A stretch of DNA of 50,309 nucleotides from Shigella phage Sfin-3, in sequence record MN296515; one strand, written 5' to 3'. Every line of letters begins with the position of its first letter. Positions within the stretch are counted from its first letter, which is position 1. Both the position numbers and the translations under genes were made by a program. This document shows, one piece after another, positions 1 to 50,309 of this stretch. Below the pieces are notes generated by a model, which saw only the letters and a list, made by a program, of their open reading frames with translations, was not told where the DNA came from and made no database searches.

Positions 1-161
1 GCGGCGATTCTTGGGTTGAGATTACCGCGACACCAAAAACCATCGAGGTGCACGACGATATCATCACGCTGCTATTGCATCACGGAGGATTCAAGCATAA
101 GACGGTATCAGGTGAAATCAGCATTGAGCGCGGAACGCTTGTCCGCTATGAGGTGAAATAA
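1..161 (+). CDS. hypothetical protein, C-terminal fragment (start lies upstream of window)
   Basis: Frame 3 open from window edge to TAA 159-161; stop overlaps next ATG (TAATG). Confidence 0.3.
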   Translation, partial: GDSWVEITATPKTIEVHDDIITLLLHHGGFKHKTVSGEISIERGTLVRYEVK

Positions 162-310
162 TGGCTGCATGGGTATTGATTATCTTGATGAGCACCGGGC
201 CGGATCACGTATACATGGAAAGTCAGCAAGCATGTAACAAGGCTCGGGAAGTAATTGCAGAAAACAAGCCGTTCGGATACGAAGTAAAAACAATGTGCGT
301 TAAACGATAG
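161..310 (+). CDS. hypothetical small protein (49 aa, hydrophobic N-terminus)
   Basis: ATG 161 overlaps upstream stop; TAG stop 308-310 is first triplet of promoter-module palindrome; below ORF-track size cutoff. Confidence 0.35.
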   Translation: MAAWVLIILMSTGPDHVYMESQQACNKAREVIAENKPFGYEVKTMCVKR

Positions 311-350
311 CAAGAATTGCTAAACCTTCCGCAAGGCCATTTGATATAGT
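308..350 (+). promoter_or_regulatory. composite promoter module (palindrome TAGCA-agaat-TGCTA, 22-nt spacer, -10 TATAGT)
   Basis: Palindrome 308-322; -10 345-350 inside hairpin 333-356; ATG 391. Confidence 0.55.
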
Positions 351-390
351 GGCCTTATTGAAGCACGGCAACCAATCAGAGGAATCAGCT

Positions 391-603
391 ATGGCTACAC
401 GACTCACGCAGTGGCAGATTTACGACAAGGCTTCACGCCTTCGTGAATCACTTCGAGGTCTGACACCGAACGATCGCATGGAAATCATCGGTCATGCATT
501 GCACGAACTAACGTCTCAGGACGTAATCTATCATTCGTGCGGCAATAAGTTATGGAACGTAACATTTGAGGTAAAGAAAGATGAGCAAGATTCACAAACT
601 TAA
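391..603 (+). CDS. hypothetical protein (70 aa)
   Basis: ATG 391 preceded by AACCAATCAGAGGA RBS and promoter module 308-350; track ORF 349 begins with GTG inside the promoter hairpin. Confidence 0.55.
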   Translation: MATRLTQWQIYDKASRLRESLRGLTPNDRMEIIGHALHELTSQDVIYHSCGNKLWNVTFEVKKDEQDSQT

Positions 604-868
604 GATCAATCCTGTACATTTCATTGGTGTAATGAACGGAACCAAAACGGCAGAGTTCCGCATTAATGACCGCAACTTCCAGCTTGGCGATATCCTGGAG
701 CTATGCGAGTTCGATCGTGACGAGTTTACCGGGTGGGAAGTTCACGCCAGGGTGTCCGATGTTACAGACGTGACGCCATACATCAATCGCGGGTATGACG
801 ATCAGGAATGCGACTTCACGCAATACGTGATGTTATCAATCAAACCTTACAGGAAGGTTAGACCATGA
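581..868 (+). CDS. ASCH/DUF3850-like protein
   Basis: 95 aa; N-terminal KLKINPVHF...G.KT.EFR.NDR.FQ.GD pattern resembles ASCH/PUA-like DUF3850 domains; RBS gaggtaaag. Confidence 0.55.
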   Translation: MSKIHKLKINPVHFIGVMNGTKTAEFRINDRNFQLGDILELCEFDRDEFTGWEVHARVSDVTDVTPYINRGYDDQECDFTQYVMLSIKPYRKVRP

Positions 869-1503
869 AATTTGAATGCGTATCAAGTGACGGAACGGGA
901 TTTAAGTGGGGAAAAATCTACGAAGGCGCTCGCGTCAATAACGACAGCTTCGTTGTCGTGGATGAGCACGGTAGCAATGTGAACATCATCCGTCGTCACG
1001 AATACCAAGAAATTTTCCTGCCGTATGGCGGTAGTTCAAAATATATCTTCCATCGAATCGTGGATGGTGTTAAATTTAACGACGTAATCGAAGCAATCAA
1101 CCAACTGCATAATAAAGAGGTAAAATTTATGAAATTTGAATGTATCAGTGATAACACCAAAAAATTTACTGTTGGCAAAATCTACGACGTTCCTACTGAG
1201 CACGCAAAGCACACTGTAGCGCTTACTGACGACACGGGCCGTCACCGCATTGCTACCGTAACGCATAATGGCGAAGGTCTGCGATGGAATAGCGGCAGCA
1301 CTAAGTTTGCAACGTTCGGCAAGAAGCGTAAGCGCACTTTCTGCGTTAAAGGCAAGGTTGCAGCAAACAAGATCCACAACGTCAAGCCGTCGGAAGTTGA
1401 CAGCAAGCCAGCACTTAAGTTTGAAGATAAGGCAGATTTGTCTGGTCTGGCTATCGCTCTTGTTCTCCTGGTTGCTTCGATTTCTCTGATGTTCATCATG
1501 TAA
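865..1503 (+). CDS. tail-anchored membrane protein with internal tandem repeat
   Basis: 212 aa; two ~65 aa repeats each starting MKFEC(V/I)S...GKIY; C-terminal hydrophobic helix LAIALVLLVASISLMFIM. Confidence 0.6.
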   Translation: MKFECVSSDGTGFKWGKIYEGARVNNDSFVVVDEHGSNVNIIRRHEYQEIFLPYGGSSKYIFHRIVDGVKFNDVIEAINQLHNKEVKFMKFECISDNTKKFTVGKIYDVPTEHAKHTVALTDDTGRHRIATVTHNGEGLRWNSGSTKFATFGKKRKRTFCVKGKVAANKIHNVKPSEVDSKPALKFEDKADLSGLAIALVLLVASISLMFIM

Positions 1504-1510
1504 TTTTAAC

Positions 1511-1544
1511 GGGGAATCGGCTCTGAACGGTTCCCCTTTATTTT
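1511..1544 (+). terminator. rho-independent terminator candidate
   Basis: Stem GGGGAA/TTCCCC (1511-1516 / 1531-1536) with 14-nt loop, then TTTATTTT. Confidence 0.4.
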
Positions 1545-1556
1545 GGAGAAAACACT

Positions 1557-1667
1557 ATGCCAGACTTTTCTAACTGGAATAACGAGCCGCCATCATTTCA
1601 GGAGTTGCTATTCTGCCTCTTGGTCCTGACATTATCTCTTAAGGGTGTTTTATGGCTACTATCATGA
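1557..1667 (+). CDS. hypothetical small hydrophobic peptide (36 aa)
   Basis: ATG 1557 with GGAGA RBS directly after hairpin 1511-1544; hydrophobic LLFCLLVLTLSL; overlaps next ORF. Confidence 0.3.
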   Translation: MPDFSNWNNEPPSFQELLFCLLVLTLSLKGVLWLLS

Positions 1668-1870
1668 CAGCAGAAGATGCAGCACGCGACGCAGTGGAAG
1701 GAATGCGCCCAAATACCTCCAGAATAGCACACTACTACAAATCTGAGGTGTCGGCAGTGCAATTGGTCAACGAAATTTTAAGGCTGCCACAAGTCGATTC
1801 AGCGCGCGTGGTGACGTGCTTAAAAAATTATTTTTGCATCACTATTAAAACGAATAGCACGAATTGCTAA
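1652..1870 (+). CDS. hypothetical protein (72 aa)
   Basis: Track ORF; weak AGGG RBS; TAA stop lies inside promoter-module palindrome 1855-1869. Confidence 0.35.
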   Translation: MATIMTAEDAARDAVEGMRPNTSRIAHYYKSEVSAVQLVNEILRLPQVDSARVVTCLKNYFCITIKTNSTNC

Positions 1871-1897
1871 AACCTATCAAGGGGAATGCGCTATGAT
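1855..1897 (+). promoter_or_regulatory. composite promoter module (TAGCA-cgaat-TGCTA, 22 nt, -10 TATGAT)
   Basis: Palindrome 1855-1869; -10 1892-1897 in hairpin 1881-1902; ATG 1928. Confidence 0.55.
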
Positions 1898-1927
1898 TCC
1901 CCTACACCAACAAACGAGGAAACGATA

Positions 1928-2374
1928 ATGAAACACTTAATCTGCATTGAAGCGCCTAACTATGAATACACTCTGCACGGCATTGGAATGTTCAAAGGCC
2001 ACTACATGACAGCAAGCATTTATGATGCGCATCGAGGCGATGGCGATCTAATGATTACTTCAAAAGAAGTTAATCCGTACATCATGCAGAATCTCGGGAA
2101 CAATGAGTATATGGCTTACGGATGCAACGCGGTGTACAAGCATATCAAGATCCGCAAGCGCGTAGTTCGCGCATTCAAGAAGATTGCAATTAAATACTGG
2201 AAGATGAGCAAGAAGGACGCCGGAACATGGGCGCGTAACGTTGCTGATTCATACTTCTATCGTAACGGTGAGTCGTGCTACTTTTTGATCGATGATATTC
2301 ATGACAATTACGGCGGCTCATTCAGTCAGGAAGAGTTTGATAGCTGGGCTGAATACGAGATCAGTTGCTGGTAA
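1928..2374 (+). CDS. hypothetical protein (148 aa)
   Basis: ATG 1928 with GAGGA RBS downstream of module 1855-1897; track ORF 1886 starts inside promoter hairpin. Confidence 0.6.
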   Translation: MKHLICIEAPNYEYTLHGIGMFKGHYMTASIYDAHRGDGDLMITSKEVNPYIMQNLGNNEYMAYGCNAVYKHIKIRKRVVRAFKKIAIKYWKMSKKDAGTWARNVADSYFYRNGESCYFLIDDIHDNYGGSFSQEEFDSWAEYEISCW

Positions 2375-2417
2375 TAGCACTAATTGCTAAAACTTGCTCA
2401 AGGGCATTTGATAGAAT
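2375..2417 (+). promoter_or_regulatory. composite promoter module (TAGCA-ctaat-TGCTA, 22 nt, -10 TAGAAT)
   Basis: Palindrome 2375-2389; -10 2412-2417 in hairpin 2401-2422; ATG 2458. Confidence 0.55.
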
Positions 2418-2457
2418 GCCCTTCGTTGAGTTAAGCAACCAATCATAGGAATAAATC

Positions 2458-2991
2458 ATGGATAAAATTACCATTTGGGGTCAAACTATCAACCTGTTTC
2501 TCGGCACGCGATGCGTGGCAATCTTTGACTTTGACGGAACGCTTAGTGATGGATCAAAGCGCCTTCACCTGTTGCCGACAAAGGATTTGCACTTAACTGA
2601 AAGCTGGTCTGAGTTTAACCGAGCGGCAATATTTGATAACCCAATCCAGAGCACGATTGAGGTTATGAACTCTATGTTTGCTGCCGGGTATCACGTAATA
2701 GTTTTAACCGGGCGAAGTGATGAGGTTCGTTACGCATCTGAGTTATGGCTTAAGCATCACGGTGCGAGATATGATTACTTAGTCATGCGACCGCACACAG
2801 ACAACAGGAAAGACACGGTGATGAAAGAAGAAGCGGTTCGAGCGATCGGTATTGAAAACATCCTGGCAGCTTGGGATGACTCACCGCAAATTATTCCATT
2901 ATTCCGGTCGCTTGGAATAACAACATATGCGGTAGTTGACTATGGCGATAACATTCACGATCATTTAAAATCGCACGGGGTAGAGAAATGA
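2458..2991 (+). CDS. HAD-family phosphatase, T4 Pnk 3'-phosphatase-domain-like
   Basis: 177 aa; IFDFDGTLSD (DxDGT motif), VIVLTGRSD, RKDTVMKEE align by eye to the C-terminal phosphatase domain of T4 polynucleotide kinase. Confidence 0.7.
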   Translation: MDKITIWGQTINLFLGTRCVAIFDFDGTLSDGSKRLHLLPTKDLHLTESWSEFNRAAIFDNPIQSTIEVMNSMFAAGYHVIVLTGRSDEVRYASELWLKHHGARYDYLVMRPHTDNRKDTVMKEEAVRAIGIENILAAWDDSPQIIPLFRSLGITTYAVVDYGDNIHDHLKSHGVEK

Positions 2992-3098
2992 ACCTATACG
3001 AATTTATTGCAGCACATCCGGTATTGACGGTTATCATCCTGCTAATCATCAATCACACCATCATCAATATGGCAAAATTATTTTTAGGGAGATACTAA
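2988..3098 (+). CDS. hypothetical small membrane peptide (36 aa)
   Basis: ATG overlaps upstream TGA (ATGA); hydrophobic core VLTVIILLIINHTII; not in ORF track. Confidence 0.3.
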   Translation: MNLYEFIAAHPVLTVIILLIINHTIINMAKLFLGRY

Positions 3099-3099
3099 T

Positions 3100-3672
3100 A
3101 TGAAAACAGCTATCATTTTAAACGGCGCTCCTGGAGCAGGCAAGGACACTATCGGATGCATCCTGGCTGACACTTACGATCATGTAGCTTTGCGCAGCTT
3201 CAAAGCACCAATGTTTGAGATTGCTCGGGCAATACTGGGTGAGGCTAACTACGAGTATTTCATGTTCTTGTATGAGGATCGTCGTTACAAAGAAGAGCCA
3301 GCGTCAATCCTGAACGGTAAAAGCCCTCGCCAGTTTATGATCTGGATTAGCGAGGAAGTCATCAAGCCACAGTTCGGAAATCGATTCTTCGGTATGCGAG
3401 CGGAAAGCAAGGTCAAAGAGTCATATTCTCTGTCAGTATTTACTGATGGTGGATTCAAAGATGAGGTATTGCAGATGATTGAAGGTGATATCCAGGTCAA
3501 GCTATGCCGAATCCACCGCAAAGGCTGCAACTTTGACAACGACAGTCGTGATTATATTTACCTGGAAGATATGATCGGGGTTAATGGTTATCAGGAGTGT
3601 GATTTTTTCTCTGTCGAAGGTCATCCAGAAATTACCGCTCAGCACATAGCCGCTACGTTCATCAACAAATAG
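3100..3672 (+). CDS. P-loop nucleotide kinase, dNMP kinase (T4 gp1)-like
   Basis: 190 aa; Walker A GAPGAGKDT and ILNGKSPRQ resemble T4 deoxynucleoside monophosphate kinase; TAG stop is first triplet of palindrome 3670-3684. Confidence 0.65.
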   Translation: MKTAIILNGAPGAGKDTIGCILADTYDHVALRSFKAPMFEIARAILGEANYEYFMFLYEDRRYKEEPASILNGKSPRQFMIWISEEVIKPQFGNRFFGMRAESKVKESYSLSVFTDGGFKDEVLQMIEGDIQVKLCRIHRKGCNFDNDSRDYIYLEDMIGVNGYQECDFFSVEGHPEITAQHIAATFINK

Positions 3673-3712
3673 CACGAATTGCTAAAACGTCGGTGGGGTG
3701 ATTTGATATAGT
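3670..3712 (+). promoter_or_regulatory. composite promoter module (TAGCA-cgaat-TGCTA, 22 nt, -10 TATAGT)
   Basis: Palindrome 3670-3684; -10 3707-3712; ATG 3745. Confidence 0.55.
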
Positions 3713-3744
3713 TACCTCATCGACAACGAAGAGAGAAAATCGAA

Positions 3745-3954
3745 ATGATGGTATCAACTGATAAGTTTTTCACTTGCACTAAAACTTCTGAAGTATTCGA
3801 ACTCGTTCATACTGATAACGGTGATTTCATGCATGACGGTTGCGACGTTTTCATTGAAGTGAAAGAAAGCGACTATGATGACGGAGTTTATTACAACCCG
3901 GCAGTGAACACTCAGTTTTTTACACCGATCGAAGATGAAGGAGAAGAGGCATGA
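3745..3954 (+). CDS. hypothetical protein (69 aa, acidic C-terminus)
   Basis: Track ORF; GAGAGA RBS; downstream of module 3670-3712. Confidence 0.55.
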   Translation: MMVSTDKFFTCTKTSEVFELVHTDNGDFMHDGCDVFIEVKESDYDDGVYYNPAVNTQFFTPIEDEGEEA

Positions 3955-4295
3955 TTACGATTAACCTATCAGAGAAGCAAGCTCGTGAAATCCTTGATGC
4001 GATCGGCGACCAATTGCACGTAAAAGGAGCAACTGCCGAGTTGCTCAACCAGATCGAAAAGCAACTTACTCCTGTTTCAACGAATCAAGCTGAGTTTGCA
4101 GCCTGGAAGAGCGAGCGCATCCTGCCAAATATCATCAAGGCATGGAAGCGCAAGCATAAAAAAGAAATCAATGTTGATGACTTATTTTCTGATGAATTAA
4201 GTCCTTCAAAGGTTGCTCAATATCAGTTGCGATACATGGAATCAGTTTGCAATCAGATCTTAAATGTCAACTTTTCATTCGGGAGTGGTAAATAA
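3951..4295 (+). CDS. hypothetical protein (114 aa)
   Basis: Track ORF; start overlaps upstream stop (ATGA). Confidence 0.55.
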   Translation: MITINLSEKQAREILDAIGDQLHVKGATAELLNQIEKQLTPVSTNQAEFAAWKSERILPNIIKAWKRKHKKEINVDDLFSDELSPSKVAQYQLRYMESVCNQILNVNFSFGSGK

Positions 4296-4525
4296 TGTTT
4301 GGTTTAAGTGAAGCGGAATGGAACGTGGTAAAGCGCGCGGCGAAGGAATTGAATAAATTTGTTAGCGGAATGAAGAAGGAAGATCGCAAAAACGAAAAGA
4401 TTATGATTGATGTGATCTCAACTCATCACAAAAAGGTTGAGCTACTCATCGACCGCTACAAGTTTGTATGGACCGCCGGATATATTGCAGGGCGCGTAGG
4501 TAACAAAGAGGGTGATTACGAATAA
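4295..4525 (+). CDS. hypothetical protein (76 aa)
   Basis: Track ORF; translationally coupled to neighbours. Confidence 0.5.
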   Translation: MFGLSEAEWNVVKRAAKELNKFVSGMKKEDRKNEKIMIDVISTHHKKVELLIDRYKFVWTAGYIAGRVGNKEGDYE

Positions 4526-4728
4526 TGGCTAACTTACCGAAGAAAGGCGATCAGGTTCGATGTGTTACATCACGCAATGGTGATGCTTTCTCAGCGGGAT
4601 GCTTGTATGACGTTGAAAAAGTAAGTAAAGCAAAGAGACTCGTATTTGTATACGGAGACGATGGAAATATTCATGAGATTGACTACCCGCAGGATATTAC
4701 TAAGGGCCAATTTGAAATTAATGATTGA
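4525..4728 (+). CDS. hypothetical protein (67 aa)
   Basis: Track ORF; start overlaps upstream stop. Confidence 0.5.
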   Translation: MANLPKKGDQVRCVTSRNGDAFSAGCLYDVEKVSKAKRLVFVYGDDGNIHEIDYPQDITKGQFEIND

Positions 4729-4754
4729 CCTGAATCTCTGAGCGGTGATAGTAT
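4725..4754 (+). promoter_or_regulatory. sigma70-like promoter candidate (TTGACC-18-TAGTAT)
   Basis: -35 4725-4730, -10 4749-4754; precedes 140-nt structured leader of gene 4893. Confidence 0.3.
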
Positions 4755-4892
4755 TAATCCCGTAGACAGACGAGGCGCAAATAAGCGCAACGCGTGAGAC
4801 GATTCTCACACTTCCAGCTAACAAGCTCGGTTGCATAGTGGTTAAGCAACGCCGCAGACCCGTAAGCGGCAACAATTCAAGAGGATTGCGTA

Positions 4893-5054
4893 ATGCAAAA
4901 TATCAAAAACGAATCAGTCAAAATCGAAATTAAAGTAACTCGCAACGGCAAAACAACTCTTTATAAAAAGCGGTTAAATCCTGGAGAGGCTGTTATTGGT
5001 CGCATCGATGGCGTTATGATTAAGGCGCAAGAAGATGAAGCGATTCAAAGTTAA
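4893..5054 (+). CDS. hypothetical small protein (53 aa)
   Basis: ATG 4893 with AAGAGGA RBS after 164-bp structured leader; below ORF-track cutoff. Confidence 0.45.
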   Translation: MQNIKNESVKIEIKVTRNGKTTLYKKRLNPGEAVIGRIDGVMIKAQEDEAIQS

Positions 5055-5220
5055 ATTGATCATTCGAAAGATGGGGATGTTTTGCCAATCATGCAAACAA
5101 TCTTTCGAGACTGAATTATCGGCAACCAGTCAGGCAGAAGCCATCGCGAAAGCAAAAAAACTTTCCGGCGCAAACCTTGACACTCACAAAATAAACATTG
5201 AATTAATTAAGGAGATCTAA
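5035..5220 (+). CDS. hypothetical small protein with CxxC
   Basis: Track ORF; overlaps previous ORF by 20 nt; alternative start MGMFCQSC possible. Confidence 0.4.
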   Translation: MKRFKVKLIIRKMGMFCQSCKQSFETELSATSQAEAIAKAKKLSGANLDTHKINIELIKEI

Positions 5221-5221
5221 C

Positions 5222-5449
5222 ATGGAAATTTTTTTATGGATTATCGCTGGTATCGTTATTTTTGGTGCTGGTTTATTTTCTGGCTTCGCACTTGTGGCGG
5301 CAGCAATTGCGATGGACGCGAAGGATAAAACTGGTGTATGGCTTACCTACTCACCAAAGACGGATCAATGGGAAATGACTGGCGATCTTGCTCACTGCTA
5401 CTCTAAAGCTCAGACCCACCCTAAAGGCATTAAACGACGATTATCGTGA
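5222..5449 (+). CDS. hypothetical membrane protein (75 aa)
   Basis: N-terminal hydrophobic helix IFLWIIAGIVIFGAGLFSGFALVAAAIA; followed by terminator 5460-5480. Confidence 0.5.
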   Translation: MEIFLWIIAGIVIFGAGLFSGFALVAAAIAMDAKDKTGVWLTYSPKTDQWEMTGDLAHCYSKAQTHPKGIKRRLS

Positions 5450-5459
5450 TAAATACTAA

Positions 5460-5480
5460 CCCGCTACGGCGGGTTTTTTT
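5460..5480 (+). terminator. rho-independent terminator
   Basis: CCCGC-tacg-GCGGG followed by T7; ends left early gene block. Confidence 0.65.
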
Positions 5481-5500
5481 ATGCCTGCAATATGGTAAAA

Positions 5501-5515
5501 TAGCACTAAATGTTA
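5501..5515 (+). promoter_or_regulatory. degenerate palindrome copy (TAGCA-ctaaa-TGTTA) without 22-nt-spaced -10
   Basis: Sits between terminator 5460-5480 and TerS start; only TATATT 11 nt downstream. Confidence 0.35.
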
Positions 5516-5533
5516 AACAAAGAGGGTATATTT

Positions 5534-6058
5534 ATGAGTGAACCTAAGAACGCTCCCGTAGTTCAGGGTGGTAATTTCAAAGAGCTATACAAGAAAAAGT
5601 TCGGCACTGTTCTTGCGAAGAATCGGGCCATGACGCCTGAGCAATTATTCGATCTATCAGTTAAGTATTTCGAATGGGCTGAGGACAATGCGATCAAGGC
5701 GTCTGAATCAGCCAGCTTTCAGGGTGGCGTGTACGAATCTCTTGTTCATAAGCCTCGGGTGTTCACCTGGACAGGGTATCGACTATTCATCGGTGCAAGT
5801 GAGGCAGCTATCATTAAGTGGAAGCGAGAAGAGGAATATAGCGAGGTTATGGAGTTCGTGGAATCTGTAATCAACGAGCAAAAATTCCAACTTGCCGCCA
5901 ACGGTGTTATTAACGCCTCCTTTATCGGCAAGGATCTCGGGATCGATAAGCCAGCCTCAATCAATATCGAAAACTCAGCAGCTTCAGCATCTACCTCTGT
6001 TGCCACCACTGAGGATGCAATGAAAGAGGCAGTGAACAGCATTCTTGACATGCTTTAA
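5534..6058 (+). CDS. putative terminase small subunit
   Basis: Position directly upstream of TerL; ATG 5534 with AGAGGG RBS (track ORF 5510 starts inside palindrome 5501-5515); assignment by synteny only. Confidence 0.45.
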   Translation: MSEPKNAPVVQGGNFKELYKKKFGTVLAKNRAMTPEQLFDLSVKYFEWAEDNAIKASESASFQGGVYESLVHKPRVFTWTGYRLFIGASEAAIIKWKREEEYSEVMEFVESVINEQKFQLAANGVINASFIGKDLGIDKPASINIENSAASASTSVATTEDAMKEAVNSILDML

Positions 6059-6097
6059 CGTTACGGGCGCGAAAGCGCCCATGAAGGAGATTTAATT

Positions 6098-7666
6098 ATG
6101 ATTCAATGGGAAGACCTCGACGCAACTCAGAAGTTAGCGATCAAGAAAATGAGTGAGGCGAATTTCGAAAAGATGATTAGGATCTGGTTCCAGCTTATGC
6201 AGGCTCAGCAGTTCCAGCCTAACTGGCATCACCTTTATTTATGTCACGAAGTTGAGGAAATAATTGCAGGTCGACGCGGGAACACTATCTTTAACGTCAC
6301 GCCAGGTTCGGGTAAAACCGAGGTGTTCTCAATTCACCTTCCTGTTTACGCAATGCTCAAGTGCAAGAAGGTACGAAACCTTAACGTTTCATTTGCAGAT
6401 AGCCTTGTAAAGCGTAACAGTAAGCGAGTTCGTGAGATTATCAGCAGCAAAGAGTTCCAAGAGTTGTGGCCTTGTAAGTTCGGCACATCGAAAGATGAAG
6501 AGATGCAAGTTCTTAACGAAGATGGCAAGGTCTGGTTCGAGCTAATATCCGCAGCAGCCGGAGGTCGAATCACAGGTTCGCGTGGTGGCTATATGATGCC
6601 GGGATTCTCCGGGATGGTAATGCTCGACGATATAGACAAGCCTGACGATATGTTCTCAAAGGTTAAGCGTGAGCGTACTCACATGCTATTGAAGAACACC
6701 ATACGATCCCGTCGTATGCACAACGAGACGCCGATTATCGCAATCCAGCAGCGACTGCACGCGCAGGATTCAACTTGGTTTATGATGAATGGAGGTATGG
6801 GTATTGAGTTTGACCAGATCTCGATCCCGGCACTGGTGACTGAAGAATACGGAAAGACACTTCCTGACTGGTTGCAGCCTTATTTCGAGCGCGACGTTTT
6901 GTCGTCTGAGTATGTAGAATTGGATGGTGTTAAGCATTATTCATTCTGGCCCAGCAAGGAGAGTGTTCACGACCTATTGGCTTTGCGCGAAGCGGACCAG
7001 TACACCTTTGATTCTCAGTACCAGCAGAAGCCGATCGCGCTTGGCGGCTCCGTGTTTAACTCGGAATGGTGGACTTATTACGGCAGCAGTCTTGACGCTA
7101 ACGAGCCAGATCCGGGCAAATATGATTACCGTTTCATCACTGCCGATACCGCTCAGAAGACAGGTGAACTAAACGACTACACGGTGTTTTGCTTATGGGG
7201 CAAGAAAAACGATAAGGTTTACTTTATCGACGGCATTCGCGGCAAGTGGGAAGCGCCTGATATGGAGAAACAATTTACCGCCTTCGTGAATCAGGCATGG
7301 AGGCACAATAAATCAATGGGTGTGCTTCGCAAAATCTACGTGGAAGATAAGGCGAGCGGGACGGGCTTGATTCAGAACTTAAGGAAAAAGACTCCGATCT
7401 CAATCACACCATTGCAGCGTAACAAAGATAAAGTTACCCGAGCTATGGATGCTCAGCCAGTAATTAAGGCCGGGCGCGTGGTTCTTCCAGAAGAGCACCC
7501 TATGCTTGCGGAAATCATCGCAGAACATAGCGCCTTCACTTATGATGATACTCACCCTCATGATGATATTGTCGATAACTTCATGGATGCGGCGAACATC
7601 GAATTGCTGACCATTGATGATCCTATCGAGAGAATGAAGCGACTCGCTGGGATGGTTAAGCGGTAA
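6098..7666 (+). CDS. terminase large subunit
   Basis: 522 aa; size and position before portal; ATPase then nuclease-like acidic motifs; GAAGGAGA RBS. Confidence 0.85.
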   Translation: MIQWEDLDATQKLAIKKMSEANFEKMIRIWFQLMQAQQFQPNWHHLYLCHEVEEIIAGRRGNTIFNVTPGSGKTEVFSIHLPVYAMLKCKKVRNLNVSFADSLVKRNSKRVREIISSKEFQELWPCKFGTSKDEEMQVLNEDGKVWFELISAAAGGRITGSRGGYMMPGFSGMVMLDDIDKPDDMFSKVKRERTHMLLKNTIRSRRMHNETPIIAIQQRLHAQDSTWFMMNGGMGIEFDQISIPALVTEEYGKTLPDWLQPYFERDVLSSEYVELDGVKHYSFWPSKESVHDLLALREADQYTFDSQYQQKPIALGGSVFNSEWWTYYGSSLDANEPDPGKYDYRFITADTAQKTGELNDYTVFCLWGKKNDKVYFIDGIRGKWEAPDMEKQFTAFVNQAWRHNKSMGVLRKIYVEDKASGTGLIQNLRKKTPISITPLQRNKDKVTRAMDAQPVIKAGRVVLPEEHPMLAEIIAEHSAFTYDDTHPHDDIVDNFMDAANIELLTIDDPIERMKRLAGMVKR

Positions 7667-7684
7667 TAAATGAGATATAATCAA

Positions 7685-7710
7685 GGCTGTCAATTGACGG
7701 CCTTTTTTAT
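7685..7710 (+). terminator. hairpin + T-tract between TerL and portal (attenuator candidate)
   Basis: GGCTGTCA-attg-ACGGCC stem (one G-U pair) followed by TTTTTTATT. Confidence 0.5.
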
Positions 7711-7720
7711 TGGAGGAAAC

Positions 7721-9004
7721 ATGAAAATTGTTAAGCATGATGGATATAACGATATCTTTAACGGCGGTGCGGACGGCTCACCTAAGCCATTCTTTATGTC
7801 CGACGCATCATATCACGTCGGCTCTTTCTACAACGATAACGCCACAGCAAAGAGGATTGTAGACGTAATACCTGAAGAAATGGTTACGGCTGGATTTAAA
7901 ATATCAGGCGTCAAGGATGAAAAAGAGTTCAAATCTCTGTGGGATAGTTACAAAATTGATCCTAGCTTGGTTGATGTTCTTTGCTGGGCGCGCCTATACG
8001 GTGGGGCGGCTATTGTAGCAATCATTAAAGACAACAGAATGCTAACCAGTCCAGTTAAACCTGGAGCTAAACTTGAAGGTGTGCGTGTTTACGATAGGTT
8101 CGCAATTACAATCGAAAAAAGAGTAACCAATGCGCGATCGCCTCGCTATGGTGAGCCTGAGATCTATAAGGTGTCGCCCGGTGACAATATTCAACCTTAC
8201 TTAATCCACCACACGAGAATTTTCATTGCTGATGGTGAGAGAGTTACCCCTCAGATGCGGAAGCAGAATCAGGGGTGGGGTGCTTCAGTTTTGAATAAGT
8301 CACTGATTGATGCAATCTGCGACTACGACTATTGCGAATCACTTGCGACTCAGATCCTGCGGCGTAAGCAACAGGCGGTATGGAAGGTCAAAGGTCTTGC
8401 CGAAATGTGCGATGATGACGATGCTCAGTATGCTGCGCGCCTGCGACTTGCTCAGGTTGATGACAACTCCGGAGTAGGCCGTGCGATCGGTATCGATGCT
8501 GAGACGGAAGAATACGATGTTCTAAACTCTGATATCAGCGGAGTGCCTGAGTTCTTATCGAGCAAGATGGATCGTATTGTTTCCCTTTCCGGGATTCATG
8601 AGATTATCATCAAAAATAAGAACGTAGGCGGCGTATCAGCGAGCCAAAATACAGCACTTGAGACTTTCTATAAGCTGGTAGATCGTAAGCGTGAGGAAGA
8701 TTACAGGCCTCTTCTTGAGTTCTTGCTGCCGTTCATTGTTGACGAGCAAGAGTGGTCGATCGAGTTCGAGCCTTTATCCGTTCCTAGCAAGAAAGAGGAA
8801 TCAGAGATCACGAAGAATAACGTTGAGTCGGTTACGAAAGCTATCACTGAGCAAATCATCGATCTGGAAGAAGCTCGCGACACGTTGCGATCTATTGCCC
8901 CTGAGTTCAAACTCAAGGATGGTAATAACATCAACATTCGCGAACCGGAAGAAACTACCGAACCGGAACCTGGATTAGGGGAGAAGTTAGAAGATGAAAA
9001 TTAA
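7721..9004 (+). CDS. portal protein
   Basis: 427 aa between TerL and head morphogenesis gene; ATG 7721 with GGAGGA RBS lies downstream of hairpin 7685-7710, so track start 7670 rejected. Confidence 0.75.
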   Translation: MKIVKHDGYNDIFNGGADGSPKPFFMSDASYHVGSFYNDNATAKRIVDVIPEEMVTAGFKISGVKDEKEFKSLWDSYKIDPSLVDVLCWARLYGGAAIVAIIKDNRMLTSPVKPGAKLEGVRVYDRFAITIEKRVTNARSPRYGEPEIYKVSPGDNIQPYLIHHTRIFIADGERVTPQMRKQNQGWGASVLNKSLIDAICDYDYCESLATQILRRKQQAVWKVKGLAEMCDDDDAQYAARLRLAQVDDNSGVGRAIGIDAETEEYDVLNSDISGVPEFLSSKMDRIVSLSGIHEIIIKNKNVGGVSASQNTALETFYKLVDRKREEDYRPLLEFLLPFIVDEQEWSIEFEPLSVPSKKEESEITKNNVESVTKAITEQIIDLEEARDTLRSIAPEFKLKDGNNINIREPEETTEPEPGLGEKLEDEN

Positions 9005-9755
9005 TGGCGTTGCTACTCAGTGGCGCTATCCTGAAATGAGCGAGCGCGCAATGTCGCGCTCCCTACAGGATATTGCAGCCAAACTAACTGAAAAAATGCG
9101 CGACGAATTAAAGCTGATGAAATTTGATGCTACCGACGAAGAGATAGATCAGGCAGAAAGGTCATTGCTTAATTACGTTGAATCACTCATCGCGCCGATT
9201 ATCGGTTCTCTATCATCCGTTGCGCTCACGATCTATAAATTCAACTCTAAGCAGTGGCTGCGCATCGCTCGCAATGCTGGAGGTAAGAAGAATAAAGCCG
9301 TGATGCTACTTGCCCTGATTGGTCCTACCGCTGCCGAAAGTTGGTACTCAGGACAATATAATCTGTGGCGATCGCAGGTGACTACTTCTATCAGGAAATT
9401 TGCCGCCAACATGGTTACTGATTTCACTGATAAACTTCGTGCGGCATCCGGTCAGGGTAAAAGCAAGGATTTTGTTGTTGAACTTGCTAAGGAGCGATTT
9501 GGTATTTACCGGAATTGGGCCAAAAATAGAGCATCGGGAATTGTCGGAACCTGGAACAGTAGGCTAATGCGGCAGCGCATAAAAGACGCTGGTGTCTCTT
9601 ATTATTTCTGGCGAGGGGTGATGGATTTACGCGAACGTGAAAAACATGTAAGATGGGAAGGTAAGCGTATAGCGGTAGATTCCGATCACGTATTCCCTGG
9701 TGAAGAATACAATTGCCGCTGTTGGGCTGTTCCAGACTTTTCCACAGGAGATTAA
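8994..9755 (+). CDS. head morphogenesis protein (Mu F / SPP1 gp7-like)
   Basis: 253 aa; C-terminal ...VFPGEEYNCRCWAVP typical of Mu-F-like minor head proteins; follows portal. Confidence 0.7.
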   Translation: MKINGVATQWRYPEMSERAMSRSLQDIAAKLTEKMRDELKLMKFDATDEEIDQAERSLLNYVESLIAPIIGSLSSVALTIYKFNSKQWLRIARNAGGKKNKAVMLLALIGPTAAESWYSGQYNLWRSQVTTSIRKFAANMVTDFTDKLRAASGQGKSKDFVVELAKERFGIYRNWAKNRASGIVGTWNSRLMRQRIKDAGVSYYFWRGVMDLREREKHVRWEGKRIAVDSDHVFPGEEYNCRCWAVPDFSTGD

Positions 9756-9757
9756 AA

Positions 9758-10870
9758 ATGAAGGCAAAGCAAAGATTCGATTCAGTAAAAATCAAGGCGC
9801 ACTTTGATGATAATGGTTTTTTGGTTGACCGCCCCATTGTGGCACGAATCGGCGCTCAGGTTTACAAGACTCCCCACGGCGATCGAGTTGAGTTCCGTCC
9901 GGCGTCCGAAGTTTTCAAGCAAGATTCCTTGCAAAGTTTTGCAGGCAAGCCGATCACAGTCGGTCACGTAACGGTAACCCCCCAAAATGCTAAGGACGTT
10001 GTTGTAGGATCGTGCGCTGGCGCTGGTATTGCTTCAGGTGTTGGAGTTGAAGTCCCTTTGAGCATTTACAGCGACTACGCGATCAGCAAGGCTAAAGCAA
10101 AAGAAGCTGGTGAATTATCTGTTGGCTACACGTCAGTAGATATTGATAAACCGGGATGGGGTTCAAATGAGACTGGAGAATATATCTTCGAAGAGGATAT
10201 GAAACAGGACGAAGAGCCGCCTGAAGGTTGGGTTAAATTCGATGCTGTACAGACTAATATCAAGGTCAACCATATTGCTCTGGTTTTTAAAGGTCGCGCG
10301 GGAATTGCCAAATTAAATCTTGATGCTGAGCAGGAATTCCCGTATGATAATAACGTTCAATTAACTAACGAGGACAAGCAAATGAAGAAAATTAAGATCG
10401 ACTCAGTTGATGTGGAAGTAACCGAAGATGTTGCGAACCATATCGAAAAATTAACCGCGCAGATTGCTACCATTCAGGGAAAAGCTGATGGCTTCGAAGC
10501 TGAGCGCGATGCGCTGAAGGTTAAGGTTGACTCTCTGCCTGAACTTGTGAAGGCCGAGGTAGAGAAGCAAAAAGCCGATGCCGCCGCACGCGCAGAAGTT
10601 ACCGCAGTAGCAGAAACCGCAGGCGTCAAACATGATGGTCTTGATATCAAAGACGTCAAGATTGCCGTAGTTAAAGCCATGCTTGATAAAGATGTTAGTG
10701 AAAAATCAGACGCATATATCGACGCTATGTTTGATGTTGCTAAAGATTCTGATATCATGGCTATTCAGCGTAAAGCAGTAAAAGGCGACTCTATCGAAGG
10801 CGGTAAGCCGGAAGAGAAAAACGACGCCGCGCCTGTTACGCCAAATTCACGTTTAAGCAAAGTAATGTAA
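9758..10870 (+). CDS. capsid scaffolding protein with N-terminal protease-like domain
   Basis: 370 aa; N-terminal globular domain then long Ala/Lys/Glu-rich coiled coil; located between head morphogenesis and capsid genes; ATG 9758 with ACAGGAG RBS. Confidence 0.5.
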   Translation: MKAKQRFDSVKIKAHFDDNGFLVDRPIVARIGAQVYKTPHGDRVEFRPASEVFKQDSLQSFAGKPITVGHVTVTPQNAKDVVVGSCAGAGIASGVGVEVPLSIYSDYAISKAKAKEAGELSVGYTSVDIDKPGWGSNETGEYIFEEDMKQDEEPPEGWVKFDAVQTNIKVNHIALVFKGRAGIAKLNLDAEQEFPYDNNVQLTNEDKQMKKIKIDSVDVEVTEDVANHIEKLTAQIATIQGKADGFEAERDALKVKVDSLPELVKAEVEKQKADAAARAEVTAVAETAGVKHDGLDIKDVKIAVVKAMLDKDVSEKSDAYIDAMFDVAKDSDIMAIQRKAVKGDSIEGGKPEEKNDAAPVTPNSRLSKVM

Positions 10871-10881
10871 GGGGAAATATC

Positions 10882-11358
10882 ATGGCACAAATTAATGCAT
10901 CTTATCAGCGAGATATGGCGATTGCGCTTCCGGGTATGGTTGCGGATACTTCAAAGTACAATATTGACGGCGCTTGTGTCGTTAATGAAGGTGATGTTCT
11001 TGTTGGTTCTGCCGTACAAGTTGTTCAAGCTCAGGCGGTTGATGGTCATAAGTTGGTTAAGGCTCTTACTACCGGAACAACTCCTTACGGCGTGGCAATC
11101 CGATCTCACTGGCAGACTGTTAACGCTCAAAATCAGATGATTTACGAAAATGGCGGCGCTATCAACGTGATGACTTCAGGCCGAGTATGGATGCTTTCCA
11201 AGTCCACCGAAGCACCAACTTTCGGCTCTGCCGTTAAACTTGATGTTGATGGTCAGGAAAAATCTGATGGCACGATCGAAACAGCCTGGACCTACGCTGG
11301 CGGTTGGACTAAATACAAAGATATTCAGCTTGTTGAGGTTCAGTTGCATCAACTGTAA
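10882..11358 (+). CDS. capsid-associated protein (decoration-like), paralog of next gene
   Basis: 158 aa; N-terminus ...TSKYNIDGACVVNEGDV.VGSAVQVV paralogous to the 11420 gene; followed by strong terminator. Confidence 0.45.
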   Translation: MAQINASYQRDMAIALPGMVADTSKYNIDGACVVNEGDVLVGSAVQVVQAQAVDGHKLVKALTTGTTPYGVAIRSHWQTVNAQNQMIYENGGAINVMTSGRVWMLSKSTEAPTFGSAVKLDVDGQEKSDGTIETAWTYAGGWTKYKDIQLVEVQLHQL

Positions 11359-11373
11359 TTAGCGTTTAATATG

Positions 11374-11405
11374 GGGACTATCCTTTTTTGGATAGTCCTT
11401 TTTTT
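11374..11405 (+). terminator. rho-independent terminator
   Basis: 9-bp stem GGACTATCC/GGATAGTCC with TTTTTT loop, then T8. Confidence 0.75.
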
Positions 11406-11419
11406 ATGGAGAAATCATT

Positions 11420-12187
11420 ATGGCTTACGAAAATTTAATGTTGCGCCCGGCGTGTCCGGGAAATCTTTCTGATACTTCAGCCTACAATATTGATGGCGCT
11501 TGTGTGGCTCAAGGTGACATTGAGTTCGGCGCGGCGGTTCAGGTTGTCGGCATCGTTGATGGCGTAAAAGTCGTCAAAGTACTTTCTGATGGCGGGACTC
11601 CTTACGGTATCGCTTTCCGTTCTCAATATGAACACCTGAGCGGTAAAATCTTAGACGGCGAAGTGTGCAACGTAGTTTCTCACGGTCGCATGTGGACGCT
11701 TACTTCTCTTGATGAGGCTCCCGACTTATTCTCAAAGTTGCAATTTGGATCTGGTGGCGTTGTTACTGGTGGATCTGGTTCCGCAGGTTGGACCTTCGCT
11801 GGTGGATTTGTTAAGCATGAAGACGGCTACATCATTGAGGTTCAGGTGAAACAAAATGCTTTCATCGTCCCACCGCCGCCGCCTCCAGTTGTTCTTGTTG
11901 AATCAGCTACGATCACTACCGACAAGGAAAGTCCTCAGCCGAACAATGTTACGATTCAGTGCGTAGCTAATGTTCTTCCTGTGAACGCTGATGATAAAAC
12001 TGGCAAGTGGTCAATTGACGCCACCAACATTGCTACTGTGGATCCTGACTCCGGTTTGGTTACTCCTGTAGGTGGAGAAGTCGTCGGTAATTTCAATATT
12101 ACCTGGACGGCTAATGATGCCAGCAAGACTAAGGCTACTATTGCTTATCGCGTCGAGGCAGTTCCAACTCCAGAAGATGAGGCATAA
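11420..12187 (+). CDS. capsid-associated protein with C-terminal Ig-like domain
   Basis: 255 aa; N-terminal half paralogous to 10882 gene; poly-Pro linker PPPPPP; C-terminal Big_2-like segment (VTPVGGEVVGNFNITWTA). Confidence 0.45.
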   Translation: MAYENLMLRPACPGNLSDTSAYNIDGACVAQGDIEFGAAVQVVGIVDGVKVVKVLSDGGTPYGIAFRSQYEHLSGKILDGEVCNVVSHGRMWTLTSLDEAPDLFSKLQFGSGGVVTGGSGSAGWTFAGGFVKHEDGYIIEVQVKQNAFIVPPPPPPVVLVESATITTDKESPQPNNVTIQCVANVLPVNADDKTGKWSIDATNIATVDPDSGLVTPVGGEVVGNFNITWTANDASKTKATIAYRVEAVPTPEDEA

Positions 12188-12208
12188 CACAAAAACACTT
12201 TGACGCTT

Positions 12209-12223
12209 TAACAAAAAGTGCTA
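12209..12223 (-). promoter_or_regulatory. orphan palindrome copy, antisense to late operon
   Basis: Minus-strand reading TAGCA-ctttt-TGTTA; no - strand gene downstream; adjacent to terminator 12232-12257. Confidence 0.35.
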
Positions 12224-12231
12224 TTATTGAA

Positions 12232-12257
12232 GCCGTGAACATAATCACGGCTTTTTT
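12232..12257 (+). terminator. rho-independent terminator
   Basis: 7-bp stem GCCGTGA/TCACGGC, loop acataa, then T6. Confidence 0.7.
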
Positions 12258-12278
12258 ATTAACTACGGAGAAGTAATC

Positions 12279-13238
12279 ATGACTACTAAAAAATTTGATG
12301 AAGCAGATAAAAGTAACGTTGAAATGTATCTGATCCAGGCTGGCGTAAAACAGGATGCAGCCGCAACAATGGGTATCTGGACCGCTCAGGAACTACACCG
12401 CATTAAAAGCCAGTCCTATGAAGAAGACTACCCGGTCGGCTCCGCTCTACGCGTATTCCCGGTTACAACCGATCTTTCTCCGACTGATAAGACGTTCGAA
12501 TACATGACCTTTGATAAGGTTGGCACGGCTCAGATTATCGCGGACTACACCGACGACCTGCCGCTTGTTGATGCCCTTGGTACTTCTGAGTTCGGTAAAG
12601 TGTTCCGTTTGGGTAACGCGTATCTGATCTCAATCGACGAAATCAAAGCGGGTCAGGCAACTGGTCGCCCACTGTCAACTCGTAAGGCAAGTGCGTGCCA
12701 GTTGGCTCATGATCAGCTTGTTAACCGCCTGGTGTTCAAAGGTTCCGCGCCGCACAAGATTGTGTCCGTGTTCAATCATCCGAACATCACCAAAATTACC
12801 TCCGGTAAGTGGATGGATGGCGCAACTCAGAAACCGGAAACGGCTGAAGCGGAATTGACTCAGGCGATCGAAACCATCGAGACGATTACTCGAGGCCAGC
12901 ACCGAGCTACCAACATTCTGATCCCGCCGTCCATGCGTAAGGTGCTGGCGATTCGTATGCCTGAGACTACCATGTCTTATCTGGACTATTTCAAGTCTCA
13001 GAACTCAGGTATCGAAATCGACTCTATCGCAGAGCTTGAGGATATTGACGGCGCAGGCACCAAAGGCGTACTGGTGTACGAAAAGAATCCGATGAACATG
13101 TCCATAGAGATCCCGGAAGCATTTAACATGCTGCCAGCACAACCGAAAGACTTGCACTTTAAAGTGCCTTGCACCTCTAAGTGTACTGGTCTTACAATTT
13201 ATCGCCCGATGACTATTGTCTTAATCACTGGCGTGTAA
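12279..13238 (+). CDS. major capsid protein (lambda gpE-like)
   Basis: 319 aa; position, size and flanking terminators typical of a highly expressed capsid gene; GGAGAAG RBS. Confidence 0.8.
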   Translation: MTTKKFDEADKSNVEMYLIQAGVKQDAAATMGIWTAQELHRIKSQSYEEDYPVGSALRVFPVTTDLSPTDKTFEYMTFDKVGTAQIIADYTDDLPLVDALGTSEFGKVFRLGNAYLISIDEIKAGQATGRPLSTRKASACQLAHDQLVNRLVFKGSAPHKIVSVFNHPNITKITSGKWMDGATQKPETAEAELTQAIETIETITRGQHRATNILIPPSMRKVLAIRMPETTMSYLDYFKSQNSGIEIDSIAELEDIDGAGTKGVLVYEKNPMNMSIEIPEAFNMLPAQPKDLHFKVPCTSKCTGLTIYRPMTIVLITGV

Positions 13239-13245
13239 TATTATA

Positions 13246-13273
13246 GGGGCTAACTTAGTTAGTCCCTTTTTTT
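13246..13273 (+). terminator. rho-independent terminator
   Basis: ~10-bp stem GGGGCTAACT/AGTTAGTCCC (one G-U) then T7; after major capsid gene. Confidence 0.7.
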
Positions 13274-13288
13274 ATTGGAGAAATCAAA

Positions 13289-13576
13289 ATGGCTAAAGAA
13301 AAAACTGTTGTTATCGTAAACGTTGGTGTAGCTCTTCAGATGTTCCGTCTTGAAGATGGTTCCTTTGCTAAAGTTCTTCCAGATGAAGAGGTCACGCTTC
13401 CGGCGTCCGTTCTTGATTTACCTGGTCTGCGTTGCTTAATTGCTCGCGAAGAAATCGAAGTTAAAGACGACAGTGCAACCAACCGCAAAATCCGCGCTGA
13501 AATGGCAAAGATCACTAAGCCAGATCCGTGGGATAGCAAAAGCGTTAAAGAGCTTGAGGACGGCGGCGAATATTAA
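13289..13576 (+). CDS. hypothetical structural protein (95 aa)
   Basis: Flanked by terminators 13246-13273 and 13583-13607; function unknown. Confidence 0.5.
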   Translation: MAKEKTVVIVNVGVALQMFRLEDGSFAKVLPDEEVTLPASVLDLPGLRCLIAREEIEVKDDSATNRKIRAEMAKITKPDPWDSKSVKELEDGGEY

Positions 13577-13582
13577 TCATCA

Positions 13583-13607
13583 AGGCGCTCATGTAGCGCC
13601 TTTTTTT
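13583..13607 (+). terminator. rho-independent terminator
   Basis: Stem GGCGCT/AGCGCC, loop catgt, then T7. Confidence 0.7.
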
Positions 13608-13620
13608 GTGGAGTTTGGTT

Positions 13621-14031
13621 ATGAATCAAGAAACTTTAATTTCAGTTGTTGAGCAAATGCGAAAGCTGGTCCCTGCACTTCGCAAAGTTCCAGATGAAAC
13701 TCTTTATGCATGGGTGGAAATGGCTGAGCTATTCGTATGCCAGAAGACCTTTAAAGACGCATACGTCAAAGCGCTCGCTCTTTATGCATTGCACCTTGCT
13801 TTCCTTGACGGGGCGCTAAAAGGTGAAGATGAGGATCTGGAATCGTACTCACGACGCGTTACGTCATTCTCCCTGAGCGGTGAATTTAGCCAGACTTTCG
13901 GAGAGGTTACGAAGAACCAGTCAGGAAACATGATGCTTTCGACGCCGTGGGGTAAGATGTTCGAGCAGCTTAAAGCGCGACGCCGTGGTAGATTCGCATT
14001 AATGACAGGACTCCGTGGAGGATGCCACTAA
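13621..14031 (+). CDS. putative head-tail connector protein
   Basis: Position between capsid and tail genes; ATG 13621 with GTGGAG RBS after terminator. Confidence 0.45.
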   Translation: MNQETLISVVEQMRKLVPALRKVPDETLYAWVEMAELFVCQKTFKDAYVKALALYALHLAFLDGALKGEDEDLESYSRRVTSFSLSGEFSQTFGEVTKNQSGNMMLSTPWGKMFEQLKARRRGRFALMTGLRGGCH

Positions 14032-14402
14032 TGAACTACTCACAGATTGAAAGAATGGCTCGCAAAGGCGTGGCTTTCTTCACCGATCCGTCAAGACCTA
14101 TGAGCCTGATAAAACAAGTTGAATACGGATATGATGAAAACGGATTCGAGATCCAACCGATGGAACAGGTTATTCCAATATCCGGCGCGACGCGAAGACC
14201 GAAAGCGCGTGAGATTGACGGAGAAACCATCCGCGCCTCAGATATTTTGGGGATCTTCAATAATGATCATGAAATAAACGAAGGTGACTATATAGATATT
14301 GATGGCATTCGTCATGTTGTCGTTGATGCTCGCCCGGTTCAGGCGTCACTGGAACCAGTCGCCTATCGTCCAGTATTGCGGAGGGTATCAGTCGGTGGCT
14401 AA
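14022..14402 (+). CDS. putative head-tail joining protein
   Basis: 126 aa; start overlaps upstream gene; synteny only. Confidence 0.45.
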   Translation: MPLMNYSQIERMARKGVAFFTDPSRPMSLIKQVEYGYDENGFEIQPMEQVIPISGATRRPKAREIDGETIRASDILGIFNNDHEINEGDYIDIDGIRHVVVDARPVQASLEPVAYRPVLRRVSVGG

Positions 14403-14838
14403 TTATCAGATTCGTAGATTTCAAGGCGAGATTGATGCGTGGATTAAGGCCGCTGAAAGCACGTTAGAACATGCCATTGAAATATTCGTAAGGGATGTTC
14501 ACGACGCTCTTGTTAGCCGATCCCCTGTTGATACAGGTCGATTCAAGGGTAACTGGCAGATAACTTTTAACGAAATCCCTAACCACGCATTAAACCGATA
14601 CGATAAAACTGGCGGTGTCGTCAGGGGTGAGGAACAGGCAAAAACTTATGGCATGTTCAGCCGTGGCGGCGCGATAACATCCGTTCACTTTTCAAACATG
14701 TTGATTTATGCAAACGCTCTTGAGTACGGTCATTCACAGCAAGCACCGAGCGGCGTTGTCGGCCTTGTGGCATTAAGGCTGAGATCATATATGGCTGACG
14801 CAATCAAGCAGGCAAGGAGACAGCAAAATGCACTATGA
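14395..14838 (+). CDS. putative tail completion protein (HK97 gp10-like)
   Basis: GTG 14395 with GGAGGG RBS chosen over upstream in-frame ATGs that lie deep inside previous gene; synteny. Confidence 0.4.
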   Translation: MANYQIRRFQGEIDAWIKAAESTLEHAIEIFVRDVHDALVSRSPVDTGRFKGNWQITFNEIPNHALNRYDKTGGVVRGEEQAKTYGMFSRGGAITSVHFSNMLIYANALEYGHSQQAPSGVVGLVALRLRSYMADAIKQARRQQNAL

Positions 14839-15226
14839 GTTATCAGCGGCGGCGCGAGCCGCTTTTCTATCAAAGTACAGAGACTTTCCTCACTACATGG
14901 AAAACAGAAATTTCATACCGCCGAAGGATGGCGGGATGTGGCTGAGGTTCAACTACATTGAAGGGGATACGCTTTATCTATCCATTGACAGAAAGTGTAA
15001 ATCTTACATCGCAATCGTTCAGATCGGAGTAGTGTTCCCTCCAGGATCCGGCGTTGACGAAGCAAGATTGAAAGCAAAAGAGATTGCTGATTTTTTCAAA
15101 GATGGTAAAATGCTTAACGTTGGTTATATTTTCGAGGGTGCAATCGTGCATCAAATTGTTAAACATGAAAGCGGGTGGATGATTCCGGTTCGCTTTACAG
15201 TACGAGTAGACACAAAGGAGACTTAA
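14828..15226 (+). CDS. putative tail terminator/neck protein
   Basis: 132 aa; immediately upstream of tail tube gene. Confidence 0.45.
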   Translation: MHYELSAAARAAFLSKYRDFPHYMENRNFIPPKDGGMWLRFNYIEGDTLYLSIDRKCKSYIAIVQIGVVFPPGSGVDEARLKAKEIADFFKDGKMLNVGYIFEGAIVHQIVKHESGWMIPVRFTVRVDTKET

Positions 15227-15228
15227 TT

Positions 15229-15897
15229 ATGCACTTACCAAATGGCGCGCAAATTTTCGTGGAAACCTCTCGCGGAGAAGAGATTGAGGCAACCGCTATT
15301 ACTAACGCAGAAAATCCTGTTGCTACAGTTGCATCTAAGGGCGACTTAGTAAAAGGCGATTACGTTATTGTAACTCAGTCAACCTGGGCCAAGATGGTCA
15401 GTCGAGTGCTAATTGTTACTGACGCTCAGGAAACAAGCATCACTCTCGCTGGGATTGACACCTCTGATACTCTTGTTTTCCCGGCTGGCGGTACGATGAG
15501 CTTTGCAAAAATTACTGGCTGGACTGAGATTCCTTGTGTACAGGAGATTGGTAAGGACGGCGGCGAGCAGCAGTATTATACTTATCAGTGCTTGTCCGAC
15601 GATAAAGAACAGCAGATCCCAACGTTTAAATCTGCGATCTCGCTAACTTACACATTCGCGCACGAATTTGATAACCCGATCTACCCTATTCTGCGTAAGC
15701 TGGATTCTTCTGGTCAGGTAACTGCGGTTCGGATGTATGTTCCAAAAGCGAACGAGATGCGCATGTGGGCTGGTATCTTGTCTTTTAACGACATTCCATC
15801 TACGCAAGTAAACGAAATGGAAACGGTACAACTCGCCGTATCACTGAAGGGTGATTTCACTTTCGTTTCATCCGCTCTGGCATCACCTGGTGCCTAA
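15229..15897 (+). CDS. major tail (tube) protein
   Basis: 222 aa; AAGGAG RBS; position before chaperone/tape-measure genes; followed by terminator. Confidence 0.6.
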   Translation: MHLPNGAQIFVETSRGEEIEATAITNAENPVATVASKGDLVKGDYVIVTQSTWAKMVSRVLIVTDAQETSITLAGIDTSDTLVFPAGGTMSFAKITGWTEIPCVQEIGKDGGEQQYYTYQCLSDDKEQQIPTFKSAISLTYTFAHEFDNPIYPILRKLDSSGQVTAVRMYVPKANEMRMWAGILSFNDIPSTQVNEMETVQLAVSLKGDFTFVSSALASPGA

Positions 15898-15909
15898 ATC
15901 ATATCCACA

Positions 15910-15934
15910 GGGGGCTTGCGCCCCCTTATTCATT
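15910..15934 (+). terminator. rho-independent terminator candidate
   Basis: GGGGGC-ttgc-GCCCCC followed by TTATTCATTT (interrupted T-tract); after tail tube gene. Confidence 0.5.
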
Positions 15935-15973
15935 TCTGTAAAATCATCGTATCAAGTTTGCACTATTCTCTTT

Positions 15974-15988
15974 TAACAAAAAGTGCCA
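15974..15988 (-). promoter_or_regulatory. orphan palindrome copy, antisense to late operon
   Basis: Minus-strand reading TGGCA-ctttt-TGTTA between tail tube and chaperone genes; 22 nt then TACGAT on minus strand. Confidence 0.35.
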
Positions 15989-16010
15989 TTAACCAATCAG
16001 GAGAAATATC

Positions 16011-16328
16011 ATGGCTAAATTTAATTTCGTTCTTGGTCAACTTCCAGACTTCAAACTTCCAGTCACCTTCACCATGCCTAACGGTGAAGATGCAACGATC
16101 ATTTTCACTGTACGCCACCTTTCCAGTAAAGAAGTTCAGGATATGTATGCCAACCAGGGAGAAATGAACGACAGCGAGTTCATTACCAAGATCGCGTCAG
16201 GATGGAACCTTGAAGAAGAATTTAACGAAGAAAATGCGCGAAAACTGGTTCAGTATTATCCTTCAGCAGCGTACAACCTGACAGCAACTTACATCAAGGC
16301 TCTCGCCGGACACCGCGCAAAAAACTAA
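16011..16328 (+). CDS. tail assembly chaperone (lambda gpG-like)
   Basis: 105 aa immediately upstream of tape measure; ends at slippery heptamer A-AAA-AAC. Confidence 0.7.
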   Translation: MAKFNFVLGQLPDFKLPVTFTMPNGEDATIIFTVRHLSSKEVQDMYANQGEMNDSEFITKIASGWNLEEEFNEENARKLVQYYPSAAYNLTATYIKALAGHRAKN

Positions 16329-16645
16329 AAAGGGCGGTCTATCTGTTATATCAGAAGCCGCCAACAGAGGAACAATTGCGATCGGTTGGTTTAAGTCTTT
16401 CCGACTATGAAGACGAGGAACCTGAAACGATAATTGGCGACGCTGAAATGGTGAAGGCTTGGAATGTTTTTACATCAATGCTCACTCAGTGGAGAAGTTC
16501 AGGCGCTGGCGCTTATGGTCTTGACTATAATGTTTTGCCTATGTTGTTTAAAATCTATAAAATAGAAGATGAAGAACTGGCATTGCAGGACGTTAGGATC
16601 ATGGAAGCGAAAGCGCTTGAAATGATTGCTAAGCAGAATAACTAA
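16011..16645 (+). CDS. tail assembly chaperone, -1 frameshift fusion product (lambda gpGT-like)
   Basis: -1 frame is open from slippery site 16319-16325 to TAA 16643-16645; frame phase of downstream ORF matches a -1 shift. Confidence 0.55.
16319..16325 (+). other. -1 programmed ribosomal frameshift slippery heptamer A-AAA-AAC
   Basis: Zero-frame codons GCA-AAA-AAC-TAA; -1 frame stays open for 107 codons to 16645. Confidence 0.6.
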
Positions 16646-16647
16646 GC

Positions 16648-16665
16648 CGCCGTCTGGCGTTTTTT
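16648..16665 (+). terminator. weak terminator candidate
   Basis: 4-bp stem CGCC/GGCG then T6, just upstream of tape measure gene. Confidence 0.3.
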
Positions 16666-16683
16666 GTATATAAGGGGGGTTAT

Positions 16684-19557
16684 ATGGTTGATAAGGTAGC
16701 AGGTCTATCGCTTGACGTTGATGTGTCGACAGTGCAGCGCGCCGTCAAGTCATTGAAAGAGTTTTCAAAAGCTAACGACCAAGCCGCTGACTCTATGGGG
16801 TCTTTAATCAATGAGGCCGAGGTTGCAAAACAGAAGGCTAAAGAACACGCTGAGCAACTTAAGCGCCAGCGCAAAGAGTACGAGGCTGTAGAAAAGGCAA
16901 TCGATCCTACAGTATCAAAAATGGAAAGGCTGAAGATTGCATCTCAGCAGCTTGATAAACTCTGGCAAAAGGGTGTTGTTCCAGATGAAACATTTTTCCG
17001 TTTGGGTGAAATGCTGGACATGCAAAATGCAAAACTTGCTCGCAGCCGAGCCATGCTTACTGAAGAGGGGCAGGCAGCATTGCAGGAAGCGAAAGCAAAA
17101 GAGCAGGCAGCAGCGAAAAACAAAGCGTTCATGGATTCCCTGAACAGTCAGGTTAACGCTATTGGCAAAACTCACGCAGAGTTAATGGAACTGAAAGCGG
17201 CTCAGCTTGGACTATCAAATGAAGCAGCGCCACTGATCGCAAAACTGAAAGAGCAGGGTCGAGCCATGAATGCCGCAGGTATTAGCGCGGGGCAATATAG
17301 GCAGGCAATGCGAATGCTTCCTGCACAGATTACCGACGTCGTTACATCTCTTGCGTCCGGTATGCCAGTTTGGATGGTTGCCATCCAGCAAGGCGGTCAA
17401 ATCAAGGACTCGTTCGGCGGGATCGGGAATACGTTTAAGGTATTGCTCAGCTATATTAATCCGGTCACAGTTGGTGTTGGTGTTCTTGTCGGCTCTTTAG
17501 GTCTTCTTGCGAAAGCTGGTTATGACTCTTACAAGTCAATAACTGATATGCAGAAGGCTCTTGTTGAGACTGGAGGTTATGCAGGAGTCACGGCTGAAGA
17601 ACTTGATTCTGTTGCTAAAAAGGTGTCTCAGACGAGCAATTCAACAATTTCAAGCATTCGTGAGATTGTTACTGAACTTGCCAGTACGGGGAAGTATACG
17701 CGAGAGCAGATTCAGAACATCACAAAGGCTACCGCTGAGTGGTCGACAGCAACCGGTAAATCAGCAAGTAAAATCATCGCTGAGTTCGATAAAATCGCAA
17801 GCGATCCTGTAAAGGGTCTGGCTAAACTTAACGAGCAATACAACTTTTTAGAAAAAGGGCAACTGACATATATCGATACGCTAAGCCGCACTAAGGGTGA
17901 AACAGAGGCAGTGTCTGAAGCCACGAAATTATTCGCCGATGTAATGGAAAAACGAATGAAGTCGATCGCTGATAATGCTACCCCTCTGGAAAAAATGTGG
18001 AACGATATTAAGCAGTGGGCCTCTGATGCGTGGGGGTGGGTTGGGGATCATACTCTCGGAGCATTAAACCTGATTATTGACGTAGTTCAGGGTACGGTAA
18101 TTCAGGTAAAAATGATTCTGGCGAAGGGTGATGAGTACATCTCAAACTTTATAGCCTCTGCAATTAAGGCTACGCAGTCTCTGCCTGGAATGAGTGATTT
18201 CGGCGCTGATGTACTGAAGGAGCAGGAGAACATCGTAAAAAGTTCTCGCGACAACTACGATCAGTTGGCTTCAGAGCTTGATGCCATCAACGCTCGTGTA
18301 GAAAAAGGCGAGATGGGATACATTGAAGCAATGAGGCAGCGTCGCACTCTTGAAAAGCAGTACAGCGAGGAAACTAAGGAAGCAATAAGGAAAGAAGCAG
18401 AAGAGATCGAGAAGCGAAACCGAGAACGAAATAAGCAGTCGAAAATTGTACGCTCACCGACAGAGCAATTCGACAAGGAGTTAATTTCACTCAAGGCTCA
18501 ACTTAAGGTATTGCAGGAGCACAAGGAGATCGGGCAAAAACTTTCCGCACAGAGAAAAGCGCTGTTTACGACCGAGGCAACGATTGCTGTTCTTCGTGAA
18601 GCCAGTTCTAAGCGTCAGTTGTCTGCGGAAGAAAAAGCGTTGCTGGCAAGTCAGGAGAGAGTTATTGAGCTTGCAAAACAGAAGGCCGAGATTGGCGATC
18701 AGATTGTTAAGCAACAACAGTTGAATGATCTTACCGATAAATCTCTGAAGTTTGTCAATGAGATGACGGCGGCGACAGAACAGCTTAACGCGTCACGCGG
18801 TCTTAGCACGCGCGAGATGGAACGACAAGCGGAACTGGCTAAAATAACCACTGATTACATCAACTCTGGAGGTAGTGAGGGAGACGAAAAACTCCAGAAC
18901 ATGATTAAGGCGCAAAATGATTACTATGCTGCGGAAGATGCCAAGCGCGCTGACTGGTTAGCTGGTGCTGAAAGCGCATTTGCAGATTACGGCGATTCTG
19001 CAATGGATATGTACGGCAACGTGTATGATATCGCGTCAAGTTCACTTAACGGAATGAGTGATATGATGACCCAATTCCTGACTACAGGTAAGGCAAACTT
19101 TGAGGACTTTGCGAAAAACATCATTAGCATGATTATAAAGATGATTGCTCAGATGGTAATCTTCAATACGATCTCAGGCATGATGGGCGGTAAGACGTGG
19201 AGCTTTGCTGGAGTGGCGTCGTCTGGTGCTTCTGCGGCATCACAGGCAACCCCTACGCCTGCCGCCTCCGGTTTTAGGTCTTTATCATCTGGCGTTGCTG
19301 TTACCTCGCTTGCTGCCGCAGCTGGTAGTGTGGCAACATCTGGATTTAACGCATCTAAAGCAGCGCCGAAGGCAGTAAACCAATCAGCAGGTGGGACGGT
19401 CGTTGACGTTAGGGGCATGGAGGTTAAAGTTGACAATGGTTCAGATCCGAGAGGAATTTCTCAGGGCGTAGAGATGATGTTCAAAAAAATGATTCGCGAG
19501 TCTTGTTCGCAGGGCGGTGAGGTTTACAATTACATTCAGGAGAAAACGGGAGGCTAA
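16684..19557 (+). CDS. tail tape measure protein
   Basis: 957 aa; coiled-coil-rich N-terminal two thirds, hydrophobic segment, Gly/Ala/Ser-rich C-terminus; classic position. Confidence 0.9.
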
Positions 19558-19559
19558 TA

Positions 19560-19913
19560 ATGGCGGCACTTGATACTTTCAGTTGGTGTACGCAGGTTCA
19601 AGGTGGCGGTGGCTCCCTTACCACTACCAACAATGACAGATCCATACAGTTTGGAAACGGCTACATGCAGCTTGCATCATCTGGATTTAACACCACTCGA
19701 CGCGAGTATTCGGTTGTCTACGCTGGGGAGGATTTCATGGCTGTTTACAACTTCTGCGATTCTCACCGCATTAAACCGTTCGCATGGACGCCGCCGGACG
19801 GAAAGATCGGGATATGGGTTGTTAAGCCTAACAGCCTGGGCGCGAAGCCAGTATCACGCGACGTGATGGAGATTAACGTCACGTTTATGGAGCAGTTTAC
19901 ATCTATGGATTAA
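19560..19913 (+). CDS. minor tail protein (lambda gpM-like)
   Basis: 117 aa directly after tape measure; synteny with lambda-like M-L-K-I-J module. Confidence 0.65.
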   Translation: MAALDTFSWCTQVQGGGGSLTTTNNDRSIQFGNGYMQLASSGFNTTRREYSVVYAGEDFMAVYNFCDSHRIKPFAWTPPDGKIGIWVVKPNSLGAKPVSRDVMEINVTFMEQFTSMD

Positions 19914-19929
19914 CGCCACATAACAAAAG

Positions 19930-19951
19930 CCCGCCTTGCGCGGGTTTTTTT
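19930..19951 (+). terminator. rho-independent terminator
   Basis: CCCGC-cttgc-GCGGG then T7; same hairpin sequence as 22108-22130. Confidence 0.65.
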
Positions 19952-19992
19952 GTAGCTGTAGAATGGTTGCAGGTAAACAAGAGGAAAAATCA

Positions 19993-20775
19993 ATGAGCGA
20001 AAACAAAAAACTTTATGATGAAGAAAGCGGAAGAAGCCTGTTTCACAACTGCCTACAATCACTATATCCGGGAGAGATAATCACTCTCATCGAAGTTGAT
20101 GGTAGTAAGTTCGGCGCTCAGGTGTACCGATTCCACGGTGAGAATATCCAGTACACTCCAGAAGAAATCATGCAGGCCCAGCAAACTGGAACGCTACCGC
20201 CGAAGGAAATTACATTCCGTGGCGAGAAATACGGGGCGCGACCTTTCGGTATATCCGGGATCTCATTTGACAGTTCAGGCAAGGCAACAAAACCGCAGTT
20301 GACGGTGGCGAACATTGATAGCAGAGTATCTGCAATGATTCGATCATATAACGGATTGATGCAAGCTAAGGTGACAATCTGGATCACTCAAAAGGACTTA
20401 ATTCAACCTGACGGCTCAATAGCTGACGGCGCTTACCGCAAACTGGTATACTATATCGAACGCCCGAGCTATGTCGATAAGAGCGTCGCCCGATTCGATC
20501 TCACGTCTCCGTATGATATGGATGGCATCATGATCCCGTCTCGACTAACGCAAAGCGTTTGCTATTGGGCGCAGCGGGGATGGTATAAAACCGGGAAAGG
20601 CTGCGGATACAACGGGCAAAACGGTTATTTTGACAAAGACAATAATCCGGTAGACGATCCTGCTTTGGATTTCTGCCCAGGTACGGTAACGGCCTGCCGC
20701 CTTCGATTCGGCGCAAACAATGAACTGGATTTTGGCGGCTGCGCGGTTGCTTCACTACAGAGGAAAAATCAATGA
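19993..20775 (+). CDS. minor tail protein (lambda gpL-like)
   Basis: ATG 19993 with GAGGAAAAA RBS; C-terminal Cys cluster (CGYNG...CPG...CRLRF...GGC) resembles gpL. Confidence 0.7.
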   Translation: MSENKKLYDEESGRSLFHNCLQSLYPGEIITLIEVDGSKFGAQVYRFHGENIQYTPEEIMQAQQTGTLPPKEITFRGEKYGARPFGISGISFDSSGKATKPQLTVANIDSRVSAMIRSYNGLMQAKVTIWITQKDLIQPDGSIADGAYRKLVYYIERPSYVDKSVARFDLTSPYDMDGIMIPSRLTQSVCYWAQRGWYKTGKGCGYNGQNGYFDKDNNPVDDPALDFCPGTVTACRLRFGANNELDFGGCAVASLQRKNQ

Positions 20776-21506
20776 TTAATGCAAAAATTAAACTTGAAAT
20801 CATGACTCACGCTCAAGAAGAATACCCCCGCGAATGCTGCGGGGTAGTTACCCAAAAAGGACGCGTGCAAAAATACCATCGCATTGATAACGTGCATCGC
20901 GATCCTGAGAATCATTTCATGATGGACGCAGTGCAATACGCATGTATTGAGGATGACGCAGACTCAACCACGATTGCGATCGTTCACAGCCACACAGGAG
21001 ACGGGGCTACAACTCTTCCCAGTGCGCACGATACATGCATGTGCAACGAGATGGAAGTTACATGGATTATTGTTAGCGTACCGGAAGGAGATATGCGATT
21101 TGTTAAGCCTGAGAAATTACCTCTGATTGGTCGACCGTGGTCGTTAGGATCATTTGACTGTTACGGGCTAGTAATGGCGTGGCACAAAGAGCACGGCGTA
21201 GAGTTACGCGATCGCCGATTGAATTTTGAATGGTGGAAACCTGAGTACGGAATTAATCTCTATCAGGATTATTACAAGCAAGATGGATTCGTTGAGATTC
21301 CAGATCAGAATAACCCATCATTCGGGGATATGGTAATCATGCAGATAGGGCAAAATGTTCCAGTATGGAACCACGCAGGGATTTACCTGGGTGATAATCA
21401 GATCTTGCATCACGCCTTTGGCAAACTTTCGCGACGTGATATCTATTCCGGCTGGTATCAGGATCATACTGTTTTAATTGTTCGCCATAAGGATCTTAAA
21501 TTATGA
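20772..21506 (+). CDS. tail assembly protein (lambda gpK-like, JAB/MPN + NlpC/P60)
   Basis: 244 aa; N-terminal ...CCGV...HSH..GD (MPN-like) and C-terminal Cys/His papain-like region. Confidence 0.7.
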   Translation: MINAKIKLEIMTHAQEEYPRECCGVVTQKGRVQKYHRIDNVHRDPENHFMMDAVQYACIEDDADSTTIAIVHSHTGDGATTLPSAHDTCMCNEMEVTWIIVSVPEGDMRFVKPEKLPLIGRPWSLGSFDCYGLVMAWHKEHGVELRDRRLNFEWWKPEYGINLYQDYYKQDGFVEIPDQNNPSFGDMVIMQIGQNVPVWNHAGIYLGDNQILHHAFGKLSRRDIYSGWYQDHTVLIVRHKDLKL

Positions 21507-22096
21507 ATGATGTAAAAGTAATCAAATTATCCGGTTCACTTGGAAGGCGCTTCGGCGTCTTTCACAGATTCGCCGTTGACTCTTACCCGGAAGCTATCCG
21601 GGCGCTATCCAGTCAGGTGGATGGATTCAAAGAATATATGCAAAGTGAGGTCGGATCACGTAGCAAGTTTGCAATATTTGTGGATGGCGTTAACGTTGGA
21701 CACCATGAAGAGGAAAAATTCAAGTGTGCCAAAGAGATAAGGATTGTCCCGATCCCGACTGGTTCTAAGTCAGGCGGTCTATTCCAGGTTGTATTGGGTG
21801 CGGCAATAATGGTTGCTGCGTTCTATACTGGCGGCGCATCTCTGGCGTTAATGGGAACAATGTCCTCGTCTCTGTTTATGATGGGCGGCGCTATGGTGCT
21901 GGGCGGCGTGATGCAGATGATTTCACCGCAGCCTGGAGGCGCAAATTTTGAGGTTCAGTCAAGCAAGAATAAACCTTCGTACGCGTTCGGTGGTGCTGTC
22001 AATACTACGGCGCGGGATACCCTCTCCCGGTCCCGTATGGATATCGCGCCGGAGGTGGCGCAACTTTCTCAGCAGGTTCTTATGCCGAGGATATGA
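21503..22096 (+). CDS. tail assembly protein (lambda gpI-like)
   Basis: 197 aa; C-terminal Gly/Ala/Met-rich hydrophobic segment typical of gpI; followed by terminator 22108-22130. Confidence 0.65.
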   Translation: MNDVKVIKLSGSLGRRFGVFHRFAVDSYPEAIRALSSQVDGFKEYMQSEVGSRSKFAIFVDGVNVGHHEEEKFKCAKEIRIVPIPTGSKSGGLFQVVLGAAIMVAAFYTGGASLALMGTMSSSLFMMGGAMVLGGVMQMISPQPGGANFEVQSSKNKPSYAFGGAVNTTARDTLSRSRMDIAPEVAQLSQQVLMPRI

Positions 22097-22107
22097 GTTA
22101 AAATTAA

Positions 22108-22130
22108 CCCGCCTTGCGCGGGTTTTTTTT
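22108..22130 (+). terminator. rho-independent terminator
   Basis: CCCGC-cttgc-GCGGG then T8; just before tail tip gene. Confidence 0.65.
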
Positions 22131-22178
22131 CGCCTGTATAATGAGTCCACCGATAAATAGCACAAAAAGGTAAACATC

Positions 22179-25100
22179 ATGATTCAAAAAGTGATAAGCG
22201 GATCTAAAGGTGGGTCACAGAAGCCTCATAACCCGGTTGAGATGGAGGACAATCTAATCTCAATCAACAAAATCAAGATCCTGTTAGCTGTATCTGATGG
22301 TGAAATTGACGAAACATTCAGCCTAAAGCAGTTGATGTTTAACTCAGTTCCGGTGCAAAACGAGGATGGATCGTTCAACTTCGAAGGGGTGAAGGCAGAG
22401 TTCAGGTCGGGGACGCAGACTCAGGAATATATCAAGGGAATGGAAGATAGCTCTAGTGAGGTAACTGTGAATCGTGAGGTTACTACCGATAATCCATACA
22501 CGATCTCAGTAACCAACAAAACGCTGTCGGCAATCCGTATCAAAATGTTCATGCCTCGCGGCGTACGAATTGAAAATAACGGTGATAAAAATGGCGTAAG
22601 AGTTGAGTATGAGGTGCAACAAGCTGTTGATGGCGGCTCGTTTGAGACGGTGCTCACCGATGTAATCGAAGGCAAAACAATGTCAGGTTACGATCGAAGC
22701 CGTCGCGTAAACCTTCCGAACTTCAACAATCAGGTAATATTCAGAGTTGTTCGAAAGACTCCAGACTCTAACGACTCTAACGTTGTTGATGCGATCCAGG
22801 TAAAGAGTTATGCCGAGGTGATTGATGCCAAATTCCGTTACCCTCTGACAGGTCTTCTTTTCGTCGAGTTCGACTCGAAGATGTTCCCAAACCAGTTACC
22901 TACGATCTCAATTCGTAAGCGCTGGAAGATTGTAAACGTTCCATCAAACTACGATCCGGAATCACGAACCTACAACGGCAATTGGGATGGGACTTTCAAG
23001 AAGGCGTGGACTAACAACCCGGCATGGGTTCTATACGACCTGATGATTAATCAGCGCTACGGGCTGGATCAGAAGGAGCTTGGAATCTCCGTCGATAAAT
23101 GGGCGCTCTATGAGGCGGCGCAATATTGCGACCAGATGGTTCCAGACGGGAAAGGTGGTACGGAGCCTCGCTACCTTTGCGACGTGATAATTCAGTCACA
23201 GACTGATGCGTACAAGGTGATTCGAGATATTTGCTCAATATTCCGTGGTATGAGCTTCTGGAATGGTGAAAGCATCTCGGTAATCATCGACAGACCGCGT
23301 GAGCCTGCGTACATCTTCACTAACGACAACGTTGTTAATGGTGACTTCTCCTATACGTTCGCAAGCGAAAAGAGTATGTACACGACGTGTAACGTGATGT
23401 TTGACGACGAGCAAAACATGTATCAGCAGGACGTTGAGCCAGTATTCGATCGTGAGGCTACTCTACGGTTCGGGAACAACGTAACGAGCATTACAGCGAT
23501 CGGCTGCACACGTCGAAGTGAGGCCAACCGACGCGGGAGATGGATTCTGAAAACTAACCTCCGCAGCACTACGGTAAACTTCGCTACCGGGCTTGAAGGT
23601 ATGATCCCGACAATAGGTGATGTTGTGGCAATAGCCGACAACTTCTGGTCAAGCAACTTGACTATGAACCTATCAGGGCGCTTGCTTGAAGTGTCTGGAA
23701 GCCAGATTTTCTTGCCGTTCCGTGTGGATGCGCGCGCAGGTGACTTTATTATCGTAAATAAGCCCGACGGCAAGCCCGTGAAGCGCACAATCTCAAGTGT
23801 TAGTGCGGATGGTAAGACTATAGAGGTTAACATTGGCTTTGGCTTTCCTGTGAAGCCTAACGCGGTATTCGCTATCGACCGCACCGACATTGCGCTACAA
23901 CAGTACGTCGTGACAAAAATCGATAAGGGCGATGATGACGAGGAATTTACCTACAAAATCACGGCGGTGGAGTACGATCCTAACAAGTACGACGAGATTG
24001 ATTACGGAGTTAACATCGACGACCGACCGACGAGCATCGTTGAACCAGATCAGATCCCTAGACCGGAAAACGTGCAAGTGTCCTCAGAGTCGAGAATCGT
24101 CCAGGGGATGAGCGTAGAAACGATGATTGTTAGCTGGGATAAAGTGCCGTACGCAGTTTTCTATGACGTACAGTGGAGAAAGGATAACGGCAACTGGCAA
24201 AACGTTCCGCAGACAGCAAACAAAGAGGTTTACGTTGAGGGTATTTACGCTGGCAACTATCAGGTTCGCGTTCGCTCCGTAGCTGGTTCCGGTACGACTT
24301 CAGGATGGTCAAATATCGTAGCTGCGACGCTGACGGGCAAACAAGGTGAGCCGGGTCGACCGATTAACCTCACAGCTACGGATGATGTTGTTTTTGGTAT
24401 CCGTACAAAATGGGGGTTCTCTGATGGTTCTGGAGATACGGCCTATACAGAGTTGCAACAGTCACCGGATGGAACGGTTGACAATGCGAGTTTACTCTCT
24501 CTGATCCCGTATCCGCAGCATGAGTATTATCATTCACCGATGCCGGGCGGGAATATTGTGTGGTATCGGGTAAGGACGGTTGATAGGATCGGTAACGTGT
24601 CTCAGTGGACTGATTTTGTCAGAGGTATGGCATCAACAAACGTTGACGATATCATCGGAGAGATTTCTGTCGATATAGAAAACTCGCCGGGCTACAAGTG
24701 GCTTGTTGATAACGCAACAGACAACGCGGCGCAGAACGCAGCTAACGCAGAGGCAGCAATAGAAAACGCGCTCGCCAATGACAAAGACGCGATCTACATG
24801 AAGAAGGAGAACGGAAAACGAAAAGCTGAGTACACGAAATCACTGAAACTTATTGCTGATGAGACGCAGGCACGAGTGACGGCGATCGAGCAATTGAAGG
24901 CAAGTTTTGGAGATCAGATTAGCGCAAGCAACAGCGAATTGCGTGAGGTTATCGCAACCGAGACTGAAGCACTATCGCGTGAGATTGATCAGCTTAAGGC
25001 TCAGATTGGTGACGATATTCAGGCAAGTTTGACTGATATCAGAGAGGCTATAGCAAACGAGGCTGAGGCGAGAACGCAAGCTGACTTGTCATTAAGCGCG

Positions 25101-25598
25101 AGGCTTGGGGATAATGAGGCGGCACTTTCTCAAAAACTTGATTCGTGGAGTAATGCGGATTCGACTGGTGCAATGTACGGCGTCAAGCTGGGTCTGAAGT
25201 ATAACGGCCAAGAATACAGTGCTGGTATGGCTATGTCTCTTATTGGTTCAGGTGCTGCGGTTAAGGCGCAAATTCTATTCGAGGCGTCACGATTTGCAAT
25301 CATGACAGGGATGAACGGTCAGACTCAGTATCCTTTCGTTGTTGAAGGTAATCAGGTGATTCTTAATAGCGCCATCATTAAGAACGGATTCATCACGAAT
25401 GCGATGATTGGAAACTTCATTCAGTCGAATAACTATGTCTTTAACCAGTCCGGATGGAGGCTTGACAAGGGTGGAACATTCGAAAACTACGGAAGTGACG
25501 GTGAGGGTGCAATGAAGCAAACTAATACCACAATATCTGTTAGGGATGCGAGTGGTCGCCTGAGGGTTCAGATTGGCAGGTTGACTGGTTCATGGTAA
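22179..25598 (+). CDS. tail tip / host specificity protein (lambda gpJ-like)
   Basis: 1139 aa; fibronectin-III-like repeats; C-terminal coiled coil and receptor-binding region; classic position. Confidence 0.85.
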   Translation: MIQKVISGSKGGSQKPHNPVEMEDNLISINKIKILLAVSDGEIDETFSLKQLMFNSVPVQNEDGSFNFEGVKAEFRSGTQTQEYIKGMEDSSSEVTVNREVTTDNPYTISVTNKTLSAIRIKMFMPRGVRIENNGDKNGVRVEYEVQQAVDGGSFETVLTDVIEGKTMSGYDRSRRVNLPNFNNQVIFRVVRKTPDSNDSNVVDAIQVKSYAEVIDAKFRYPLTGLLFVEFDSKMFPNQLPTISIRKRWKIVNVPSNYDPESRTYNGNWDGTFKKAWTNNPAWVLYDLMINQRYGLDQKELGISVDKWALYEAAQYCDQMVPDGKGGTEPRYLCDVIIQSQTDAYKVIRDICSIFRGMSFWNGESISVIIDRPREPAYIFTNDNVVNGDFSYTFASEKSMYTTCNVMFDDEQNMYQQDVEPVFDREATLRFGNNVTSITAIGCTRRSEANRRGRWILKTNLRSTTVNFATGLEGMIPTIGDVVAIADNFWSSNLTMNLSGRLLEVSGSQIFLPFRVDARAGDFIIVNKPDGKPVKRTISSVSADGKTIEVNIGFGFPVKPNAVFAIDRTDIALQQYVVTKIDKGDDDEEFTYKITAVEYDPNKYDEIDYGVNIDDRPTSIVEPDQIPRPENVQVSSESRIVQGMSVETMIVSWDKVPYAVFYDVQWRKDNGNWQNVPQTANKEVYVEGIYAGNYQVRVRSVAGSGTTSGWSNIVAATLTGKQGEPGRPINLTATDDVVFGIRTKWGFSDGSGDTAYTELQQSPDGTVDNASLLSLIPYPQHEYYHSPMPGGNIVWYRVRTVDRIGNVSQWTDFVRGMASTNVDDIIGEISVDIENSPGYKWLVDNATDNAAQNAANAEAAIENALANDKDAIYMKKENGKRKAEYTKSLKLIADETQARVTAIEQLKASFGDQISASNSELREVIATETEALSREIDQLKAQIGDDIQASLTDIREAIANEAEARTQADLSLSARLGDNEAALSQKLDSWSNADSTGAMYGVKLGLKYNGQEYSAGMAMSLIGSGAAVKAQILFEASRFAIMTGMNGQTQYPFVVEGNQVILNSAIIKNGFITNAMIGNFIQSNNYVFNQSGWRLDKGGTFENYGSDGEGAMKQTNTTISVRDASGRLRVQIGRLTGSW

Positions 25599-25604
25599 TA
25601 TCAA

Positions 25605-25630
25605 GGGCATCGAGAGATGCCCTTTTCTTT
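25605..25630 (+). terminator. rho-independent terminator
   Basis: 7-bp stem GGGCATC/GATGCCC, loop gaga, then TTTTCTTTT. Confidence 0.65.
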
Positions 25631-25643
25631 TGGAGGATTTATT

Positions 25644-25949
25644 ATGGCGTACGGTATATCAACTTGGGACGCAAATGGCGTTTATAATAACTATGGAATT
25701 AAGCCTGTTACGGTTGTTGGTTGGAACTTTTTGTCAGCAGGACAGAATTCAGCATCGTTCAGCTATCAAGTTCCTCCTGGTATGCATGTGAACTACGTTA
25801 TAAGCCTTGACGATGGCGCCATTAGTGGGCCTGGCAGGAAAATTATTGCTAGCGGTAATACGATAACAGTAACGCCAACAAACTCACCTGGGCCAAACGT
25901 GTACCCATCATCAAACTGCTACTTAATAGCATATCTGGAGAATGATTAA
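25644..25949 (+). CDS. hypothetical protein downstream of J, paralog of next gene
   Basis: ATG 25644 with GGAGGA RBS after terminator; N-terminus MAYGISTWDANG similar to MSYGAFIDVNGN of next gene. Confidence 0.45.
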   Translation: MAYGISTWDANGVYNNYGIKPVTVVGWNFLSAGQNSASFSYQVPPGMHVNYVISLDDGAISGPGRKIIASGNTITVTPTNSPGPNVYPSSNCYLIAYLEND

Positions 25950-26638
25950 TGTCATACGGTGCTTTTATAGATGTAAACGGAAACCCATTCATAACCCCGT
26001 TATCCACGCCATTCGCCTTATATGCGAGAGGGGAAATTCAATCAGTAAATGTTAGTGGTTCACAGGTTGCGGAGAGATATGTTCGGATACCTACAGGTGT
26101 TCCGGTTATAGCTTTTTGCAAAACAACAAACACGCAGCAGGGGACCGCGCTTTCAGCCTTTACTTTCAGAGACGGACCCAATGTTGGAACTGTTTACATA
26201 AGGGGGACAAATCCAGCAAACCAATCATACACGCTAACATACTACATATTTGCCATATTTGAGCAGTCACTACCGAGCTGGGGTATGGCAATATGGGATT
26301 CGTCAGGAAAGCTAGTGCTGACAAATGAGACAAAAGTCCTTAGTGATTTGGTTACAATTGGCACACCTGGATACGCTGGCGGTGGATTAAACATAGACAC
26401 AACACTCAGCGGAAGCTACGCAGTTGTCCCAACCATACTTGGCAACTATCAAATTGTTATCGGCACACTTCCAACTGGGCAACCCATAATAGGAAACTCA
26501 ACAGCAGGAAGTTCATGCAGGTACAACGGGAGCGCGACGAGAATAAATGCAGCAGCAACCACTGCGACGGGTCAGATAATGAACACCACTAACAATGGAA
26601 ATATCATAACAGCAATCAACACGTCAGCATACGACTAA
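25949..26638 (+). CDS. hypothetical protein downstream of J (Gly/Thr/Asn-rich)
   Basis: 229 aa; start overlaps upstream stop; followed by terminator. Confidence 0.5.
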   Translation: MSYGAFIDVNGNPFITPLSTPFALYARGEIQSVNVSGSQVAERYVRIPTGVPVIAFCKTTNTQQGTALSAFTFRDGPNVGTVYIRGTNPANQSYTLTYYIFAIFEQSLPSWGMAIWDSSGKLVLTNETKVLSDLVTIGTPGYAGGGLNIDTTLSGSYAVVPTILGNYQIVIGTLPTGQPIIGNSTAGSSCRYNGSATRINAAATTATGQIMNTTNNGNIITAINTSAYD

Positions 26639-26661
26639 GCCCCTTCCGGGGCTTTTCTTTT
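26639..26661 (+). terminator. rho-independent terminator at end of late operon
   Basis: GCCCC-ttcc-GGGGC then TTTTCTTTT; overlaps cor stop codon on the other strand. Confidence 0.6.
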
Positions 26662-26887
26662 ACATCGAGCAATCGTGAGACTTGAAGTTATTCTCTGATA
26701 CGTAATGGAATGAGAATGGATACCCAGCACGTAACAGCATCTCCTCTCCGCGCATCTTAGAGCCAAAAACGTAAACCGAGTACTCCGCGCCGCCTGATTC
26801 ATAAACTGCCGTACAAGTGCGCTCAGGCATTGATGAACAACCAGTCAGGATGAATGCCGCAGCAATAATGGTGATTAACTTTTTCAT
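26660..26887 (-). CDS. cor: Cor-like outer-membrane lipoprotein (FhuA-blocking superinfection exclusion)
   Basis: 75 aa; signal peptide plus lipobox LTGC; size, lipoprotein nature and position after tail genes match Cor of T1/phi80-type phages; own sigma70-like promoter. Confidence 0.65.
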   Translation of the reverse strand: MKKLITIIAAAFILTGCSSMPERTCTAVYESGGAEYSVYVFGSKMRGEEMLLRAGYPFSFHYVSENNFKSHDCSM

Positions 26888-26916
26888 TTGTATGTCCTCG
26901 TCGTTAGTGTGATTGC

Positions 26917-26945
26917 ATTGTATGTCGCATTTACTTTTATTGCAA
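26917..26945 (-). promoter_or_regulatory. sigma70-like promoter for cor (TTGCAA-17-TACAAT)
   Basis: Minus-strand -35 at 26940-26945 and -10 at 26917-26922; 30 nt upstream of cor ATG. Confidence 0.5.
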
Positions 26946-27353
26946 TAGAGCGATTACAATTTTTCGTGTAACAAGTGTCTATTTTTGTAACCGGAGCGGG
27001 TGTTACAAAATCCACCCCATACGACCGCAGAAGGATATGATAAAAACTCTATATAATATATATAGATAGATAATATTTAATTTTAGCTTTATATATATAA
27101 TTATTGTTGTGTAACAGTTGTCTATCGTGTAACTGGTGATTTGATTGATTCGTCAAATTTCTATCATATATGTTCAAAATTTAATCAATATGGATTCTAC
27201 TTGTAGCTATCTCTGTATTTCTAAGAAAAAGCGGTTACAAGTATTACACAGTAGACATCACATAAAAATAGACTTAAGTCATTGATTCCGTTAATGCTGG
27301 TTGTAACTTGAGCGATATAGACACGCTATTACACACCAATTACATGTATCCGA

Positions 27354-27381
27354 TTGACTAAACGCTGTTAATGGCTATAAT
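27354..27381 (+). promoter_or_regulatory. sigma70-like promoter for exonuclease/Erf/SSB operon (TTGACT-16-TATAAT)
   Basis: -35 27354-27359, -10 27376-27381; 32 nt upstream of ATG 27413. Confidence 0.55.
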
Positions 27382-27412
27382 GGATTCATCGTAAACGAGG
27401 GAGATAAACGAA

Positions 27413-28477
27413 ATGTTCCAGGTATTCACATCAAGTCAGCTTTCTAATGACGAGTATCATAGCAACGAAGGTTGGGCGGCAGAGTATGTAAGCGGTTCTA
27501 GCCTTGCAGAAATTTATCAGACTTGCCCGGCTAACTGGCGATTCAAGAAGAACGAGACTACTAAAGCGCTGGAGTTCGGCACTCAGTCGCACACTAACTT
27601 TGAGAGTCGAGATCTGTTTACTGCAACGTATGCGCGTTGTCCTGCTCCGTCAGAGTTTAAGGATCTGATTACTTCGCAGGCAGCACTGGCAGCAAAATTA
27701 AAATCTTTTGGCCTGAAAGGTACATCCGGTAAGCAGTACCCTGACCTCATCAAAATGATGGTTGATTGCGGTGAAGATCTCAATGTTCAATATCTTATTG
27801 AACTGATTGCTGAAGCTGAGGCGCGCGCTGAAGGAAAGCAACTGGTTGACGCTGATAAATATGATGCCTGTATGAAGATGAGGGCCATTCTTGAGCAAAA
27901 TCCCGATCATGAAGCGTGCATCAATAGCGAAACTGCGCAGCGTGAGATCTCAATTTTCGGTGAGATATCCGGCGTCAAGGTTAAGGTTCGACTTGACCAT
28001 TTGGACTACAAAGAGAATGTTCCAGGTCGTGTGCTGACTGGTTATGATGAGAATGGCGATCCGGTATTTGAAGACGTGATTTTTCCTGAAGCTCTGATTA
28101 TCACTGACTTCAAAACCACGATGAGCGCCAACCCGTTAGAGTTCCCGAGACTGGCATACAATCACGGGTATTATCTTAAAATGGCCTTACAGCATGACCT
28201 ATTGCGGCGTGCAATTCAGGCTGGAGCATTTGAAGGAAACTTCCCGGAAGATATTCCGATCGTAGTTCGATTGCTGGCACAGGAGAAAAAGGAACCTTAC
28301 ATTGCCCTTGCTTACCGCATGACTATGGAGCAAATCAGAATAGGTCGCAATCAGTATATTAGCGTGGTCCACACTTATAAGGCTTGCTCTGAGATGGACG
28401 TTTGGCCAGGATATGCTGGCGACGCAAGCGAGATCGAACTTGAAACGCCGTCATGGGTACGATATCAAAACAAGTAA
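27413..28477 (+). CDS. PD-(D/E)XK exonuclease (RecE/Cas4-like recombination nuclease)
   Basis: 354 aa; VRLDHL ... IITDFKTT (D...D/E-x-K core); first gene of exo/annealase/SSB operon. Confidence 0.55.
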   Translation: MFQVFTSSQLSNDEYHSNEGWAAEYVSGSSLAEIYQTCPANWRFKKNETTKALEFGTQSHTNFESRDLFTATYARCPAPSEFKDLITSQAALAAKLKSFGLKGTSGKQYPDLIKMMVDCGEDLNVQYLIELIAEAEARAEGKQLVDADKYDACMKMRAILEQNPDHEACINSETAQREISIFGEISGVKVKVRLDHLDYKENVPGRVLTGYDENGDPVFEDVIFPEALIITDFKTTMSANPLEFPRLAYNHGYYLKMALQHDLLRRAIQAGAFEGNFPEDIPIVVRLLAQEKKEPYIALAYRMTMEQIRIGRNQYISVVHTYKACSEMDVWPGYAGDASEIELETPSWVRYQNK

Positions 28478-28551
28478 ACGGCACAAATAGCTAAACAAAT
28501 AATTAATGAGGTGTTATAATGCACCTCATACACCAATCAGGAGAAGTTAAG

Positions 28552-29199
28552 ATGCAATTATCACCGGAAACAAACGAAATCCTCCCAGCACTGTTTAATG
28601 CTCGCAATAAATTCGCGAAGGCAAAGAAGGACGCTAAAAACAATCACCTGAAGAACTCATACGCAACTCTTGATGCGATGATGGCGGCAGTTAGCCCAGC
28701 GTTAACCGATAACGATATCATGATCCTGCAATCAATGCTGGATACCAGTACAGAAACGACTTTCCATCTTGAAACTATGCTGATTCACAAATCAGGGCAG
28801 TGGGCCAAATTCTTCATGATGATGCCGATTGCAAAACGCGATCCTCAAGGTGTAGGTTCCGCAATGACTTATGCTCGACGCTACTCTCTCGCTGCGGCGC
28901 TTGGTATTAGTCAGAGTGACGACGATGCGCAGCTTGCAGTGAAATCCGTCAAGGACTGGAAAAAAGAACTTGATGCGTGCGAAGATATCGAATCACTGAA
29001 GGATGTATGGGCCAGCGCCTACCGTCAGACTGACACGGCAAGCAAGTCAATCATTCAGGATCACTACAACGCACTTAAGGCTAAGTTTGAGATCGGTAAA
29101 GCTCGTGGTATTCGCCCGGCGCAACCGGAACAGAAAAAACAGGTTGAAGCAACTAGCGCGAAGCCTGTACAATCTCAATCAATCACCAACTTTGAATAA
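28552..29199 (+). CDS. single-strand annealing protein (Erf/Rad52-like)
   Basis: ATG 28552 with ACCAATCAGGAG RBS; position between exonuclease and SSB; call is by context. Confidence 0.5.
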   Translation: MQLSPETNEILPALFNARNKFAKAKKDAKNNHLKNSYATLDAMMAAVSPALTDNDIMILQSMLDTSTETTFHLETMLIHKSGQWAKFFMMMPIAKRDPQGVGSAMTYARRYSLAAALGISQSDDDAQLAVKSVKDWKKELDACEDIESLKDVWASAYRQTDTASKSIIQDHYNALKAKFEIGKARGIRPAQPEQKKQVEATSAKPVQSQSITNFE

Positions 29200-29245
29200 C
29201 AATACGGGCGGCTTCGGTCGCCCATAAATTTTAGGAGAGAAAATC

Positions 29246-29659
29246 ATGCATATTATTACTGGCGAGATCCGAAAAGAACCTAAGATTCTTGAACGTAACG
29301 GCGGGAATACTTATATAATCGAACTGGCAGAGAGCTACAAGCCTCGAGATGGAGATCGAGAATACACCAACTACACATTCTTTTTTAGCGACGGTGGAAA
29401 GCCTGGCCTTGCTGACTGGTATCGTGAAGCGTTCCAGGTTGGTCGCGTCGTATCAGTATCATGCGAGACGTTGAAGATCTCATCACGTGAACACAATGGA
29501 ACGGTTTACAATTCATTGCAGGCCGCTGACTTCCCGAAGTTGGTATTTAGTCAACGAGGACAAAGCAATCAACAACGATCACCGCAGCAACAACAGCGAA
29601 CACAATCACAACCACAGCCAAATCCTCAATCAACTTTCGATGATGATATCCCGTTCTAA
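29246..29659 (+). CDS. ssb: single-stranded DNA-binding protein
   Basis: 137 aa; OB-fold-like N-terminus, Gln/Pro-rich linker, canonical SSB C-terminal tail DDDIPF. Confidence 0.85.
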   Translation: MHIITGEIRKEPKILERNGGNTYIIELAESYKPRDGDREYTNYTFFFSDGGKPGLADWYREAFQVGRVVSVSCETLKISSREHNGTVYNSLQAADFPKLVFSQRGQSNQQRSPQQQQRTQSQPQPNPQSTFDDDIPF

Positions 29660-29660
29660 C

Positions 29661-29694
29661 AAAAATCCCCGCATTGCGGGGATTTTATCATTTG
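29661..29694. terminator. bidirectional terminator between convergent ssb and tail fibre genes
   Basis: TCCCCGC-att-GCGGGGA flanked by A5 upstream and T-rich downstream. Confidence 0.65.
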
Positions 29695-31472
29695 GACTTC
29701 AACATTTTTATCTCTTCTTGTAACTCTTCAACTTTCTTTATTGTATCCTGTAAAGCTCTCATAGTGTCAAGCAATAAAGGAGTTGTATCAAGCTCAAGCC
29801 TTTCAACTTTTGGCCCGTTTAGCTCGTGGCTCTCATACATCCTTCTCTTAACATATAGATTGTCGATCTCTTCTATCTCCTGAGCTATAACACCTCGCCT
29901 TACCCTTTCTTGCTCATCATCGTTAAAGATAAAGTTCCTAAATCTCATTGATTTTATGTTGTTGTATGCAATGCTTGATTCATCATCCTTTATGCTGTGC
30001 TTTATATTTCTGTCAGATGCCGGAATCTGTTGGAAACTTCCAGCCCCTTGCTGTCCAACGTAAGATATTTGCCCTGAAGCCATAAACCTGAAATGCATTT
30101 GCAAACCAATATTGCCTTCCCCATCCCTATCTTGAGCGCCTACTGATATTTGTGCCCTGGGCCATTCAGGATTGCCCGTAGTCATCATGCCAAAAGCTAC
30201 GCCGCCAACATACCCTTGACCCCTTGTATCACACGATCCAGAAATAAGTGATTGATAGTTTTCAGCGCCACTATCGGCGGTGTAAGCATTACCCTGGAAG
30301 CATGAAGCAGACCACATCTGGTTATAACCCATAGTTGTTTTCTGGCATAAAAACTGATTGGCTCTGAATCTATTATTAGTCTCGAAGTAGTTTGGTCCCT
30401 CATAAAATAATAAAGTCCCAGCATAACCATTATCGCTATGTTCTTTTCTGACGTAAATCCCTGGCGAGGATATTCCATCAGGTGACATAATCATCAATGA
30501 TGACAACATGGACTGACTACCCCAGTTAGAACCGTTCCATGAGTTCCTTCCTGCACCTATAGCCCCCGTGGTGTTAATAGTAAGAAAGTTAGCAGCATCA
30601 TTTTCACCTAACCCAATATTTTTTCTTGACTCTTTTTTATCCTCAAGACCAGCCAAGTTTCCATCCTTAGTTAAAAGATTTTCAGCATTGATGCTGTTAG
30701 CTGCGTCTTTAGCTTCTTGAGCACTTACCGCAGCAGCATCTTTTGAGCTTACCGCTTCGTCACGTGCTGCCTGAGCGTCGTTTTTTGCAGAGGTAGCCGT
30801 TTGTGCTGCCGTTTGAGCGTCATTAACGTAACCTGACAGATCGCCTTTCGCGTCATTAATTGCCTGAATCGCCGCCGCTTCTTCTGAGTCAATGTGAGTG
30901 ATGGATGAATTTTCTTTTTGCTGCACATCGGTTATAGCCTGATCCTTAGCCGCATTGATGCTACCGACAGCACCGTCAACAATCTGTTGCGTCTGATTCT
31001 TGATTGAGTTAGTTTCATCGCGTGCAGCGTTGGCTGCGTCACGCGCTAATTCAGCCTGATTTTGCGCAGCTTGAGAATCAGATTTCGCCTGATTCACATC
31101 AGCAACTATTTGCTCAAGTTTATTCATATCAAGCTGATTTATCAGATCTATAGCTGCCGCGATCTCAGTCTCTTTGCTTTGATAGTATCGAAGCGTCTCA
31201 GCAACGTTTTGAGCTAATCCGTTAACAGTCAACGAATCGTTAAGCAGGATCACATACTTACCGTCAGCGGCAGTCTGACCATCCGTAGAGATAGCCTTTA
31301 ATTCTGTATCACTAACGATATCGCTAATCACAGCCAGCTTAATTGGTTGCTCAAGGAACACGATAGTTGCACCTACGCGAATAAGAGCAAGCTGATCTTT
31401 CCATTTTGTATCGGTTCCGTGAACCGTTCCGTCTGCATCCATTGATGCAGTACCGCGTCTGTATAAAGCCAT
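29688..31472 (-). CDS. tail fibre protein with C-terminal intramolecular chaperone (peptidase S74-like) domain
   Basis: 594 aa; central Ala/Gln/Asp-rich coiled coil; C-terminal SDRNIK...RRGVIAQEIEEI...LDT pattern of auto-cleaving chaperone domains. Confidence 0.75.
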   Translation of the reverse strand: MALYRRGTASMDADGTVHGTDTKWKDQLALIRVGATIVFLEQPIKLAVISDIVSDTELKAISTDGQTAADGKYVILLNDSLTVNGLAQNVAETLRYYQSKETEIAAAIDLINQLDMNKLEQIVADVNQAKSDSQAAQNQAELARDAANAARDETNSIKNQTQQIVDGAVGSINAAKDQAITDVQQKENSSITHIDSEEAAAIQAINDAKGDLSGYVNDAQTAAQTATSAKNDAQAARDEAVSSKDAAAVSAQEAKDAANSINAENLLTKDGNLAGLEDKKESRKNIGLGENDAANFLTINTTGAIGAGRNSWNGSNWGSQSMLSSLMIMSPDGISSPGIYVRKEHSDNGYAGTLLFYEGPNYFETNNRFRANQFLCQKTTMGYNQMWSASCFQGNAYTADSGAENYQSLISGSCDTRGQGYVGGVAFGMMTTGNPEWPRAQISVGAQDRDGEGNIGLQMHFRFMASGQISYVGQQGAGSFQQIPASDRNIKHSIKDDESSIAYNNIKSMRFRNFIFNDDEQERVRRGVIAQEIEEIDNLYVKRRMYESHELNGPKVERLELDTTPLLLDTMRALQDTIKKVEELQEEIKMLKSK

Positions 31473-31493
31473 AGCGTAAACTCCTTAAGTAAA

Positions 31494-31508
31494 TAGCACG
31501 AATTGCTA
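31494..31508. promoter_or_regulatory. palindrome copy in operator position at tail-fibre promoter
   Basis: TAGCA-cgaat-TGCTA lies between the predicted TSS of the - strand sigma70-like promoter (31516-31544) and the tail-fibre RBS. Confidence 0.45.
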
Positions 31509-31515
31509 AACACAG

Positions 31516-31544
31516 ATTTTATCATTGTGCTATTGGTCTTGCAA
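31516..31544 (-). promoter_or_regulatory. sigma70-like promoter for tail fibre gene (TTGCAA-17-TAAAAT)
   Basis: Minus-strand -35 31539-31544, -10 31516-31521; palindrome 31494-31508 begins at predicted TSS. Confidence 0.5.
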
Positions 31545-31550
31545 CGGGCA

Positions 31551-31574
31551 ATAAAAAACCGCCCGAAGGCGGTT
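31551..31574 (-). terminator. minus-strand terminator after primase gene
   Basis: Minus-strand reading AACCGCC-ttcg-GGCGGTT followed by T6. Confidence 0.6.
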
Positions 31575-32508
31575 ATAGTAGGTCACTTGCTGAGAATAAC
31601 TTAGCTTGCATTCCTGAACGGTATCCTCCAGGATTCGGGATGATTATTTTTAATTGCCGGTCGTCAGCCATGTATAAAGTCTCCTTATCTGAAGGTTCGC
31701 ACGCCACTCTTACCTCGCGATCTCCTTTGTATCTGTACGCAACCATTTCGAGATTTTCAGGAGTGAAGCAGGCCCACACCTCTTGCTTTGTGTGAAATGC
31801 AATATGCTGAGCATCAATCCAATTAAGGCATAAGTAGATCGCTTTTTCAGTTTTACCAGTCACGGCAACCGAGCAACTTGTGTATTTCTTAGCGTAAAAT
31901 GACTCCCTTCCTTCCTCATCAATAATCAAAATATTGCAAAATTCATCATCAAGACCGTCCTCGTGTACAAGTTGACATGGTATGGTGTGAAATACGCTCT
32001 CGCCGCCATCCTCGCGACGTTTTACGCCAACGTCGAATGATTCGGTTGGTAGCGACTCAAACATGCTTAGAGGCGTGTTTACGCGCTTCTCTGTACGCTC
32101 CATGACTTTCATCACTGCCTCATGGTCTGCCATCATGACGTTTACGCCAGCTACCGGAGTGCGGCGCGCTTTCTTATTTGCCTTGACAATGTACTCCTGC
32201 GGAACTTTTCCGAGGAATCTCCCCAAGATGTTTATGCATTCGCTGTACGGCATACCAGTTAATTTCATCAACCAACCGATCCCGGAGTCATTGCCGCATG
32301 AGTTACAGATCGCACCGCCGTCTCCCGGAGTGTTTAGGTTGTCAGTCCAGCGAAAACGGTCTTTGCCGCCGCAGTTAGGGCAAGGCTGGTGCTTCTTGTT
32401 GAATACCTCGTTCGGTAATCCGCAGACGGACTGGAACGCATCGCGCCATAACCCCTTCATATACGGCAATACGTCCTCTTTCTGAAACATCATAAATTCT
32501 TCGTTCAC
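31573..32508 (-). CDS. DNA primase (zinc-ribbon + TOPRIM-like)
   Basis: 311 aa; CPNCGGKDRFRW...CNSCG zinc ribbon then acidic IIDEEG / EDGLDDEF motifs; GTG start 32508 with GGAG RBS (ATG 32493 alternative). Confidence 0.6.
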   Translation of the reverse strand: MNEEFMMFQKEDVLPYMKGLWRDAFQSVCGLPNEVFNKKHQPCPNCGGKDRFRWTDNLNTPGDGGAICNSCGNDSGIGWLMKLTGMPYSECINILGRFLGKVPQEYIVKANKKARRTPVAGVNVMMADHEAVMKVMERTEKRVNTPLSMFESLPTESFDVGVKRREDGGESVFHTIPCQLVHEDGLDDEFCNILIIDEEGRESFYAKKYTSCSVAVTGKTEKAIYLCLNWIDAQHIAFHTKQEVWACFTPENLEMVAYRYKGDREVRVACEPSDKETLYMADDRQLKIIIPNPGGYRSGMQAKLFSASDLL

Positions 32509-32521
32509 TTCCAGATCTCCA

Positions 32522-32559
32522 AATAAAAAACGCGTAGAAGGATGTTAACCCGCTACGCG
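32522..32559 (-). terminator. minus-strand terminator candidate after Cro-like gene
   Basis: 7-bp stem ACGCGTAG/CTACGCGT with 15-nt loop followed by T7 on minus strand. Confidence 0.45.
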
Positions 32560-32568
32560 TCGTTTGTT

Positions 32569-33021
32569 TTAACTAAAAATGCTATTGGTCGTTCCGATAT
32601 CTTCCTTCTTGACAACTCGCATAAACTTCTTGTTTTTGCAGCGCTTCTCAAGGCACTTGCCGTTCCCATCAAACTTCAGATCGAATCGCAGCCATGCGGC
32701 CCGAAATCCTTTGCAACCCTGTCGGCGATAAGCACGATGCGCCGCTTCAGCGCCTTGCCAGGAAATCATATTTCGATCCTTCCACCCTTGAACCGTCTGG
32801 TTGCTAACTTTCAGAGCCTTTGCGCAAGCCGCCGGACCACCATAATATTCAATAAGAGCATCCAATCGCGCTCTCAGTCCTGCGCGCGTTTCTTCTTTAT
32901 GGATATAAAATCCGCAGCGCTGGCGAGGCTTTTTATCTTTACCGCGTCGTGTTCCGTTGTTACCATTGATGTGACGTTTATCGATTTCACCAGTAGACTC
33001 TGCGATACGCTTCATATTCAT
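32569..33021 (-). CDS. Cro/YdaS-like HTH DNA-binding protein
   Basis: ATG 33021 with GGAGA RBS (track start 33093 would overlap the promoter); central ...ACAKALKVSNQTVQGW...RFDL resembles YdaS/Cro-type HTH; basic N-terminus. Confidence 0.5.
   Translation of the reverse strand: MNMKRIAESTGEIDKRHINGNNGTRRGKDKKPRQRCGFYIHKEETRAGLRARLDALIEYYGGPAACAKALKVSNQTVQGWKDRNMISWQGAEAAHRAYRRQGCKGFRAAWLRFDLKFDGNGKCLEKRCKNKKFMRVVKKEDIGTTNSIFS
32570..32584 (-). promoter_or_regulatory. degenerate palindrome copy (TAGCA-ttttt-AGTTA) at 3' end of Cro-like gene
   Basis: Encodes the C-terminal NSIFS* of the Cro-like protein; followed on minus strand by terminator 32522-32559. Confidence 0.3.
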
Positions 33022-33034
33022 ATTAATTCTCCTG

Positions 33035-33077
33035 TAGCACTTTTTGCTAAAAACGTTTACTGTATGCCGTGTATTAT
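33035..33077 (+). promoter_or_regulatory. composite promoter module for helicase operon (TAGCA-ctttt-TGCTA, 22 nt, -10 TATTAT)
   Basis: Palindrome 33035-33049; -10 33072-33077; GTG 33116; palindrome is also in the 5' leader of the divergent Cro-like gene. Confidence 0.55.
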
Positions 33078-33101
33078 ATCGTAAACGATACAACGATTCA
33101 A
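33073..33101 (-). promoter_or_regulatory. sigma70-like promoter for Cro-like gene (TTGAAT-17-TATAAT)
   Basis: Minus-strand -35 33096-33101, -10 33073-33078; its -10 overlaps the + strand -10 (33072-33077) of the helicase promoter. Confidence 0.55.
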
Positions 33102-33115
33102 AGGATTAAATAGCC

Positions 33116-35134
33116 GTGACAATTAACATCAAAAAGCAAATCGCATTACTTGGCGATGACTATATAAAACGCACTCAAGAACGATTCACTGTTGGTGAGG
33201 TCGTTCCGTATCCGTACCAGGTTGTTGCTTATGCTGAGATCGCAAAACGCCTATCAAATTATGAGCATCCATTCTTTGTTAAAGCGTCAGTATCGGCGGG
33301 TAAGACCATCATTTTTGCTATGGTTGCAAAGCAGTGTCAAAAAATGGGCTTGAAAATGCTTGTGCTGGCACGCCAGGGTGAGATTGTCGATCAGGATAGT
33401 GAAGAGATCGACAATTTCGGGGTGACTAACTCTATATTCTCAGCGTCACTTGGAATCAAGTCTTGCTACTTCCCGATCGTGGTAGGCTCTGAGGGTACTG
33501 TTGCAAATGGTTTAAATAATGAGCTAGCTGATTTTGTCCCTCACGTAATCGGGATAGATGAATGTCACCAGGTGGATTGGGAAGACCTTGCACAAGCCAT
33601 AGATGGCAAGGAAACGATGGAACAGATGCGGGAAGAGAAGGGAAAAATCATTATGAATGGGGAGGTTCCTCTGATTGGTAATGATGGGAAGCCTCTACTT
33701 GGAACTAAGCGAAGCCAATACACGATCGTAATCATGGAAATGATGCGCCGCTGCAAAGAAACTCACGGTCACGACCTCAGAATATTTGGTATGACTGGAT
33801 CTGAATTTCGTGGCGTAGTTCCTATTCTTGTTGAGAATCCAAAGGCGTTAGGCTTCTGGCGTGAGCGCGTTACTGATATAGACACCAACTACCTTATTGA
33901 GTTTGGCTCAGTTGTTCCTACTATATTCGGCTCGACGGACGGAGTTCACTACGATCTTGATAAATTTAAGGCATCAAGCGAGGATGGGGTACAGGACTTT
34001 ACAGAGAAAGATATGAAGGCAATGGAAGATGAGATCCTTCATGATAAATCTCTTACTCAGCGAATCATGCAAATGGTTGCTAAAAAGGCTGAAGAGCGTA
34101 ACGCAGTCCTGATTACATGCGCCGGGGTGCGTCACTGCAAAGAGGCGGCAGCGGCACTACCGCATGGAAGCACATATGCAATTATTACTGGCGACACAGA
34201 CACTAAAACGCGCAAGAAGATTCTTGATGATGTGAGGGCAGGGAAAATTAAATACACCTTTCAGGTCATGGCGCTAACTACTGGCGTTAACGTTCCAAAC
34301 TGGGATTTCAGTGTAATACTTCGCAAGATAGGATCTCTCACCTTGCTGATTCAGCTTTTGGGTAGGGGTATGCGACTTCTTAAATCATGGCAGGTTGCTG
34401 AAGGGATGGTTAAGCAAGACCATCTTGTATGGGATTTCGCAGGCACGATGGATGAGTTGGGGCAGCTTTATTTCGATCCTATACTTGAGCAGGCTCAGTT
34501 CCAGAAGCGATTTGAGAACGGAAAAGACCCGAAAAAGTGTCCGAAATGTGGTTGCGTAAATAGCTTCTACGCTCGCCGATGCGTTAACGTTATCGACGGT
34601 GAACGCTGTGATCATTTCTGGACTTCTCAGATTTGCGAGGACCAGGTTGATGAACGTACCGGGAAAATTCTTGTTAAAGGGTGCGGTGCCGAGAATGACG
34701 TTGTTGCCCGAGTCTGTCGCTGTTGCGATGTTTCTCTTGTTGATCCTAACCTTAAGTTATCCGGTAAGGCGTACACTAAGAATGACTGGTACGAGGTCAA
34801 GAATTTTGAAGTTACGTTAACCAAAAACCAAAAGGGTGTGATATACAAATACACACTTATTAACGACGATGGTGATGAGTTCAAGGCGTATGAAAAATTC
34901 TTCCCTGAGTCAGACTCTAAGATTTGCGGTACGCTATGGAAAACGAAAGGAGTATTGCCTCACGTATCAGATCCTAAAATGCGTCGCTACTTTATCGGAA
35001 TGAAGAACGCTATCAAGATCGTGCAATACGCTCATCATATAGCGCATCCGGTACGCGTTACTCATAGACGCAACCAGAAGAAAGAAGATATTATTTTACG
35101 CAAAGATTTTGGTATGGAGGATATCCCGGAATGA
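33116..35134 (+). CDS. SF2 DNA helicase (DExH box) with C-terminal zinc fingers
   Basis: 672 aa; Q-motif PYPYQ, Walker A SAGKT, DECH box; C-terminal CPKCGC...C...C clusters; GTG start after module 33035-33077. Confidence 0.8.
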   Translation: MTINIKKQIALLGDDYIKRTQERFTVGEVVPYPYQVVAYAEIAKRLSNYEHPFFVKASVSAGKTIIFAMVAKQCQKMGLKMLVLARQGEIVDQDSEEIDNFGVTNSIFSASLGIKSCYFPIVVGSEGTVANGLNNELADFVPHVIGIDECHQVDWEDLAQAIDGKETMEQMREEKGKIIMNGEVPLIGNDGKPLLGTKRSQYTIVIMEMMRRCKETHGHDLRIFGMTGSEFRGVVPILVENPKALGFWRERVTDIDTNYLIEFGSVVPTIFGSTDGVHYDLDKFKASSEDGVQDFTEKDMKAMEDEILHDKSLTQRIMQMVAKKAEERNAVLITCAGVRHCKEAAAALPHGSTYAIITGDTDTKTRKKILDDVRAGKIKYTFQVMALTTGVNVPNWDFSVILRKIGSLTLLIQLLGRGMRLLKSWQVAEGMVKQDHLVWDFAGTMDELGQLYFDPILEQAQFQKRFENGKDPKKCPKCGCVNSFYARRCVNVIDGERCDHFWTSQICEDQVDERTGKILVKGCGAENDVVARVCRCCDVSLVDPNLKLSGKAYTKNDWYEVKNFEVTLTKNQKGVIYKYTLINDDGDEFKAYEKFFPESDSKICGTLWKTKGVLPHVSDPKMRRYFIGMKNAIKIVQYAHHIAHPVRVTHRRNQKKEDIILRKDFGMEDIPE

Positions 35135-35547
35135 TTACAGATAAAGGCGATTACTTAGAGTTTTACGAGCGAGATCCTAGCGACACGCGAAAGGAGGACG
35201 CTCATCAAGTAGACTGCGTGTCCTGGTTGAAATACAATTTTCCTCAGCTTCTATTTTGGCACACAGTTAACGAAGGTGAAAAAACAATCACTTCGGCACT
35301 TAGGGATGAGCAGGCTGGATTACTTAAAGGCGTATCAGACTTTGTTATTCTGATTGGTATAAACTCACGTTACCCGTTCGCAGCTATCGAACTCAAGCGG
35401 GTTAATAAGTCCGGCAAAGGAAAGGCATCACCAGTCAGCGATAAGCAAAGGGAGTTTCTCAAAAAGGTTCGGGATCGCGGTGGATTCTCTGCCGTTGCAT
35501 ACGGATTTGAGCAATTCAAGCTGGCAATATACGATTTAACGAAATAG
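35131..35547 (+). CDS. VRR-NUC domain nuclease
   Basis: 138 aa; GVSDFVI...ELKRVNKSGKGKASPVSDKQREF pattern of VRR-NUC (PD-(D/E)XK) domains. Confidence 0.7.
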   Translation: MITDKGDYLEFYERDPSDTRKEDAHQVDCVSWLKYNFPQLLFWHTVNEGEKTITSALRDEQAGLLKGVSDFVILIGINSRYPFAAIELKRVNKSGKGKASPVSDKQREFLKKVRDRGGFSAVAYGFEQFKLAIYDLTK

Positions 35548-35587
35548 CACTTTTTGCTAAACATGCCGGAATGGATTCTGGCATTAT
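35545..35587 (+). promoter_or_regulatory. composite promoter module (TAGCA-ctttt-TGCTA, 22 nt, -10 CATTAT)
   Basis: Palindrome 35545-35559; -10 35582-35587; ATG 35615 (dam). Confidence 0.5.
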
Positions 35588-35614
35588 TATCTCACTGAAA
35601 CGAGAGGATTAAAA

Positions 35615-36328
35615 ATGAAAGACTTTAATGATATCGAAACCATTGATTTTGCTGAAACTGGTTGCTCATTTACTCGCGAAGCAATAGCATCAGGCGGTTA
35701 TTATCAGGCATTGAAAACGCCAACCTGCAAAGAGATTTCAGGACGTCGATACAAGGGAACCAATACACCTGACGCAGTTCGTGATTTATGGTCAACCCCA
35801 CGCGAGGTTATCGCATATCTTGAGGGGCGCTACGGAAAATACGATCTCGACGCTGCGGCAAGCGAAGAAAATAAAGTTTGCGAGAAGTTTTATTCTCAGG
35901 AAACAAACTGCTTAAAACGTTGGTGGGGTAAAAATAAGCACGTATGGTTAAATCCTCCTTACAGTCGACCTGATATATTCGTCAAGAAGGCGATCGAGCA
36001 AATGGAGCACAACAATCAGATTGATATTCTGTTGCCTGCCGATAATTCCACAGCGTGGTTTACTGAGGCGCGACAGAACGCGGCTGAAATCATCTGGATT
36101 GAAGCTGATTTGACTGAGGATATTGACGGCAATGAATACGCACGATCCGGTCGTCTGGCTTTCATATCAGGTGAAACTGGAAAAGCCGTAGACGGCAACA
36201 ACAAAGGTTCGGTTATTTTTATTATGCGCGAACTTAAAGAAGGTGAGACGCAACAGACTCACTACATCCCAATCACAAGCATTTGCCCTTCGGTGAAAAA
36301 CAAGCGCGCAAAAGTGAGGAAAGTATGA
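35615..36328 (+). CDS. dam: DNA N6-adenine methyltransferase (phage Dam family)
   Basis: 237 aa; ...WSTPREV...YDLDAAAS...WLNPPYS (NPPY catalytic motif) typical of phage N6A-methylase family. Confidence 0.8.
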   Translation: MKDFNDIETIDFAETGCSFTREAIASGGYYQALKTPTCKEISGRRYKGTNTPDAVRDLWSTPREVIAYLEGRYGKYDLDAAASEENKVCEKFYSQETNCLKRWWGKNKHVWLNPPYSRPDIFVKKAIEQMEHNNQIDILLPADNSTAWFTEARQNAAEIIWIEADLTEDIDGNEYARSGRLAFISGETGKAVDGNNKGSVIFIMRELKEGETQQTHYIPITSICPSVKNKRAKVRKV

Positions 36329-36576
36329 TGAACGATAAAATGATTCCGGTTAAGTTAACTGATCAAGGTTTATGGCTGCTTTATCGAGCTACCTGCTGCG
36401 AAATTATGGAGCGAAACGGATTGACTCAGGATGTTATTGGTTGCGATCTGTGGGAGTTCACTAGTTCTCTTGATATGTCTTTCGATGAGATAAAAAATGA
36501 ACACATAGAGAATTGGCCTTCAATCATACAGAAAGACGTGGAAGAACTTAAAGCTTATACAATCGTAAAGCACTAA
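36325..36576 (+). CDS. hypothetical protein (83 aa)
   Basis: ATG 36325 overlaps dam stop (ATGA), RBS GTGAGGAAAG; TAA stop inside palindrome 36568-36582. Confidence 0.55.
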   Translation: MMNDKMIPVKLTDQGLWLLYRATCCEIMERNGLTQDVIGCDLWEFTSSLDMSFDEIKNEHIENWPSIIQKDVEELKAYTIVKH

Positions 36577-36610
36577 TTGCTAAAACTACCCGGCGAAAGT
36601 CGGGTATAGT
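36568..36610 (+). promoter_or_regulatory. composite promoter module (AAGCA-ctaat-TGCTA, 22 nt, -10 TATAGT)
   Basis: Palindrome 36568-36582; hairpin 36588-36605; -10 36605-36610; ATG 36643. Confidence 0.55.
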
Positions 36611-36642
36611 TATTTCATCAAAACGAAATGAGGAATAAGAAG

Positions 36643-36852
36643 ATGGCACGCATTAACGCAAACTTTTTCAATATCGCTCAGCAGTCTGCAAAAATGGCTG
36701 TTCATATCACTGACAAGCAAGGCGGCAATTTTGATTGGGATATTGCTATGAACTTCCTTAAAATGGCTTACTATCGCTGCTCAGTCAAAGATGTTGAGTA
36801 TTTTATTGAAAGCGTGGAGAAATTAACCAATGTTGATAAAAAAACAAGGTAA
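36643..36852 (+). CDS. hypothetical protein (69 aa)
   Basis: ATG 36643 with GAGGAATAAGAAG RBS after module 36568-36610. Confidence 0.55.
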   Translation: MARINANFFNIAQQSAKMAVHITDKQGGNFDWDIAMNFLKMAYYRCSVKDVEYFIESVEKLTNVDKKTR

Positions 36853-37102
36853 ACGCGAGGTTTGGGAGCACGCGAAGGAGTGCGGGATCTCAGGTGATAT
36901 AGCACTAATAGCCAAATATTTCGATATAAAGGATGTTAGCATTATCTCAAATGGCAAGATTTCATTTATGGAAGATATGCCGAGAAAAATGCATAGAGTG
37001 CCAGCCACCCCATCACTTGAATTTTATCGTGAAGAAGGAAAGAGAATTGAGCGAGAACGAAAAACAGCAAAGAACAATAAGTCTTCCAGGATTAAACATT
37101 AA
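36830..37102 (+). CDS. hypothetical protein (90 aa)
   Basis: Track ORF; overlaps both neighbours; see finding on possible recoding/overlap. Confidence 0.4.
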   Translation: MLIKKQGKREVWEHAKECGISGDIALIAKYFDIKDVSIISNGKISFMEDMPRKMHRVPATPSLEFYREEGKRIERERKTAKNNKSSRIKH

Positions 37103-37334
37103 CGAAGACGATTACCAGACCATATGGATCGGAAAGAAGCAGGTTAAGAAAATACCTTTCTCTGATTGGTTGCCTCCTGACTTCGCAAACGTGCTGTGTA
37201 CCATAGGGATCGATCAGGAGTTGCATATAGGTTATTACTCACCTGGTAGAAACAGTATGATGCTTGAGGTTGACGGAAAGCTGGTTGAGTTTAAATCGTC
37301 AGATCTAGGATTCTGGTTAAAGGCTGTGGCATGA
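37047..37334 (+). CDS. hypothetical protein (putative, TTG start)
   Basis: Protein-like frame (…WIGKKQVKKIPFSDWLPPDF…) opens after GAAGGAAAGAGA RBS; start codon uncertain; overlaps previous ORF by 56 nt. Confidence 0.3.
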   Translation: MSENEKQQRTISLPGLNINEDDYQTIWIGKKQVKKIPFSDWLPPDFANVLCTIGIDQELHIGYYSPGRNSMMLEVDGKLVEFKSSDLGFWLKAVA

Positions 37335-37412
37335 ATCTTTATTTTGCTGTAGTATTAACACCGCTAATTTCATTTTCAGTAATGTATTTCATTATCATGT
37401 AAGGATTAAAAT

Positions 37413-38564
37413 ATGTCACAAGCTAAAATCACTACCGAGCAACTTATCGAAGAGCGCATGAGCGGCCTTACACTTCGCGAGATTGCGGAAAAGTACGGTA
37501 TGCACATCCGCACTGTTGAAGCTCGTCACGCAAAACTTGCAAAGGAAGGTCACTTCCACGGTAACGAGCATGTTGCTAAGAACGTACCGGAAGGATTCAT
37601 GGTAAAAGGCACATCAACGATGATTCGCGGCGATGGGACCGAGGTAGTGCGATGGGTTAAGACCGATCAGGACCGTGAGAAGATTGCGGCAATGATGGAA
37701 GCAGCGCGTATTGCATTCTGTGAAGACTTGCCGCGAGCAAAACCAACTGAGCTACTCACATCGCAAGGGCTTACAACCGCTATTGGCAAGCTGGCACTCT
37801 ACCCGGTGTTCGATCTTCACATTGGCGCGCTTGCTCACAAGCATGAATGCGGAGAGAACTACTCTACAGACGTAGCGGAAAAAGTGCTGAATGACTTCTT
37901 TAACTACGCGATCGATATTGCCCCGAACGCAGAGAAGGCTGTTCTGTTAATCGGCGGCGACTTCCTTCACTCAGACGGTCTTGATGCTGTTACCCCGGCA
38001 AGCGGTCACGTTCTGGATCAGGATTCACGATATGCGAAATTGGTGCATGTGGCTATTCGATCGGTGCGACGAGCTATCGACAAAATGCTGACTAAACACA
38101 AAGAGGTCGAAGTTCAGGTTATCGAAGGGAACCACGACCAGGCCGGAATGATTTGGCTACGCGCTGCAATGGCTGCATACTATGAGGACGAGCCGCGAGT
38201 ATTCGTTGACGTTAGTCCTATGATTCTGCATAAGACCCGCTGGGGAAATACCTTGTTGGGATACACTCACGGTCACACGATGAAAAAGGCAGACACGCGA
38301 CTTGCAGCGATGGCGGCAGACTTCCGTGCAGACTTCGGTGAAAGCAAATACGTGTATACTCACAGTGGACACTGGCACCATCAAACAATCACAGAACACT
38401 CGTTAGGTATTGATGAGGTTCACGGGCAGTTAGGCGCGAAAGATGCATACGCCGCGCGAGGCGGGTGGCGCTCATATCGCCAGGCGGCGGTAATCGTTTA
38501 CGATAAACAGTTTGGTGAAATCGGTCGATTCATCTATCGTCCAGAAATGACAGGATCGCACTAA
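37413..38564 (+). CDS. HTH domain fused to calcineurin-like metallophosphoesterase
   Basis: 383 aa; N-terminal LTLREIAEKYGMHIRTVE (sigma-region-4/LuxR-like HTH); then DLH, GDFLHSDG, GNHD, GHTM, GHWHH phosphoesterase motifs. Confidence 0.65.
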   Translation: MSQAKITTEQLIEERMSGLTLREIAEKYGMHIRTVEARHAKLAKEGHFHGNEHVAKNVPEGFMVKGTSTMIRGDGTEVVRWVKTDQDREKIAAMMEAARIAFCEDLPRAKPTELLTSQGLTTAIGKLALYPVFDLHIGALAHKHECGENYSTDVAEKVLNDFFNYAIDIAPNAEKAVLLIGGDFLHSDGLDAVTPASGHVLDQDSRYAKLVHVAIRSVRRAIDKMLTKHKEVEVQVIEGNHDQAGMIWLRAAMAAYYEDEPRVFVDVSPMILHKTRWGNTLLGYTHGHTMKKADTRLAAMAADFRADFGESKYVYTHSGHWHHQTITEHSLGIDEVHGQLGAKDAYAARGGWRSYRQAAVIVYDKQFGEIGRFIYRPEMTGSH

Positions 38565-38598
38565 TTGCTAAAAATACCCGAATGGACTCGGGTATAGT
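38556..38598 (+). promoter_or_regulatory. composite promoter module (TCGCA-ctaat-TGCTA, 22 nt, -10 TATAGT)
   Basis: Palindrome 38556-38570; hairpin 38575-38594; -10 38593-38598; ATG 38628. Confidence 0.55.
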
Positions 38599-38627
38599 AG
38601 ACACATAGAAAATAAAGAGGACATATC

Positions 38628-38804
38628 ATGAAACGAGTTAAGTGCATCCGAAATGATTCCAAAACGCTTCCATTCCGCGTAAATCAGATCTATAGTGTTG
38701 GTTATGATTTCGGAGGTGGATTGTTTGAGATTTACGATGGTAGAGGTTCAACAATCCAAGCTCCTCTGAACGGTCATTACCTGGAATTTATTGAGCTAGA
38801 TTAA
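38628..38804 (+). CDS. hypothetical small protein (58 aa)
   Basis: ATG 38628 with AAAGAGG RBS after module 38556-38598; followed by terminator 38827-38856; below ORF-track cutoff. Confidence 0.45.
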   Translation: MKRVKCIRNDSKTLPFRVNQIYSVGYDFGGGLFEIYDGRGSTIQAPLNGHYLEFIELD

Positions 38805-38826
38805 CAATATCATTCATAACCTTACG

Positions 38827-38856
38827 GGCTGGCATGGTTTACATGCTGGCCTTTTT
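38827..38856 (+). terminator. rho-independent terminator before lysis cassette
   Basis: 10-bp stem GGCUGGCAUG/CAUGCUGGCC (two G-U pairs), loop guuua, then T5. Confidence 0.55.
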
Positions 38857-38859
38857 GCG

Positions 38860-38888
38860 TTGTATCAAGTAAATTTGAAGGTTAAAAT
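38860..38888 (+). promoter_or_regulatory. sigma70-like promoter for lysis cassette (TTGTAT-17-TAAAAT)
   Basis: -35 38860-38865, -10 38883-38888; follows terminator 38827-38856; 35 nt upstream of holin ATG. Confidence 0.5.
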
Positions 38889-38922
38889 CAACTCACTTGT
38901 TCAAAAAATATATGGTGAGATT

Positions 38923-39138
38923 ATGAAAGAATTTTTAACAGCGGCTACGTCCAGCACGGGCGGCGCTTCACTGGTAGGGGCGGCGACAGGGCAACTTTAT
39001 ATTGCTGGCGCTACATTCATTTGCTTTCTGCTTTTTGGTGCATGGGGCGCATACTGGAAGTATCGTGATAGTAAGGCAATTCAGGAAGCGTTAAACGATG
39101 GCGATCTAAATAAGGCGCTTAAGATTAGGGGGAGATAA
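38923..39138 (+). CDS. holin (single TMD, possible pinholin)
   Basis: ATG 38923 with GGTGAG RBS downstream of promoter 38860-38888 (track start 38860 lies inside the promoter); one [22 protein letters not shown]; precedes endolysin. Confidence 0.6.
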
Positions 39139-39626
39139 TGAGTTTAAAAAATAACGTTATAGGCGCATCGATAGGGGCCGCTTTGACGTTGACGCCTACT
39201 CTACTGGAACGAATCGAAGGTATAGAGTACGAGGTGTATTACGATATCGCCGGAGTACCTACCGTATGCAGCGGAATAACCGGGCCGGACGTCATACCTG
39301 GTAAGAAATACACTAAGCGAGAATGCGATGCATTACTGATAAAACATATCGGCGTCGCTCAGCGATACGTTGACAAGAAGGTTAAGGTTGAAATTCCGGT
39401 AACGATGCGCGCCTCACTCTACAGCTTTACTTTCAACGTTGGTACTGGCGCATTCGGATCTTCTACAATGCTTAAGCTAATCAATCAGAGTAAGCACAAG
39501 GAGGCGTGCAATCAGTTATGGCGATGGGTATACTACTACAATCCAAAAACCAAAAAGCGCGAAGTGTCTAGAGGACTCAAGAACCGACGCGCTGAAGAAT
39601 ACGCGTATTGCGTTAAGGAATTATGA
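39138..39626 (+). CDS. SAR endolysin (T4-lysozyme-like muramidase, GH24-like)
   Basis: 162 aa; Gly/Ala-rich N-terminal signal-anchor [17 protein letters not shown]; catalytic E-x8-D-x5-T ([16 protein letters not shown]). Confidence 0.85.
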
Positions 39627-40027
39627 TGAAACTGAAGAAAACGTGCATTGCGATTGCGGTGGCTGTTGGCGTTATTTCTCTATCCGGTTGCTCGACGGCA
39701 TCTGCTCTGAGCGGTTTAATTGGATCTAAACCGGAAGTTACGGCGCAGATTGGAGAGGAGAACACAAAGCAATTAGCAGGAGTAACCGCAAAATCCGAAG
39801 ATAAGCGAGATGTTAAAGTTGAGAAGTCCAATGTAGGAAAGGTTGACTCTTCCGTGAAAAAATCAATTGAAGTGTCAACCATTAAGGCCAACACAGTTAA
39901 CGCTGAAAGCATCACAGTCACTAAGCCTGGTAATTGGTACGACGCAATAGTTGTATGCACTCTCGTTTTAATTGGTCTGTTGATGGTTTATTTTTCACTT
40001 CGTAAGGACGGAAAAAAGGAGGCCTAG
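39623..40027 (+). CDS. unimolecular spanin (lipoprotein with C-terminal TMD)
   Basis: 134 aa; signal peptide with lipobox LSGC and C-terminal [20 protein letters not shown]; architecture of T1 gp11-type u-spanin. Confidence 0.65.
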
Positions 40028-40041
40028 CCTCCTTTTCTTTT
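40012..40041. terminator. bidirectional terminator between convergent spanin gene and - strand early arm
   Basis: AGGAGG-cctag-CCTCCT flanked by A5 and T-rich runs; spanin stop codon lies in the loop. Confidence 0.6.
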
Positions 40042-40255
40042 ATGCGTCTTCCCACATATAACTCTCGTTTGTGAGTTTTGCGTATTCGCGAACCTCAATC
40101 TCGCAGGTTTCGCCGTACATCTCAGCGACCTTCTTCTCGTTCGCTACCGCCGTTTCTTCAGTCCATCCATCAGCATTGCTGTAAAGTGTAGGAATCTCAC
40201 TGCTAGTGCCGTTAGAGTGGTTGTAAACGCGAACTACTAAAAATTTGTTAGCCAT
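40040..40255 (-). CDS. hypothetical protein (71 aa)
   Basis: Track ORF; AAGGAAAAC RBS; module 40293-40335 upstream. Confidence 0.55.
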   Translation of the reverse strand: MANKFLVVRVYNHSNGTSSEIPTLYSNADGWTEETAVANEKKVAEMYGETCEIEVREYAKLTNESYMWEDA

Positions 40256-40292
40256 GATGTTTTCCTTCAGGTCGTTTCATTTCGATGAAACA

Positions 40293-40335
40293 AATATACC
40301 CGATACGAGATCGGGTGTTTTAACAAAAAGTGCTA
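40293..40335 (-). promoter_or_regulatory. composite promoter module, minus strand (TAGCA-ctttt-TGTTA, 22 nt, -10 TATATT)
   Basis: Palindrome 40321-40335; hairpin 40298-40316; -10 40293-40298; ATG 40255. Confidence 0.5.
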
Positions 40336-40444
40336 TTTGTACCTTTTCACATGAAGGAGCAACTCCCCATCCTGATTGCAAAGGTTGTGTTCGCTGTCAT
40401 TGTTGGCCCTCATTGAAGTAAGTAACAGGCTGAGTAACCCCTGT

Positions 40445-40852
40445 TCAAATTCTTCCTTTGTAAGCTGGAGTCTTGCGCACAATTCGACGTTCCGATCTAT
40501 CAATGTTTCTACGTTCGCCAAACAAATCCTCATCACTCATCTCTCCAATATGCATCATTTCCCATGTATACCGATTGTTGTAACCATCAATACACATCAG
40601 CTTCATCATTACCGGGCGCTTAATCTTTCCCTTGCACCAGTAAACACCATCCTTGCGATCCAAGTAACCCTCAGTTACGCAACGAGAGCAAAACTCCTTA
40701 GATAGCGCACTTGTAAATTCACGGTGAGTCATTCCAGCAGCCTTAGCAAATCGCTCACTTTCCTTGTGGGCGTATATAAATTTCGCTATGTGCTGTCGGG
40801 TGTATTTGTCGTAACCTTCGCAGAACCTGAACAGATCTAAAAGAAGCAGCAT
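40445..40852 (-). CDS. hypothetical protein (135 aa, Cys-rich), operon partner of P-loop ATPase
   Basis: Track ORF; start 4 nt after stop of upstream ATPase gene. Confidence 0.55.
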   Translation of the reverse strand: MLLLLDLFRFCEGYDKYTRQHIAKFIYAHKESERFAKAAGMTHREFTSALSKEFCSRCVTEGYLDRKDGVYWCKGKIKRPVMMKLMCIDGYNNRYTWEMMHIGEMSDEDLFGERRNIDRSERRIVRKTPAYKGRI

Positions 40853-40856
40853 ATCA

Positions 40857-42425
40857 TTAACCCATCAGTCTAGGATTGATGAAAACAATATCATCAATGC
40901 GGCAAGTGTAGTTCATCTCTTCGAGCGTGATCAGCAGGCTATCGATTCGCTCAGATACTTTCTGTTGACCGTTGAACGGAGTAACGTTCCGGCACTTTGC
41001 AACGATGCTATGAATAGGAGCGCGCCCTTTATTCTTCTTTGCGATCTCAGTGATAACATCAATCAGCTTACGAGATTCAGCCTCATCACCAGCATACCCG
41101 GCAGCGCTGGCAGACGACAGATAAGTCCTGGAAAGCTCATTGAAGATCATGATTGCTTCCTGCATTGTTTCAAGGTCAATCTCACGGTTGGAACGGTTCG
41201 GTGATTCACCCTCCCAATTCTTGATCGTGTGGAGAACTGAAGCAATACGCAAGGCGTGCTTATCGAACTTGCCGAGATGACCGCGTAGCATTGAGTGAGA
41301 GTATTTCCCACCTGCGGCGAAATCCGGTTCCATCGCCTGACGCGAAAGGTTTAATTCACGCATAGCATTACGGCTTACAGAAAGAACAACGTTTTCCTCC
41401 TTCATAATGTTGTGCACGAGTCGATAATATTTACTCACCAATCCTCGATCGACTTCCTTATACAGTGCATCACCATTTTCATCGCAAAGGATACGAGTGC
41501 CTAAAAGAGGTTCCTCACGAACAAGAAGGAAGCGCTCAGATACGCCGATTCCTCGTTGGCCTGCGTCCATGATACCCTTGATTGTTTCATCCTGCGCAAT
41601 AACGCAGATGGAACCGACCGGGCAAAGGGACAAGTTGTTATCCTGGTTGGAACGCGCTACCTCCATATGGTTTTTATCCCACGCCTTAAGGATAAGCTCA
41701 CTATTTGATTTCTTGTCTGAACCACCATAAGTCAGGCCGAGCAATGTATTGATTGCTGTCGCCTCATCAGAGATTACGGAGAAATGACCTTGAACAGCGG
41801 CTACCTTCGCAAGACCTTCAGGTGTAGGATCTGATACCGCGAAAACAATATCAGCCATCTTCTTGATCTTCTCTTCCAGTTTTTCCTTGTCCTCGTACAG
41901 CGCCGCCGTCGTGTTACCCTTCGGGTCGTTTTTAATTTCCTTCTCGACCTGACGTAGCTGACTGGTTAAACGGATACGTTCCTTTTTTCGCTCTTCATTC
42001 AGTCGCTGAATCTCTGCGCGCATAGGCGTAATCGCTGCGGAGTTAATCGCAGATTTACCTGTTGAAGGTGGCTGGCTGATTACCATGTAAAGAGCGGTAG
42101 GTTGTTCTTCTCCGTGATATTGCACCCAAAACTTCCCGAGCATCGCGGCTGAGATGCACCCAATGAAATGAGCGTACGCAGACGAAACAGGGAACTGTAC
42201 AGACTCGGCCTTTGCTTTTGCATATTCGAATACCAGGTTATCGCCACCTAACGAAATCAGAGGGAACTTATCGTTGCCGCTATTGATATCGATCGGATCT
42301 TGCCAAAATGAAACTGAGTCACCATAGCTGTTTTCACGAATTGCGATTGCCACCGGATTAACTCCAGTGCTATTGGCGATCTCAATAATCTGTTGGTAAT
42401 TCAGTTTTGGCTTAATATTAAACAT
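40857..42425 (-). CDS. P-loop NTPase (Walker A/B), putative replication/helicase-like ATPase
   Basis: ATG 42425 with AAGGAG RBS (track TTG 42488 is inside promoter hairpin); Walker A QPPSTGKSA, Walker B FSVISDEA; 522 aa. Confidence 0.6.
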   Translation of the reverse strand: MFNIKPKLNYQQIIEIANSTGVNPVAIAIRENSYGDSVSFWQDPIDINSGNDKFPLISLGGDNLVFEYAKAKAESVQFPVSSAYAHFIGCISAAMLGKFWVQYHGEEQPTALYMVISQPPSTGKSAINSAAITPMRAEIQRLNEERKKERIRLTSQLRQVEKEIKNDPKGNTTAALYEDKEKLEEKIKKMADIVFAVSDPTPEGLAKVAAVQGHFSVISDEATAINTLLGLTYGGSDKKSNSELILKAWDKNHMEVARSNQDNNLSLCPVGSICVIAQDETIKGIMDAGQRGIGVSERFLLVREEPLLGTRILCDENGDALYKEVDRGLVSKYYRLVHNIMKEENVVLSVSRNAMRELNLSRQAMEPDFAAGGKYSHSMLRGHLGKFDKHALRIASVLHTIKNWEGESPNRSNREIDLETMQEAIMIFNELSRTYLSSASAAGYAGDEAESRKLIDVITEIAKKNKGRAPIHSIVAKCRNVTPFNGQQKVSERIDSLLITLEEMNYTCRIDDIVFINPRLMG

Positions 42426-42454
42426 CACAATAAACTCCTTAGTTGACGGTGTAA

Positions 42455-42497
42455 ATGATACACCGCCAATGGTATACGCTTTTTGCAAAAAGTGCTA
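42455..42497 (-). promoter_or_regulatory. composite promoter module, minus strand (TAGCA-ctttt-TGCAA, 22 nt, -10 TATCAT)
   Basis: Palindrome 42483-42497; -10 42455-42460 inside hairpin 42448-42464; ATG 42425. Confidence 0.5.
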
Positions 42498-42501
42498 TTG
42501 G

Positions 42502-42918
42502 TTATAAGTATTTGGCCTCAAAGGTTGTGCCGTCTGCGATACTAAAACCAACCTCTTCGCGAAACAAGGTCCATCGACAACCATCTTCATCAAAGATGTA
42601 ACCAGCTACGCCACCGAGAGCGCGACCGCTTTCAACCTGGTAACGCTTGCCAACTTTGAATGATTTTTTCATTGGGTTGCGATGGTCAAGCCCGGTGCAC
42701 TTGAGCGTCTTTGTTTTCAACTCAGTGAACTTCGCGAAGAAGATTTCATCAGATCCGTGAATCTGTAATTCATCATGCTTTTCAAGTTTTAAATACTTGC
42801 CGCATTTTAACTTGATTTCACGAGTGCCATCATAGCGCTCACGACCCTTGTATAGGTTGTTTACTTCAAATCCTGTGATTTTATCTGTGTAAGTGCATTT
42901 CAGTTTGATGGATTTCAT
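42502..42918 (-). CDS. hypothetical protein (138 aa)
   Basis: Track ORF; AACCAATCAGGAG RBS; module 42955-42997 upstream. Confidence 0.55.
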   Translation of the reverse strand: MKSIKLKCTYTDKITGFEVNNLYKGRERYDGTREIKLKCGKYLKLEKHDELQIHGSDEIFFAKFTELKTKTLKCTGLDHRNPMKKSFKVGKRYQVESGRALGGVAGYIFDEDGCRWTLFREEVGFSIADGTTFEAKYL

Positions 42919-42954
42919 TTCGTTAACTCCTGATTGGTTATCTTGAATAAGGTC

Positions 42955-42997
42955 ACTTTATCAAATGACCTTACGGCAATATTAACAAATCGTGCTA
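42955..42997 (-). promoter_or_regulatory. composite promoter module, minus strand (TAGCA-cgatt-TGTTA, 22 nt, -10 TAAAGT)
   Basis: Palindrome 42983-42997; -10 42955-42960 inside hairpin 42950-42972; ATG 42918. Confidence 0.5.
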
Positions 42998-42998
42998 T

Positions 42999-43208
42999 TT
43001 ACCAGGGAATATAATCGTCGTCGTCTTCATTAATATCATCACTAGGTAATTCAAAGTTAGGATCGTATTCGCTTTCAGCATCCATATCCATATCGCCAAG
43101 AGCCTCATCAAGTGTTATTTCTTTATATGCAACCTTGATGCACCATTCGGCACTAAGTCCAGCATCAAGCGCTGCAAAATAACGGGTCCAAAAATTATCC
43201 TGCTCCAT
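42999..43208 (-). CDS. small acidic protein with SSB-C-terminus-like tail
   Basis: 69 aa; C-terminus ...INEDDDDYIPW resembles the SSB tip DDDIPF; GGAG RBS. Confidence 0.55.
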   Translation of the reverse strand: MEQDNFWTRYFAALDAGLSAEWCIKVAYKEITLDEALGDMDMDAESEYDPNFELPSDDINEDDDDYIPW

Positions 43209-43211
43209 TAA

Positions 43212-43436
43212 TTAACTCCATGAATTAATATAAATTGAGCTTGCTTCAAGCGTAGCACGAACATCGGCATCTGTTGCATTTACTAAGCGCGAGCCTGGCG
43301 TGCTGCCGATAACGTTATTACCGTTACGAGTCTTAGTTACCGTCATTGAAATAAAGCCGGAAGACTTATCCATTTTGATAACTACACGGCCTTTCGCGTT
43401 CAGGTGCTTGATGATATTCTCAACTTTAATGCTCAT
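43212..43436 (-). CDS. hypothetical protein (74 aa)
   Basis: Track ORF; module 43469-43512 upstream. Confidence 0.55.
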   Translation of the reverse strand: MSIKVENIIKHLNAKGRVVIKMDKSSGFISMTVTKTRNGNNVIGSTPGSRLVNATDADVRATLEASSIYINSWS

Positions 43437-43468
43437 TTTTAATTCCTTTGTTTGTTTGATGTGGGAGT

Positions 43469-43512
43469 AATATACCTTACTCCCTGATGATTGTCTTTAG
43501 CTATTCGTGCTA
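43469..43512 (-). promoter_or_regulatory. composite promoter module, minus strand (TAGCA-cgaat-AGCTA, 23 nt, -10 TATATT)
   Basis: Palindrome 43498-43512; -10 43469-43474 in hairpin 43463-43484; ATG 43436. Confidence 0.45.
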
Positions 43513-43656
43513 TCAGTACTCAGAAATTACTTTGCACTCTTTGATTGTGCCGCCTAGAACTACTTTCTGCATCATTGCTTTTTGTTGGCTATCGTAAACG
43601 CGAACATTTTTTACGCTGTTAAATTTGCCAGTATAGAAAGTGTGAATATAAATCAT
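43513..43656 (-). CDS. hypothetical small protein (47 aa)
   Basis: ATG overlaps upstream TGA; TGA stop abuts palindrome 43498-43512; below ORF-track cutoff. Confidence 0.3.
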   Translation of the reverse strand: MIYIHTFYTGKFNSVKNVRVYDSQQKAMMQKVVLGGTIKECKVISEY

Positions 43657-43973
43657 TTTTTACCGTCCCAAGTTTGATACGCCGTCACCAGGTTGATGCT
43701 ATGATCGAACTCATCAATGCTTAGCGATCCGATTCGAACCAATTCTTTTTCATGCTTGATATCAATCATCCTGCCATATGGATGACCTGGAACGTATTTG
43801 AACAGTCGCTTGCTGTCGGCAATGTCGGCATTGATCCCGTAGAATCTACCTACCGCCGCCTTCACGCGCTCCATGATATTTTTTTCGTGAATTGCCGCCG
43901 CGTTATTCAGTGCCGCAACCGTGCTTCCGTTAATCTTCGGTGACTTCGTTGTGATTTTGTAAGTGTGGTTCAT
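43653..43973 (-). CDS. hypothetical protein (106 aa)
   Basis: Track ORF. Confidence 0.55.
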   Translation of the reverse strand: MNHTYKITTKSPKINGSTVAALNNAAAIHEKNIMERVKAAVGRFYGINADIADSKRLFKYVPGHPYGRMIDIKHEKELVRIGSLSIDEFDHSINLVTAYQTWDGKK

Positions 43974-43990
43974 TACTCCCCCTTAACCAT

Positions 43991-44191
43991 TCAGGATAGC
44001 TTTCGCGCTTCATCAATGATAACAGGTTCGAGGCGCTCAAGTCGAACGCGGAACGTGTTCATAAATCCCTCGTTGTTCTTCAATAATTCGAAGGCATCCG
44101 TAGCTTCAATTGCGCTATTTCCCATGTAGGCAACTACTCTCTTTTGCGTCTTGCGTGAGATCGCAACCACGCGGTAGATATTATCACTCAT
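43991..44191 (-). CDS. hypothetical protein (66 aa)
   Basis: ATG 44191 with AAGGGGG RBS; overlaps stop of upstream gene. Confidence 0.5.
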   Translation of the reverse strand: MSDNIYRVVAISRKTQKRVVAYMGNSAIEATDAFELLKNNEGFMNTFRVRLERLEPVIIDEARKLS

Positions 44192-44555
44192 ACAATGCCC
44201 CCTTAACACGATCCGCAATGCAGGAGTTTACAGTGATTGAGTAGTTAGCCACGCCCCATAATGCAATATTGCCAAGCTCGGTACGCATTGATGGATTGTT
44301 AAGCTGGATTATTGTCTCTCCAGTATCATTATCAATAAAGCGAGACACGCCTAAATGGTCCACCACGCGGGTTACTCGGTTCACGCACTCCATTGCATCA
44401 CTTACACCGTAATAAGCGCTTAGAGCGGCTCTCACTGCCTTCTCTTGCTTGTTGTAAATCTTGCGAGCAATGTTCTCGATCGCTACGTTCTCTTTCTCGT
44501 CAGTCTGGATTGCTGTGCTTGCTGAGAAGTCAAGGTCTACGAATTGTTTAAACAT
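44184..44555 (-). CDS. hypothetical protein (123 aa)
   Basis: ATG 44555 with AGAGGG RBS (track start 44579 is TTG overlapping upstream gene). Confidence 0.5.
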   Translation of the reverse strand: MFKQFVDLDFSASTAIQTDEKENVAIENIARKIYNKQEKAVRAALSAYYGVSDAMECVNRVTRVVDHLGVSRFIDNDTGETIIQLNNPSMRTELGNIALWGVANYSITVNSCIADRVKGALYE

Positions 44556-44559
44556 GTAA

Positions 44560-44790
44560 TCACCCTCTAAAACTATCAATTGTATCGTTGATGTATTTCA
44601 CTTGCGCCTCTACGTCAGACGTGGCTATATACTGGAATGTATCGTAATCTTCCCAAAGGTCGACAAGCTCAACCTTTGTATGATGCTCTTTTAATCCACC
44701 CATGTGACCGTAATGTGTGCGGTAGACGATGAATCCCTCATCATTGGCGCGCTGGATTGCTTTCTTCAATCCGGGGTGTTTAATTGCCAT
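44560..44790 (-). CDS. hypothetical protein (76 aa)
   Basis: ATG 44790 with AACCAATCAGGAG RBS; track GTG start 44823 overlaps the -10 at 44822-44827. Confidence 0.55.
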   Translation of the reverse strand: MAIKHPGLKKAIQRANDEGFIVYRTHYGHMGGLKEHHTKVELVDLWEDYDTFQYIATSDVEAQVKYINDTIDSFRG

Positions 44791-44821
44791 CTTATCAATC
44801 TCCTGATTGGTTGGTGTGTTC

Positions 44822-44864
44822 ACTATACCCCGATTCCCTTCGAGGCGTTTAGCAAAAAGTGCTA
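44822..44864 (-). promoter_or_regulatory. composite promoter module, minus strand (TAGCA-ctttt-TGCTA, 22 nt, -10 TATAGT)
   Basis: Palindrome 44850-44864; -10 44822-44827; ATG 44790. Confidence 0.55.
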
Positions 44865-44865
44865 T

Positions 44866-45051
44866 TTAGAATTTTACATCTTCAACAAGCTCAACCATTT
44901 TGTAACCCAAGCGATAAGAGTCGCCGAACAACAACAGACCCATAAATTCATCGTTGGTTATTGACTCCTTGCCAACAGTTTTAAGCTCTCCGTTGTGAAT
45001 CACGGTATCGCCTATCTTGATCTCTGATTTATGAACTAATTTTGTTTTCAT
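44866..45051 (-). CDS. hypothetical protein (61 aa)
   Basis: Track ORF. Confidence 0.5.
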   Translation of the reverse strand: MKTKLVHKSEIKIGDTVIHNGELKTVGKESITNDEFMGLLLFGDSYRLGYKMVELVEDVKF

Positions 45052-45066
45052 TTTCTGACCCGTTAA

Positions 45067-45252
45067 TTAGAAGAAAGATACGTAGTTTGCAATACCTTTA
45101 GCGTCGTCGTTAGGCATTGCTTTGATAGCCAGGTCATAACCAGCCTCGACCTTCTGCTTTGCTGACTCTTCGTTGTATCCCCAAATAACCAGGATCTTAA
45201 CTACGTTTTCTTTGCTCAGGACTTTAAGGTCTTTAGTGATGCGAAGTGCCAT
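45067..45252 (-). CDS. hypothetical protein (61 aa)
   Basis: Track ORF; GAGGAAAAAC RBS; module 45287-45329 upstream. Confidence 0.5.
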   Translation of the reverse strand: MALRITKDLKVLSKENVVKILVIWGYNEESAKQKVEAGYDLAIKAMPNDDAKGIANYVSFF

Positions 45253-45286
45253 TTTTGTTTTTCCTCAATCTCGTTTCGATGAGGTA

Positions 45287-45329
45287 ATTATGCCAAATCA
45301 CACCGATCGAGTTTTAACAAAAAGTGCTA
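45287..45329 (-). promoter_or_regulatory. composite promoter module, minus strand (TAGCA-ctttt-TGTTA, 22 nt, -10 CATAAT)
   Basis: Palindrome 45315-45329; -10 45287-45292; ATG 45252. Confidence 0.5.
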
Positions 45330-46018
45330 TCCGCGATAGCTTTAAAAAATCCCCTGGGCGACAGGGATCGTATCAACTTAGTTTTGGCAGATTTGCCGCC
45401 CAGCTTGTTTTGCTGTGCAGAGTACCCGTCAGGCAGGTTTACAGGTTTTCTCTCGGGCATGACAAAATCGCCAGAGGTCCAAAGACAAGTTTTCTTCGGA
45501 TAAGCATCGCGCGGCGCAATATACATCGGGAACCAGGGATGTGAGTCATTCTCAGGAAGATAGCCGCCATACTCCCAGGGATTGAAGGAGTGATTTGGTT
45601 TTCTCCACGCAGACGACAGGACGCTCACCGGATTCTCAATGATGTAAGTCACGCCCAGGCTATCTCCAATGTTCGCAGCAATCCGGGCGGTGGCGACAGC
45701 TTTCTCCTGGAACAACGGATCACGTTCACGCTTGCTGGCAAAGTGGCGAGCACCACTAACAGCCAGGTCAGTGCACGGCGGGAAGGCTATAATGAAATCC
45801 GGCTTGCCATACACGCCAGCTATAGCATCACGCTCAAACGCTGCGTCAATGAACACGTTCACATACTCAATGTTCGGATGCTCCACTCGGGCATTGTACT
45901 TTGCATAATCCCCGTGATCGGCTCCGTCAAAGTTGAAGCACATCACCTTGTGACCTTGCTTAGCCAGTTCATGACCTGCAAGGCCGGAACCGTCGAATAG
46001 CGACCAAATCAACTTCAT
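45314..46018 (-). CDS. small DNA (cytosine-5)-methyltransferase-like protein
   Basis: 234 aa; motif I SLFDGSG, motif IV FPPC (catalytic Cys), motif VI ENP in canonical order; shorter than typical C5-MTases. Confidence 0.55.
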   Translation of the reverse strand: MKLIWSLFDGSGLAGHELAKQGHKVMCFNFDGADHGDYAKYNARVEHPNIEYVNVFIDAAFERDAIAGVYGKPDFIIAFPPCTDLAVSGARHFASKRERDPLFQEKAVATARIAANIGDSLGVTYIIENPVSVLSSAWRKPNHSFNPWEYGGYLPENDSHPWFPMYIAPRDAYPKKTCLWTSGDFVMPERKPVNLPDGYSAQQNKLGGKSAKTKLIRSLSPRGFFKAIADSTFC

Positions 46019-46158
46019 TTTGCGATCTCCTTTTTGTAGTGATTCAGCTTGTCGATGATTGACTTCGACTTGTTGGCTAGCGCCATGTCAGAGAACAGAG
46101 CCACGCGATAGATGTGTTCGTAACGATTAATGGCCGCGTTGATGTTTGCAATATTCAT
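46015..46158 (-). CDS. hypothetical small protein (47 aa)
   Basis: ATG 46158 with CAACCAATCAGAGGA RBS; track GTG start 46197 would overlap the -10; stop overlaps next ATG. Confidence 0.45.
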   Translation of the reverse strand: MNIANINAAINRYEHIYRVALFSDMALANKSKSIIDKLNHYKKEIAK

Positions 46159-46188
46159 GTCGATTCCTCTGATTGGTTGATGTGATGA

Positions 46189-46233
46189 ATCATACACTGC
46201 CAGCCTGACCAGGTCGTTAGCAAAAAATGCTAT
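46189..46233 (-). promoter_or_regulatory. composite promoter module, minus strand (perfect TAGCA-ttttt-TGCTA, 24 nt, -10 TATGAT)
   Basis: Palindrome 46219-46233; -10 46189-46194; ATG 46158. Confidence 0.5.
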
Positions 46234-46433
46234 TCCAATAGTTGCTCATTATTCCACCAGTAATGGAATATCTGGAATAATTGCGATCCCGATTGATCTC
46301 GAATGATGAAATGTGATTGTTGCATGATGTGCAACTGTTGATGTGATTGTTGCTTGGAATGCAATGATTGTGAGAGGGAGGATTTAGTGTTACCCGGTTC
46401 GCCTGGTAGTCATCTCCATTTTTAGCAAAACGT

Positions 46434-46448
46434 GCTATCGATTACACT
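46434..46448 (-). promoter_or_regulatory. palindrome copy (TAGCA-cgttt-TGCTA) without evident -10
   Basis: Minus-strand orientation in intergenic region B; no TATAAT-like hexamer at 22-24 nt. Confidence 0.35.
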
Positions 46449-46754
46449 TTAACTTGTCACGACTGTAATATTTGTCTAGAATCGCACTTGTGACAAAATT
46501 ACGCACTGTGACGCATAACAATAGACATGTAGATATATGTATATATATAATATATATAGTGTTTTTTTATTTATATATATAGATAATCATATTGTAATGG
46601 TTGTGTATAGCCGTCTTACATTGTCTAGCGTACTGTTGGCATATTTCTATCTGCATGTTTATATATACAGTACTTTTTTGAGAGCCATATATTTCTATAT
46701 GGACCCTAGACAGCTAGACAAATGTTACACAGCTTAAAATTGGCTCGCAGGCAT

Positions 46755-46783
46755 TGACAGCCCTACATTGCGCCGTCACAATG
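46755..46783 (+). promoter_or_regulatory. weak sigma70-like promoter candidate (TTGACA-17-CACAAT)
   Basis: -35 46755-46760 perfect, -10 46778-46783 poor; in AT-rich region B upstream of gene 46842. Confidence 0.3.
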
Positions 46784-46841
46784 GCAATTGTTGACATGTT
46801 ATGACAACATTTACACATCAATAGACAAATAAGGATGAATT

Positions 46842-47357
46842 ATGAGCAATACCAATCAGGAATTAAAAATCACCGATATGATTCGACTAACCTGCGATGC
46901 AATGTACCGCGACAAAGGCATGACCGAGTTCTCTTTCGTGGCTGATGATATGGCCATCGAGGCCGCGCGATTCTACTTCCGTGGCCAGGAGGTAAGCGAT
47001 GCCGATCTTGAATCTGCCGCTGCCGGATGGGTGGACCAGAACCAGGGGGAGGTAGAGAAGAGATTCAAGTCCGCTTTCATTACTCCGATCATTACCCGGC
47101 ACTTTTGCAAGTACGGCAAGGTGGCAAAGGTGAAGGTAGGCCGGAATGACGCGGCAATCACAATGATAACCGTTATCGTTACAGACGAAGAGGTTCCAGT
47201 GAAGAAACGCCGTAGCCGGAAAAAAGTTAGCCTGGCCGACTGCCTGGATTCGTTTGATGTTGATGTTAGCAAGCTATCCGATAGCGAGTTAATGGTTCGT
47301 GATGTGAATGAGATCGTGCGCCAGATGAAAGCGCATATTGAAAAGTGTGGACTGTAA
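46842..47357 (+). CDS. hypothetical protein (171 aa)
   Basis: Track ORF; first gene after AT-rich region B; AAGGATGAA RBS. Confidence 0.6.
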   Translation: MSNTNQELKITDMIRLTCDAMYRDKGMTEFSFVADDMAIEAARFYFRGQEVSDADLESAAAGWVDQNQGEVEKRFKSAFITPIITRHFCKYGKVAKVKVGRNDAAITMITVIVTDEEVPVKKRRSRKKVSLADCLDSFDVDVSKLSDSELMVRDVNEIVRQMKAHIEKCGL

Positions 47358-47372
47358 CGCTGATAGGTGAAA

Positions 47373-47415
47373 TAGCACTTTTTGTTAAAGCTCGGTCGAG
47401 CGGATCGGGTATTAT
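47373..47415 (+). promoter_or_regulatory. composite promoter module (TAGCA-ctttt-TGTTA, 22 nt, -10 TATTAT)
   Basis: Palindrome 47373-47387; -10 47410-47415; ATG 47448. Confidence 0.55.
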
Positions 47416-47447
47416 CTTTTCATCGACACGATACAGAGGAAACGAAG

Positions 47448-47642
47448 ATGGAAACGCAAATTGACGTAGTGGTTGTTCAGCGGGACTCAACTCATGAAAA
47501 GGGTCTTTTCAAGAAAGGAACCGAAATCACGATCGACCTTGAGGATATGGTTGCGTATCACTCGGGCCTTACCTGGAACGTGGTGCGCGTAGGGAGCGAC
47601 TACAAACTCAAAGGCTTTAACACTTACTTTGCGGAGGCTTAA
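47448..47642 (+). CDS. hypothetical protein (64 aa)
   Basis: ATG 47448 with CAGAGGAAACGAAG RBS after module 47373-47415. Confidence 0.5.
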   Translation: METQIDVVVVQRDSTHEKGLFKKGTEITIDLEDMVAYHSGLTWNVVRVGSDYKLKGFNTYFAEA

Positions 47643-47644
47643 TC

Positions 47645-48115
47645 ATGGCGACAATTACCGTATTTCTTGCTAAAGATGAACTTGACGATGAAATGTCATT
47701 CTTCGCATTCGAGCACAAAACCGGATCGCACTGGCACACTTACAGCCATTACACGGTTATCTCAATCGAAGCGTACGACGGCGAACTGCTCACTGATAAA
47801 CTGAGTAATTTCATTGAAGCCGTTAAAGCTAGCGGCGGCTGCGAGTGGAAGGAAGATCACGAAGTTATGCGAATGCTTGAGATGGTCAATCCGGTTCGAC
47901 TTGAGTCTTTCGAGCTTGATTCTGACGTGAGCATTAAGGTGAGAAAGCCGGGTGAGTTGTTGCCGGGGATGCGTGTGCTGACTGGTTACTCAGGTCGTAA
48001 AGTGTGGCGAACCATATCGAAGATTCGCCAGCGTTCGGCAACATGCTATAGCGTATTCTTTGATGACGGCTGGAATGAGGTTGCTGGTAGTAACGTGAAG
48101 TATCTTACCAAATAG
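47645..48115 (+). CDS. hypothetical protein (156 aa)
   Basis: Track ORF; TAG stop is first triplet of palindrome 48113-48127. Confidence 0.55.
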   Translation: MATITVFLAKDELDDEMSFFAFEHKTGSHWHTYSHYTVISIEAYDGELLTDKLSNFIEAVKASGGCEWKEDHEVMRMLEMVNPVRLESFELDSDVSIKVRKPGELLPGMRVLTGYSGRKVWRTISKIRQRSATCYSVFFDDGWNEVAGSNVKYLTK

Positions 48116-48155
48116 CACGAATTGTTAAAACAGGATCGGGGTATCTTGCTATAGT
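48113..48155 (+). promoter_or_regulatory. composite promoter module (TAGCA-cgaat-TGTTA, 22 nt, -10 TATAGT)
   Basis: Palindrome 48113-48127; -10 48150-48155 inside hairpin 48138-48161; ATG 48194. Confidence 0.55.
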
Positions 48156-48193
48156 TACCCCATCAAAACGAGATACCAATCAGAGGATTCACC

Positions 48194-48424
48194 ATGTCAA
48201 TCGTCAAGAACCAACAAGCCATCGACTCAACCAGCCACAACCGCTTTGCTATTTTCATCACATCTATAGGTCGCCGATTTGCAGTTAAGGCCGCGCCTGG
48301 TGGATACAAAACATACATGGAGGATAACGGGAAATGGGTGTGGTGCGAAAACCTAGCCAACTTCCTGGTATGGAACGCAGACCTGCAAGGATTCGATGAT
48401 ATCAGCACTTTAATTGAGGAGTAA
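48194..48424 (+). CDS. hypothetical protein (76 aa)
   Basis: Track ORF; ACCAATCAGAGGA RBS; module 48113-48155 upstream. Confidence 0.5.
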   Translation: MSIVKNQQAIDSTSHNRFAIFITSIGRRFAVKAAPGGYKTYMEDNGKWVWCENLANFLVWNADLQGFDDISTLIEE

Positions 48425-48430
48425 ATAATA

Positions 48431-48658
48431 ATGCCACGTTACAGTAACCTAACCAAACTAGTCCGCGTCAACGGGCATATGATCCCGGCTAAATCTACTC
48501 ACTGCGCGAAAGGCGCAAAGCACGGATTATATTTCAAGTGGCGCGGTCAATGGAACTTCACGGCGGTGAGCAATTTTTACATGCGAGTTCCAGGTGATGA
48601 CCCGCAATCGGTAGTAGAAAACTCAATAGGTGACAACAAGATCGAGGTGCTAAAATGA
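48431..48658 (+). CDS. hypothetical protein (75 aa)
   Basis: Track ORF. Confidence 0.5.
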   Translation: MPRYSNLTKLVRVNGHMIPAKSTHCAKGAKHGLYFKWRGQWNFTAVSNFYMRVPGDDPQSVVENSIGDNKIEVLK

Positions 48659-48765
48659 ACTTCAATACAATAGCTCTATGGTCTGCCGTCTGGTTCTTCT
48701 GCATGGGTCACGTTATGGTCGGCATCGTGGTAATGCTTCCCCTGTGTGCGGGGGCGTTCGAATGA
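48655..48765 (+). CDS. hypothetical small membrane peptide (36 aa)
   Basis: ATG overlaps upstream TGA; hydrophobic ALWSAVWFFCMGHVMVGIVVMLPL; below ORF-track cutoff. Confidence 0.35.
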   Translation: MNFNTIALWSAVWFFCMGHVMVGIVVMLPLCAGAFE

Positions 48766-48935
48766 TGCGAATATTGATTTGCATGATGGCGGCTGTCGCC
48801 CTGGCTATCCTGGTAGTGTCCGGCTGCGGCGAGGTCAAAGAGCGATGCCATGAAACCGGGAGCCAGGCTACTACTTTCGTGATGGTTGGCAATGTTTTGC
48901 TACCAATCACATCAAATGAGATCACTTGCGAATAG
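48762..48935 (+). CDS. putative small lipoprotein (57 aa)
   Basis: ATG 48762 overlaps upstream stop (ATGATG); signal peptide with lipobox VVSGC; track ORF 48678 has a longer unsupported N-terminus. Confidence 0.45.
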   Translation: MMRILICMMAAVALAILVVSGCGEVKERCHETGSQATTFVMVGNVLLPITSNEITCE

Positions 48936-48944
48936 GATTTAACA

Positions 48945-49136
48945 ATGGCTGATTTTATGCACCAAATGATTGCAGTATTCAAAGGTAGTGAGGACCAGGA
49001 AGTGAAAGAGTGCTTTACCGTTGACAAGCCTTATAGTGCGTCGCTAACCAGCTTCGGTAACGTCTCATTGCTTGATGATAATGGCGACCCCTGGGTATTC
49101 GACGAAGATACTGATTGCTTCGAAATTAAAGAATAG
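48945..49136 (+). CDS. hypothetical protein (63 aa)
   Basis: Track ORF; TAG stop is first triplet of palindrome 49134-49148. Confidence 0.5.
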   Translation: MADFMHQMIAVFKGSEDQEVKECFTVDKPYSASLTSFGNVSLLDDNGDPWVFDEDTDCFEIKE

Positions 49137-49176
49137 CACTTTTTGTTAAAACTCAATTCCGGGGTTGCGATATAGT
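49134..49176 (+). promoter_or_regulatory. composite promoter module (TAGCA-ctttt-TGTTA, 22 nt, -10 TATAGT)
   Basis: Palindrome 49134-49148; -10 49171-49176 inside hairpin 49161-49182; ATG 49207. Confidence 0.55.
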
Positions 49177-49206
49177 AACCCCATCGATAACGAACGAGGA
49201 TTTATC

Positions 49207-49413
49207 ATGAAACTGCGGTGCATTGAATCAAATCAAATTAACTACTCAGAAGGCTTCGAATATGTCGCTCAAATCGATAGCTTTACAAACAAAAGCGGAG
49301 AGGTTATTGATGTGGTTCATGGAGTGTATACGTGGTTCTACTTTGACAAGAAAGCGCTAACAGCAACTAAGCACAATGGCGATGTGGTGGCTAAATTTAA
49401 ACGTGAACAATGA
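49207..49413 (+). CDS. hypothetical protein (68 aa)
   Basis: ATG 49207 with GAGGA RBS after module 49134-49176. Confidence 0.5.
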   Translation: MKLRCIESNQINYSEGFEYVAQIDSFTNKSGEVIDVVHGVYTWFYFDKKALTATKHNGDVVAKFKREQ

Positions 49414-49424
49414 GGATTGAAATC

Positions 49425-49913
49425 ATGAAAATTAAATTACTTTGCACTGGCGGTTACAAGGGCTTTACTCGCGACCTGGAATCTGACCCTATTATCGTTG
49501 ACGCCGTGAAGTGCGATGATAGCACGGGCGGCTACCGCGTAAAGGTCGATGACCTGGTTAAAGCTGGCGTGTACGATCTCGATTACGGCCTATCGGTTAG
49601 TCCAGTATTTGGCCCGGCTGACTTCAACGAGAATGACGGAACGATGTTCTTTTTTGAATGGGAAGTTCAGGCAAACATCAAGCCGCGAAAGGTTCGGCTT
49701 CTAAACAATGGCGGGTATCCTATGCGCCCTGGTTATGAGAATCGCACGTTCCCGGTTATTGTTGACTTTGAGGAAATTACCAGCACCCTGGCTTACGTTG
49801 GCAATGAACAACTCAATGCTGTAGGTTTTTGGGGTGGGATGAATAAAGAGTCACTTTGCTTCTTCCATCGCGACTCCGAACCGTTCTCTATTGAGTGCGA
49901 GCTAGTCTACTAA
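49425..49913 (+). CDS. hypothetical protein (162 aa)
   Basis: ATG 49425 with TGAGGATTGAAATC RBS (49410 alternative). Confidence 0.55.
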   Translation: MKIKLLCTGGYKGFTRDLESDPIIVDAVKCDDSTGGYRVKVDDLVKAGVYDLDYGLSVSPVFGPADFNENDGTMFFFEWEVQANIKPRKVRLLNNGGYPMRPGYENRTFPVIVDFEEITSTLAYVGNEQLNAVGFWGGMNKESLCFFHRDSEPFSIECELVY

Positions 49914-49954
49914 GCACGAATTGTTAAAAGTGGATTCGTCCTGACTGGTACAAT
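49912..49954 (+). promoter_or_regulatory. composite promoter module (AAGCA-cgaat-TGTTA, 22 nt, -10 TACAAT)
   Basis: Palindrome 49912-49926; -10 49949-49954; ATG 49985. Confidence 0.5.
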
Positions 49955-49984
49955 CCCCACATCGACCACTAAGAGGAAATCATT

Positions 49985-50309
49985 ATGTTGAAATTAAACG
50001 AGATTAAATTCCCTGTAGTTTTTAACACTATTAGCTGCGGTAAAATAACCTGCCATAGCAAAGAACGCGCGACAGACTCGTCACTTAATGAGTGTCACCC
50101 GTCGATTGTTTGCAATCTTATTGATTTGCACAACAAGCATAACCCCAACAATATTTCATCTCTTCCTTATTATGTTGAGTATGTTAGTTCTGGCTGGAAG
50201 ACTGGTCGAGCCATCTTTCACGCGGCAAAGCCAGAAATCAAGCCGATGCTACAATGCACTCAAATCGAGAACATGCCACTTAGCGCAACGCTAAAAGGTG
50301 TCCAGATTA
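49985..50309 (+). CDS. hypothetical protein, N-terminal fragment (runs off window end)
   Basis: ATG 49985 with AAGAGGAAA RBS after module 49912-49954; frame open to window end; track ORF 50088-50294 in another frame judged spurious. Confidence 0.45.
   Translation, partial: MLKLNEIKFPVVFNTISCGKITCHSKERATDSSLNECHPSIVCNLIDLHNKHNPNNISSLPYYVEYVSSGWKTGRAIFHAAKPEIKPMLQCTQIENMPLSATLKGVQI

Follow-up and report, generated by a model that had tools for sequence, protein, structure and literature searches.

The lateral tail-fibre gene of Shigella phage Sfin-3 appears to be transcribed from its own conserved promoter of the host sigma-70 type, and a full-strength copy of the 21-nt Drexlerviridae repeat lies inverted across the predicted start site of that promoter. 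Judged from the sequence and its conservation, this copy is best read as an operator. We put at about one half the probability of the complete reading, in which the inverted repeat at the start site is bound, most likely by the phage regulator Pir, and lowers or delays tail-fibre transcription. Three elements of it are what we infer, namely that Pir binds the repeat, that it represses at the tail-fibre position, and that the timing of expression follows from this.

T1-like phages (Drexlerviridae) are very common and, to our knowledge, encode neither an RNA polymerase nor a sigma factor. Taken alone, the tail-fibre site is an ordinary promoter-operator arrangement. Both the 21-nt repeat (PMC11447400) and the dual regulator Pir (PMC6737242) are already known; the tail-fibre site would join them as a start-site operator for a dual-function phage regulator.

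We analysed the whole 50,309-nt stretch of record MN296515 (hereafter, the window), which by its closest matches is evidently a Tunavirus genome: the 3.7 kb around the tail-fibre promoter are 96.5% identical to Shigella phage Sfin-1 and 91-94% identical to T1, Shfl1, ADB-2, and other Tunavirus members (Drexlerviridae). The gene layout was obtained by mapping Sfin-1 proteins onto the window, and an intrinsic terminator was located by a terminator scan.

29688-31472, minus strand: lateral tail-fibre gene, 594 aa, with a C-terminal Peptidase_S74 intramolecular-chaperone domain; annotated as tail fibre or lateral tail fibre in relatives
31574-31557, minus strand: intrinsic terminator of the primase gene, AACCGCC-TTCG-GGCGGTT followed by T6
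31576-32493, minus strand: primase gene, from Sfin-1 protein mapping
32569-33021, minus strand: gene of the Pir (T1 Orf23) orthologue, a "transcriptional regulator" of 150 aa, 97% identical to T1 Orf23 over that length
from 33116, plus strand: replication operon headed by the helicase gene, diverging from the minus-strand genes

The stem of the primase terminator shows compensatory changes among relatives (CCGCC/GGCGG versus CCCGC/GCGGG). Since this strong terminator stands between them, the tail-fibre gene is separated from read-through of the pir-primase transcript. A small ORF at 31373-31525 (T1 "Orf25") overlaps the tail-fibre promoter, and its frame is not kept across genera; we treated it as spurious.

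Between the terminator and the tail-fibre gene, the following elements can be read on the minus strand.

31544-31539, minus strand: -35 hexamer TTGCAA, matching the consensus at 4/6 positions, with a 17-nt spacer to the -10
31524-31516, minus strand: extended -10, consisting of TG (31524-31523), a, and TAAAAT (31521-31516); kept in relatives
immediately after the -10, minus strand: 7 nt, ctgtgtt, between the -10 and the palindrome
31486-31481, minus strand: Shine-Dalgarno sequence AAGGAG of the tail-fibre gene
31472, minus strand: ATG of the tail-fibre gene

We placed the predicted +1 at 31509, 7 nt past the -10; on the same strand, tttactt separates the palindrome, TAGCAATTCGTGCTA, from AAGGAG. 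The -10 region, TGaTAAAAT, is of the sigma-70 extended type (TAnnnT with TG at -15/-14), and the -35-like hexamer TTGCAA precedes it by a 17-bp spacer, within the expected range of 16-18 bp. By itself, the 9/12 hexamer match is not significant: for 15 kb, 28 such matches would be expected and 26 were seen. When the TG is counted in a stricter score, only 17 matches remain on both strands of the 50-kb window, and the tail-fibre promoter is among the few that are intergenic.

We then compared this region across 17 non-identical relatives drawn from Tunavirus, Badaguanvirus, Sertoctavirus, and Hafnia phage Pocis76. All 17 retain the palindrome, the cacaaTGnTAAAAT block, and the TTG of the -35, while sequence drifts freely in the promoter spacer and in the 7 nt around the start. 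The -35 hexamer differs by group (TTGCAA in Tunavirus, TTGCCG in Sertoctavirus and Badaguanvirus, TTGAAT in Pocis76); the -10 consists of TG plus TAAAAT in all Tunavirinae relatives and reads TAGAAT in Pocis76. In Henuseptimavirus relatives, whose primase is about 65% identical, there is a pure extended -10 promoter, TGcTATAAT. At the level of subfamilies, the hexamers, the TG, and the palindrome persist throughout the Tunavirinae and in some Tempevirinae. We accept the tail-fibre promoter as real because of its extended -10 TG, its intergenic position under the stricter score, and its conservation, the last of these being decisive. A minus-strand promoter TTGCAA-17-TAAAAT at 31516-31544 had been proposed in an earlier note made from the letters of this DNA; its coordinates are correct, and its elements are those conserved in the 17 relatives. 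In the GenBank record of vB_EcoS_Chapo, a promoter is annotated at the homologous position; the T1 record has none there. A search of the literature found no transcriptomes or transcription start site maps of T1-like phages. Two other candidate elements were set aside: a CRP-like site, CACA-N11-TGTG, flanking the -10, whose polarity is wrong and which T1 does not share, and a half-site, ATAGCAC, in the promoter spacer (31533-31527), which is variable among relatives and probably nonfunctional.

The palindrome that follows this promoter is one member of a family spread over the genome. Exact TAGCA-N5-TGCTA occurs 10 times in the window against 0.07 expected, and with at most one mismatch it occurs 23 times against 1.65 expected. 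When aligned, the copies give an asymmetric element, aaa-TAGCAC-nnn-TTG(C/T)TA-AAAC, by which the palindrome is recognizable as the core of the Drexlerviridae 21-nt repeat aaATAGCACnnnTTGnTAAAA. This repeat was described in phage TLS as a 21-nt direct repeat, aaATAGCACnnnTTGnTAAAA, present at 21 places, with further occurrences stated for T1, Rtp, and Rogue1; its authors weighed a stoperator, an enhancer, or a UP-like role and counted the function among the questions still to be answered (PMC11447400).

Nineteen copies in the window are directed toward the downstream gene, and we refer to these as canonical. In 17 of the 19, the core is followed at a distance of 22-23 nt by a TANNNT hexamer (at 22 nt in 15 of them; p of about 3e-24, with a background TANNNT frequency of 0.0155 per position), in agreement with the earlier estimate of about 19 promoters with the element at -42. 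Given this spacing, the core occupies -49 to -35 and is therefore centred at -42; no -35 hexamer is found at the right place in any of the 19 repeat promoters. Most canonical modules (15/19, z < -2; mean z of -3.5) also have a strong hairpin enclosing or abutting the -10. The 19 promoters serve small early-region genes, replication and recombination genes, and the leftward operon, and not the structural block. A site at about -42 in place of the -35, as seen at the canonical sites, is the placement of class II activation, familiar from CRP and FNR (-41.5) and from lambda CI at PRM (-42). The rigid spacing is what a stereospecific contact with RNA polymerase needs, and thus points to the geometry of a class II activator.

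The tail-fibre copy departs from this arrangement.

31508-31494, reading on the plus strand: repeat core, TAGCAATTCGTGCTA on the minus strand and TAGCACGAATTGCTA on the plus strand, centred near +9
31491-31511, plus strand: full 21-nt Drexlerviridae repeat copy, aaaTAGCACGAATTGCTAaac, covering about -2 to +19 of the predicted start, with its core at about +2 to +16

Using a position weight matrix built from the 19 canonical copies, we scored the tail-fibre copy at 29.1 bits on the plus strand and at -1.5 bits on the strand of the gene; only 18 positions of the window, both strands counted, reach at least 25 bits, and the copy matches aaATAGCACnnnTTGnTAAAA. What the earlier note had described as a simple palindrome is accordingly a directional repeat that runs against the gene it precedes, a plus-strand copy before a minus-strand gene, and wherever relatives have the copy, it is inverted in the same way. 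The rest of the note's description of the site stands: the core begins just past the predicted start, ends 7-8 nt before the Shine-Dalgarno sequence, and has an operator-type position and not the -42 position. We place its centre at about +9, and the palindrome is a conserved cis-element. The core overlaps the interval from -10 to +20 in which start-site operators are placed and lies 22-36 nt upstream of the ATG, ending 21 nt before it; it is not centred near -42 and replaces no -35. The tail-fibre core TAGCACGAATTGCTA is also the core of TLS DR2/5/13/15, is intergenic as those are, and falls in the "G" (GAA) subgroup. The TLS copies, however, are described as pointing the way their genes are transcribed and as preceding the start codons by about 76 nt (PMC11447400), whereas the tail-fibre copy is inverted and lies over the predicted start. 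It is not about 76 nt from a start codon, and the strand on which it reads offers no conserved TANNNT at 22-23 nt.

Half-sites of the tail-fibre copy are invariant in Tunavirus, and the central triplet differs among relatives (GAA, TAA, TAT, AAT, GTT). In Henuseptimavirus the palindrome, TAACAAAACGTGCTA, stands 12 nt past the -10, against 7 nt in the Tunavirinae, so that its core covers +6 to +20. The difference between 7 and 12 nt amounts to half a helical turn, which fits steric occlusion rather than stereospecific activation. TLS, Vibrio phage Vc1, and two uncultivated relatives have no copy at the tail-fibre gene; the copy is therefore dispensable.

Could the copy instead serve the strand on which it reads? 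It would then be the upstream element of a plus-strand repeat-dependent promoter producing RNA antisense to the 3' end of primase, and any effect on the tail fibre would be incidental. The plus-strand reading has the full directional consensus (29.1 bits) and, exactly 22 nt downstream, at the canonical spacing, TGcTATTGG; moreover, the inverted copy at the tape-measure-chaperone gene is followed at 22 nt by a good minus-strand TTGaTACGAT that is conserved in T1. Yet at the tail-fibre site the hexamer TATTGG lacks the -7 T and is replaced in relatives by ATACCT, TATCCG, TATCAG, CACCTG, or CATGAG, and in Henuseptimavirus there is nothing at this spacing. The hairpin found in 15/19 canonical modules is also missing here (z of +0.5), and no plausible plus-strand ORF follows the copy. 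We consider an antisense or divergent promoter very improbable and rejected it on the missing -7 T, the lack of conservation, and the lack of a hairpin.

An explanation at the level of RNA seems to us the most improbable of those weighed. The palindrome would form a 5'-terminal stem-loop of the tail-fibre mRNA, affecting its stability or translation, and its position would suit this, with 1-2 nt between it and the 5' end and 7 nt (4 nt in Henuseptimavirus) between it and the Shine-Dalgarno sequence; a 5-bp stem is predicted in the minimum free energy fold. The 5' untranslated region, however, folds no better than shuffled sequence (z of -0.02), and in relatives the stem is broken at the G of the half-site (TAACA...TGCTA in Henuseptimavirus, TACCA... 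in SRT8), with no compensatory changes; a TAACA/TGTTA variant is, besides, tolerated by canonical DNA copies as well. We rejected the hairpin on its z score and on the stem broken in relatives, and an Rfam search for a known RNA family returned sub-threshold noise only.

The tail-fibre copy is thus inverted, centred at about +9, and without a usable -10 or hairpin on its own strand, and it is for these reasons that we read it as an operator. In the mechanism we propose, the lateral tail-fibre gene, cut off from the pir-primase transcript by the terminator, would be transcribed from the host sigma-70 extended -10 promoter TTGCAA-17-TGaTAAAAT. The full-strength inverted repeat across the start, its core at about +2 to +16, would lie inside the RNA polymerase footprint, and a protein bound there would be expected to occlude the polymerase or block promoter escape, so that tail-fibre transcription would be lowered or delayed. 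The binder would most likely be Pir, a Cro-fold helix-turn-helix (HTH) protein with a conserved basic N-terminal arm.

Known operators offer partial parallels. The lac O1-type operator, centred at +11, resembles the tail-fibre site at about +9 in lying within the polymerase footprint of a sigma-70 promoter, but at the tail-fibre site there is no sign of auxiliary operators, looping, or an inducer. At OR of lambda (CI) and P22 (C2), a site at -42 activates PRM and the same protein represses PR, and Cro-type operators belong to the same comparison. The likeness would lie in a pseudo-palindrome of about 15-17 bp suited to an HTH dimer, with activation from -42 and repression by overlap with the core promoter or start; the overlapping -10 hexamers of the divergent pir and helicase promoters are a further point of resemblance. 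In contrast to lambda, the phage here is virulent or pseudolysogenic, its site is reused about 25 times across the genome as a regulon signal, the sites are single rather than cooperative triplets, and Pir has extra conserved N- and C-terminal regions.

A further alternative is that the copy acts as a polar roadblock, similar to a "stoperator," against read-through of the primase terminator, or that it is merely a leftover, neutral and without influence on regulation. The stoperator analogy was raised by the TLS authors (PMC11447400). The stoperators of mycobacteriophage L5 are alike in being many asymmetric copies of consistent polarity in short intergenic regions. They act, however, on elongation, in one orientation, in lysogeny, and through a prophage repressor, whereas the Drexlerviridae copies stand rigidly 22-23 nt from a -10; such promoter spacing argues for a role in initiation. 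At the tail-fibre gene itself, the copy does lie within a transcribed intergenic region and is absent from some relatives, but a strong, conserved terminator already precedes it, and half-sites that are invariant while neighbouring bases drift argue against neutrality. A roadblock at this position would also block the tail-fibre promoter itself, and the roadblock reading thus merges with the operator reading. As a separate explanation we find it, together with the relic, rather improbable.

To evaluate which protein may bind the repeat, we considered Pir and Orf65. T1 Orf23 was renamed Pir by Laganenka et al. in 2019, who framed it as a lysogeny-lysis regulator (PMC6737242). Using gfp fusions with up to 150 bp upstream of start codons, they assayed the hol, dam, pir, recE, and orf65 promoters of T1 and found activation by Pir at dam and hol and repression at pir and recE; no binding site was given, and the tail-fibre promoter (orf26) was outside the five (PMC6737242). 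A single phage regulator with both activating and repressing activity thus exists.

The Pir orthologue of the window has a weak match to the P22_Cro/YdaS HTH and belongs to a PHROG "transcriptional regulator" family. A sequence search of Pir against PDB chains gave nothing meaningful, and its relation to Cro proteins was found by fold search only: in the AF2 model (pLDDT 81), the core matches Xfaso 1 and N15, Cro proteins that are all-alpha and dimeric, with a probability of 0.99-1.0 and a TM score, relative to the target, of 0.7. Within Pir, the basic arm at the N terminus (G11, D14, R16, N19-G23, R26, G27, D29, and R33) is what does not vary. In the collection searched, 821 phage records contain a Pir homologue, and in all three full genomes checked (T1, TLS, and Vc1), Pir and the unchanged repeat are both present. 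In Vibrio phage Vc1, however, helix 3 of the Pir HTH is divergent while the repeat is the same, which makes a simple model of TAGCA recognition by the HTH less convincing.

We inspected the T1 reporter fragments for copies of the repeat. The dam fragment holds a canonical copy at -42, and the pir fragment an inverted copy downstream of a sigma-70 promoter. The hol and recE fragments, though responsive to Pir, contain no copy with three or fewer mismatches; therefore, the effects of Pir on reporters need not act through the repeat. In the window, the copy at pir is shared with the divergent helicase promoter.

33035-33049, plus strand: copy common to two divergent promoters, lying at -42 for helicase and at about +18 to +32 for pir

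The helicase promoter has TATTAT 22-23 nt downstream of this copy, the pir promoter is TTGAAT-17-TATAAT with the copy inverted relative to it, and the -10 hexamers of the two promoters overlap. This arrangement is conserved in T1, TLS (DR11/P57), and Vc1. The earlier note had seen an operator in the copy at the Cro-like gene; this holds only in part, since the same copy is the -42 site of the divergent helicase promoter and so is not purely an operator. In T1, the dam promoter, with its copy at -42, is activated by Pir, and the pir promoter, with an inverted copy past its start, is repressed; the two form an experimental precedent for both signs of regulation in the proposed geometry. The pir promoter is the closest counterpart of the tail-fibre promoter and lends indirect support to repression there. 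We favour Pir as the factor that binds the repeat, with slightly better than even confidence.

The operator mechanism could also operate with a different protein, Orf65 (1928-2371 in the window, 87% identical to T1 Orf65) or another early protein, binding the repeat or its GAA-centred class. In T1 reporters, Orf65 activates its own promoter, reportedly independently of Pir, and represses the pir promoter (PMC6737242), where a copy follows the start. At -42 of the T1 orf65 promoter stands a perfect copy, TAGCACGAATTGCTA, whose core, GAA centre included, is the one seen at the tail fibre. Nevertheless, homologues of Orf65 were found only in close Tunavirus relatives, and TLS, with its 21 copies of the repeat, has only a weak, partial match. 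Orf65 has no recognizable DNA-binding domain and no Pfam match, and its AF2 model (pLDDT 50) is unusable; a comparison of Orf65 with Pir found no similarity. The central triplet at the tail-fibre site varies among relatives, so the GAA class looks unlike a conserved specificity determinant. This narrow distribution, the lack of a DNA-binding domain, the unusable model, and the variable triplet are the reasons why we favour Pir over Orf65, whose involvement, or that of another early protein, we regard as unlikely, though Orf65 is still a serious contender.

The tail fibre had been described as the second case, with the Cro-like gene, of an operator-type placement; this count was too low, as further cases are found at the promoters of other structural genes.

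5493-5515, plus strand: terS promoter TGgTAAAAT, overlapped from -7 to +8 by the copy TAGCACTAAATGTTA (5501-5515); identical in T1, absent in TLS
12200-12227, plus strand: major-capsid promoter TTGACG-16-TATTAT, with an inverted copy (12209-12223) filling its spacer; conserved in T1 and TLS (DR7)
15974-15988, minus strand: inverted copy adjoining the Shine-Dalgarno sequence of the tape-measure-chaperone gene on its upstream side; conserved in T1
22158-22172, plus strand: degenerate or half copy, TAGCACaaaaaGGTA, between TATAAT and the Shine-Dalgarno sequence of the J-like tail-tip gene; equivalent to TLS DR8

A promoter is annotated at the major-capsid position in the T1 record. The copies at the terS, capsid, tape-measure-chaperone, and J promoters occupy varied, non-activating positions, so that operator-like placement is apparently recurrent at structural-gene promoters, with the tail-fibre copy as the cleanest case of a placement that overlaps the polymerase footprint.

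The geometry links the description of the TLS repeat with the 2019 study of Pir and offers a candidate explanation for early versus late control. The link rests on the contrast between a rigid -42 placement at 19 promoters without a -35 and heterogeneous, footprint-overlapping copies at structural-gene promoters. A repeat-binding protein probably turns the tail-fibre gene down, which would help explain the repeat, and the -42 geometry together with the tail-fibre site turns the question of the function of the repeat into a few simple experiments. If the same protein activates the genes of DNA metabolism and sits on structural promoters, then some later relief must exist, and the need for it at a perfect-consensus operator on a structural gene counts against the operator reading. 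One scenario is that the repeat and Pir form the whole temporal programme, with activation from -42 at about 19 non-structural promoters, structural promoters held back, and release by titration; we consider this broader scenario doubtful. Autoregulated Pir might be titrated by the approximately 25 sites on each replicating genome, in which case release would begin at the weaker operators (terS, tape-measure chaperone, and J) and end at the perfect one of the tail fibre. Release in this order would suit a fibre that is low in copy number and assembled late.

As a separate observation on gene arrangement, the structural-gene promoters with operator-like copies typically lie directly after terminators.

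Nearly all canonical repeat-promoters, that is, the copies of the directional 21-nt Drexlerviridae repeat that point at a downstream gene, are accompanied by a GC-rich hairpin, which either carries the -10 hexamer within its loop or ends exactly at the -10. When, for each canonical repeat in the window, the following 42 nt were scored against shuffles, the hairpin z value fell below -2 in 15 of the 19 repeat-promoters, with a mean of -3.5. Stem sequences vary between sites, examples of which are as follows:

323-364, hairpin at a canonical repeat
3685-3726, hairpin at a canonical repeat
35560-35601, hairpin at a canonical repeat
36583-36624, hairpin at a canonical repeat
48128-48169, hairpin at a canonical repeat

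These hairpins might mark a 3' end or a processing site in read-through RNA, or they might act at the DNA level.

We also found copies of the repeat in other promoter contexts, three of which are listed here:

12200-12258, major-capsid promoter (TTGACG-16-TATTAT), whose spacer holds a copy of the repeat in inverted orientation
15939-15988, - strand, inverted copy before the tape-measure-chaperone gene, exactly 22 nt from a well-formed - strand extended -10 of its own (TTGaTACGAT)
46423-46437, - strand, perfect, top-scoring copy (30.9 bits) in the AT-rich early control region

A terminator hairpin immediately follows the major-capsid promoter; because the two directly abut, the predicted transcription start lies inside the hairpin. 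This layout of promoter, inverted copy and hairpin is kept in the related phages T1 and TLS. The extended -10 of the tape-measure-chaperone copy is kept in T1 as TTGaTAAGAT despite a diverged spacer, and it could possibly serve as an antisense promoter whose transcripts would enter the major-tail gene at its 3' end. As for the early-region copy, no -10 is present at the canonical distance; the copy precedes the -35 of a + strand sigma-70-like promoter (TTGTCA-17-TAGAAT, 46454-46482) by about 17 nt.

The divergent promoters of pir, which encodes the candidate repeat-binding regulator, and of the helicase gene (33035-33102) have -10 hexamers, TATAAT on the - strand and TATTAT on the + strand, that overlap at five of six positions and are flanked on both sides by an 8-bp inverted repeat (ACGTTTAC ... 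GTAAACGa). The region looks like a built-in either/or switch under one repeat copy. Across Drexlerviridae, the best-conserved segment of Pir (32572-33021, - strand) is not the HTH but an N-terminal basic arm predicted to be disordered (STGEIDKRxINGNNGTRRGKDKKPR; alignment A1). In the Jhansiroadvirus group, helix 3 of the HTH has diverged and the DNA repeat is unchanged.

A small ORF begins within the tail-fibre promoter, where the TG of the extended -10 is part of the ORF's ATG:

31373-31525, - strand, 50-codon equivalent of T1 'Orf25' (CPTT1_054)

Since this reading frame is lost between genera, T1 'Orf25' is probably a spurious annotation.

Structural-gene units typically open with a terminator T-run followed, some 6-10 nt on, by a TGTATAAT- or TGTAGAAT-type -10 without a -35, matching the 'transcripton' layout proposed for T1. 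Examples, with equivalents in T1 and TLS, are:

after the terminators at about 22133-22145, T-run and -10
upstream of 19993, T-run and -10

Just past the canonical -10 hexamers, a conserved box, CATCGAnAACGA, coincides with the predicted start of the canonical transcript or lies close to it, for example:

3717-3730, CATCGAnAACGA box region
49180-49195, CATCGAnAACGA box region

ACCAATCAG(G)AG recurs immediately ahead of start codons. The observation also covers Vibrio phage Vc1, in whose half-genome the commonest 9-mers are ACCAATCAG (12 times) and CAACGAAAC (8 times), above or equal to the repeat itself.

Follow-up and report, generated by a model that had tools for sequence, protein, structure and literature searches.

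Organization of the locus

The window, the 50,309-nucleotide stretch of Shigella phage Sfin-3 DNA that was analyzed (MN296515), is a Tunavirus genome (T1-like, Drexlerviridae), and SA30RD was 97.7% identical to it over the 1 kb that was queried (32400-33400). A gene for a helix-turn-helix (HTH) protein on the minus strand and a helicase gene on the plus strand are separated by a short divergent gap; Table 1 lists the elements of the locus. The rightward operon contains the helicase, VRR-NUC, Dam and other genes. The coordinates that a first-pass annotation of this DNA had assigned to the elements all agreed with the sequence. The gap is tightly packed: a 15-bp palindrome ends 1 nt from the AGGAGA Shine-Dalgarno sequence of the HTH gene (33033..33028), and the -35 hexamer of the HTH gene overlaps the helicase Shine-Dalgarno sequence by 2 nt (33100-33101). 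No Rfam family was found in the window.

The bidirectional layout is conserved across Drexlerviridae and was kept in all 81 related loci examined, which comprise 54 distinct variants from Tunavirinae, Tempevirinae, Rogunavirinae, Braunvirinae, Webervirus and Vibrio phage Vc1. A CTCC/CCTC block adjoins the box described below in all relatives.

Table 1. Features of the HTH-helicase locus (positions in the window).
Feature	Position	Strand	Remarks
Cro-fold HTH gene, 150 aa	32569..33021	-	ORF; T1p23 / TLS gp57 homolog
Shine-Dalgarno AGGAGA of HTH gene	33028..33033	-	6 nt 5' of ATG at 33021
15-bp palindrome TAGCACTTTTTGCTA	33035..33049		read from sequence
Full 20-bp box	33034-33053	+	spans -50..-31
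Marbox core GCACTTTTTGCTAAA	33037..33051	+ (forward)	0 mismatches to gcannwwntgnnaaa
Spacer, 20 nt, without -35	33052..33071	+	read from sequence
Inverted repeat CGTTTAC (33054-33060) / GTAAACG (33081-33087)	33054..33087	+	read from sequence
-10 TATTAT, helicase-operon promoter	33072-33077	+	read from sequence
-10 TATAAT, HTH-gene promoter	33073..33078	-	sigma70 scan
-35 TTGAAT, HTH-gene promoter	33096..33101	-	sigma70 scan
Predicted start, HTH transcript	33065..33067	-	predicted from -10 position
Predicted start, helicase-operon transcript (A, 7 nt after -10)	33084	+	inferred
Shine-Dalgarno AAAGGA of helicase gene	33100..33105	+	read from sequence
Helicase gene, GTG start	33116..35134	+	ORF; first in rightward operon
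Marbox-like box, 1 mismatch	32582..32568	-	within 32524..32582 element
Terminator hairpin 3' of 32582..32568 box	stems 32530-32537 and 32553-32560, T-run	-	E = -17.3, z = -5.4

Two divergent promoters share a -10 element

The -10 hexamers of the two promoters share five positions with a 1-nt offset (33072-33077 on the plus strand, 33078-33073 on the minus strand), as the first-pass annotation had reported, and the 7-bp TATTATA (33072-33078) is a -10 on both strands. In the bidirectional promoters of E. coli, as defined by Warman and Grainger, positions 2 and 6 of the -10 pair across strands and the divergent starts lie 7-25 bp apart with a mode of 18 bp. At the phage locus, 33073 is position 2 on the plus strand and position 6 on the minus strand, 33077 is position 6 on the plus strand and position 2 on the minus strand, and the predicted starts are 18 +/- 1 bp apart. 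The family matrix has A at a frequency of 0.79 at the predicted helicase start. Since the predicted starts point away from each other, the promoters are divergent and back-to-back rather than face-to-face, as they had been called, and the overlap of their -10s makes them mutually exclusive. As judged from its sequence, the region 33019-33118 appears to be a conserved bidirectional promoter.

The minus-strand sigma70 match noted earlier, TTGAAT-17-TATAAT at 33101..33073, was confirmed; it agrees with the consensus at 10 of 12 positions and is an annotated promoter in the SA30RD and Chapo records. Such a match alone is no rarer than chance, with 13 window matches of at least 10/12 and, in a 3-kb scan, four matches seen against 4.8 expected. 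Support for the promoter comes instead from conservation, in that A2 and T6 of both -10s are present in 54 of the 54 variants. The -35 of the HTH gene varies among relatives (TTGACT, TTGTCA, TTGAAT and others) and has at least 4/6 matches in 37 of the 54 variants. For the helicase promoter no -35 was found, the best plus-strand hexamer in the window matching TTGACA at no more than three of six positions and that in the 54 variants never at more than four. Transcriptome or start-site data for T1-like phages were not found in the searchable literature.

The palindrome lies within a longer, oriented box

The palindrome is more frequent than chance: TAGCA-N5-TGCTA with at most one mismatch occurs 23 times against 1.65 expected. 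Its placement in the first-pass annotation was reproduced, with the centre at -42 from the plus start at 33084 and the palindrome spanning +18 to +32 from the minus start at about 33066. The same bases fit the published E. coli marbox, gcannwwntgnnaaa, at 10 of 10 specified positions, and the longer marbox consensus also fits at positions that were not selected for (A at -2, Y at -1, C at 4, Y at 11 and 12). The box is centred near -40 relative to the predicted start, overlapping the -35 position, and 20 nt separate the marbox core from the -10 TATTAT. The marbox positions are invariant across 81 of 81 related loci. At micF, Rob touches -47G and -45A and displaces region 4 of sigma; in the phage box these two positions are occupied by G33037 and A33039.

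What is conserved is an asymmetric, oriented unit of 20 bp with a degenerate right half (C or T at one position), flanked on both sides by A-runs on the same strand. Two-fold symmetry is absent beyond TAGCA/TGCTA: outside the 5-bp arms, complementary pairing is seen in just 7-17% of sites, and just 55% retain the G/C pair within the arm. Positions needed by the palindrome only are altered in Webervirus (CAGCAC), in one further locus (L063, CCGCAC) and in Vibrio phage Vc1 (GAGCAC), where the marbox positions are unchanged, and the orientation of the box is always that of gene transcription. With conservation asymmetric, the box oriented and outer dyad positions lost in some genera, the site does not behave as a symmetric dimer operator of the lambda Cro/CI type; the palindrome is the core of a longer asymmetric, oriented box. 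Three box positions are conserved beyond what a marbox needs, the A just before GCAC, the T at position 8 and the T of TAGCA, and two of these extend the palindrome.

The box recurs as a putative promoter module across the genome

The window contains 21 perfect marboxes, whereas 100 Markov simulations averaged 0.86 and never exceeded 3, and about 16 of the 21 have a TAnnnT-type hexamer exactly 20 nt downstream. Relatives contain 419 perfect marboxes in 1.5 Mb, six times the expectation, with TAnnnT at 19-21 nt in 238 of 331 distinct contexts. The box-plus-(-10) module probably drives about 25 phage transcription units. To our knowledge, T1-like phages (Drexlerviridae) encode no RNA polymerase or sigma factor of their own. 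Canonical sigma70 promoters occur in only about three regions, one of which belongs to the HTH gene. Since about 25 phage promoters carry the same box, the phage may borrow a host regulator for most of its genes. The marboxes are the 21-nt direct repeats reported earlier for TLS and T1.

A further element, with a marbox-like box that has one mismatch, lies at 32524..32582, where the -10 TAACAT sits in the loop of the terminator hairpin. The arrangement suggests that the HTH transcript ends here and that transcription restarts for the primase. TLS has an equivalent pairing, DR10 plus T57.

Hairpins at box promoters are real as a class (mean z of -2.25 for 26 in the window and -1.85 for 99 non-redundant relatives). 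The 7-bp inverted repeat that was said to enclose both -10s is a true one, is by itself not above chance (E = -9.3 kcal/mol, z = -1.03) and is a weak local member of this promoter-hairpin class. Its right arm overlaps the generic leader motif AAACGA. The repeat was rejected as an operator of the Cro-fold protein on account of half-sites 27 bp apart, lack of conservation outside Tunavirus and the generic motif in its right arm.

Several other identities for the box were rejected. Stoperators of the mycobacteriophage L5 type are oriented repressor sites within transcribed regions that keep no set distance to promoter elements and work with a phage repressor. Such a site is at odds with a box fixed 19-21 nt before the -10 in 238/331 contexts and with a virulent phage for which no repressor of that type is known. 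The sigma54 promoter consensus is TGGCAC-N5-TTGCW; the phage TAGCAC-N3-TTGCT resembles it but on inspection has AG for GG, spaces its blocks 2 nt too tightly, and is followed at a fixed distance by a sigma70 -10. TTGCTA is too far from the -10 to be its -35, as the spacer would be 22 nt. By inspection, none of the Fis, IHF or CRP sites fits.

The HTH gene product is a predicted Cro-fold protein

An AlphaFold2 (AF2) model of the HTH gene product (pLDDT 81; core pLDDT >90) had the all-alpha Cro proteins Xfaso-1 Cro and N15 Cro as its best PDB matches in Foldseek, with target TM of 0.65-0.74 and probability of 0.99-1.0 at E values of only about 1e-2 to 2e-1. The model agrees with the earlier assignment of the left gene as a Cro-like HTH protein. 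Scores for the Pfam families P22_Cro (PF14549, 23.3 bits, cut-off 30.2) and YdaS (PF15943, 19.2 bits, cut-off 30) were below the gathering score; for homologs that are 55-60% identical, precomputed hits include both families. A homolog of the gene was present in 823 phage records. It is a core gene of Drexlerviridae that always adjoins the box site, and LeonhardEuler has no other annotated regulator. The recognition helix varies by genus (SNQTVQGW, SCQTINQW, TRQAVEEW, PYGTVRHW) while the box is invariant.

Proposed mechanism

The reading that we favor, with a probability of roughly 0.55, is that a leftward sigma70 promoter and a rightward class II marbox promoter, the latter dependent on an activator of the Rob/MarA/SoxS type, compete at the shared -10. 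The leftward promoter, with its -35 TTGAAT, would transcribe the Cro-fold regulator gene. The rightward promoter, which lacks a -35 and has a forward marbox near -40, would drive the helicase operon. A monomeric activator of the MarA/SoxS/Rob family, with two HTH motifs, would occupy the box; constitutive host Rob is the likeliest candidate, with MarA or SoxS acting under stress. Through contacts with region 4 of sigma and with the alpha C-terminal domain, the bound activator may recruit RNA polymerase rightward. If the shared -10 holds one polymerase at a time, strong rightward activation would lower leftward transcription of the regulator by competition. The analysis shows how the sequence is arranged, with the statistics and the conservation of that arrangement; from these we infer the starts, the identity of the activator as a host Rob/MarA/SoxS-type protein and the polymerase competition.

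Published rules for class II promoters call for a forward marbox centred near -41 (about -36 to -55), a canonical -10 and no -35, and their mean -35 match is 1.9. The phage site has each of these sequence features, being a marbox by sequence, forward in orientation and centred near -40 from the predicted start, with a canonical -10 and no -35. The first-pass annotation had one protein serve both arms. Its placement of a site at the class II activator position of a promoter without a -35, and its overlapping -10s, were retained. As to its repression step, published experiments on the analogous E. coli promoter PacrA/acrR point to polymerase competition and not to a roadblock by the bound activator.

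A search of 20 phage ORFs of at least 95 aa against Pfam found no AraC/MarA-type phage protein. Neither papers linking marboxes or Mar/Sox/Rob to Drexlerviridae nor protein-binding data for T1-like phages were found in the searchable literature. When the TLS-like phage LL5 was screened on the Keio collection of E. coli single-gene knockouts, rob, marA and soxS were not among the hits; this counts for little, since the factors are redundant, each mutant lacked only one gene, and the plating-efficiency threshold was about 20-fold. A high-throughput phage-resistance screen included no T1-like phage. Several points count against a host activator. Most Rob is sequestered when no inducer is present, and unstressed cells contain little MarA or SoxS, which would make this an odd dependence for a fast lytic phage. 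Three box positions are conserved beyond the needs of a marbox, Vibrio phage Vc1 carries the same boxes, and the adjoining Cro-fold gene, with its canonical sigma70 promoter, fits the logic of an early activator.

Alternative explanations

The Cro-fold protein itself is a less likely reader of the box than a host activator. As an early-to-middle switch, a Cro-fold dimer on TAGCA-N5-TGCTA would activate the helicase promoter and about 25 others and repress its own gene, which we consider unlikely although it is the strongest of the competing explanations. Cro proteins bind dyads as dimers, and the palindrome half-sites, 10 bp apart, would suit a protein of this fold. The gene is a core gene that always stands beside the site, is the sole annotated regulator in LeonhardEuler and owns one of the roughly three canonical sigma70 promoter regions; T(-1), A0 and T12 of the box are conserved beyond marbox need. 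However, a symmetric dimer would need no orientation, and box orientation tracks transcription. The conserved unit is instead 20 bp long and asymmetric (outer pairs 7-17%, inner G/C pair 55%), the palindrome-only positions vary in Webervirus, L063 and Vc1 where the marbox positions are fixed, and the recognition helix differs between genera that share an invariant box. The marbox match in sequence, orientation and 20-nt spacing would then be a coincidence.

A composite site is less probable still. Here, host Rob, MarA or SoxS would turn the promoters on at infection, and a Cro-fold dimer on the nested palindrome would later displace the activator and shut off or retune the box promoters, its own bidirectional promoter included. 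This would account for the marbox positions together with the dyad-completing T(-1), A0 and T12, and the classical role of Cro proteins is to turn early transcription down. Against it, the dyad-completing positions are missing in several genera and the recognition helix is variable.

It is quite improbable that there is no activator and that the box is an UP-like element touching polymerase, a good -10, often with G/TG at -14/-15, being sufficient. The A-runs that flank the box, the TGn before the -10 of about four window promoters (310, 2377, 3672 and 48115) and the frequency of 0.70 for G at -14 in the family matrix are in keeping with this explanation, as is the failure of the Keio screen to find a host activator. 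An UP element is A/T-only, lies at about -59 to -38 and is read by the alpha C-terminal domain. The phage box has invariant G, C, A, T and G, which are not A/T-only features, and lies at -50..-31 over the -35 position; its position-for-position marbox match would also go unexplained. The UP element is one of the options listed in the TLS paper.

Least of all do we expect the minus-strand sigma70 match to be a fortuitous by-product of the -10 symmetry, with the HTH gene transcribed from elsewhere (possibly TTGACA-18-AAAAAT at 33340..33311 within the helicase gene), for, chance-level 10/12 matches and a -35 that is weak or variable in 17 of 54 variants notwithstanding, the HTH gene needs a promoter in the divergent gap, A2 and T6 of the minus -10 never vary, and this promoter was also called independently in the annotations of SA30RD, Chapo, KP36 and TLS.

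Implications

According to the TLS paper of 2024 and the T1 paper of 2004 that it cites, T1-like phages present a promoter puzzle, with about three canonical sigma70 promoters and about 20 unexplained direct repeats. Reading the repeats as class II marboxes at a fixed distance from the -10 turns this puzzle into a specific hypothesis that is cheaply testable. If the favored mechanism is correct, Rob, MarA, SoxS or RamA is required by a large family of virulent enterobacterial phages that has medical uses. These regulators are induced by bile salts, oxidants, salicylate and many antibiotics and are raised in multidrug-resistant clinical isolates. Phage productivity would then be linked to the stress and resistance state of the host, which would bear on phage-antibiotic combinations and on the choice of production host. 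The locus would also be a clean natural case of a class II activator setting the ratio of a regulator to a replication operon at a bidirectional promoter.

It is a speculative and improbable extension that T1-like phages place nearly their whole transcription on host Mar/Sox/Rob by way of about 25 consensus class II marboxes, with nested Cro-fold dyads, at which the phage protein would compete with the host activator, making a self-limiting, stress-tied on-then-off switch. If so, the composite site at 33035-33078 would share its -10 with the Cro-fold gene's own promoter, and the switch would follow bile, oxidative or antibiotic stress in the host.

Comparison with known systems

The closest counterpart of the rightward arm is E. 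coli micF, a class II promoter for which activation complexes with Rob, SoxS and RamA have been solved. Its arrangement, GCACTGAATGTCAAA-20 nt-TAGAAT, has the same spacing as the phage promoter, with the box centred at -41 compared to -40. Both have a forward marbox over the -35 position and no usable -35, and both contain GCAC (A site) and YAAA (B site). By sequence, the micF box has one mismatch whereas the phage box is a perfect consensus. Unlike the micF box, that of the phage has about 25 copies in a lytic genome of 50 kb and here forms half of a bidirectional promoter.

PacrA/acrR of E. coli (Warman et al., NAR 2026) also has a shared -10 with a regulator gene in one direction and an operon in the other, and activation of the operon arm by SoxS represses the regulator arm through polymerase competition, bound SoxS not blocking elongation. 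The acrA marbox, however, is class I, upstream and reverse, with a -35 retained, whereas that of the phage is class II and falls within the divergent transcript's leader. Both acrA and acrR arms are repressed by AcrR, which is of the TetR type; the phage regulator is predicted to have a Cro fold.

Among phages, the 21-nt direct repeats of TLS, aaATAGCACnnnTTGnTAAAA, with GAA, TTT and AAA subtypes, are the same element as the phage box. TLS DR11 adjoins the promoter annotated as P57 for the HTH gene, before the helicase gene, as in the window. The repeats were also noted in T1, Rtp and Rogue1. The TLS authors (2024) listed a stoperator, an enhancer site or an UP element as possible functions; new with respect to that paper are the match to the marbox, the constant 20 nt between box and -10, and the sharing of that -10 with P57.

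A Cro-fold gene beside compact divergent promoters resembles the Cro-CI regions of lambda and P22, and a site near -42 recalls CI at PRM. The phage locus differs from PR/PRM in lacking a second repressor and a set of three dyad operators; its repeated site is asymmetric and genome-wide, and the phage is virulent. Mu Mor/C and T4 MotA/AsiA likewise serve many promoters in which the -10 is good and a conserved upstream box takes the place of the missing -35. Mor/C (dyads near -43) and MotA (box at -30) are phage proteins, whereas the Sfin-3 box equals the site of a host regulator.

Divergent gap and its repeated box

The 1-kb stretch around the gap between the helicase gene and a small helix-turn-helix ORF matched 121 phage records and shared 97.7% identity with Escherichia phage vB_EcoS_SA30RD; this similarity identifies the window as a Tunavirus (T1-like, Drexlerviridae) genome. 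The gene order, with the helicase gene pointing one way and the small ORF and primase gene the other, was kept in six subfamilies or genera whose records were fetched individually and also in a Vibrio phage.

The elements described for this gap by the first-pass annotation were all present where it had placed them. The minus-strand promoter TTGAAT-17-TATAAT at 33101..33073 was recovered by a promoter scan with 10 of 12 matches and is annotated likewise in two deposited relatives. The plus-strand -10, TATTAT, lies at 33072-33077 and the 7-bp inverted repeat at 33054-33060 and 33081-33087. The palindrome TAGCA-N5-TGCTA occupies 33035-33049 as described, but it lies 1 nt, rather than 3 bp, from the small ORF's Shine-Dalgarno (AGGAGA). 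Matches of 10/12 to sigma70 promoters are common (13 in the window; locally 4 found vs. 4.8 expected), and the fold z of the inverted repeat (33054-33087) was only -1.03. The palindrome pattern occurred 23 times where 1.65 were expected by chance.

When all copies of the palindrome in the window were compared with their flanks, each was followed after exactly 22 nt by a TATAGT or TATTAT hexamer. The box containing the palindrome has the orientation of the downstream genes, plus in the plus-strand gene blocks and minus in the 40-46 kb block, and is followed by a conserved leader and Shine-Dalgarno. German, Kropinski and colleagues described the same element, as the 21-nt direct repeat aaATAGCACnnnTTGnTAAAA, from TLS, T1, Rtp and Rogue1; they left its function open and proposed stoperators, enhancer sites or UP elements.

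The repeat as a marbox

The likeness of this repeat to the marbox was tested against the literature and sequences. The marbox, as defined by the Grainger laboratory, is the asymmetric 5'-gcannwwntgnnaaa-3', and it acts from a class II position when it faces forward, covers the -35 and has its center between -36 and -55. Forward-oriented sites in the literature cluster around -41, and no -35 is present in class II promoters. By its sequence the phage box is an E. coli marbox, GCACTTTTTGCTAAA (33037-33051) matching 10 of the 10 specified positions. The window contains 21 perfect marboxes, whereas 100 first-order Markov simulations gave 0.86 on average and never more than 3. Most are co-oriented with the next gene and 20 nt upstream of a TAnnnT hexamer, about 16 of the 21 having a hexamer of this type exactly 20 nt past the AAA. 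Perfect and one-mismatch boxes together seem to make up the phage's principal set of promoters (table). Related phage DNA (1.5 Mb) held 419 perfect boxes, or 0.28 per kb vs. 0.045 expected. A TAnnnT hexamer lay 19-21 nt from the box in 238 of 331 distinct contexts in these relatives, where an A with a frequency of 0.79, 7 nt past the -10, is the likely +1.

The same spacing is found in the micF promoter of E. coli K-12, the paradigm for the structure of class II activation: GCACTGAATGTCAAA is followed after 20 nt by TAGAAT, and the box is centered at -41 relative to the annotated start of the RNA. In the structure of Rob and polymerase on micF, a GCAC A site and a CAAA B site are read by a single Rob monomer, which touches -47G and -45A and pushes sigma region 4 off the -35 position. 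When the predicted start at 33084 is taken as +1, the phage bases at -47 and -45 are G33037 and A33039, at the positions that Rob contacts in micF.

A symmetric operator was not borne out when sites were collected with a seed that leaves the flanks unselected. Outside TAGCA/TGCTA there was no symmetry, with complementary pairs in only 7-17% of sites, and the marbox-only positions (the AAA tail and two W positions) stayed conserved. Within the arm, the G:C pair was kept in only 55% of sites because the right half is either TGCTA or TGTTA, as the marbox permits. The dyad-only bases were altered in Webervirus (CAGCAC), related locus L063 (CCGCAC) and Vibrio phage Vc1 (GAGCAC) with all marbox positions intact, a pattern that points to selection for the marbox rather than for the dyad.

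Shared -10 of two divergent promoters

The two promoters, previously described as face-to-face, are instead divergent, their transcripts leading apart from predicted starts near 33084 (plus) and 33066 (minus). The two -10 hexamers are displaced by 1 base relative to each other. E. coli bidirectional promoters have the same configuration, in which positions 2 and 6 pair across the strands, and 33073 and 33077, each position 2 of one hexamer and position 6 of the other, fill exactly the roles described for them. The gap was compared in 80 IMG/VR loci, found through an alignment of the small protein, plus Vibrio phage Vc1, which gave 54 distinct variants. A2 and T6 were kept in both hexamers in 54/54 variants, the shared heptamer being TATTATA, TATGATA or TAGTATA. 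The leftward -35 varied (TTGAAT, TTGACT, TTGTCA and others), with at least 4 of 6 matches in 37 of the 54. For TLS, only three intergenic sigma70 promoters are listed by its authors; the homologous promoter is one of them (P57), and direct repeat DR11 adjoins it. This architecture and its conservation are direct observations.

Table. Features of the window and of Vibrio phage Vc1
Feature	Position	Strand	Remark
Divergent gap	94 bp		between small ORF 32569-33021 (-; 150 aa) and helicase gene 33116-35134 (+)
Primase gene	beyond small ORF	-	
Perfect marboxes, first base (g)	310, 1857, 2377, 3672, 5503, 31496, 33037, 35547, 36570, 38558, 47375, 48115, 49136, 49914	+	
Perfect marboxes, first base (g)	12221, 15986, 40333, 42495, 44862, 45327, 46435	-	
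One-mismatch boxes	28481, 32582(-), 42995(-), 43510(-), 46230(-)		good -10
Post-marbox hairpin stretches, examples	325-372, 2392-2439, 3687-3734, 36585-36632, 49151-49198		also relatives L024-L104
Leader motif, examples	3719-3735, 36617-36632, 47422-47436, 49183-49197		
Sigma70-like promoter TTGCAA-17-TAAAAT with TG	31544..31516	-	for tail-fibre gene
Intergenic sigma70-like promoter (>=10/12)	27354-27381		before recE-like exonuclease gene
Intergenic sigma70-like promoter (>=10/12)	33073-33101		before Cro-fold gene
Intergenic sigma70-like promoters (>=10/12)	46454-46782		divergent gap of small-gene region
Vc1 marbox-type boxes, examples	L104, MT360682.2: 804, 6426(-), 7492(-), 9987(-), 15177(-)		same spacing as window

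Other box sites, hairpins and leaders

Canonical intergenic sigma70-like promoters are confined to three places in the window; they mirror P51, P57 and P01 of TLS and may be the only activator-independent transcription units. A second box within an opposing transcript's leader was found at 31494-31544, where a perfect plus-strand marbox with a poor -10 (TATTGG) lies between the minus-strand tail fibre and primase genes. It spans about +1 to +15 of the tail-fibre promoter and ends 7 nt from the tail-fibre Shine-Dalgarno; TLS has no equivalent repeat listed. Perfect minus-strand marboxes at 12207-12221 and 15972-15986 oppose the plus-strand structural operon, and reverse repeat DR7 of TLS is similarly placed. 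Beyond the major tail protein gene, the marbox at 15986, with TACGAT 20 nt on, could drive an antisense RNA.

At most box promoters, the roughly 48 nt past the marbox contain a hairpin, which either has the -10 inside it or reaches just into the first bases of the -10, and whose stem sequence differs from promoter to promoter. The mean fold z was -2.25 for 26 window promoters and -1.85 for 99 non-redundant relatives. The sense strand folded better than the antisense strand (59 vs. 36, p = 0.0014), a hint that the hairpins play a part in the RNA of read-through transcripts. A conserved leader motif, CA(T)CGAAACGA, starts at the predicted +1 and is also present in Vc1 (CAACGAAACGA), and other units have a conserved CAACCAATCAGAGGA block around the Shine-Dalgarno. 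The leader motif could be a translation or stability signal.

The Cro-fold protein and possible readers of the box

The description of the small ORF as Cro-like holds at the level of fold, since the best PDB matches of its AlphaFold model were Xfaso-1 Cro and N15 Cro, both all-alpha proteins (target TM 0.65-0.74). The model, built from 23 sequences, had a pLDDT of 81, and above 90 over residues 38-137. Scores against Pfam P22_Cro and YdaS were below threshold, and both families are carried by homologs. The gene belongs to the core set, with homologs in 823 phage records, and its product is the only annotated regulator in one well-annotated relative. The most invariant regions lie outside the helix-turn-helix (residues 1-35 and 100-137), suggesting a conserved partner or a function beyond sequence-specific DNA reading. 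One is the basic N-terminus, predicted to be disordered (IDKRxxNGNNGTxRGxDxKxR), and the other a C-terminal extension (RxDLxFxxNG...C...RVV).

Three rival readings are kept open because of several observations. Neither rob nor marA nor soxS was recovered in a Keio-collection screen with LL5, a TLS-like phage, and Rob is mostly inactive without ligand. Conservation of the box exceeds the marbox at three positions, two of which complete the dyad, and the host of Vc1 is a Vibrio. Finally, the Cro-fold gene owns one of the few canonical sigma70 promoters, as expected of an early activator gene. Action of the Cro-fold protein at the palindrome, as first proposed, appears unlikely. The start of its recognition helix differs between genera (SNQTVQGW, SCQTINQW, TRQAVEEW, PYGTVRHW) and the box is invariant in the same phages, which makes this protein a less likely reader. 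A search of 20 further phage ORFs, each 95 aa or longer, gave no AraC/MarA-type domain. A composite site common to the host activator and the phage protein, a reading on which the dyad-completing positions also bear, is quite improbable, and a factor-independent upstream element, kept on the same observations, is very improbable. The Cro-fold protein of the T1-like vibriophage Vc1 is only 45% identical, and Vc1 is a useful test case for whether a host or a phage protein reads the box.

Proposed mechanism and relation to known systems

In the host-activator reading, sigma70 holoenzyme on TTGAAT-17-TATAAT would transcribe leftward to give the Cro-fold mRNA, which would stop at a terminator just past the gene. 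The loop of this terminator contains the -10 of another box-type promoter, for the primase gene; the equivalent pairing of box and terminator in TLS is DR10 plus T57. Rightward, a MarA/SoxS/Rob-type activator on the box would bring polymerase to TATTAT for the helicase operon. The two directions would be mutually exclusive because both orientations need the same 7 bp. By analogy with E. coli PacrA/acrR, where activation of one arm lowers the other through polymerase competition and bound SoxS leaves elongation unblocked, the box in the Cro-fold mRNA leader (+18 to +32) need not be a roadblock. Both transcription starts, the identity of the activator and the competition for polymerase are inferences.

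The marbox reading of phage promoters is specific and easily tested, and the literature searched contained no paper tying the marbox or Mar/Sox/Rob to T1-like phages. Bidirectional promoters, class II marbox promoters and the repeats themselves are already known. What is new, as read from sequence, is that the repeats are identified as consensus marboxes spaced as in micF, that marboxes apparently serve about 25 promoters in a family of virulent phages, and that one such predicted marbox promoter is joined, in a conserved arrangement, to the promoter of a regulator gene via a shared -10.

Follow-up and report, generated by a model that had tools for sequence, protein, structure and literature searches.

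The DNA analyzed here, referred to below as the window, is a stretch of 50,309 nucleotides from Shigella phage Sfin-3 (sequence record MN296515). Between positions 36830 and 37334 it raises the question of why two reading frames on the same strand, each of which resembles a genuine coding sequence, overlap by about 56 nucleotides. A preliminary description had offered three answers: overlapping genes with an unusual start, a +1 recoding event, or a sequencing frameshift. Comparative data support the first of these options and refute both of the others. Based on the conservation of this region across related phages, we propose that the two frames are very probably separate coding genes, here termed A and B, that are carried on one mRNA and translated independently of each other. 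Gene B would start at the TTG at 37047 by means of a GAAGGA Shine-Dalgarno motif, and the overlap would be the outcome of remodeling of the junction between the two genes.

Two small genes and their genomic setting

The window belongs to a T1-like coliphage (Tunavirus). Its region from 36500 to 37500 is 98.5% identical to that of Escherichia phage vB_EcoS_Chapo and 91-96% identical to many other Tunavirus genomes (T1-like, Drexlerviridae), with 58 records spanning at least 80% of it. It forms part of a rightward block that encodes, in order, a helicase, a VRR-NUC protein, a Dam methyltransferase (35615-36328) and the product of a small gene (36325-36576); beyond these lie a terminator-like hairpin (36587-36606), three more small genes and the gene for an SbcD-like exonuclease. 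A further terminator-like hairpin lies at 38826-38852. A search for a promoter-like site between genes A and B yielded none, except for a weak 9/12 match at 36735-36764.

Upstream of gene A is a homolog of T1 orf18 (36643..36852, + strand; 69 aa; PHROG 2180, phrog_2180 E = 1.7e-23), which is present as a 210-nt CDS in the annotations of Chapo, SA12KD, SH2 and T1. The last 23 nt of this gene (36830-36852) are shared with the 5' end of gene A; an overlap of this size ranks second among the same-strand overlaps in the SA12KD annotation, and in relatives the equivalent overlap is 8-32 nt. Downstream of gene B lies the gene for the SbcD/Mre11-like DNA repair exonuclease (37413..38564, + strand; phrog_704 E = 5e-157). 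The product of this gene displays an HTH-like N-terminal segment (residues ~10-46) with weak matches to HTH_23 and Sigma70_r4_2, and a weak metallophosphatase match C-terminal to it. A separate observation concerns a 38-nt segment (36569-36606) that spans the stop codon of the small gene at 36325-36576 and the terminator-like hairpin TACCCGGCGAAAGTCGGGTA. This segment recurs with ~97% identity in ~190 Klebsiella (Webervirus-type) phage genomes, inside or bordering an annotated cytosine DNA methylase gene and with flanks that cannot be aligned by megablast. It may represent a conserved terminator or regulatory element common to several Drexlerviridae genera.

Gene A (36830..37102, + strand) encodes a 90-aa protein from an ATG start to the TAA at 37100, and is the homolog of CPTT1_062 of T1. 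A Shine-Dalgarno-like GGAG, read from the sequence, is located at 36816..36819 (+ strand), 10 nt 5' of the start, and the GenBank record of T1 marks an RBS for CPTT1_062 at the equivalent position. The protein belongs to PHROG 2817 (phrog_2817 E = 9.9e-32), with residues 3-75 aligning to positions 2-75 of the 84 in the profile HMM. It consists of a conserved core (residues 1-61) followed by a variable basic C-terminal tail; in the Tunavirus alignment it is near-invariant up to the sequence EEGKRIERERK, beyond which it is variable yet always basic. Homologs of gene A form 26 clusters. When the concatenated A and B proteins were used in a tblastn search against 50,697 phage records, 838 records were matched, mostly through the A core alone (residues ~5-62). 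In other Drexlerviridae A occurs by itself, as a basic-tailed protein of ~82 aa that is not followed by B, and such a tail is also seen in homologs that do not overlap another gene (e.g. KKGAKK or KEQKKYYKM). The AF2 model of A is poor (pLDDT 66, pTM 0.30), and a Foldseek search with it against the PDB returned no matches. A Pfam assignment to DUF7334 was rejected, as the match of A (14.5 bits, E = 0.03) is under the gathering threshold of 27 bits. Weak matches to DUF7334 are nevertheless obtained with 24 of the 26 A homologs (best E = 1e-4), and a distant relationship between the two is possible.

Gene B (37047..37334, + strand) encodes a 95-aa protein that is the homolog of T1 orf17 (CPTT1_063) and a member of PHROG 4596 (phrog_4596 E = 1.3e-37). 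Residues 12-94 align to positions 2-84 of the 85 in the profile HMM, which leaves residues 1-11 as an N-terminal extension outside the profile. Profile searches recovered homologs of B in 104 clusters; nearly all are proteins that stand alone, with 80-96 aa, and contigs of 40-53 kb encode many of them. In the Tunavirus alignment the initial segment, (L)SENEKQQRTI, is variable, and conservation extends from SLPGLNIN onward. The AF2 model of B is good (overall pLDDT 83.6), with values below 50 for residues 1-10, ~59 for residues 11-20 and 85-94 for the remainder; residues 1-10 are accordingly predicted to be disordered.

The modeled part of B from residue 21 to 95 (37107-37331) is a small all-beta domain with seven strands (pLDDT about 90), and its invariant residues include Y23, W41, P43, W90 and L91. 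Foldseek searches with this model found no significant match in the PDB (best E = 0.27), and in BFVD they recovered family members and weak DUF551-like matches and nothing else. Viral DUF551 proteins account for many weak matches, with TM about 0.4-0.5 and E about 0.05-0.4, which amount to a likeness at the level of the fold. DUF551 proteins too carry a W..LP-type motif. Neither B nor 63 members of its family gave any Pfam match, DUF551 included, at E <= 1. The possibility that B is a methyl-CpG-binding domain was also rejected: the PDB profile matches have E-values of only 0.048 and 0.36, and there is no MBD among the 50 best Foldseek matches in the PDB. What makes the marginal match at E = 0.048 worth noting is solely the presence of a Dam methylase gene ~0.7 kb upstream.

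Codon-position constraint in the two frames

The ORF coordinates place the overlap of the two genes at 37047..37102 (+ strand), with gene B in the +1 frame relative to gene A. The two protein-like frames reported earlier, the ORF at 36830-37102 and a frame-0 ORF ending at 37334, are indeed present and share ~56 nt. This stretch encodes the basic tail of A (residues 73-90) together with the N-terminal extension of B and the start of its LPGLN motif. In SA12KD, a relative with a complete annotation, no other CDSs on the same strand overlap this far, the next longest overlaps being 23, 17 and 11 nt.

To count variable sites by codon position, the window was aligned with 16 Tunavirus loci, including those of T1, pSf-2, Shfl1, ADB-2, SH2 and SA12KD; Sfin-6 was left out of the counts because it has a frame-disrupting deletion. 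In the part that belongs to gene A alone (36853-37046), variable sites read in frame A are distributed 1/3/30 over the three codon positions (chi-square p = 9e-11), and when the same stretch is read in frame B it is the second codon position that varies most. In the part that belongs to gene B alone (37103-37331), the counts in frame B are 11/8/39 (p = 3e-7). These counts from 16 genomes bear out the earlier remark that either frame resembles noise in the part where its partner appears genuine. Within the overlap, the segment 37080-37099 has frame-B counts of 0/0/4, such that only third positions of frame B vary, and the segment 37047-37079 has frame-A counts of 5/3/5, with periodicity absent in both frames. 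The latter segment also has the highest share of variable sites, 39%, against 17.5% in the A-only part and 25% in the B-only part. Based on the codon-position counts, the A frame is therefore constrained up to ~37046 and the B frame from ~37080, and the 33 nt between these points are weakly constrained in both frames. Outside the overlap each frame is under purifying selection of its own, as is characteristic of overlapping genes that are initiated independently.

The predicted start of gene B and alternative readings

The predicted start codon of gene B is the TTG at 37047..37049 (+ strand). It is preceded by a GAAGGA Shine-Dalgarno motif (37034..37039, + strand) that lies within the last quarter of gene A, where it forms the codons GAA GGA, and the AAGGA portion of which (37035-37039) is placed 7 nt upstream of the TTG. 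The TTG is unchanged in all 16 Tunavirus genomes, as is the entire block from 37037 to 37050; within the Shine-Dalgarno motif position 37036 alone varies (A/G). The GenBank record of T1 marks an RBS for gene B at this GAAGGA, and independent gene callers predicted B at a length of 95 aa in 13 of 15 homolog clusters. The invariance of the block from the Shine-Dalgarno motif to the TTG is only marginally beyond that expected from the constraint on gene A alone (P about 0.06), and we therefore place weight on two diverged relatives and on the absence of alternative starts. In these relatives, L054 (identity to the window 87% for A and 56% for B) and L050 (61% for A and about 46-47% for B), the motif is kept at the homologous site as GAAGGA or GAAGGC, and both have a 56-nt overlap with a TTG after GAAGG at the exactly homologous position. 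In L050 there is a stop 6 codons upstream, which leaves no canonical start except the TTG ahead of LPGL. Gene B would hence start at a codon of its own, preceded by a Shine-Dalgarno motif within the 5-10 nt expected of independently initiated genes, and both are conserved in relatives.

Counting against this start is the fact that TTG is a weak start codon. The preliminary description had held that the frame-0 ORF lacks a good ATG and that TTG 37047, with its RBS, is the best start. The TTG, the RBS and the coordinates match the comparative data as well as the annotations of T1 and SA12KD. What it overlooked is that frame 0 is open from 36930 and contains an ATG at 36933, followed by TTG 37017, GTG 37029 and TTG 37047; the part upstream of TTG 37047, however, is devoid of frame-0 constraint. 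Gene B could in principle start elsewhere, and public annotations do disagree on this point, but we consider a start at ATG 36933, TTG 37170, ATA 37077 or ATT 37098 to be unlikely. The ORF from ATG 36933, annotated in LeonhardEuler, would encode 133 aa. Frame 0 is open to this in-frame ATG in all 16 Tunavirus genomes, and stops therefore do not exclude a longer product in them. Nonetheless, the 38 residues it would add show no frame-0 constraint (3/30/1 over 36933-37046), the AAGG that precedes the ATG abuts it at a spacing unusable for a Shine-Dalgarno motif, and the frame is closed by stops in L048, L049 and L050. The internal TTG at 37170, from which a 54-aa product is annotated in SH2 and pSf-2, would remove the invariant family residues Y23, I36, P37, D40 and W41. 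At 37074..37079 (+ strand), 2-3 codons before LPGL and where relatives have the ATG of B, the window has the frame-B codons ACA ATA, and the Tunavirus alleles of this site encode I, T, A or V; there is therefore no start codon at this site in Tunavirus. The near-cognate ATA at 37077 in particular is ACA, GCA or GTA in most Tunavirus genomes. Finally, ATT 37098 overlaps the TAA of gene A and could be envisaged as a site of termination-reinitiation, but its use would remove the family-wide conserved LPGL, which is constrained in frame B from 37080.

Readings that deny the existence of two independent genes fare worse. Programmed +1 (or -2) frameshifting from A into frame 0, which would generate an A-B fusion alone or alongside A, is very improbable in our assessment. 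Its attractions are that both frames are open over 36930-37102, and that codons capable of +1 re-pairing are present in the A frame, namely AAA-A at 36986 and TTT-T at 37022, which all 17 sequences have, and AAA-N at 37061, which 14 of them have. The first two, however, are conserved because residues K53 and F65 of A are conserved, and the A-run at 37061 is not itself conserved (AAA-T in T1). In frame 0 before 37047 the second codon position is the most variable one, and in L048, L049 and L050 stops close the B frame 4-8 codons before the B start, which removes the upstream shift candidates; among the codons scanned that would permit +1 re-pairing, none is conserved in a stretch that stays open in every relative. 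No stop or known slow codon adjoins any of the candidate sites, RNA folding of 37000-37120 indicates no stimulatory structure (z = -0.09), and an Rfam scan of 36300-37700 gave no match. Moreover, B of relatives is in the -1 frame to A (ATGA) or is separated from it by a spacer, and no fusion is conserved. Given that the relative frame of A and B differs by clade (-1, spacer or +1) and that A also occurs without B, there is no ancestral or conserved A-B fusion. Thus, the +1 recoding event entertained earlier is rejected, as A and B are separate genes of two PHROG families in differing relative frames, with A found without B and with no conserved signals. Classical -1 slippage is irrelevant, as B is not in the -1 frame, and a programmed -1 frameshift was likewise rejected in view of the +1 frame of B, the z of -0.09 and the lack of an Rfam frameshift element. 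A fusion in pSf-2, suggested by a note in the SA12KD record according to which both genes resemble pSf2_08, was also rejected, as pSf2_08 is gene A alone.

The proposal that an indel from sequencing or assembly broke a single gene into two frames has virtually no probability. Comparison with related phages had been put forward as the check for a single continuous ORF, and the tblastn search with concatenated A and B did produce a single-piece match, but only in Jk06 and Sfin-6 and through local indels in both. In Jk06 the stop of A is followed by B in frame through an indel beside the ATG, whereas its close relative phiKP26 has two genes. In Sfin-6 a 1-nt deletion inside B, downstream of the overlap, breaks B relative to the other aligned Tunavirus genomes and leaves no natural fused ORF. 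Against these stand the same frames and lengths, and hence the same split, in at least 16 independently sequenced Tunavirus genomes, together with several metagenomic contigs, and the membership of A and B in different families (PHROG 2817 and 4596). The record anomalies are located at about 1120-1180 in Sfin-6 (L005, MN393473.1) and about 1040-1050 in Jk06 (L004, DQ121662.1), and phiKP26 (L006) has an ambiguous base at codon 83 of B. All three are likely to be sequencing errors or pseudogenes in those records. A different kind of proposal accepts both genes but regards the overlap as more than a by-product: based on its geometry, ribosomes translating A could gate the TTG and Shine-Dalgarno motif of B at a fixed low B:A ratio, or low-level +1 slippage at AAA-A or TTT-T could add a minor A-B fusion. 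We regard this as very improbable; if gating or slippage did operate, the repeated relocation of the B start within the tail of A (4, 29, 32, 41 and 56 nt) would represent tuning of the B:A ratio.

Proposed junction remodeling and comparison with known arrangements

Two separate genes with an independent start for B remain the preferred interpretation, and the junctions of relatives suggest how their overlap could have arisen. In the Rogunavirinae, the gene pairs kp_57/kp_58 of phiKP26, gp15/gp14 of phiEB49 and gp7/gp6 of Sd1 are homologous to A and B and occur in the same order, and in phiEB49, Sd1 and LF82-40 they are followed by an annotated exonuclease gene, as in the window. The B proteins of this group are 24-39% identical to that of the window in alignment. 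Unlike in the window, the ATG of B directly precedes LPGL, with neither a TTG nor a long overlap: in phiKP26, phiEB49 and LF82-40 the adjacent genes share the 4 nt of an ATGA, with B in the -1 frame, and the B protein begins M-N-LPGL; in Sd1 a 2-nt spacer separates the genes. The A proteins of the ATGA-type phages are 10-13 residues shorter than that of the window. A second set, comprising the Tunavirinae-like L035, L047, L048, L049 (BrunoManser bas12) and L055, resembles the window in that the start of B overlaps the tail of A (ending in SRLKR) in the +1 frame. In these the overlap is 29-41 nt and B starts with an ATG 2-7 codons before LPGL; in the window the corresponding values are 56 nt and 12 codons, with a TTG as the start. 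In two of these phages, L048 and L049, stops close the B frame 4-8 codons before the ATG.

In light of these architectures, we propose that the ATG of B, which in relatives sits 2-3 codons before LPGL, either as part of ATGA or 29-41 nt inside the tail of A, was lost in the T1 clade, where the site now reads ACA ATA, and that initiation of B moved ~10 codons upstream to the TTG at 37047. There it would depend on the Shine-Dalgarno motif embedded in gene A. The 56-nt overlap would thus exist because B starts at a TTG inside gene A, and the overlapped DNA would encode the least constrained parts of both proteins, the basic C-terminal tail of A and the putatively disordered N-terminal extension of B. 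A basic tail is also found in A homologs that lack an overlap and LPGL in B homologs that lack one, which suggests that the terminal SRLKR of A was probably imposed by the LPGLN codons of B. Conversely, the E/K/Q-rich extension of B may be a passenger of the AAR/GAR-rich tail of A. The weak TTG, along with occlusion by ribosomes translating A, could plausibly keep the output of B below that of A. The series from a spacer to ATGA, to a 29-41 nt overlap with an ATG and to a 56-nt overlap with a TTG would then be a tidy small example of start-codon migration, a process that creates overprinted and weakly constrained protein tails.

The biological weight of this overlap is slight, as it is a routine case of two same-strand genes that overlap in a compact phage genome, the second with a start other than ATG; the practical value of its analysis lies in annotation. 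Public records omit gene A, truncate B with the loss of invariant residues, or extend it. Gene A is missing from the RefSeq record of T1 (NC_005833.1, 40261-40456) and from the annotation of Chapo (MT682715.1, 41075-41270), and inconsistencies also affect NC_047828.1 (40330-40494), KP085586.1 (3434-3598) and MZ501092 (P0003), the annotations concerned being the 54-aa B of SH2 and pSf-2 and the 133-aa B of LeonhardEuler. A literature search on overlapping genes in T1 and Drexlerviridae found nothing relevant.

Among known translational arrangements, the likeness to +1 frameshifting of the prfB type is one of geometry only, in that the second ORF is shifted by +1 relative to the first, within which a Shine-Dalgarno-like motif is located. 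The differences are that here the motif is at start-codon spacing from a conserved TTG and not 3 nt from a shift codon, that no in-frame stop or slow codon is present at a shift site, and that no fused product is conserved in relatives. A frameshift of this type was thus rejected, there being neither a conserved shift site beside a stop or slow codon nor a conserved trans-frame fusion. The counterparts of the arrangement in the window are instead found in the annotations of other Tunavirus genomes, across which the identity of the A/B region ranges from 88.6% (T1) to 99.6% (Chapo). T1 (AY216660.1; CPTT1_062, WBY66054.1, and CPTT1_063, AAP49982.1) and SA12KD (OL960582.1; SA12KD_36 and SA12KD_37) have orthologous CDSs of 273 nt and 288 nt with the same 56-nt overlap. 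CPTT1_063 corresponds to orf17 in the T1 genome publication of 2004, which the T1 GenBank record cites (PMID 14972552). The overlap with its TTG start is therefore already known from the curated T1 record and from SA12KD; in the updated T1 record both genes are annotated, each with an RBS, and nothing substantive differs from the window.

Follow-up and report, generated by a model that had tools for sequence, protein, structure and literature searches.

We conclude that the locus between positions 38826 and 40041 is very probably the T1-type lysis cassette of a Tunavirus, made up of three abutting and probably translationally coupled genes, and that this explanation covers the locus as a whole. 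A host-lysis set of this composition (a holin, a membrane-tethered lysozyme, and a one-piece spanin) has already been described for T1-like coliphages, and the only unannotated part is a small, unproven candidate promoter ahead of the holin gene. The window, by which we mean the whole stretch of 50,309 nucleotides (50.3 kb) that was analyzed, was placed by comparison of positions 38560-40300 with public records. DNA identity was 95.6% to Escherichia phage vB_EcoS_SA12KD (SA12KD). A further 67 T1-like phages matched, mostly at 90-94% and in 13 records at 80-90%, and all of these are Escherichia or Shigella phages; a distant search with positions 38790-39140 gave phage T1 at ~94% DNA identity. 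The matching records are classified as Drexlerviridae, Tunavirinae, Tunavirus. Based on these DNA identities and the taxonomy of the matching records, we take the window to be essentially a whole Tunavirus (T1-like) genome. The features of the locus and of its upstream flank are as follows.

38555-38598, plus strand: repeat-type promoter-like element (ATCGCACTAATTGCTAAAA, 19 nt, TATAGT), upstream of the SH3/DUF7244 gene.
38826-38856, plus strand: intrinsic terminator ending the apparent SH3/DUF7244 unit; 11-bp stem, 5-nt loop, T5 run.
38860-38888, plus strand: candidate sigma70-type promoter TTGTAT-N17-TAAAAT; predicted, with an implied start near 38895.
38914-38919, plus strand: Shine-Dalgarno-like GGTGAG, 3 nt ahead of the holin ATG; read directly.
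38923-39138, plus strand: holin gene, 71 amino acids; PHROG 2877; 71/71 identical to T1 gp13 ("pinholin class 2").
39138-39626, plus strand: SAR-type endolysin gene (GH24/T4-lysozyme-like), 162 amino acids; its start overlaps the holin stop (TAATG).
39626-40027, plus strand: unimolecular spanin gene, 133 amino acids from ATG 39626 or 134 from ATG 39623.
40014-40041, both strands: bidirectional intrinsic terminator common to the spanin gene and a convergent gene on the minus strand (40040-40255).

The identities of the three genes are settled by the identity of their products to T1 proteins. The curated T1 record (AY216660) labels these proteins "pinholin class 2," "SAR endolysin," and "u-spanin," and the T1-like cassette has been published as a pinholin, a SAR endolysin, and a u-spanin (PMC4559738, PMC11447400, PMC13164509). 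A preliminary description of the locus, which had read the genes as those of a holin, a SAR-type endolysin, and a unimolecular spanin closed by a bidirectional terminator, agrees with the T1 annotation and with the literature (the same three papers and PMC6139136), and every sequence feature listed in it was found, either exactly where it had been placed or within 3 nt. The significance of this agreement is small, in that a tool-free reading recovered a textbook T1 cassette and the right holin start. The genes overlap at TAATG (holin/endolysin) and ATGATGA (endolysin/spanin), and the order of holin, endolysin, and a spanin combining a lipobox with a transmembrane domain (TMD) was found in five of the six representatives of diverged lineages examined; in the sixth (L024), no spanin ORF was seen and the endolysin ORF was shorter. 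An Rfam search of positions 38400-40500 at a permissive threshold returned just two sub-threshold chance hits.

The endolysin is 98% identical to T1 gp12 (159/162), annotated as "SAR endolysin," and its best match in the PDB is R21 of phage 21 (3HDE; E 5.7e-34), with an alignment that is gap-free from residue 11 onward and shifted by 8 residues. It also matches PF00959 (E 1.7e-33). Because the alignment contains no gap at offset +8, the triad E27-x8-D36-x5-T42 of the endolysin coincides with the E, D, and T of R21, which we take to be its catalytic residues E35, D44, and T50. At the N terminus, K4 precedes a stretch, V7-L23, of 17 residues, none of them charged, with a Gly/Ala/Ser/Thr content of 53% and a mean Kyte-Doolittle value of 1.68; both the Gly/Ala-rich stretch read as a signal-anchor and the E-x8-D-x5-T triad of the preliminary description were recovered. 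The segment is short and, as judged by eye only, has no signal-peptidase-type cleavage site, and equivalent uncharged segments occur in all six diverged endolysin N termini examined. The best 19-residue Kyte-Doolittle mean is 1.13, which lies under the classical threshold of 1.6. We infer that the endolysin is of the SAR type from its homology to R21 and from resemblance, and its export and its release by depolarization are putative. The paper on phage TLS terms the SAR endolysin "predicted" (PMC11447400).

The spanin gene directly follows the endolysin gene, with its start overlapping the endolysin stop (ATGATGA), and is the last in the cassette. Its product is 76% identical to T1 gp11 (101/133) and matches PHROG 1804 "Rz-like spanin" (E 8.9e-46), and a search of Pfam and NCBIfam matched no family. 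T1 gp11 is the prototype unimolecular spanin, has the wild-type lipobox LSGC, and complements lambda RzRz1 mutants, and the periplasmic domain of its family has been reported to be mainly β-strand (PMC6139136). The spanin here carries the same LSGC lipobox, with its Cys at residue 22 of the 133-amino acid form (residue 23 of the 134-amino acid form), and the next residue (+2) is Ser and not Asp, fitting outer-membrane sorting. Toward the C terminus, a hydrophobic stretch of 19 residues (mean Kyte-Doolittle value 2.66) is followed by the basic tail RKDGKKEA. Cysteines are found solely at residues 7 (signal peptide), 22 (lipobox), and 111 (TMD), i.e. there is no periplasmic Cys. The earlier reading of the last gene as a unimolecular spanin, which had been based on the lipobox and the C-terminal TMD, is upheld by the homology to gp11 and the match to PHROG 1804.

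Two terminators, both of which are real and the second of which folds on both strands, bound the cassette. The upstream terminator, which had been proposed to lie ahead of the holin gene, was called by the scan, with its stem at 38826-38852 and its T-run at 38852-38856. It has a ΔG of -18.3 kcal/mol and a z score of -3.96, and none of 200 shuffles folded as well. The T1 and SA12KD records have a terminator at the corresponding place, and in all seven diverged lineages a hairpin (-13.6 to -20.5 kcal/mol) with a T-run is found ahead of the holin gene, followed by a leader of 59-80 nt. The hairpin at the other end of the cassette (40014-40036) folds at -14.1 kcal/mol on the plus strand, where it was called by the scan, and at -16.0 kcal/mol on the minus strand (z -3.23). 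A T-run past its core GGAGGC stem could be read directly on both strands, as expected from the preliminary description; the SA12KD record gives this terminator for both strands, the T1 record for the minus strand. Because the convergent gene 40040-40255 ends 12 nt past the spanin stop, this hairpin serves both genes. The spanin stop codon (TAG, 40025-40027) had been said to be held in the loop; two of its bases do lie in the loop (40024-40026, 3 nt), but the third is the first base of the 3' arm. Of the 12 plus-strand terminators that precede a gene in the T1 record, 7 are separated by no more than 8 nt from the ribosome-binding site that follows; read-through or hairpin-overlapping promoters must therefore be common in T1-like phages. 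Within the window, the late-region terminators at 15916, 19936, and 22114 carry TTGCGC-17-TAnAAT with the -35 hexamer inside the hairpin, and these terminator-overlapping promoters fit the late "transcriptons" described for T1 (PMC11447400).

Upstream of the first terminator lies a gene for an SH3/DUF7244 protein (38628-38804, plus strand; PF23896 DUF7244, E 8.5e-29), whose product is the stand-alone SH3 protein for which an accessory role in lysis has lately been proposed (PMC13164509). Ahead of this gene lies one copy of ATAGCACnnnTTGnTAAAA, a dispersed element that occurs 27 times in the window at up to 3 mismatches compared with 2.1 expected; the sole promoter-like site called by the scan tool (38547-38575) overlaps the element at 38555-38598. 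The dispersed element resembles the upstream part of a class of phage promoters, because 19 of its 24 copies with up to 2 mismatches have a -10-like hexamer exactly 19 nt downstream, against a background of 2.1% per position. The element has also been reported for phage TLS, with no function assigned to it (PMC11447400). We note that, as a subject in its own right, this dispersed promoter-like repeat is more interesting than the lysis cassette. Since the SH3 gene has a repeat-type promoter-like element ahead of it and a terminator behind it, and the holin leader contains no copy of ATAGCACnnnTTGnTAAAA, the SH3 gene appears to be a transcription unit in itself, apart from the lysis genes. That a strong terminator and a candidate promoter of another type part the SH3/DUF7244 gene from the lysis genes bears on the proposal that the SH3 protein is a lysis accessory (PMC13164509).

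The preliminary description had given the cassette a sigma70-type promoter of its own. The hexamers are present, as read directly (TTGTAT, 38860-38865; TAAAAT, 38883-38888), and are separated by a 17-nt spacer, but the -35 hexamer is weak: it matches the consensus at 3 of 6 positions, compared with 5 of 6 for the -10 hexamer (8 of 12 in total), and the site fell below the threshold of the scan tool and was not called. Further, none of the four promoters predicted in the T1 record is located at the holin leader, and the statistics of the site are modest. Scored with a rough position weight matrix, it comes 12th among the plus-strand sites of the 50-kb window, and no other sigma70-like site in the leader is better; 154 of 5000 shuffles (3%) of the 70-nt leader reached its score. 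We put the chance that the candidate promoter is functional at about one half, with read-through as the main rival. The rival, to which we would give somewhat less than an even chance, is that the cassette lacks a dedicated promoter and is reached by transcription that starts at the element at 38555-38598 or at promoters farther upstream and passes the hairpin at 38826-38852 through read-through or antitermination, and that TTGTAT-17-TAAAAT is a chance occurrence in an AT-rich leader. The points just given (the 3/6 match, the absence of a call by the scan tool, the 3% of shuffles, and the T1 record) are consistent with read-through, as are the -35 scores, which are poor in all diverged lineages, and the 7 of 12 T1 terminators that crowd the next ribosome-binding site. 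However, the terminator that would have to be read through is strong (-18.3 kcal/mol, T5 run), and the distance of 57 nt between it and the ribosome-binding site of the holin gene is the longest among the 12 plus-strand cases in T1. In 16 Tunavirus copies the -10 hexamer TAAAAT is invariant, with neighboring bases varying and the -35 hexamer being either TTGTAT or TTGTGT, and in four of the seven diverged lineages the top -10-like hexamer is located 26-29 nt past the T-run (7% of shuffles cluster as well). The sigma70-like promoters that overlap the other late-region terminators of the window (15916, 19936, and 22114) also argue against read-through. Inspection by eye showed no promoter embedded in the terminator ahead of the holin gene of the kind seen at 19936 and 22114: the loop contains TTTACA, but there is no usable -10 hexamer 16-18 nt downstream. 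A literature search for transcript maps of the T1 family returned nothing relevant.

If the candidate promoter is taken together with its surroundings, it is possible, although we hold this only tentatively, that the lysis genes form an insulated late unit, in which the T-run of a strong terminator is followed after 3 nt by a promoter whose -10 hexamer is good and whose -35 hexamer is poor by design. This layout would be kept across diverged Drexlerviridae and would differ from that of the repeat-type promoters (ATAGCACnnnTTGnTAAAA, 19 nt, -10) driving non-structural genes, including that of the SH3 protein. If this is true, a change from one class of promoters to another would govern when T1-like phages lyse their host, and the SH3 gene would share no transcript with the lysis genes. 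The site ahead of the holin gene is a testable promoter prediction that is unannotated in the T1 record.

The holin matches PHROG 2877 "holin" (E 1.9e-38) and is 100% identical to T1 gp13 (71/71), and a search of Pfam and NCBIfam matched no family. It is small (71 amino acids), and its gene lies directly upstream of that of the SAR-type endolysin, the stop of the one overlapping the start of the other. Residues 25-45 are the only segment at ordinary TMD hydrophobicity (best 19-residue Kyte-Doolittle mean 1.81). Residues 4-23 are uncharged and 80% Gly/Ala/Ser/Thr, with a mean of 0.84. The whole of residues 4-45 is a 42-residue uncharged run, which is followed by a basic C terminus, and this pattern is kept in all diverged holin homologues. 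The holin had been described as having one TMD, and this is contested: the note in the T1 record gives 1 TMD, N-out and C-in, whereas T1-type holins are described as class II pinholins with two TMDs in the papers on phages Sushi (PMC4559738) and TLS (PMC11447400). Either topology is compatible with a pinholin in which the first segment exits the membrane. The further claim that the holin is a pinholin partnering a SAR endolysin agrees with the T1 annotation "pinholin class 2" and with three papers (PMC4559738, PMC11447400, PMC13164509), but the label derives from the SAR partner and from resemblance. The holin may act like a pinholin, yet it does not appear to be a sequence member of the phage 21 holin family: it has its own PHROG (2877), and BLASTP against a phage 21 S sequence gave no alignment.

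The missing alignment with phage 21 S, together with the lack of a Pfam or NCBIfam holin family, would also fit a cassette that resembles lambda S/R and not phage 21, in which the holin forms large holes or is a single-TMD protein unrelated to pinholins, or in which the N terminus of the endolysin is not releasable. In keeping with this alternative, normal TMD hydrophobicity is confined to residues 25-45 of the holin (residues 4-23 having a mean of 0.84), the hydrophobic stretch of the endolysin spans 17 residues and stays under the Kyte-Doolittle threshold, and u-spanins are found alongside SAR and canonical endolysins alike (PMC6139136). We nevertheless consider it unlikely. The alignment of the endolysin with R21 begins inside the SAR region and the triad is common to both proteins; the uncharged Gly/Ala/Ser/Thr-rich N terminus is retained in six of six diverged endolysins; the uncharged run of the holin, with its 80% Gly/Ala/Ser/Thr content over residues 4-23, is like a SAR-type TMD1; and a pinholin-SAR system is what the curated T1 annotation and the three papers report.

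In a pinholin-SAR pathway, the holin would accumulate in the inner membrane and depolarize it at a set time, and the endolysin, exported by Sec, would until then stay inactive, tethered in the inner membrane through its weakly hydrophobic N-terminal signal-anchor. Depolarization would release and activate the endolysin, leading to degradation of the cell wall; for the endolysin, both steps are modeled on its homologue R21. The spanin would be anchored in the outer membrane by a lipid on Cys22 and in the inner membrane by its C-terminal helix, and would disrupt the outer membrane once the wall is gone, an activity shown experimentally for T1 gp11 and presumed for the copy here. Transcription of the cassette would start, with a probability of about one half, at the weak sigma70-like promoter 3 nt past the upstream T-run.

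The preliminary description had moved the start of the holin gene to ATG 38923, away from the mechanical ORF call, which runs from TTG 38860 to 39138 (92 amino acids). This start holds, as T1 and phage LeonhardEuler are annotated from the same ATG, but the product is 71 and not 72 amino acids long, the stop codon having been counted. The revision merely corrects the mechanical call, since public records already use ATG 38923. Further, the T1 record has a ribosome-binding site annotated at the position equivalent to GGTGAG (38914-38919), and homologues in the seven diverged lineages support a start at ATG 38923; in more diverged lineages the holin begins with MKDF or MRDF at the equivalent Met. 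A 92-amino acid holin beginning at TTG 38860, for which the frame is open both in this window and in T1, is almost certainly wrong, given that this codon sits 3 nt past the terminator T-run without a Shine-Dalgarno sequence, that in four diverged lineages (L017, L018, L021, and L024) the in-frame stretch upstream of the holin Met is 1-13 codons long and holds no start codon, that PHROG profile positions 1-71 of 71 are covered from ATG 38923, that all public annotations examined that call the holin gene (T1 and LeonhardEuler) begin at the equivalent of this ATG, and that Shigella phages Shfl1 and pSf-2 have one extra nucleotide in the A-run of their leader, so that the equivalent of TTG 38860 is out of frame, which rules it out. 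The 73-nt leader of the holin gene can form a small hairpin between CUCACU (38892-38897) and GGUGAG; because the fold is no better than those of shuffles (z +0.52), we do not propose translational control of the holin.

Finally, we compared the cassette with known systems. The relationship to phage 21 is seen in the endolysin, a homologue of R21 (E 5.7e-34) with an aligned E/D/T triad and a weakly hydrophobic N terminus that is 8 residues shorter than that of R21 according to the alignment offset. The holin resembles S21-68 in its small size, in the place of its gene just ahead of the endolysin gene, and in its layout, in which an uncharged N-terminal segment rich in Gly/Ala/Ser/Thr leads into a hydrophobic TMD and then a basic C terminus, but is without detectable similarity to S21 and, because it contains a single Met, without a dual-start motif. 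The spanin of phage 21 is of the two-component Rz/Rz1 type. Lambda Rz/Rz1 have the same role and the same last place in the lysis cassette, and T1 gp11 complements RzRz1 mutants (PMC6139136); here, in contrast, a single polypeptide combines a lipid anchor in the outer membrane with a helix in the inner membrane and has no periplasmic Cys. In phage TLS (Tlsvirus), gp67-gp69 are a syntenic holin, SAR endolysin, and u-spanin with an identical lipobox; compared with the T1 proteins, their reported identity or similarity is 55%, 61%, and 57%. Translation of the TLS holin may begin at either of two Met codons (M1RDFLLM2; PMC11447400), compared with one here. The T1 cassette gp13/gp12/gp11 (AY216660, CPTT1_067-069) has the same gene order, start/stop overlaps, flanking terminators, and LSGC lipobox. 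Compared with T1, the spanin is more diverged, with DNA identity dropping from ~94% to 76-85% past 39628, and the -35 candidate is TTGTAT instead of TTGTGT. The HNH gene (orf15) found upstream of the SH3 gene in T1 is absent here, and an extra convergent gene, encoding 71 amino acids, is present past the terminator.

We found that ATAGCACnnnTTGnTAAAA is a dispersed element in the window, with 27 copies at up to three mismatches compared with 2.1 expected (24-27 sites in all, depending on the mismatch limit; 24 at up to two). Copies on both strands include the following.

1854, 2374, 3669, 38555 (+): copies of ATAGCACnnnTTGnTAAAA
40336, 45330, 46438 (-): copies of ATAGCACnnnTTGnTAAAA

Among the 24 copies with no more than two mismatches, 19 have a -10-like hexamer (TATAGT, TATTAT or TATAAT in most cases) exactly 19 nt past the end of ATAGCACnnnTTGnTAAAA, against a background of 2.1% per position for such a hexamer. 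Judged from sequence, ATAGCACnnnTTGnTAAAA appears to be the 5' half of a candidate phage-specific promoter class; the repeat has been listed for phage TLS without an assigned function (PMC11447400).

We also note that the consensus of the copies has a CATCGAAAACGA-like motif 3' of the -10 hexamer and that, when ~45 nt past each copy was inspected by eye, a GC-rich inverted repeat was often seen within the 19-nt gap, placed either directly 5' of the -10 hexamer (ACCCGA..TCGGGT-ATAGT) or with the hexamer in its loop. A hairpin of this kind at 40316-40298 (-) was called as "terminator-like." Two of the stretches 3' of the repeat are as follows.

38574-38620 (+): stretch 3' of a repeat copy
40317-40270 (-): stretch 3' of a repeat copy

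The SH3/DUF7244 gene (38628-38804) has a candidate repeat-type promoter of its own and a strong terminator, all within 38555-38856, and thus appears to form a monocistronic unit apart from the lysis operon. This is relevant to the 2026 proposal that its product is a lysis accessory (PMC13164509). Gene content here differs from that of T1 in two respects. First, the HNH endonuclease gene that lies between the exonuclease and SH3 genes in T1 (orf15) is absent from the window (38564-38628). Second, the window has an additional 71-aa minus-strand gene (40040-40255; PHROG 27210), with its own candidate repeat-type promoter at 40336-40318, which terminates at a bidirectional terminator common to it and the spanin gene. 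Two further copies, possible antisense promoters, are oriented opposite to late transcription (the roles of the surrounding late-region genes were assigned by T1 synteny).

12224-12206 (-): repeat copy between plus-strand late-region ORFs, 5' of the ORF at 12279
15989-15971 (-): repeat copy between plus-strand late-region ORFs, past the ORF ending at 15897

Sigma70-like sites were found at terminators in two arrangements.

15916-15944, 19936-19964, 22114-22142 (+): TTGCGC-17-TA(A/G/T)AAT at intergenic late-region terminators
11344, 12200, 13216, 25573 (+): sigma70-like sites 5' of hairpins

At the three TTGCGC sites, the -35 element lies in the loop and 3' arm of the hairpin; the -10 element is ~10 nt past the T-run. 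The 22114 module of the window, TTTTTTTTCGCCTGTATAATG, has a near-identical counterpart in the holin leader of L018, a diverged locus (TTTTTTTTCGCCTGTATAAAG). At the other four sites, 0-2 nt separate the site from a hairpin and T-run that adjoin the ribosome-binding site of the next gene; transcripts from these candidate sites would have their 5' ends within the 5' arm of the hairpin and might escape the adjoining terminator. By synteny, the 12200 site appears to be the counterpart of the promoter predicted at 15062-15089 in the T1 record.

Compared with T1, the spanin gene (39628-40027; 76-85% DNA and 76% protein identity) is far more diverged than the holin and endolysin genes (91-97% DNA and 98-100% protein identity), and many of the differences fall in the C-terminal membrane helix. 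The spanin has two neighboring candidate starts in ATGATGA (39623-39628), from either of which the mature lipoprotein would be identical; the spacing of AGGA (39616-39619) favors ATG 39626. Public records give 134 aa for LeonhardEuler and 133 aa for T1 and SA12KD.

Follow-up and report, generated by a model that had tools for sequence, protein, structure and literature searches.

A DUF3987-family helicase of T1-like phages and its predicted winged-helix partner, a candidate replicative helicase and accessory

DUF3987 proteins have been described as SF6 helicases with a C-terminal wHTH domain that are linked to primases and predicted to be replicative helicases of phages; dns of phage N4 and other phage DUF3987 helicases belong to this family (Kazlauskas et al., 2016; PMC4889955). 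A biochemical description is available for AgaPH, a PriCT-DUF3987 protein from a pAgo-carrying mobile element of Seonamhaeicola sp. S2-3, which is an oligomeric, ATP/dATP-dependent DNA helicase that unwinds 5'-3' in a Walker A- and Walker B-dependent manner and works with a primase (2025; PMC11724360).

The window considered here is the whole stretch of 50,309 nucleotides from Shigella phage Sfin-3 (sequence record MN296515), a T1-like phage (Tunavirus, Drexlerviridae). The two-gene unit of interest comprises the following features:

40857-42425, minus strand: helicase ORF, 522 aa, ATG start, ortholog of T1 ST9
40445-40852, minus strand: partner ORF, 135 aa, basic, ortholog of T1 ST10, phrog_2794
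42427..42496, minus strand: putative promoter-like module upstream of the helicase gene, with a AGCACTTTTTG motif, a TG-preceded -10-like TATCAT and then AAGGAG
40298..40334, minus strand: end of the two-gene unit, with the next AGCACTTTTTG module and a stem-loop/T-run, before a separate 71-aa ORF

Both ORFs are real genes. They lie as a preliminary description of this DNA had placed them, on the minus strand and 4 nt apart, since the helicase stop codon occupies 40857-40859 and the partner ATG 40850-40852. The helicase ATG sits 9 nt past an AAGGAG ribosome-binding site; translation could alternatively begin at the GTG codon just before it (42428) or, further upstream, at a TTG in the same frame (42488). 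Relatives of the helicase occur in 924 phage records and relatives of the partner in 834, all of the latter that are listed being Drexlerviridae, and essentially all Drexlerviridae have kept the pair. Codon differences from T1 are 91 synonymous versus 4 non-synonymous for the helicase and 19 synonymous versus 8 non-synonymous for the partner, the latter indicating purifying selection on the small protein as well.

A AGCACTTTTTG copy is located immediately 5' of the helicase gene (42486-42496, minus strand); the motif occurs in 14 copies in the window versus 1.4 expected, and several intergenic copies have a -10-like hexamer roughly 22-25 nt downstream (counted by eye). Past the partner gene, the next AGCACTTTTTG module is at 40324-40334, and a stem-loop with a T-run behind it occupies 40298-40316; the 71-aa ORF beyond (40040-40255) is a member of phrog_27210. 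The pair is surrounded by a region of small genes without known function, and the gene just upstream of the helicase has a homolog that is known to trigger Mokosh type I defence. Equating the partner with the 128-aa Mokosh type I trigger of SECphi27 was considered and rejected, as the homolog of the trigger is this upstream gene. In or near the two genes, searches for iterons or an origin gave nothing above shuffle level, and the window as a whole showed no iteron-like repeat array to which an origin-binding partner could attach.

The 522-aa protein matches Pfam DUF3987 (PF13148) with 144.2 bits, passing the gathering threshold (cutoff 27), with protein residues 78-432 aligned to profile positions 2-355 of 364; it also falls in phrog_2373, 'DNA helicase', the label given to it by both RefSeq and PHROGs. 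Because it is a clear member of DUF3987 and phrog_2373, it is classed by sequence as an SF6-type AAA+ helicase rather than a DnaB-like one, and is the version found in T1-like phages of an already described, MCM-related helicase family. The term 'uncharacterised', applied to it earlier, does not hold at the family level, given the DUF3987 score of 144 bits, the database labels, the 2016 prediction, and the 2025 assay of one member. PDB sequence searches with single sequences and profiles of both proteins returned chance-level matches only, and NCBIfam had no match for the helicase, the partner, or the neighbouring genes.

An AlphaFold model of the helicase (pLDDT 89) and conservation across 30 homologs, down to 35% identity, provide the framework for the following motifs and domains:

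42051..42074, minus strand: Walker A/P-loop QPPSTGKS, residues 118-125, after predicted strand E113-117
41859..42062, minus strand: charged helical hairpin, residues 122-189, prolonging the Walker A helix (H122-166 and H173-189 in the AlphaFold model)
41760..41777, minus strand: Walker B VISDEA, residues 217-222, on predicted strand E214-219
41586..41603, minus strand: VIAQDE, residues 275-280, putative sensor-1 strand, at the end of predicted strand E270-277
41529..41540, minus strand: SERF, residues 296-299, putative arginine finger, similar to the MCM motif SRF
40878..41087, minus strand: C-terminal winged-helix domain, residues about 447-516, in the predicted model

QPPSTGKSA (from residue 118) and VISDEA (from residue 217) are present as first reported, but the likeness to DnaB that had been noted for the former is only superficial. 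An AAA+, MCM-like fold is predicted, not a RecA/DnaB one; the core of the model is most similar to the MCM ATPase domain, in alignments that span only about 250 residues at 10-15% identity, which places it in the AAA+/SF6 fold. Neither a RecA-fold C-terminal domain nor a match to the DnaB_C profile was found for the helicase, and the predicted fold rules out a DnaB-type (SF4, RecA-fold) identity of the ATPase.

Walker A residues Q118, P119, P120, S121, G123, and K124 are invariant in the 30 homologs, as is E221 of Walker B; D220 is replaced by alanine in several. Also invariant are I276, A277, D279, and E280 of VIAQDE and G294, S296, E297, R298, and F299 around SERF, which lies 19 residues past the sensor-1 strand, a spacing that fits the AAA+ order. 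From this motif order VIAQDE is assigned as the probable sensor-1 strand and R298 as a candidate trans-acting arginine finger; the AAA+/SF6 motif set is represented by invariant K124, E221, D279/E280, and R298, with D220 variable. The stretch between Walker A and Walker B is 40% charged, and the charged 'coiled-coil insert' recognized there corresponds to the predicted long helical hairpin; the hairpin is a feature of the family, not a T1-specific insert, because the DUF3987 profile aligns across it in one stretch. The C-terminal portion of about 300 aa, in which no motif had been recognized, holds the putative sensor-1 strand, the MCM-like SERF, a lid domain, and the C-terminal winged helix. 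The protein would thus consist of a small helical N-terminal domain (the model predicts only helices for residues 1-95), the AAA+ core, the hairpin after the P-loop helix, the lid domain, and the C-terminal winged helix.

The gene coordinates bear out the earlier statement that a primase and an SF2 helicase are encoded elsewhere in the window:

31573-32508, minus strand: primase, zinc-ribbon DnaG/T7-gp4 type, about 8 kb from the helicase gene
33116-35134, plus strand: SF2 helicase, whose gene overlaps a VRR-NUC nuclease gene

The overlap with the VRR-NUC nuclease gene points to a role of the SF2 helicase in recombination or repair. No DnaB-type helicase and no DNA polymerase were found among the window ORFs scanned; a polymerase is also missing from the annotation of the T1 record, and in the re-annotation of phage TLS the gene was reported absent from T1 and TLS (PMC11447400). 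Two related phages, STGO-35-1 and pYD38-A, have the genes for the primase and the SF2 helicase next to that for the DUF3987 protein. With no DnaB-type helicase or polymerase found and the SF2 helicase paired with VRR-NUC, the DUF3987 protein is most likely the replicative helicase itself, and probably the only one of the phage, rather than the second replicative helicase that had been proposed. It would form a ring, which we infer to be hexameric, and unwind phage DNA with ATP, acting with the phage DnaG-type primase and the phage SSB, which bears the host SSB tip (its C-terminal end is FDDDIPF). Synthesis would fall to the host Pol III holoenzyme, which is proposed because no polymerase is present in the T1 annotation or among the scanned ORFs. 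The literature yielded no experiment on any Drexlerviridae member and no Drexlerviridae-specific work on the helicase-partner pair.

The second gene of the unit encodes a protein with two recognizable elements:

40634..40798, minus strand: predicted winged-helix core, residues 19-73
40520..40540, minus strand: acidic-aromatic motif MSDEDLF, residues 105-111, consensus [ST]D[DES]x[LIF]F (also given as [ST]Dxx[LIF]F)

The partner matches phrog_2794 with E=4.7e-66 and has no match in Pfam or NCBIfam at E<=1; the name 'YdbL', attached to it in some GenBank records, appears unfounded. Its predicted fold, a three-helix bundle with a beta-hairpin wing, is that of a winged-helix protein, here a basic one (pI 9.3), and its fold matches are generic, with none specific to loaders. 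The earlier term 'Cys-rich' is correct in that five cysteines are present (positions 11, 55, 58, 73, and 87), but the label is misleading for a predicted winged-helix protein in which only C11 is invariant among homologs, C55, C58, C73, and C87 are replaced, and the CxxC is not kept. A zinc finger or other Cys-rich metal-binding site is ruled out by this lack of conservation, which leaves no conserved set of four Cys/His ligands. D107 and F111 of the acidic-aromatic motif are invariant down to 30% identity, and in short homologs the motif lies at or near the C-terminus; the tail that follows it here (residues 112-135) is variable, basic (pI 11.6), and disordered (pLDDT below 50). The peptide is reminiscent of the acidic-aromatic tip of SSB and of clamp-binding peptides.

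The partner appears to be restricted to Drexlerviridae. A profile search of 1.84 billion protein representatives matched only 20 cluster representatives, consistent in length and sequence with a narrow family. Beyond this family, the only notable matches in a BFVD fold search were a 'DNA primase' (529 aa) and a 'Helicase' (345 aa) of Vibrio phage Vc1; these are taken to be outdated, mis-called ORFs rather than a primase-partner fusion, given that in the current Vc1 record a helicase of ordinary type (527 aa) precedes a partner of 128 aa.

In IMG/VR loci with upstream sequence, the helicase gene is directly upstream of the partner gene on the same strand in all but one of 78 (the exception being the HCF1 assembly); 73 of the 78 metagenomic loci have a gap of -2 to +6 nt between helicase stop and partner, across partner identities of 37-96%. 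An HNH endonuclease gene lies between the two genes in MezzoGao. The nearest outgroup phages with the same helicase have unrelated small genes in place of the partner: when the small genes that follow the helicase gene in Pappous, STGO-35-1, and pYD38-A were compared with the partner by hhalign, no relationship emerged, and these genes belong to other PHROGs. DUF3987 helicases in general thus do not require the partner. Adjacency alone argues only weakly for a functional link, because gene order is conserved throughout Drexlerviridae.

Two points of the preliminary description stand: the large protein is a P-loop ATPase from a helicase family, closely linked to a small partner, and replication is the best reading of its role. 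The second replicative helicase that it had considered was not sustained. That description had named clear homology to a well-characterised replication protein, together with conservation of the partner gene among T1-like phages, as the outcome that would turn the locus into known biology, and this is largely what was found.

On balance we favour, with moderate confidence, the joint reading that the 522-aa protein is the replicative helicase of T1-like phages and the 135-aa protein its accessory. The ATPase could instead be an auxiliary translocase, serving recombination-dependent replication, fork restart, or concatemer processing while the fork is unwound by host DnaB or the SF2 helicase. 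T1-like phages do carry a complete set of recombination genes (a RecE-like PDDEXK nuclease, Erf, and the SF2 helicase with VRR-NUC), and the failure to detect an origin or iterons in the window agrees with such a role. However, the DUF3987 family is consistently associated with or fused to primases, primase-helicases can have one of its members in place of an MCM, DnaB, or RepA domain, and N4 dns is described as essential for replication (PMC4889955); AgaPH unwinds forked DNA and binds its own primase-polymerase (PMC11724360). With the primase gene adjoining the helicase gene in the outgroup phages STGO-35-1 and pYD38-A, and the helicase sequence so strongly conserved relative to T1, a purely auxiliary translocase seems decidedly unlikely. 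It is highly improbable that the pair is a replication-unrelated module for host takeover or anti-defence: the family and fold evidence for a helicase is strong and the pair is kept in essentially all Drexlerviridae, unlike accessory genes, which outweighs its location among small genes of unknown function and next to the homolog of a Mokosh type I trigger.

For the partner, the best guess is a helicase accessory, that is, a loader or adaptor. Its gene would be translationally coupled to the helicase gene; the protein would bind DNA through the winged helix and basic tail, and its acidic-aromatic peptide would dock it onto either the helicase or a protein of the host replisome; with both abilities it would serve as a loader or adaptor. 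Against the accessory reading, the helicase carries a winged-helix domain of its own. Alternatively, the partner may be a winged-helix transcription regulator, for example of an early-to-middle switch or of the neighbouring promoter modules, that is co-transcribed with the helicase and has no part in its mechanism. Its basic character, the 14 promoter-associated copies of AGCACTTTTTG as a possible target, and the outgroup phages that have the same helicase without it are compatible with regulation, but the stop/start coupling is kept at -2 to +6 nt across deep divergence, the phage already has a Cro-like regulator (phrog_2856) adjoining the primase gene, and the partner's conserved peptide, [ST]Dxx[LIF]F, has the look of a motif for docking to proteins rather than of a regulator's feature; a regulator is thus possible, if rather doubtful. 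A more specific form of the accessory reading, which we put forward quite tentatively as itself unlikely, is that the partner is a dedicated licensing or adaptor factor that would allow iteron-free ring loading of the MCM-like helicase and couple it to the host Pol III replisome via [ST]Dxx[LIF]F.

To our knowledge, the replication machinery of T1, a classical coliphage, has never been reconstituted. The model of its replisome suggested here combines an MCM-like helicase, a DnaG-type primase, a phage SSB with the host SSB tip, and the host Pol III holoenzyme. The helicase assignment adds little, because it is already in databases and the literature; the new handle is only the lineage-specific, translationally coupled winged-helix partner. 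If the partner is a loader or host-polymerase adaptor, the pair would show a helicase of archaeal/eukaryotic type working inside a bacterial replisome, and under the licensing/adaptor reading it would be a minimal, tractable case of an MCM-like helicase grafted onto that replisome.

Among known systems, the partner may be functionally analogous to lambda P, SPP1 G39P/G38P, and T4 gp59, small proteins that adjoin or act on the replicative helicase and are needed for its placement on DNA; these serve DnaB-type (RecA-fold) helicases, however, and have no detectable sequence or fold-specific likeness to the partner. SCCmec Cch, an MCM-like self-loading helicase, differs from the T1-type protein in belonging to Pfam DUF927 and is a far weaker match than MCM itself. 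Phage N4 dns has a C-terminal AEP primase domain, whereas the T1-type protein is a stand-alone helicase. In comparison with archaeal and eukaryotic MCM (SF6 AAA+), the T1-type protein has no N-terminal tier of OB-fold and zinc finger and, in the predicted model, has the long helical hairpin after the P-loop helix, so that it is MCM-like but not a canonical MCM. MCM helicases move 3'-5'. The sole assayed DUF3987 member moves 5'-3' (PMC11724360). That member, AgaPH, resembles the T1-type protein in its DUF3987 core with Walker A/B and small C-terminal domain; oligomerisation and ATP-dependent unwinding have been demonstrated for this distant relative only. AgaPH has an N-terminal PriCT domain where the T1-type protein has a helical N-terminus of roughly 95 aa, and is encoded directly after an AEP primase-polymerase, whereas the primase of T1-type phages is of the zinc-ribbon DnaG/T7-gp4 type and its gene is distant; in T1-type phages, the helicase gene is instead followed by that of the winged-helix partner.

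The 522-amino-acid (aa) ORF and the 135-aa partner ORF are the counterparts of T1 ST9 ("DNA helicase" in RefSeq, "putative ATPase" in the original T1 record) and ST10 (hypothetical protein), and of bas13_0045 ("putative helicase") and bas13_0044 of BASEL phage LeonhardEuler. In a megablast search, 40300-42600 matched 93 phage records with 80-99% identity, every one a T1-like phage of Escherichia, Shigella, Citrobacter, or Salmonella. Both ORFs are arranged as the preliminary description had them, on the minus strand and 4 nt apart:

40857-42425, minus strand: helicase, 522 aa; ATG at 42425, 9 nt after AAGGAG
42428 (GTG) and 42488 (TTG), minus strand: possible alternative helicase starts, from reading of the sequence
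40857-40859, minus strand: helicase stop codon
40850-40852, minus strand: partner ATG, separated from the helicase stop by the 4-nt gap

Compared codon by codon with T1, the great majority of changes are silent (91 synonymous and 4 non-synonymous codons for the helicase, 19 and 8 for the partner), which marks both as genes under purifying selection.

Sequence comparison places the helicase in a known, already annotated family. It matches Pfam DUF3987 over the whole profile at 144 bits (cutoff 27) and phrog_2373 "DNA helicase" at E=1.7e-233; PDB sequence searches detected no solved structure. The Walker motifs described initially (QPPSTGKSA from residue 118, VISDEA from residue 217) are present, as is the charged stretch separating them (40% charged residues); since the DUF3987 profile aligns unbroken through residues 78-432, this "insert" belongs to the family as a whole and is no peculiarity of T1. 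Among 30 homologs with identities down to 35%, the invariant residues are QPPSxGK, E221 (D220 is alanine in some), I276, A277, D279, and E280 of VIAQDE, G294, S296, E297, R298, F299, and R381 with G382. An AlphaFold2 model built on the 30-homolog alignment (pLDDT 89, pTM 0.87) predicts the following elements:

Residues 10-94: helical N-terminus
Residues 113-117: strand leading to the P-loop
Residues 122-166 and 173-189: long helical hairpin
Residues 214-219: strand with the first VISDEA residues, followed by D220 and E221
Residues 254-267: beta-hairpin
Residues 270-277: strand running into VIAQDE (275-280)
Residues 296-299: SERF, leading into a strand at 299-303
Between strand 299-303 and the winged helix: helical lid domain
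Residues 447-516: C-terminal winged helix

A primase and an SF2 helicase are encoded elsewhere in the window, as had been noted, together with other genes bearing on the role of the DUF3987 protein:

29246-29659, plus strand: phage SSB (phrog_44), C-terminal end QSTFDDDIPF
31573-32508, minus strand: primase (Zn_Ribbon_Prim, phrog_510)
33116-35134, plus strand: SF2 helicase (ResIII and Helicase_C)
35131-35547, plus strand: VRR-NUC nuclease, overlapping the SF2 helicase gene by 4 nt

T1-like phages probably use the DUF3987 protein as their replicative helicase, because neither the T1 annotation nor the scanned ORFs of the window include a DNA polymerase, DnaB-type helicase, or loader, and because of the setting of the SF2 helicase gene. 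The SF2 helicase gene is grouped with those for VRR-NUC, a RecE-like PDDEXK nuclease, and an Erf protein, apparently a set for recombination or repair, and its overlap with the VRR-NUC gene points to a pair for branch processing or recombination and away from a fork helicase. A replicative role is further supported by the more distant STGO-35-1 and pYD38-A (35-37% identity), in which the DUF3987 gene adjoins primase and SF2 helicase genes, and by the phage SSB, whose FDDDIPF ending is the same acidic C-terminal tip as in E. coli SSB; this tip suggests that the phage replisome recruits host SSB-binding replication proteins. The pair initially described as uncharacterised thus largely consists of a known replication family and a partner conserved across T1-like phages.

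With the helicase already annotated, the remaining new item is its winged-helix partner, which is specific to Drexlerviridae. Pfam and NCBIfam give no match for the partner, and its family, phrog_2794, has no assigned function. Relatives occur in 834 phage records (826 near full length), versus 924 for the helicase, a gap partly due to non-Drexlerviridae phages with the helicase only; a partner profile run against all 1.84 billion representatives found just 20 matches. By hhalign and PHROGs, the small genes after the helicase in Pappous, STGO-35-1, and pYD38-A are unrelated to the partner. Several GenBank records (e.g., phages EF3-1, orkinos, tonn, and JLBYU41) call the partner "YdbL" or "YbdL", which looks like a propagated annotation error since the protein matches no Pfam or NCBIfam family.

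The partner does have five cysteines (pI 9.3), as "Cys-rich" implied, but its CxxC (C55, C58), C73, and C87 are not conserved among homologs, which rules out a zinc finger. Residues C11, E12, A36, E53, R57, G62, Y63, P80, D107, and F111 are invariant in homologs with identities as low as 30%. The AlphaFold model (pLDDT 84) contains a winged helix (helices 19-28, 32-38, and 43-60, hairpin 64-73), three short helices, and a disordered basic tail. A BFVD fold search returned only the partner's own family and two Vc1 entries, which were rejected as stale gene calls according to the current Vc1 record. The conserved region closes with the motif [ST]D[DES]x[LIF]F (residues 105-111), which lies at or near the C-terminus of short homologs and may possibly be a docking peptide.

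We tentatively favour the partner as a helicase accessory, acting as a loader or adaptor. Across 80 IMG/VR loci encoding a partner homolog (37-96% identity; upstream sequence available in 78), the helicase immediately precedes the partner gene, with both on one strand, in 77 of 78. The two genes lie -2 to +6 nt apart in 73 and 86-528 nt apart in 4; the one anomalous locus is an unverified assembly. The tight stop/start arrangement suggests that translation of the two genes may be coupled; because gene order is conserved throughout the phage family, the linkage is no more than supportive of a functional tie. The main rival, that this winged-helix protein is a plain transcription regulator, seems less likely to us. 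A classical origin-binding initiator is not favoured either, since no iteron-like array occurs in or near the two genes or elsewhere in the window. HNH homing-endonuclease genes, absent from the window, occur at either border of the helicase in different Drexlerviridae:

MezzoGao, 2475-3017 of the locus sequence (L008): HNH endonuclease gene between helicase and partner
T1, 2213-2752 of the locus sequence (L001): HNH gene ST8, just upstream of the helicase

The surroundings of the pair include a putative promoter motif and two small genes, and a longer non-coding region lies farther away:

42486-42496: AGCACTTTTTG, just upstream of the helicase
40324-40334: AGCACTTTTTG, just downstream of the partner
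42502-42918, minus strand: 138-aa homolog of T1 ST7 (phrog_2684), just upstream of the helicase
40040-40255, minus strand: 71-aa ORF (phrog_27210) that has a AGCACTTTTTG module of its own, flanked by the partner gene and the convergently oriented spanin gene
46198-46841: non-coding region of ~650 bp between divergent minus-strand and plus-strand operons

The motif occurs 14 times in the window versus 1.4 expected, a tenfold enrichment; written in full it is AGCACTTTTTG(Y)TAAA, and copies lie at, e.g., 33036, 35546, 40324, 42486, 44853, 45318, 46221, 46426, 47374, and 49135. Intergenic copies are oriented with the downstream genes, often with a small hairpin in the spacer, and several lie ~22-25 nt (counted by eye) upstream of a -10-like hexamer; this spacing is too long for the internal TTGYTA to be a standard -35 element of these putative promoters. 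The copy at 42486-42496 agrees with the promoter module proposed for the helicase.

Over the C-terminal 75 aa, the ST7 homolog shares 60% identity (E=8e-31) with a SECphi27 protein of 128 aa that was shown to trigger Mokosh type I defence; the SECphi27 gene is dispensable, since the phage that escaped had a frameshift at codon 7 (Stokar-Avihail et al.). The 71-aa ORF resembles a moron-type insertion. LeonhardEuler has it annotated; T1 does not, and there the stretch from ST10 to the terminator is only ~117 nt long. The non-coding region, to which the ends of the T1 record correspond, contains a (TA)n palindromic tract (46530-46586), ATGTGATTGTTGC at 46311 and 46341 (30 nt apart), and several GTCACA/TGTGAC-like words.

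In the TLS re-annotation paper, discussion is confined to the primase and SF2 helicase, and the absence of a polymerase and of iterons is noted (PMC11447400); we found no experimental work on a Drexlerviridae DUF3987 protein in the literature. Phage DUF3987 proteins, including the essential dns protein of phage N4, have been described as divergent SF6 helicases with a C-terminal wHTH, often adjacent or fused to AEP or DnaG primases, and predicted to be replicative (Kazlauskas et al., 2016; PMC4889955); the same prediction was made for primase fusions in mobile elements (Kazlauskas et al., 2018). AgaPH, a PriCT-DUF3987 protein purified in a 2025 study, oligomerises, binds its own primase-polymerase, and unwinds DNA 5'-3' in an ATP/dATP-dependent manner, an activity lost in Walker A and B mutants (PMC11724360).
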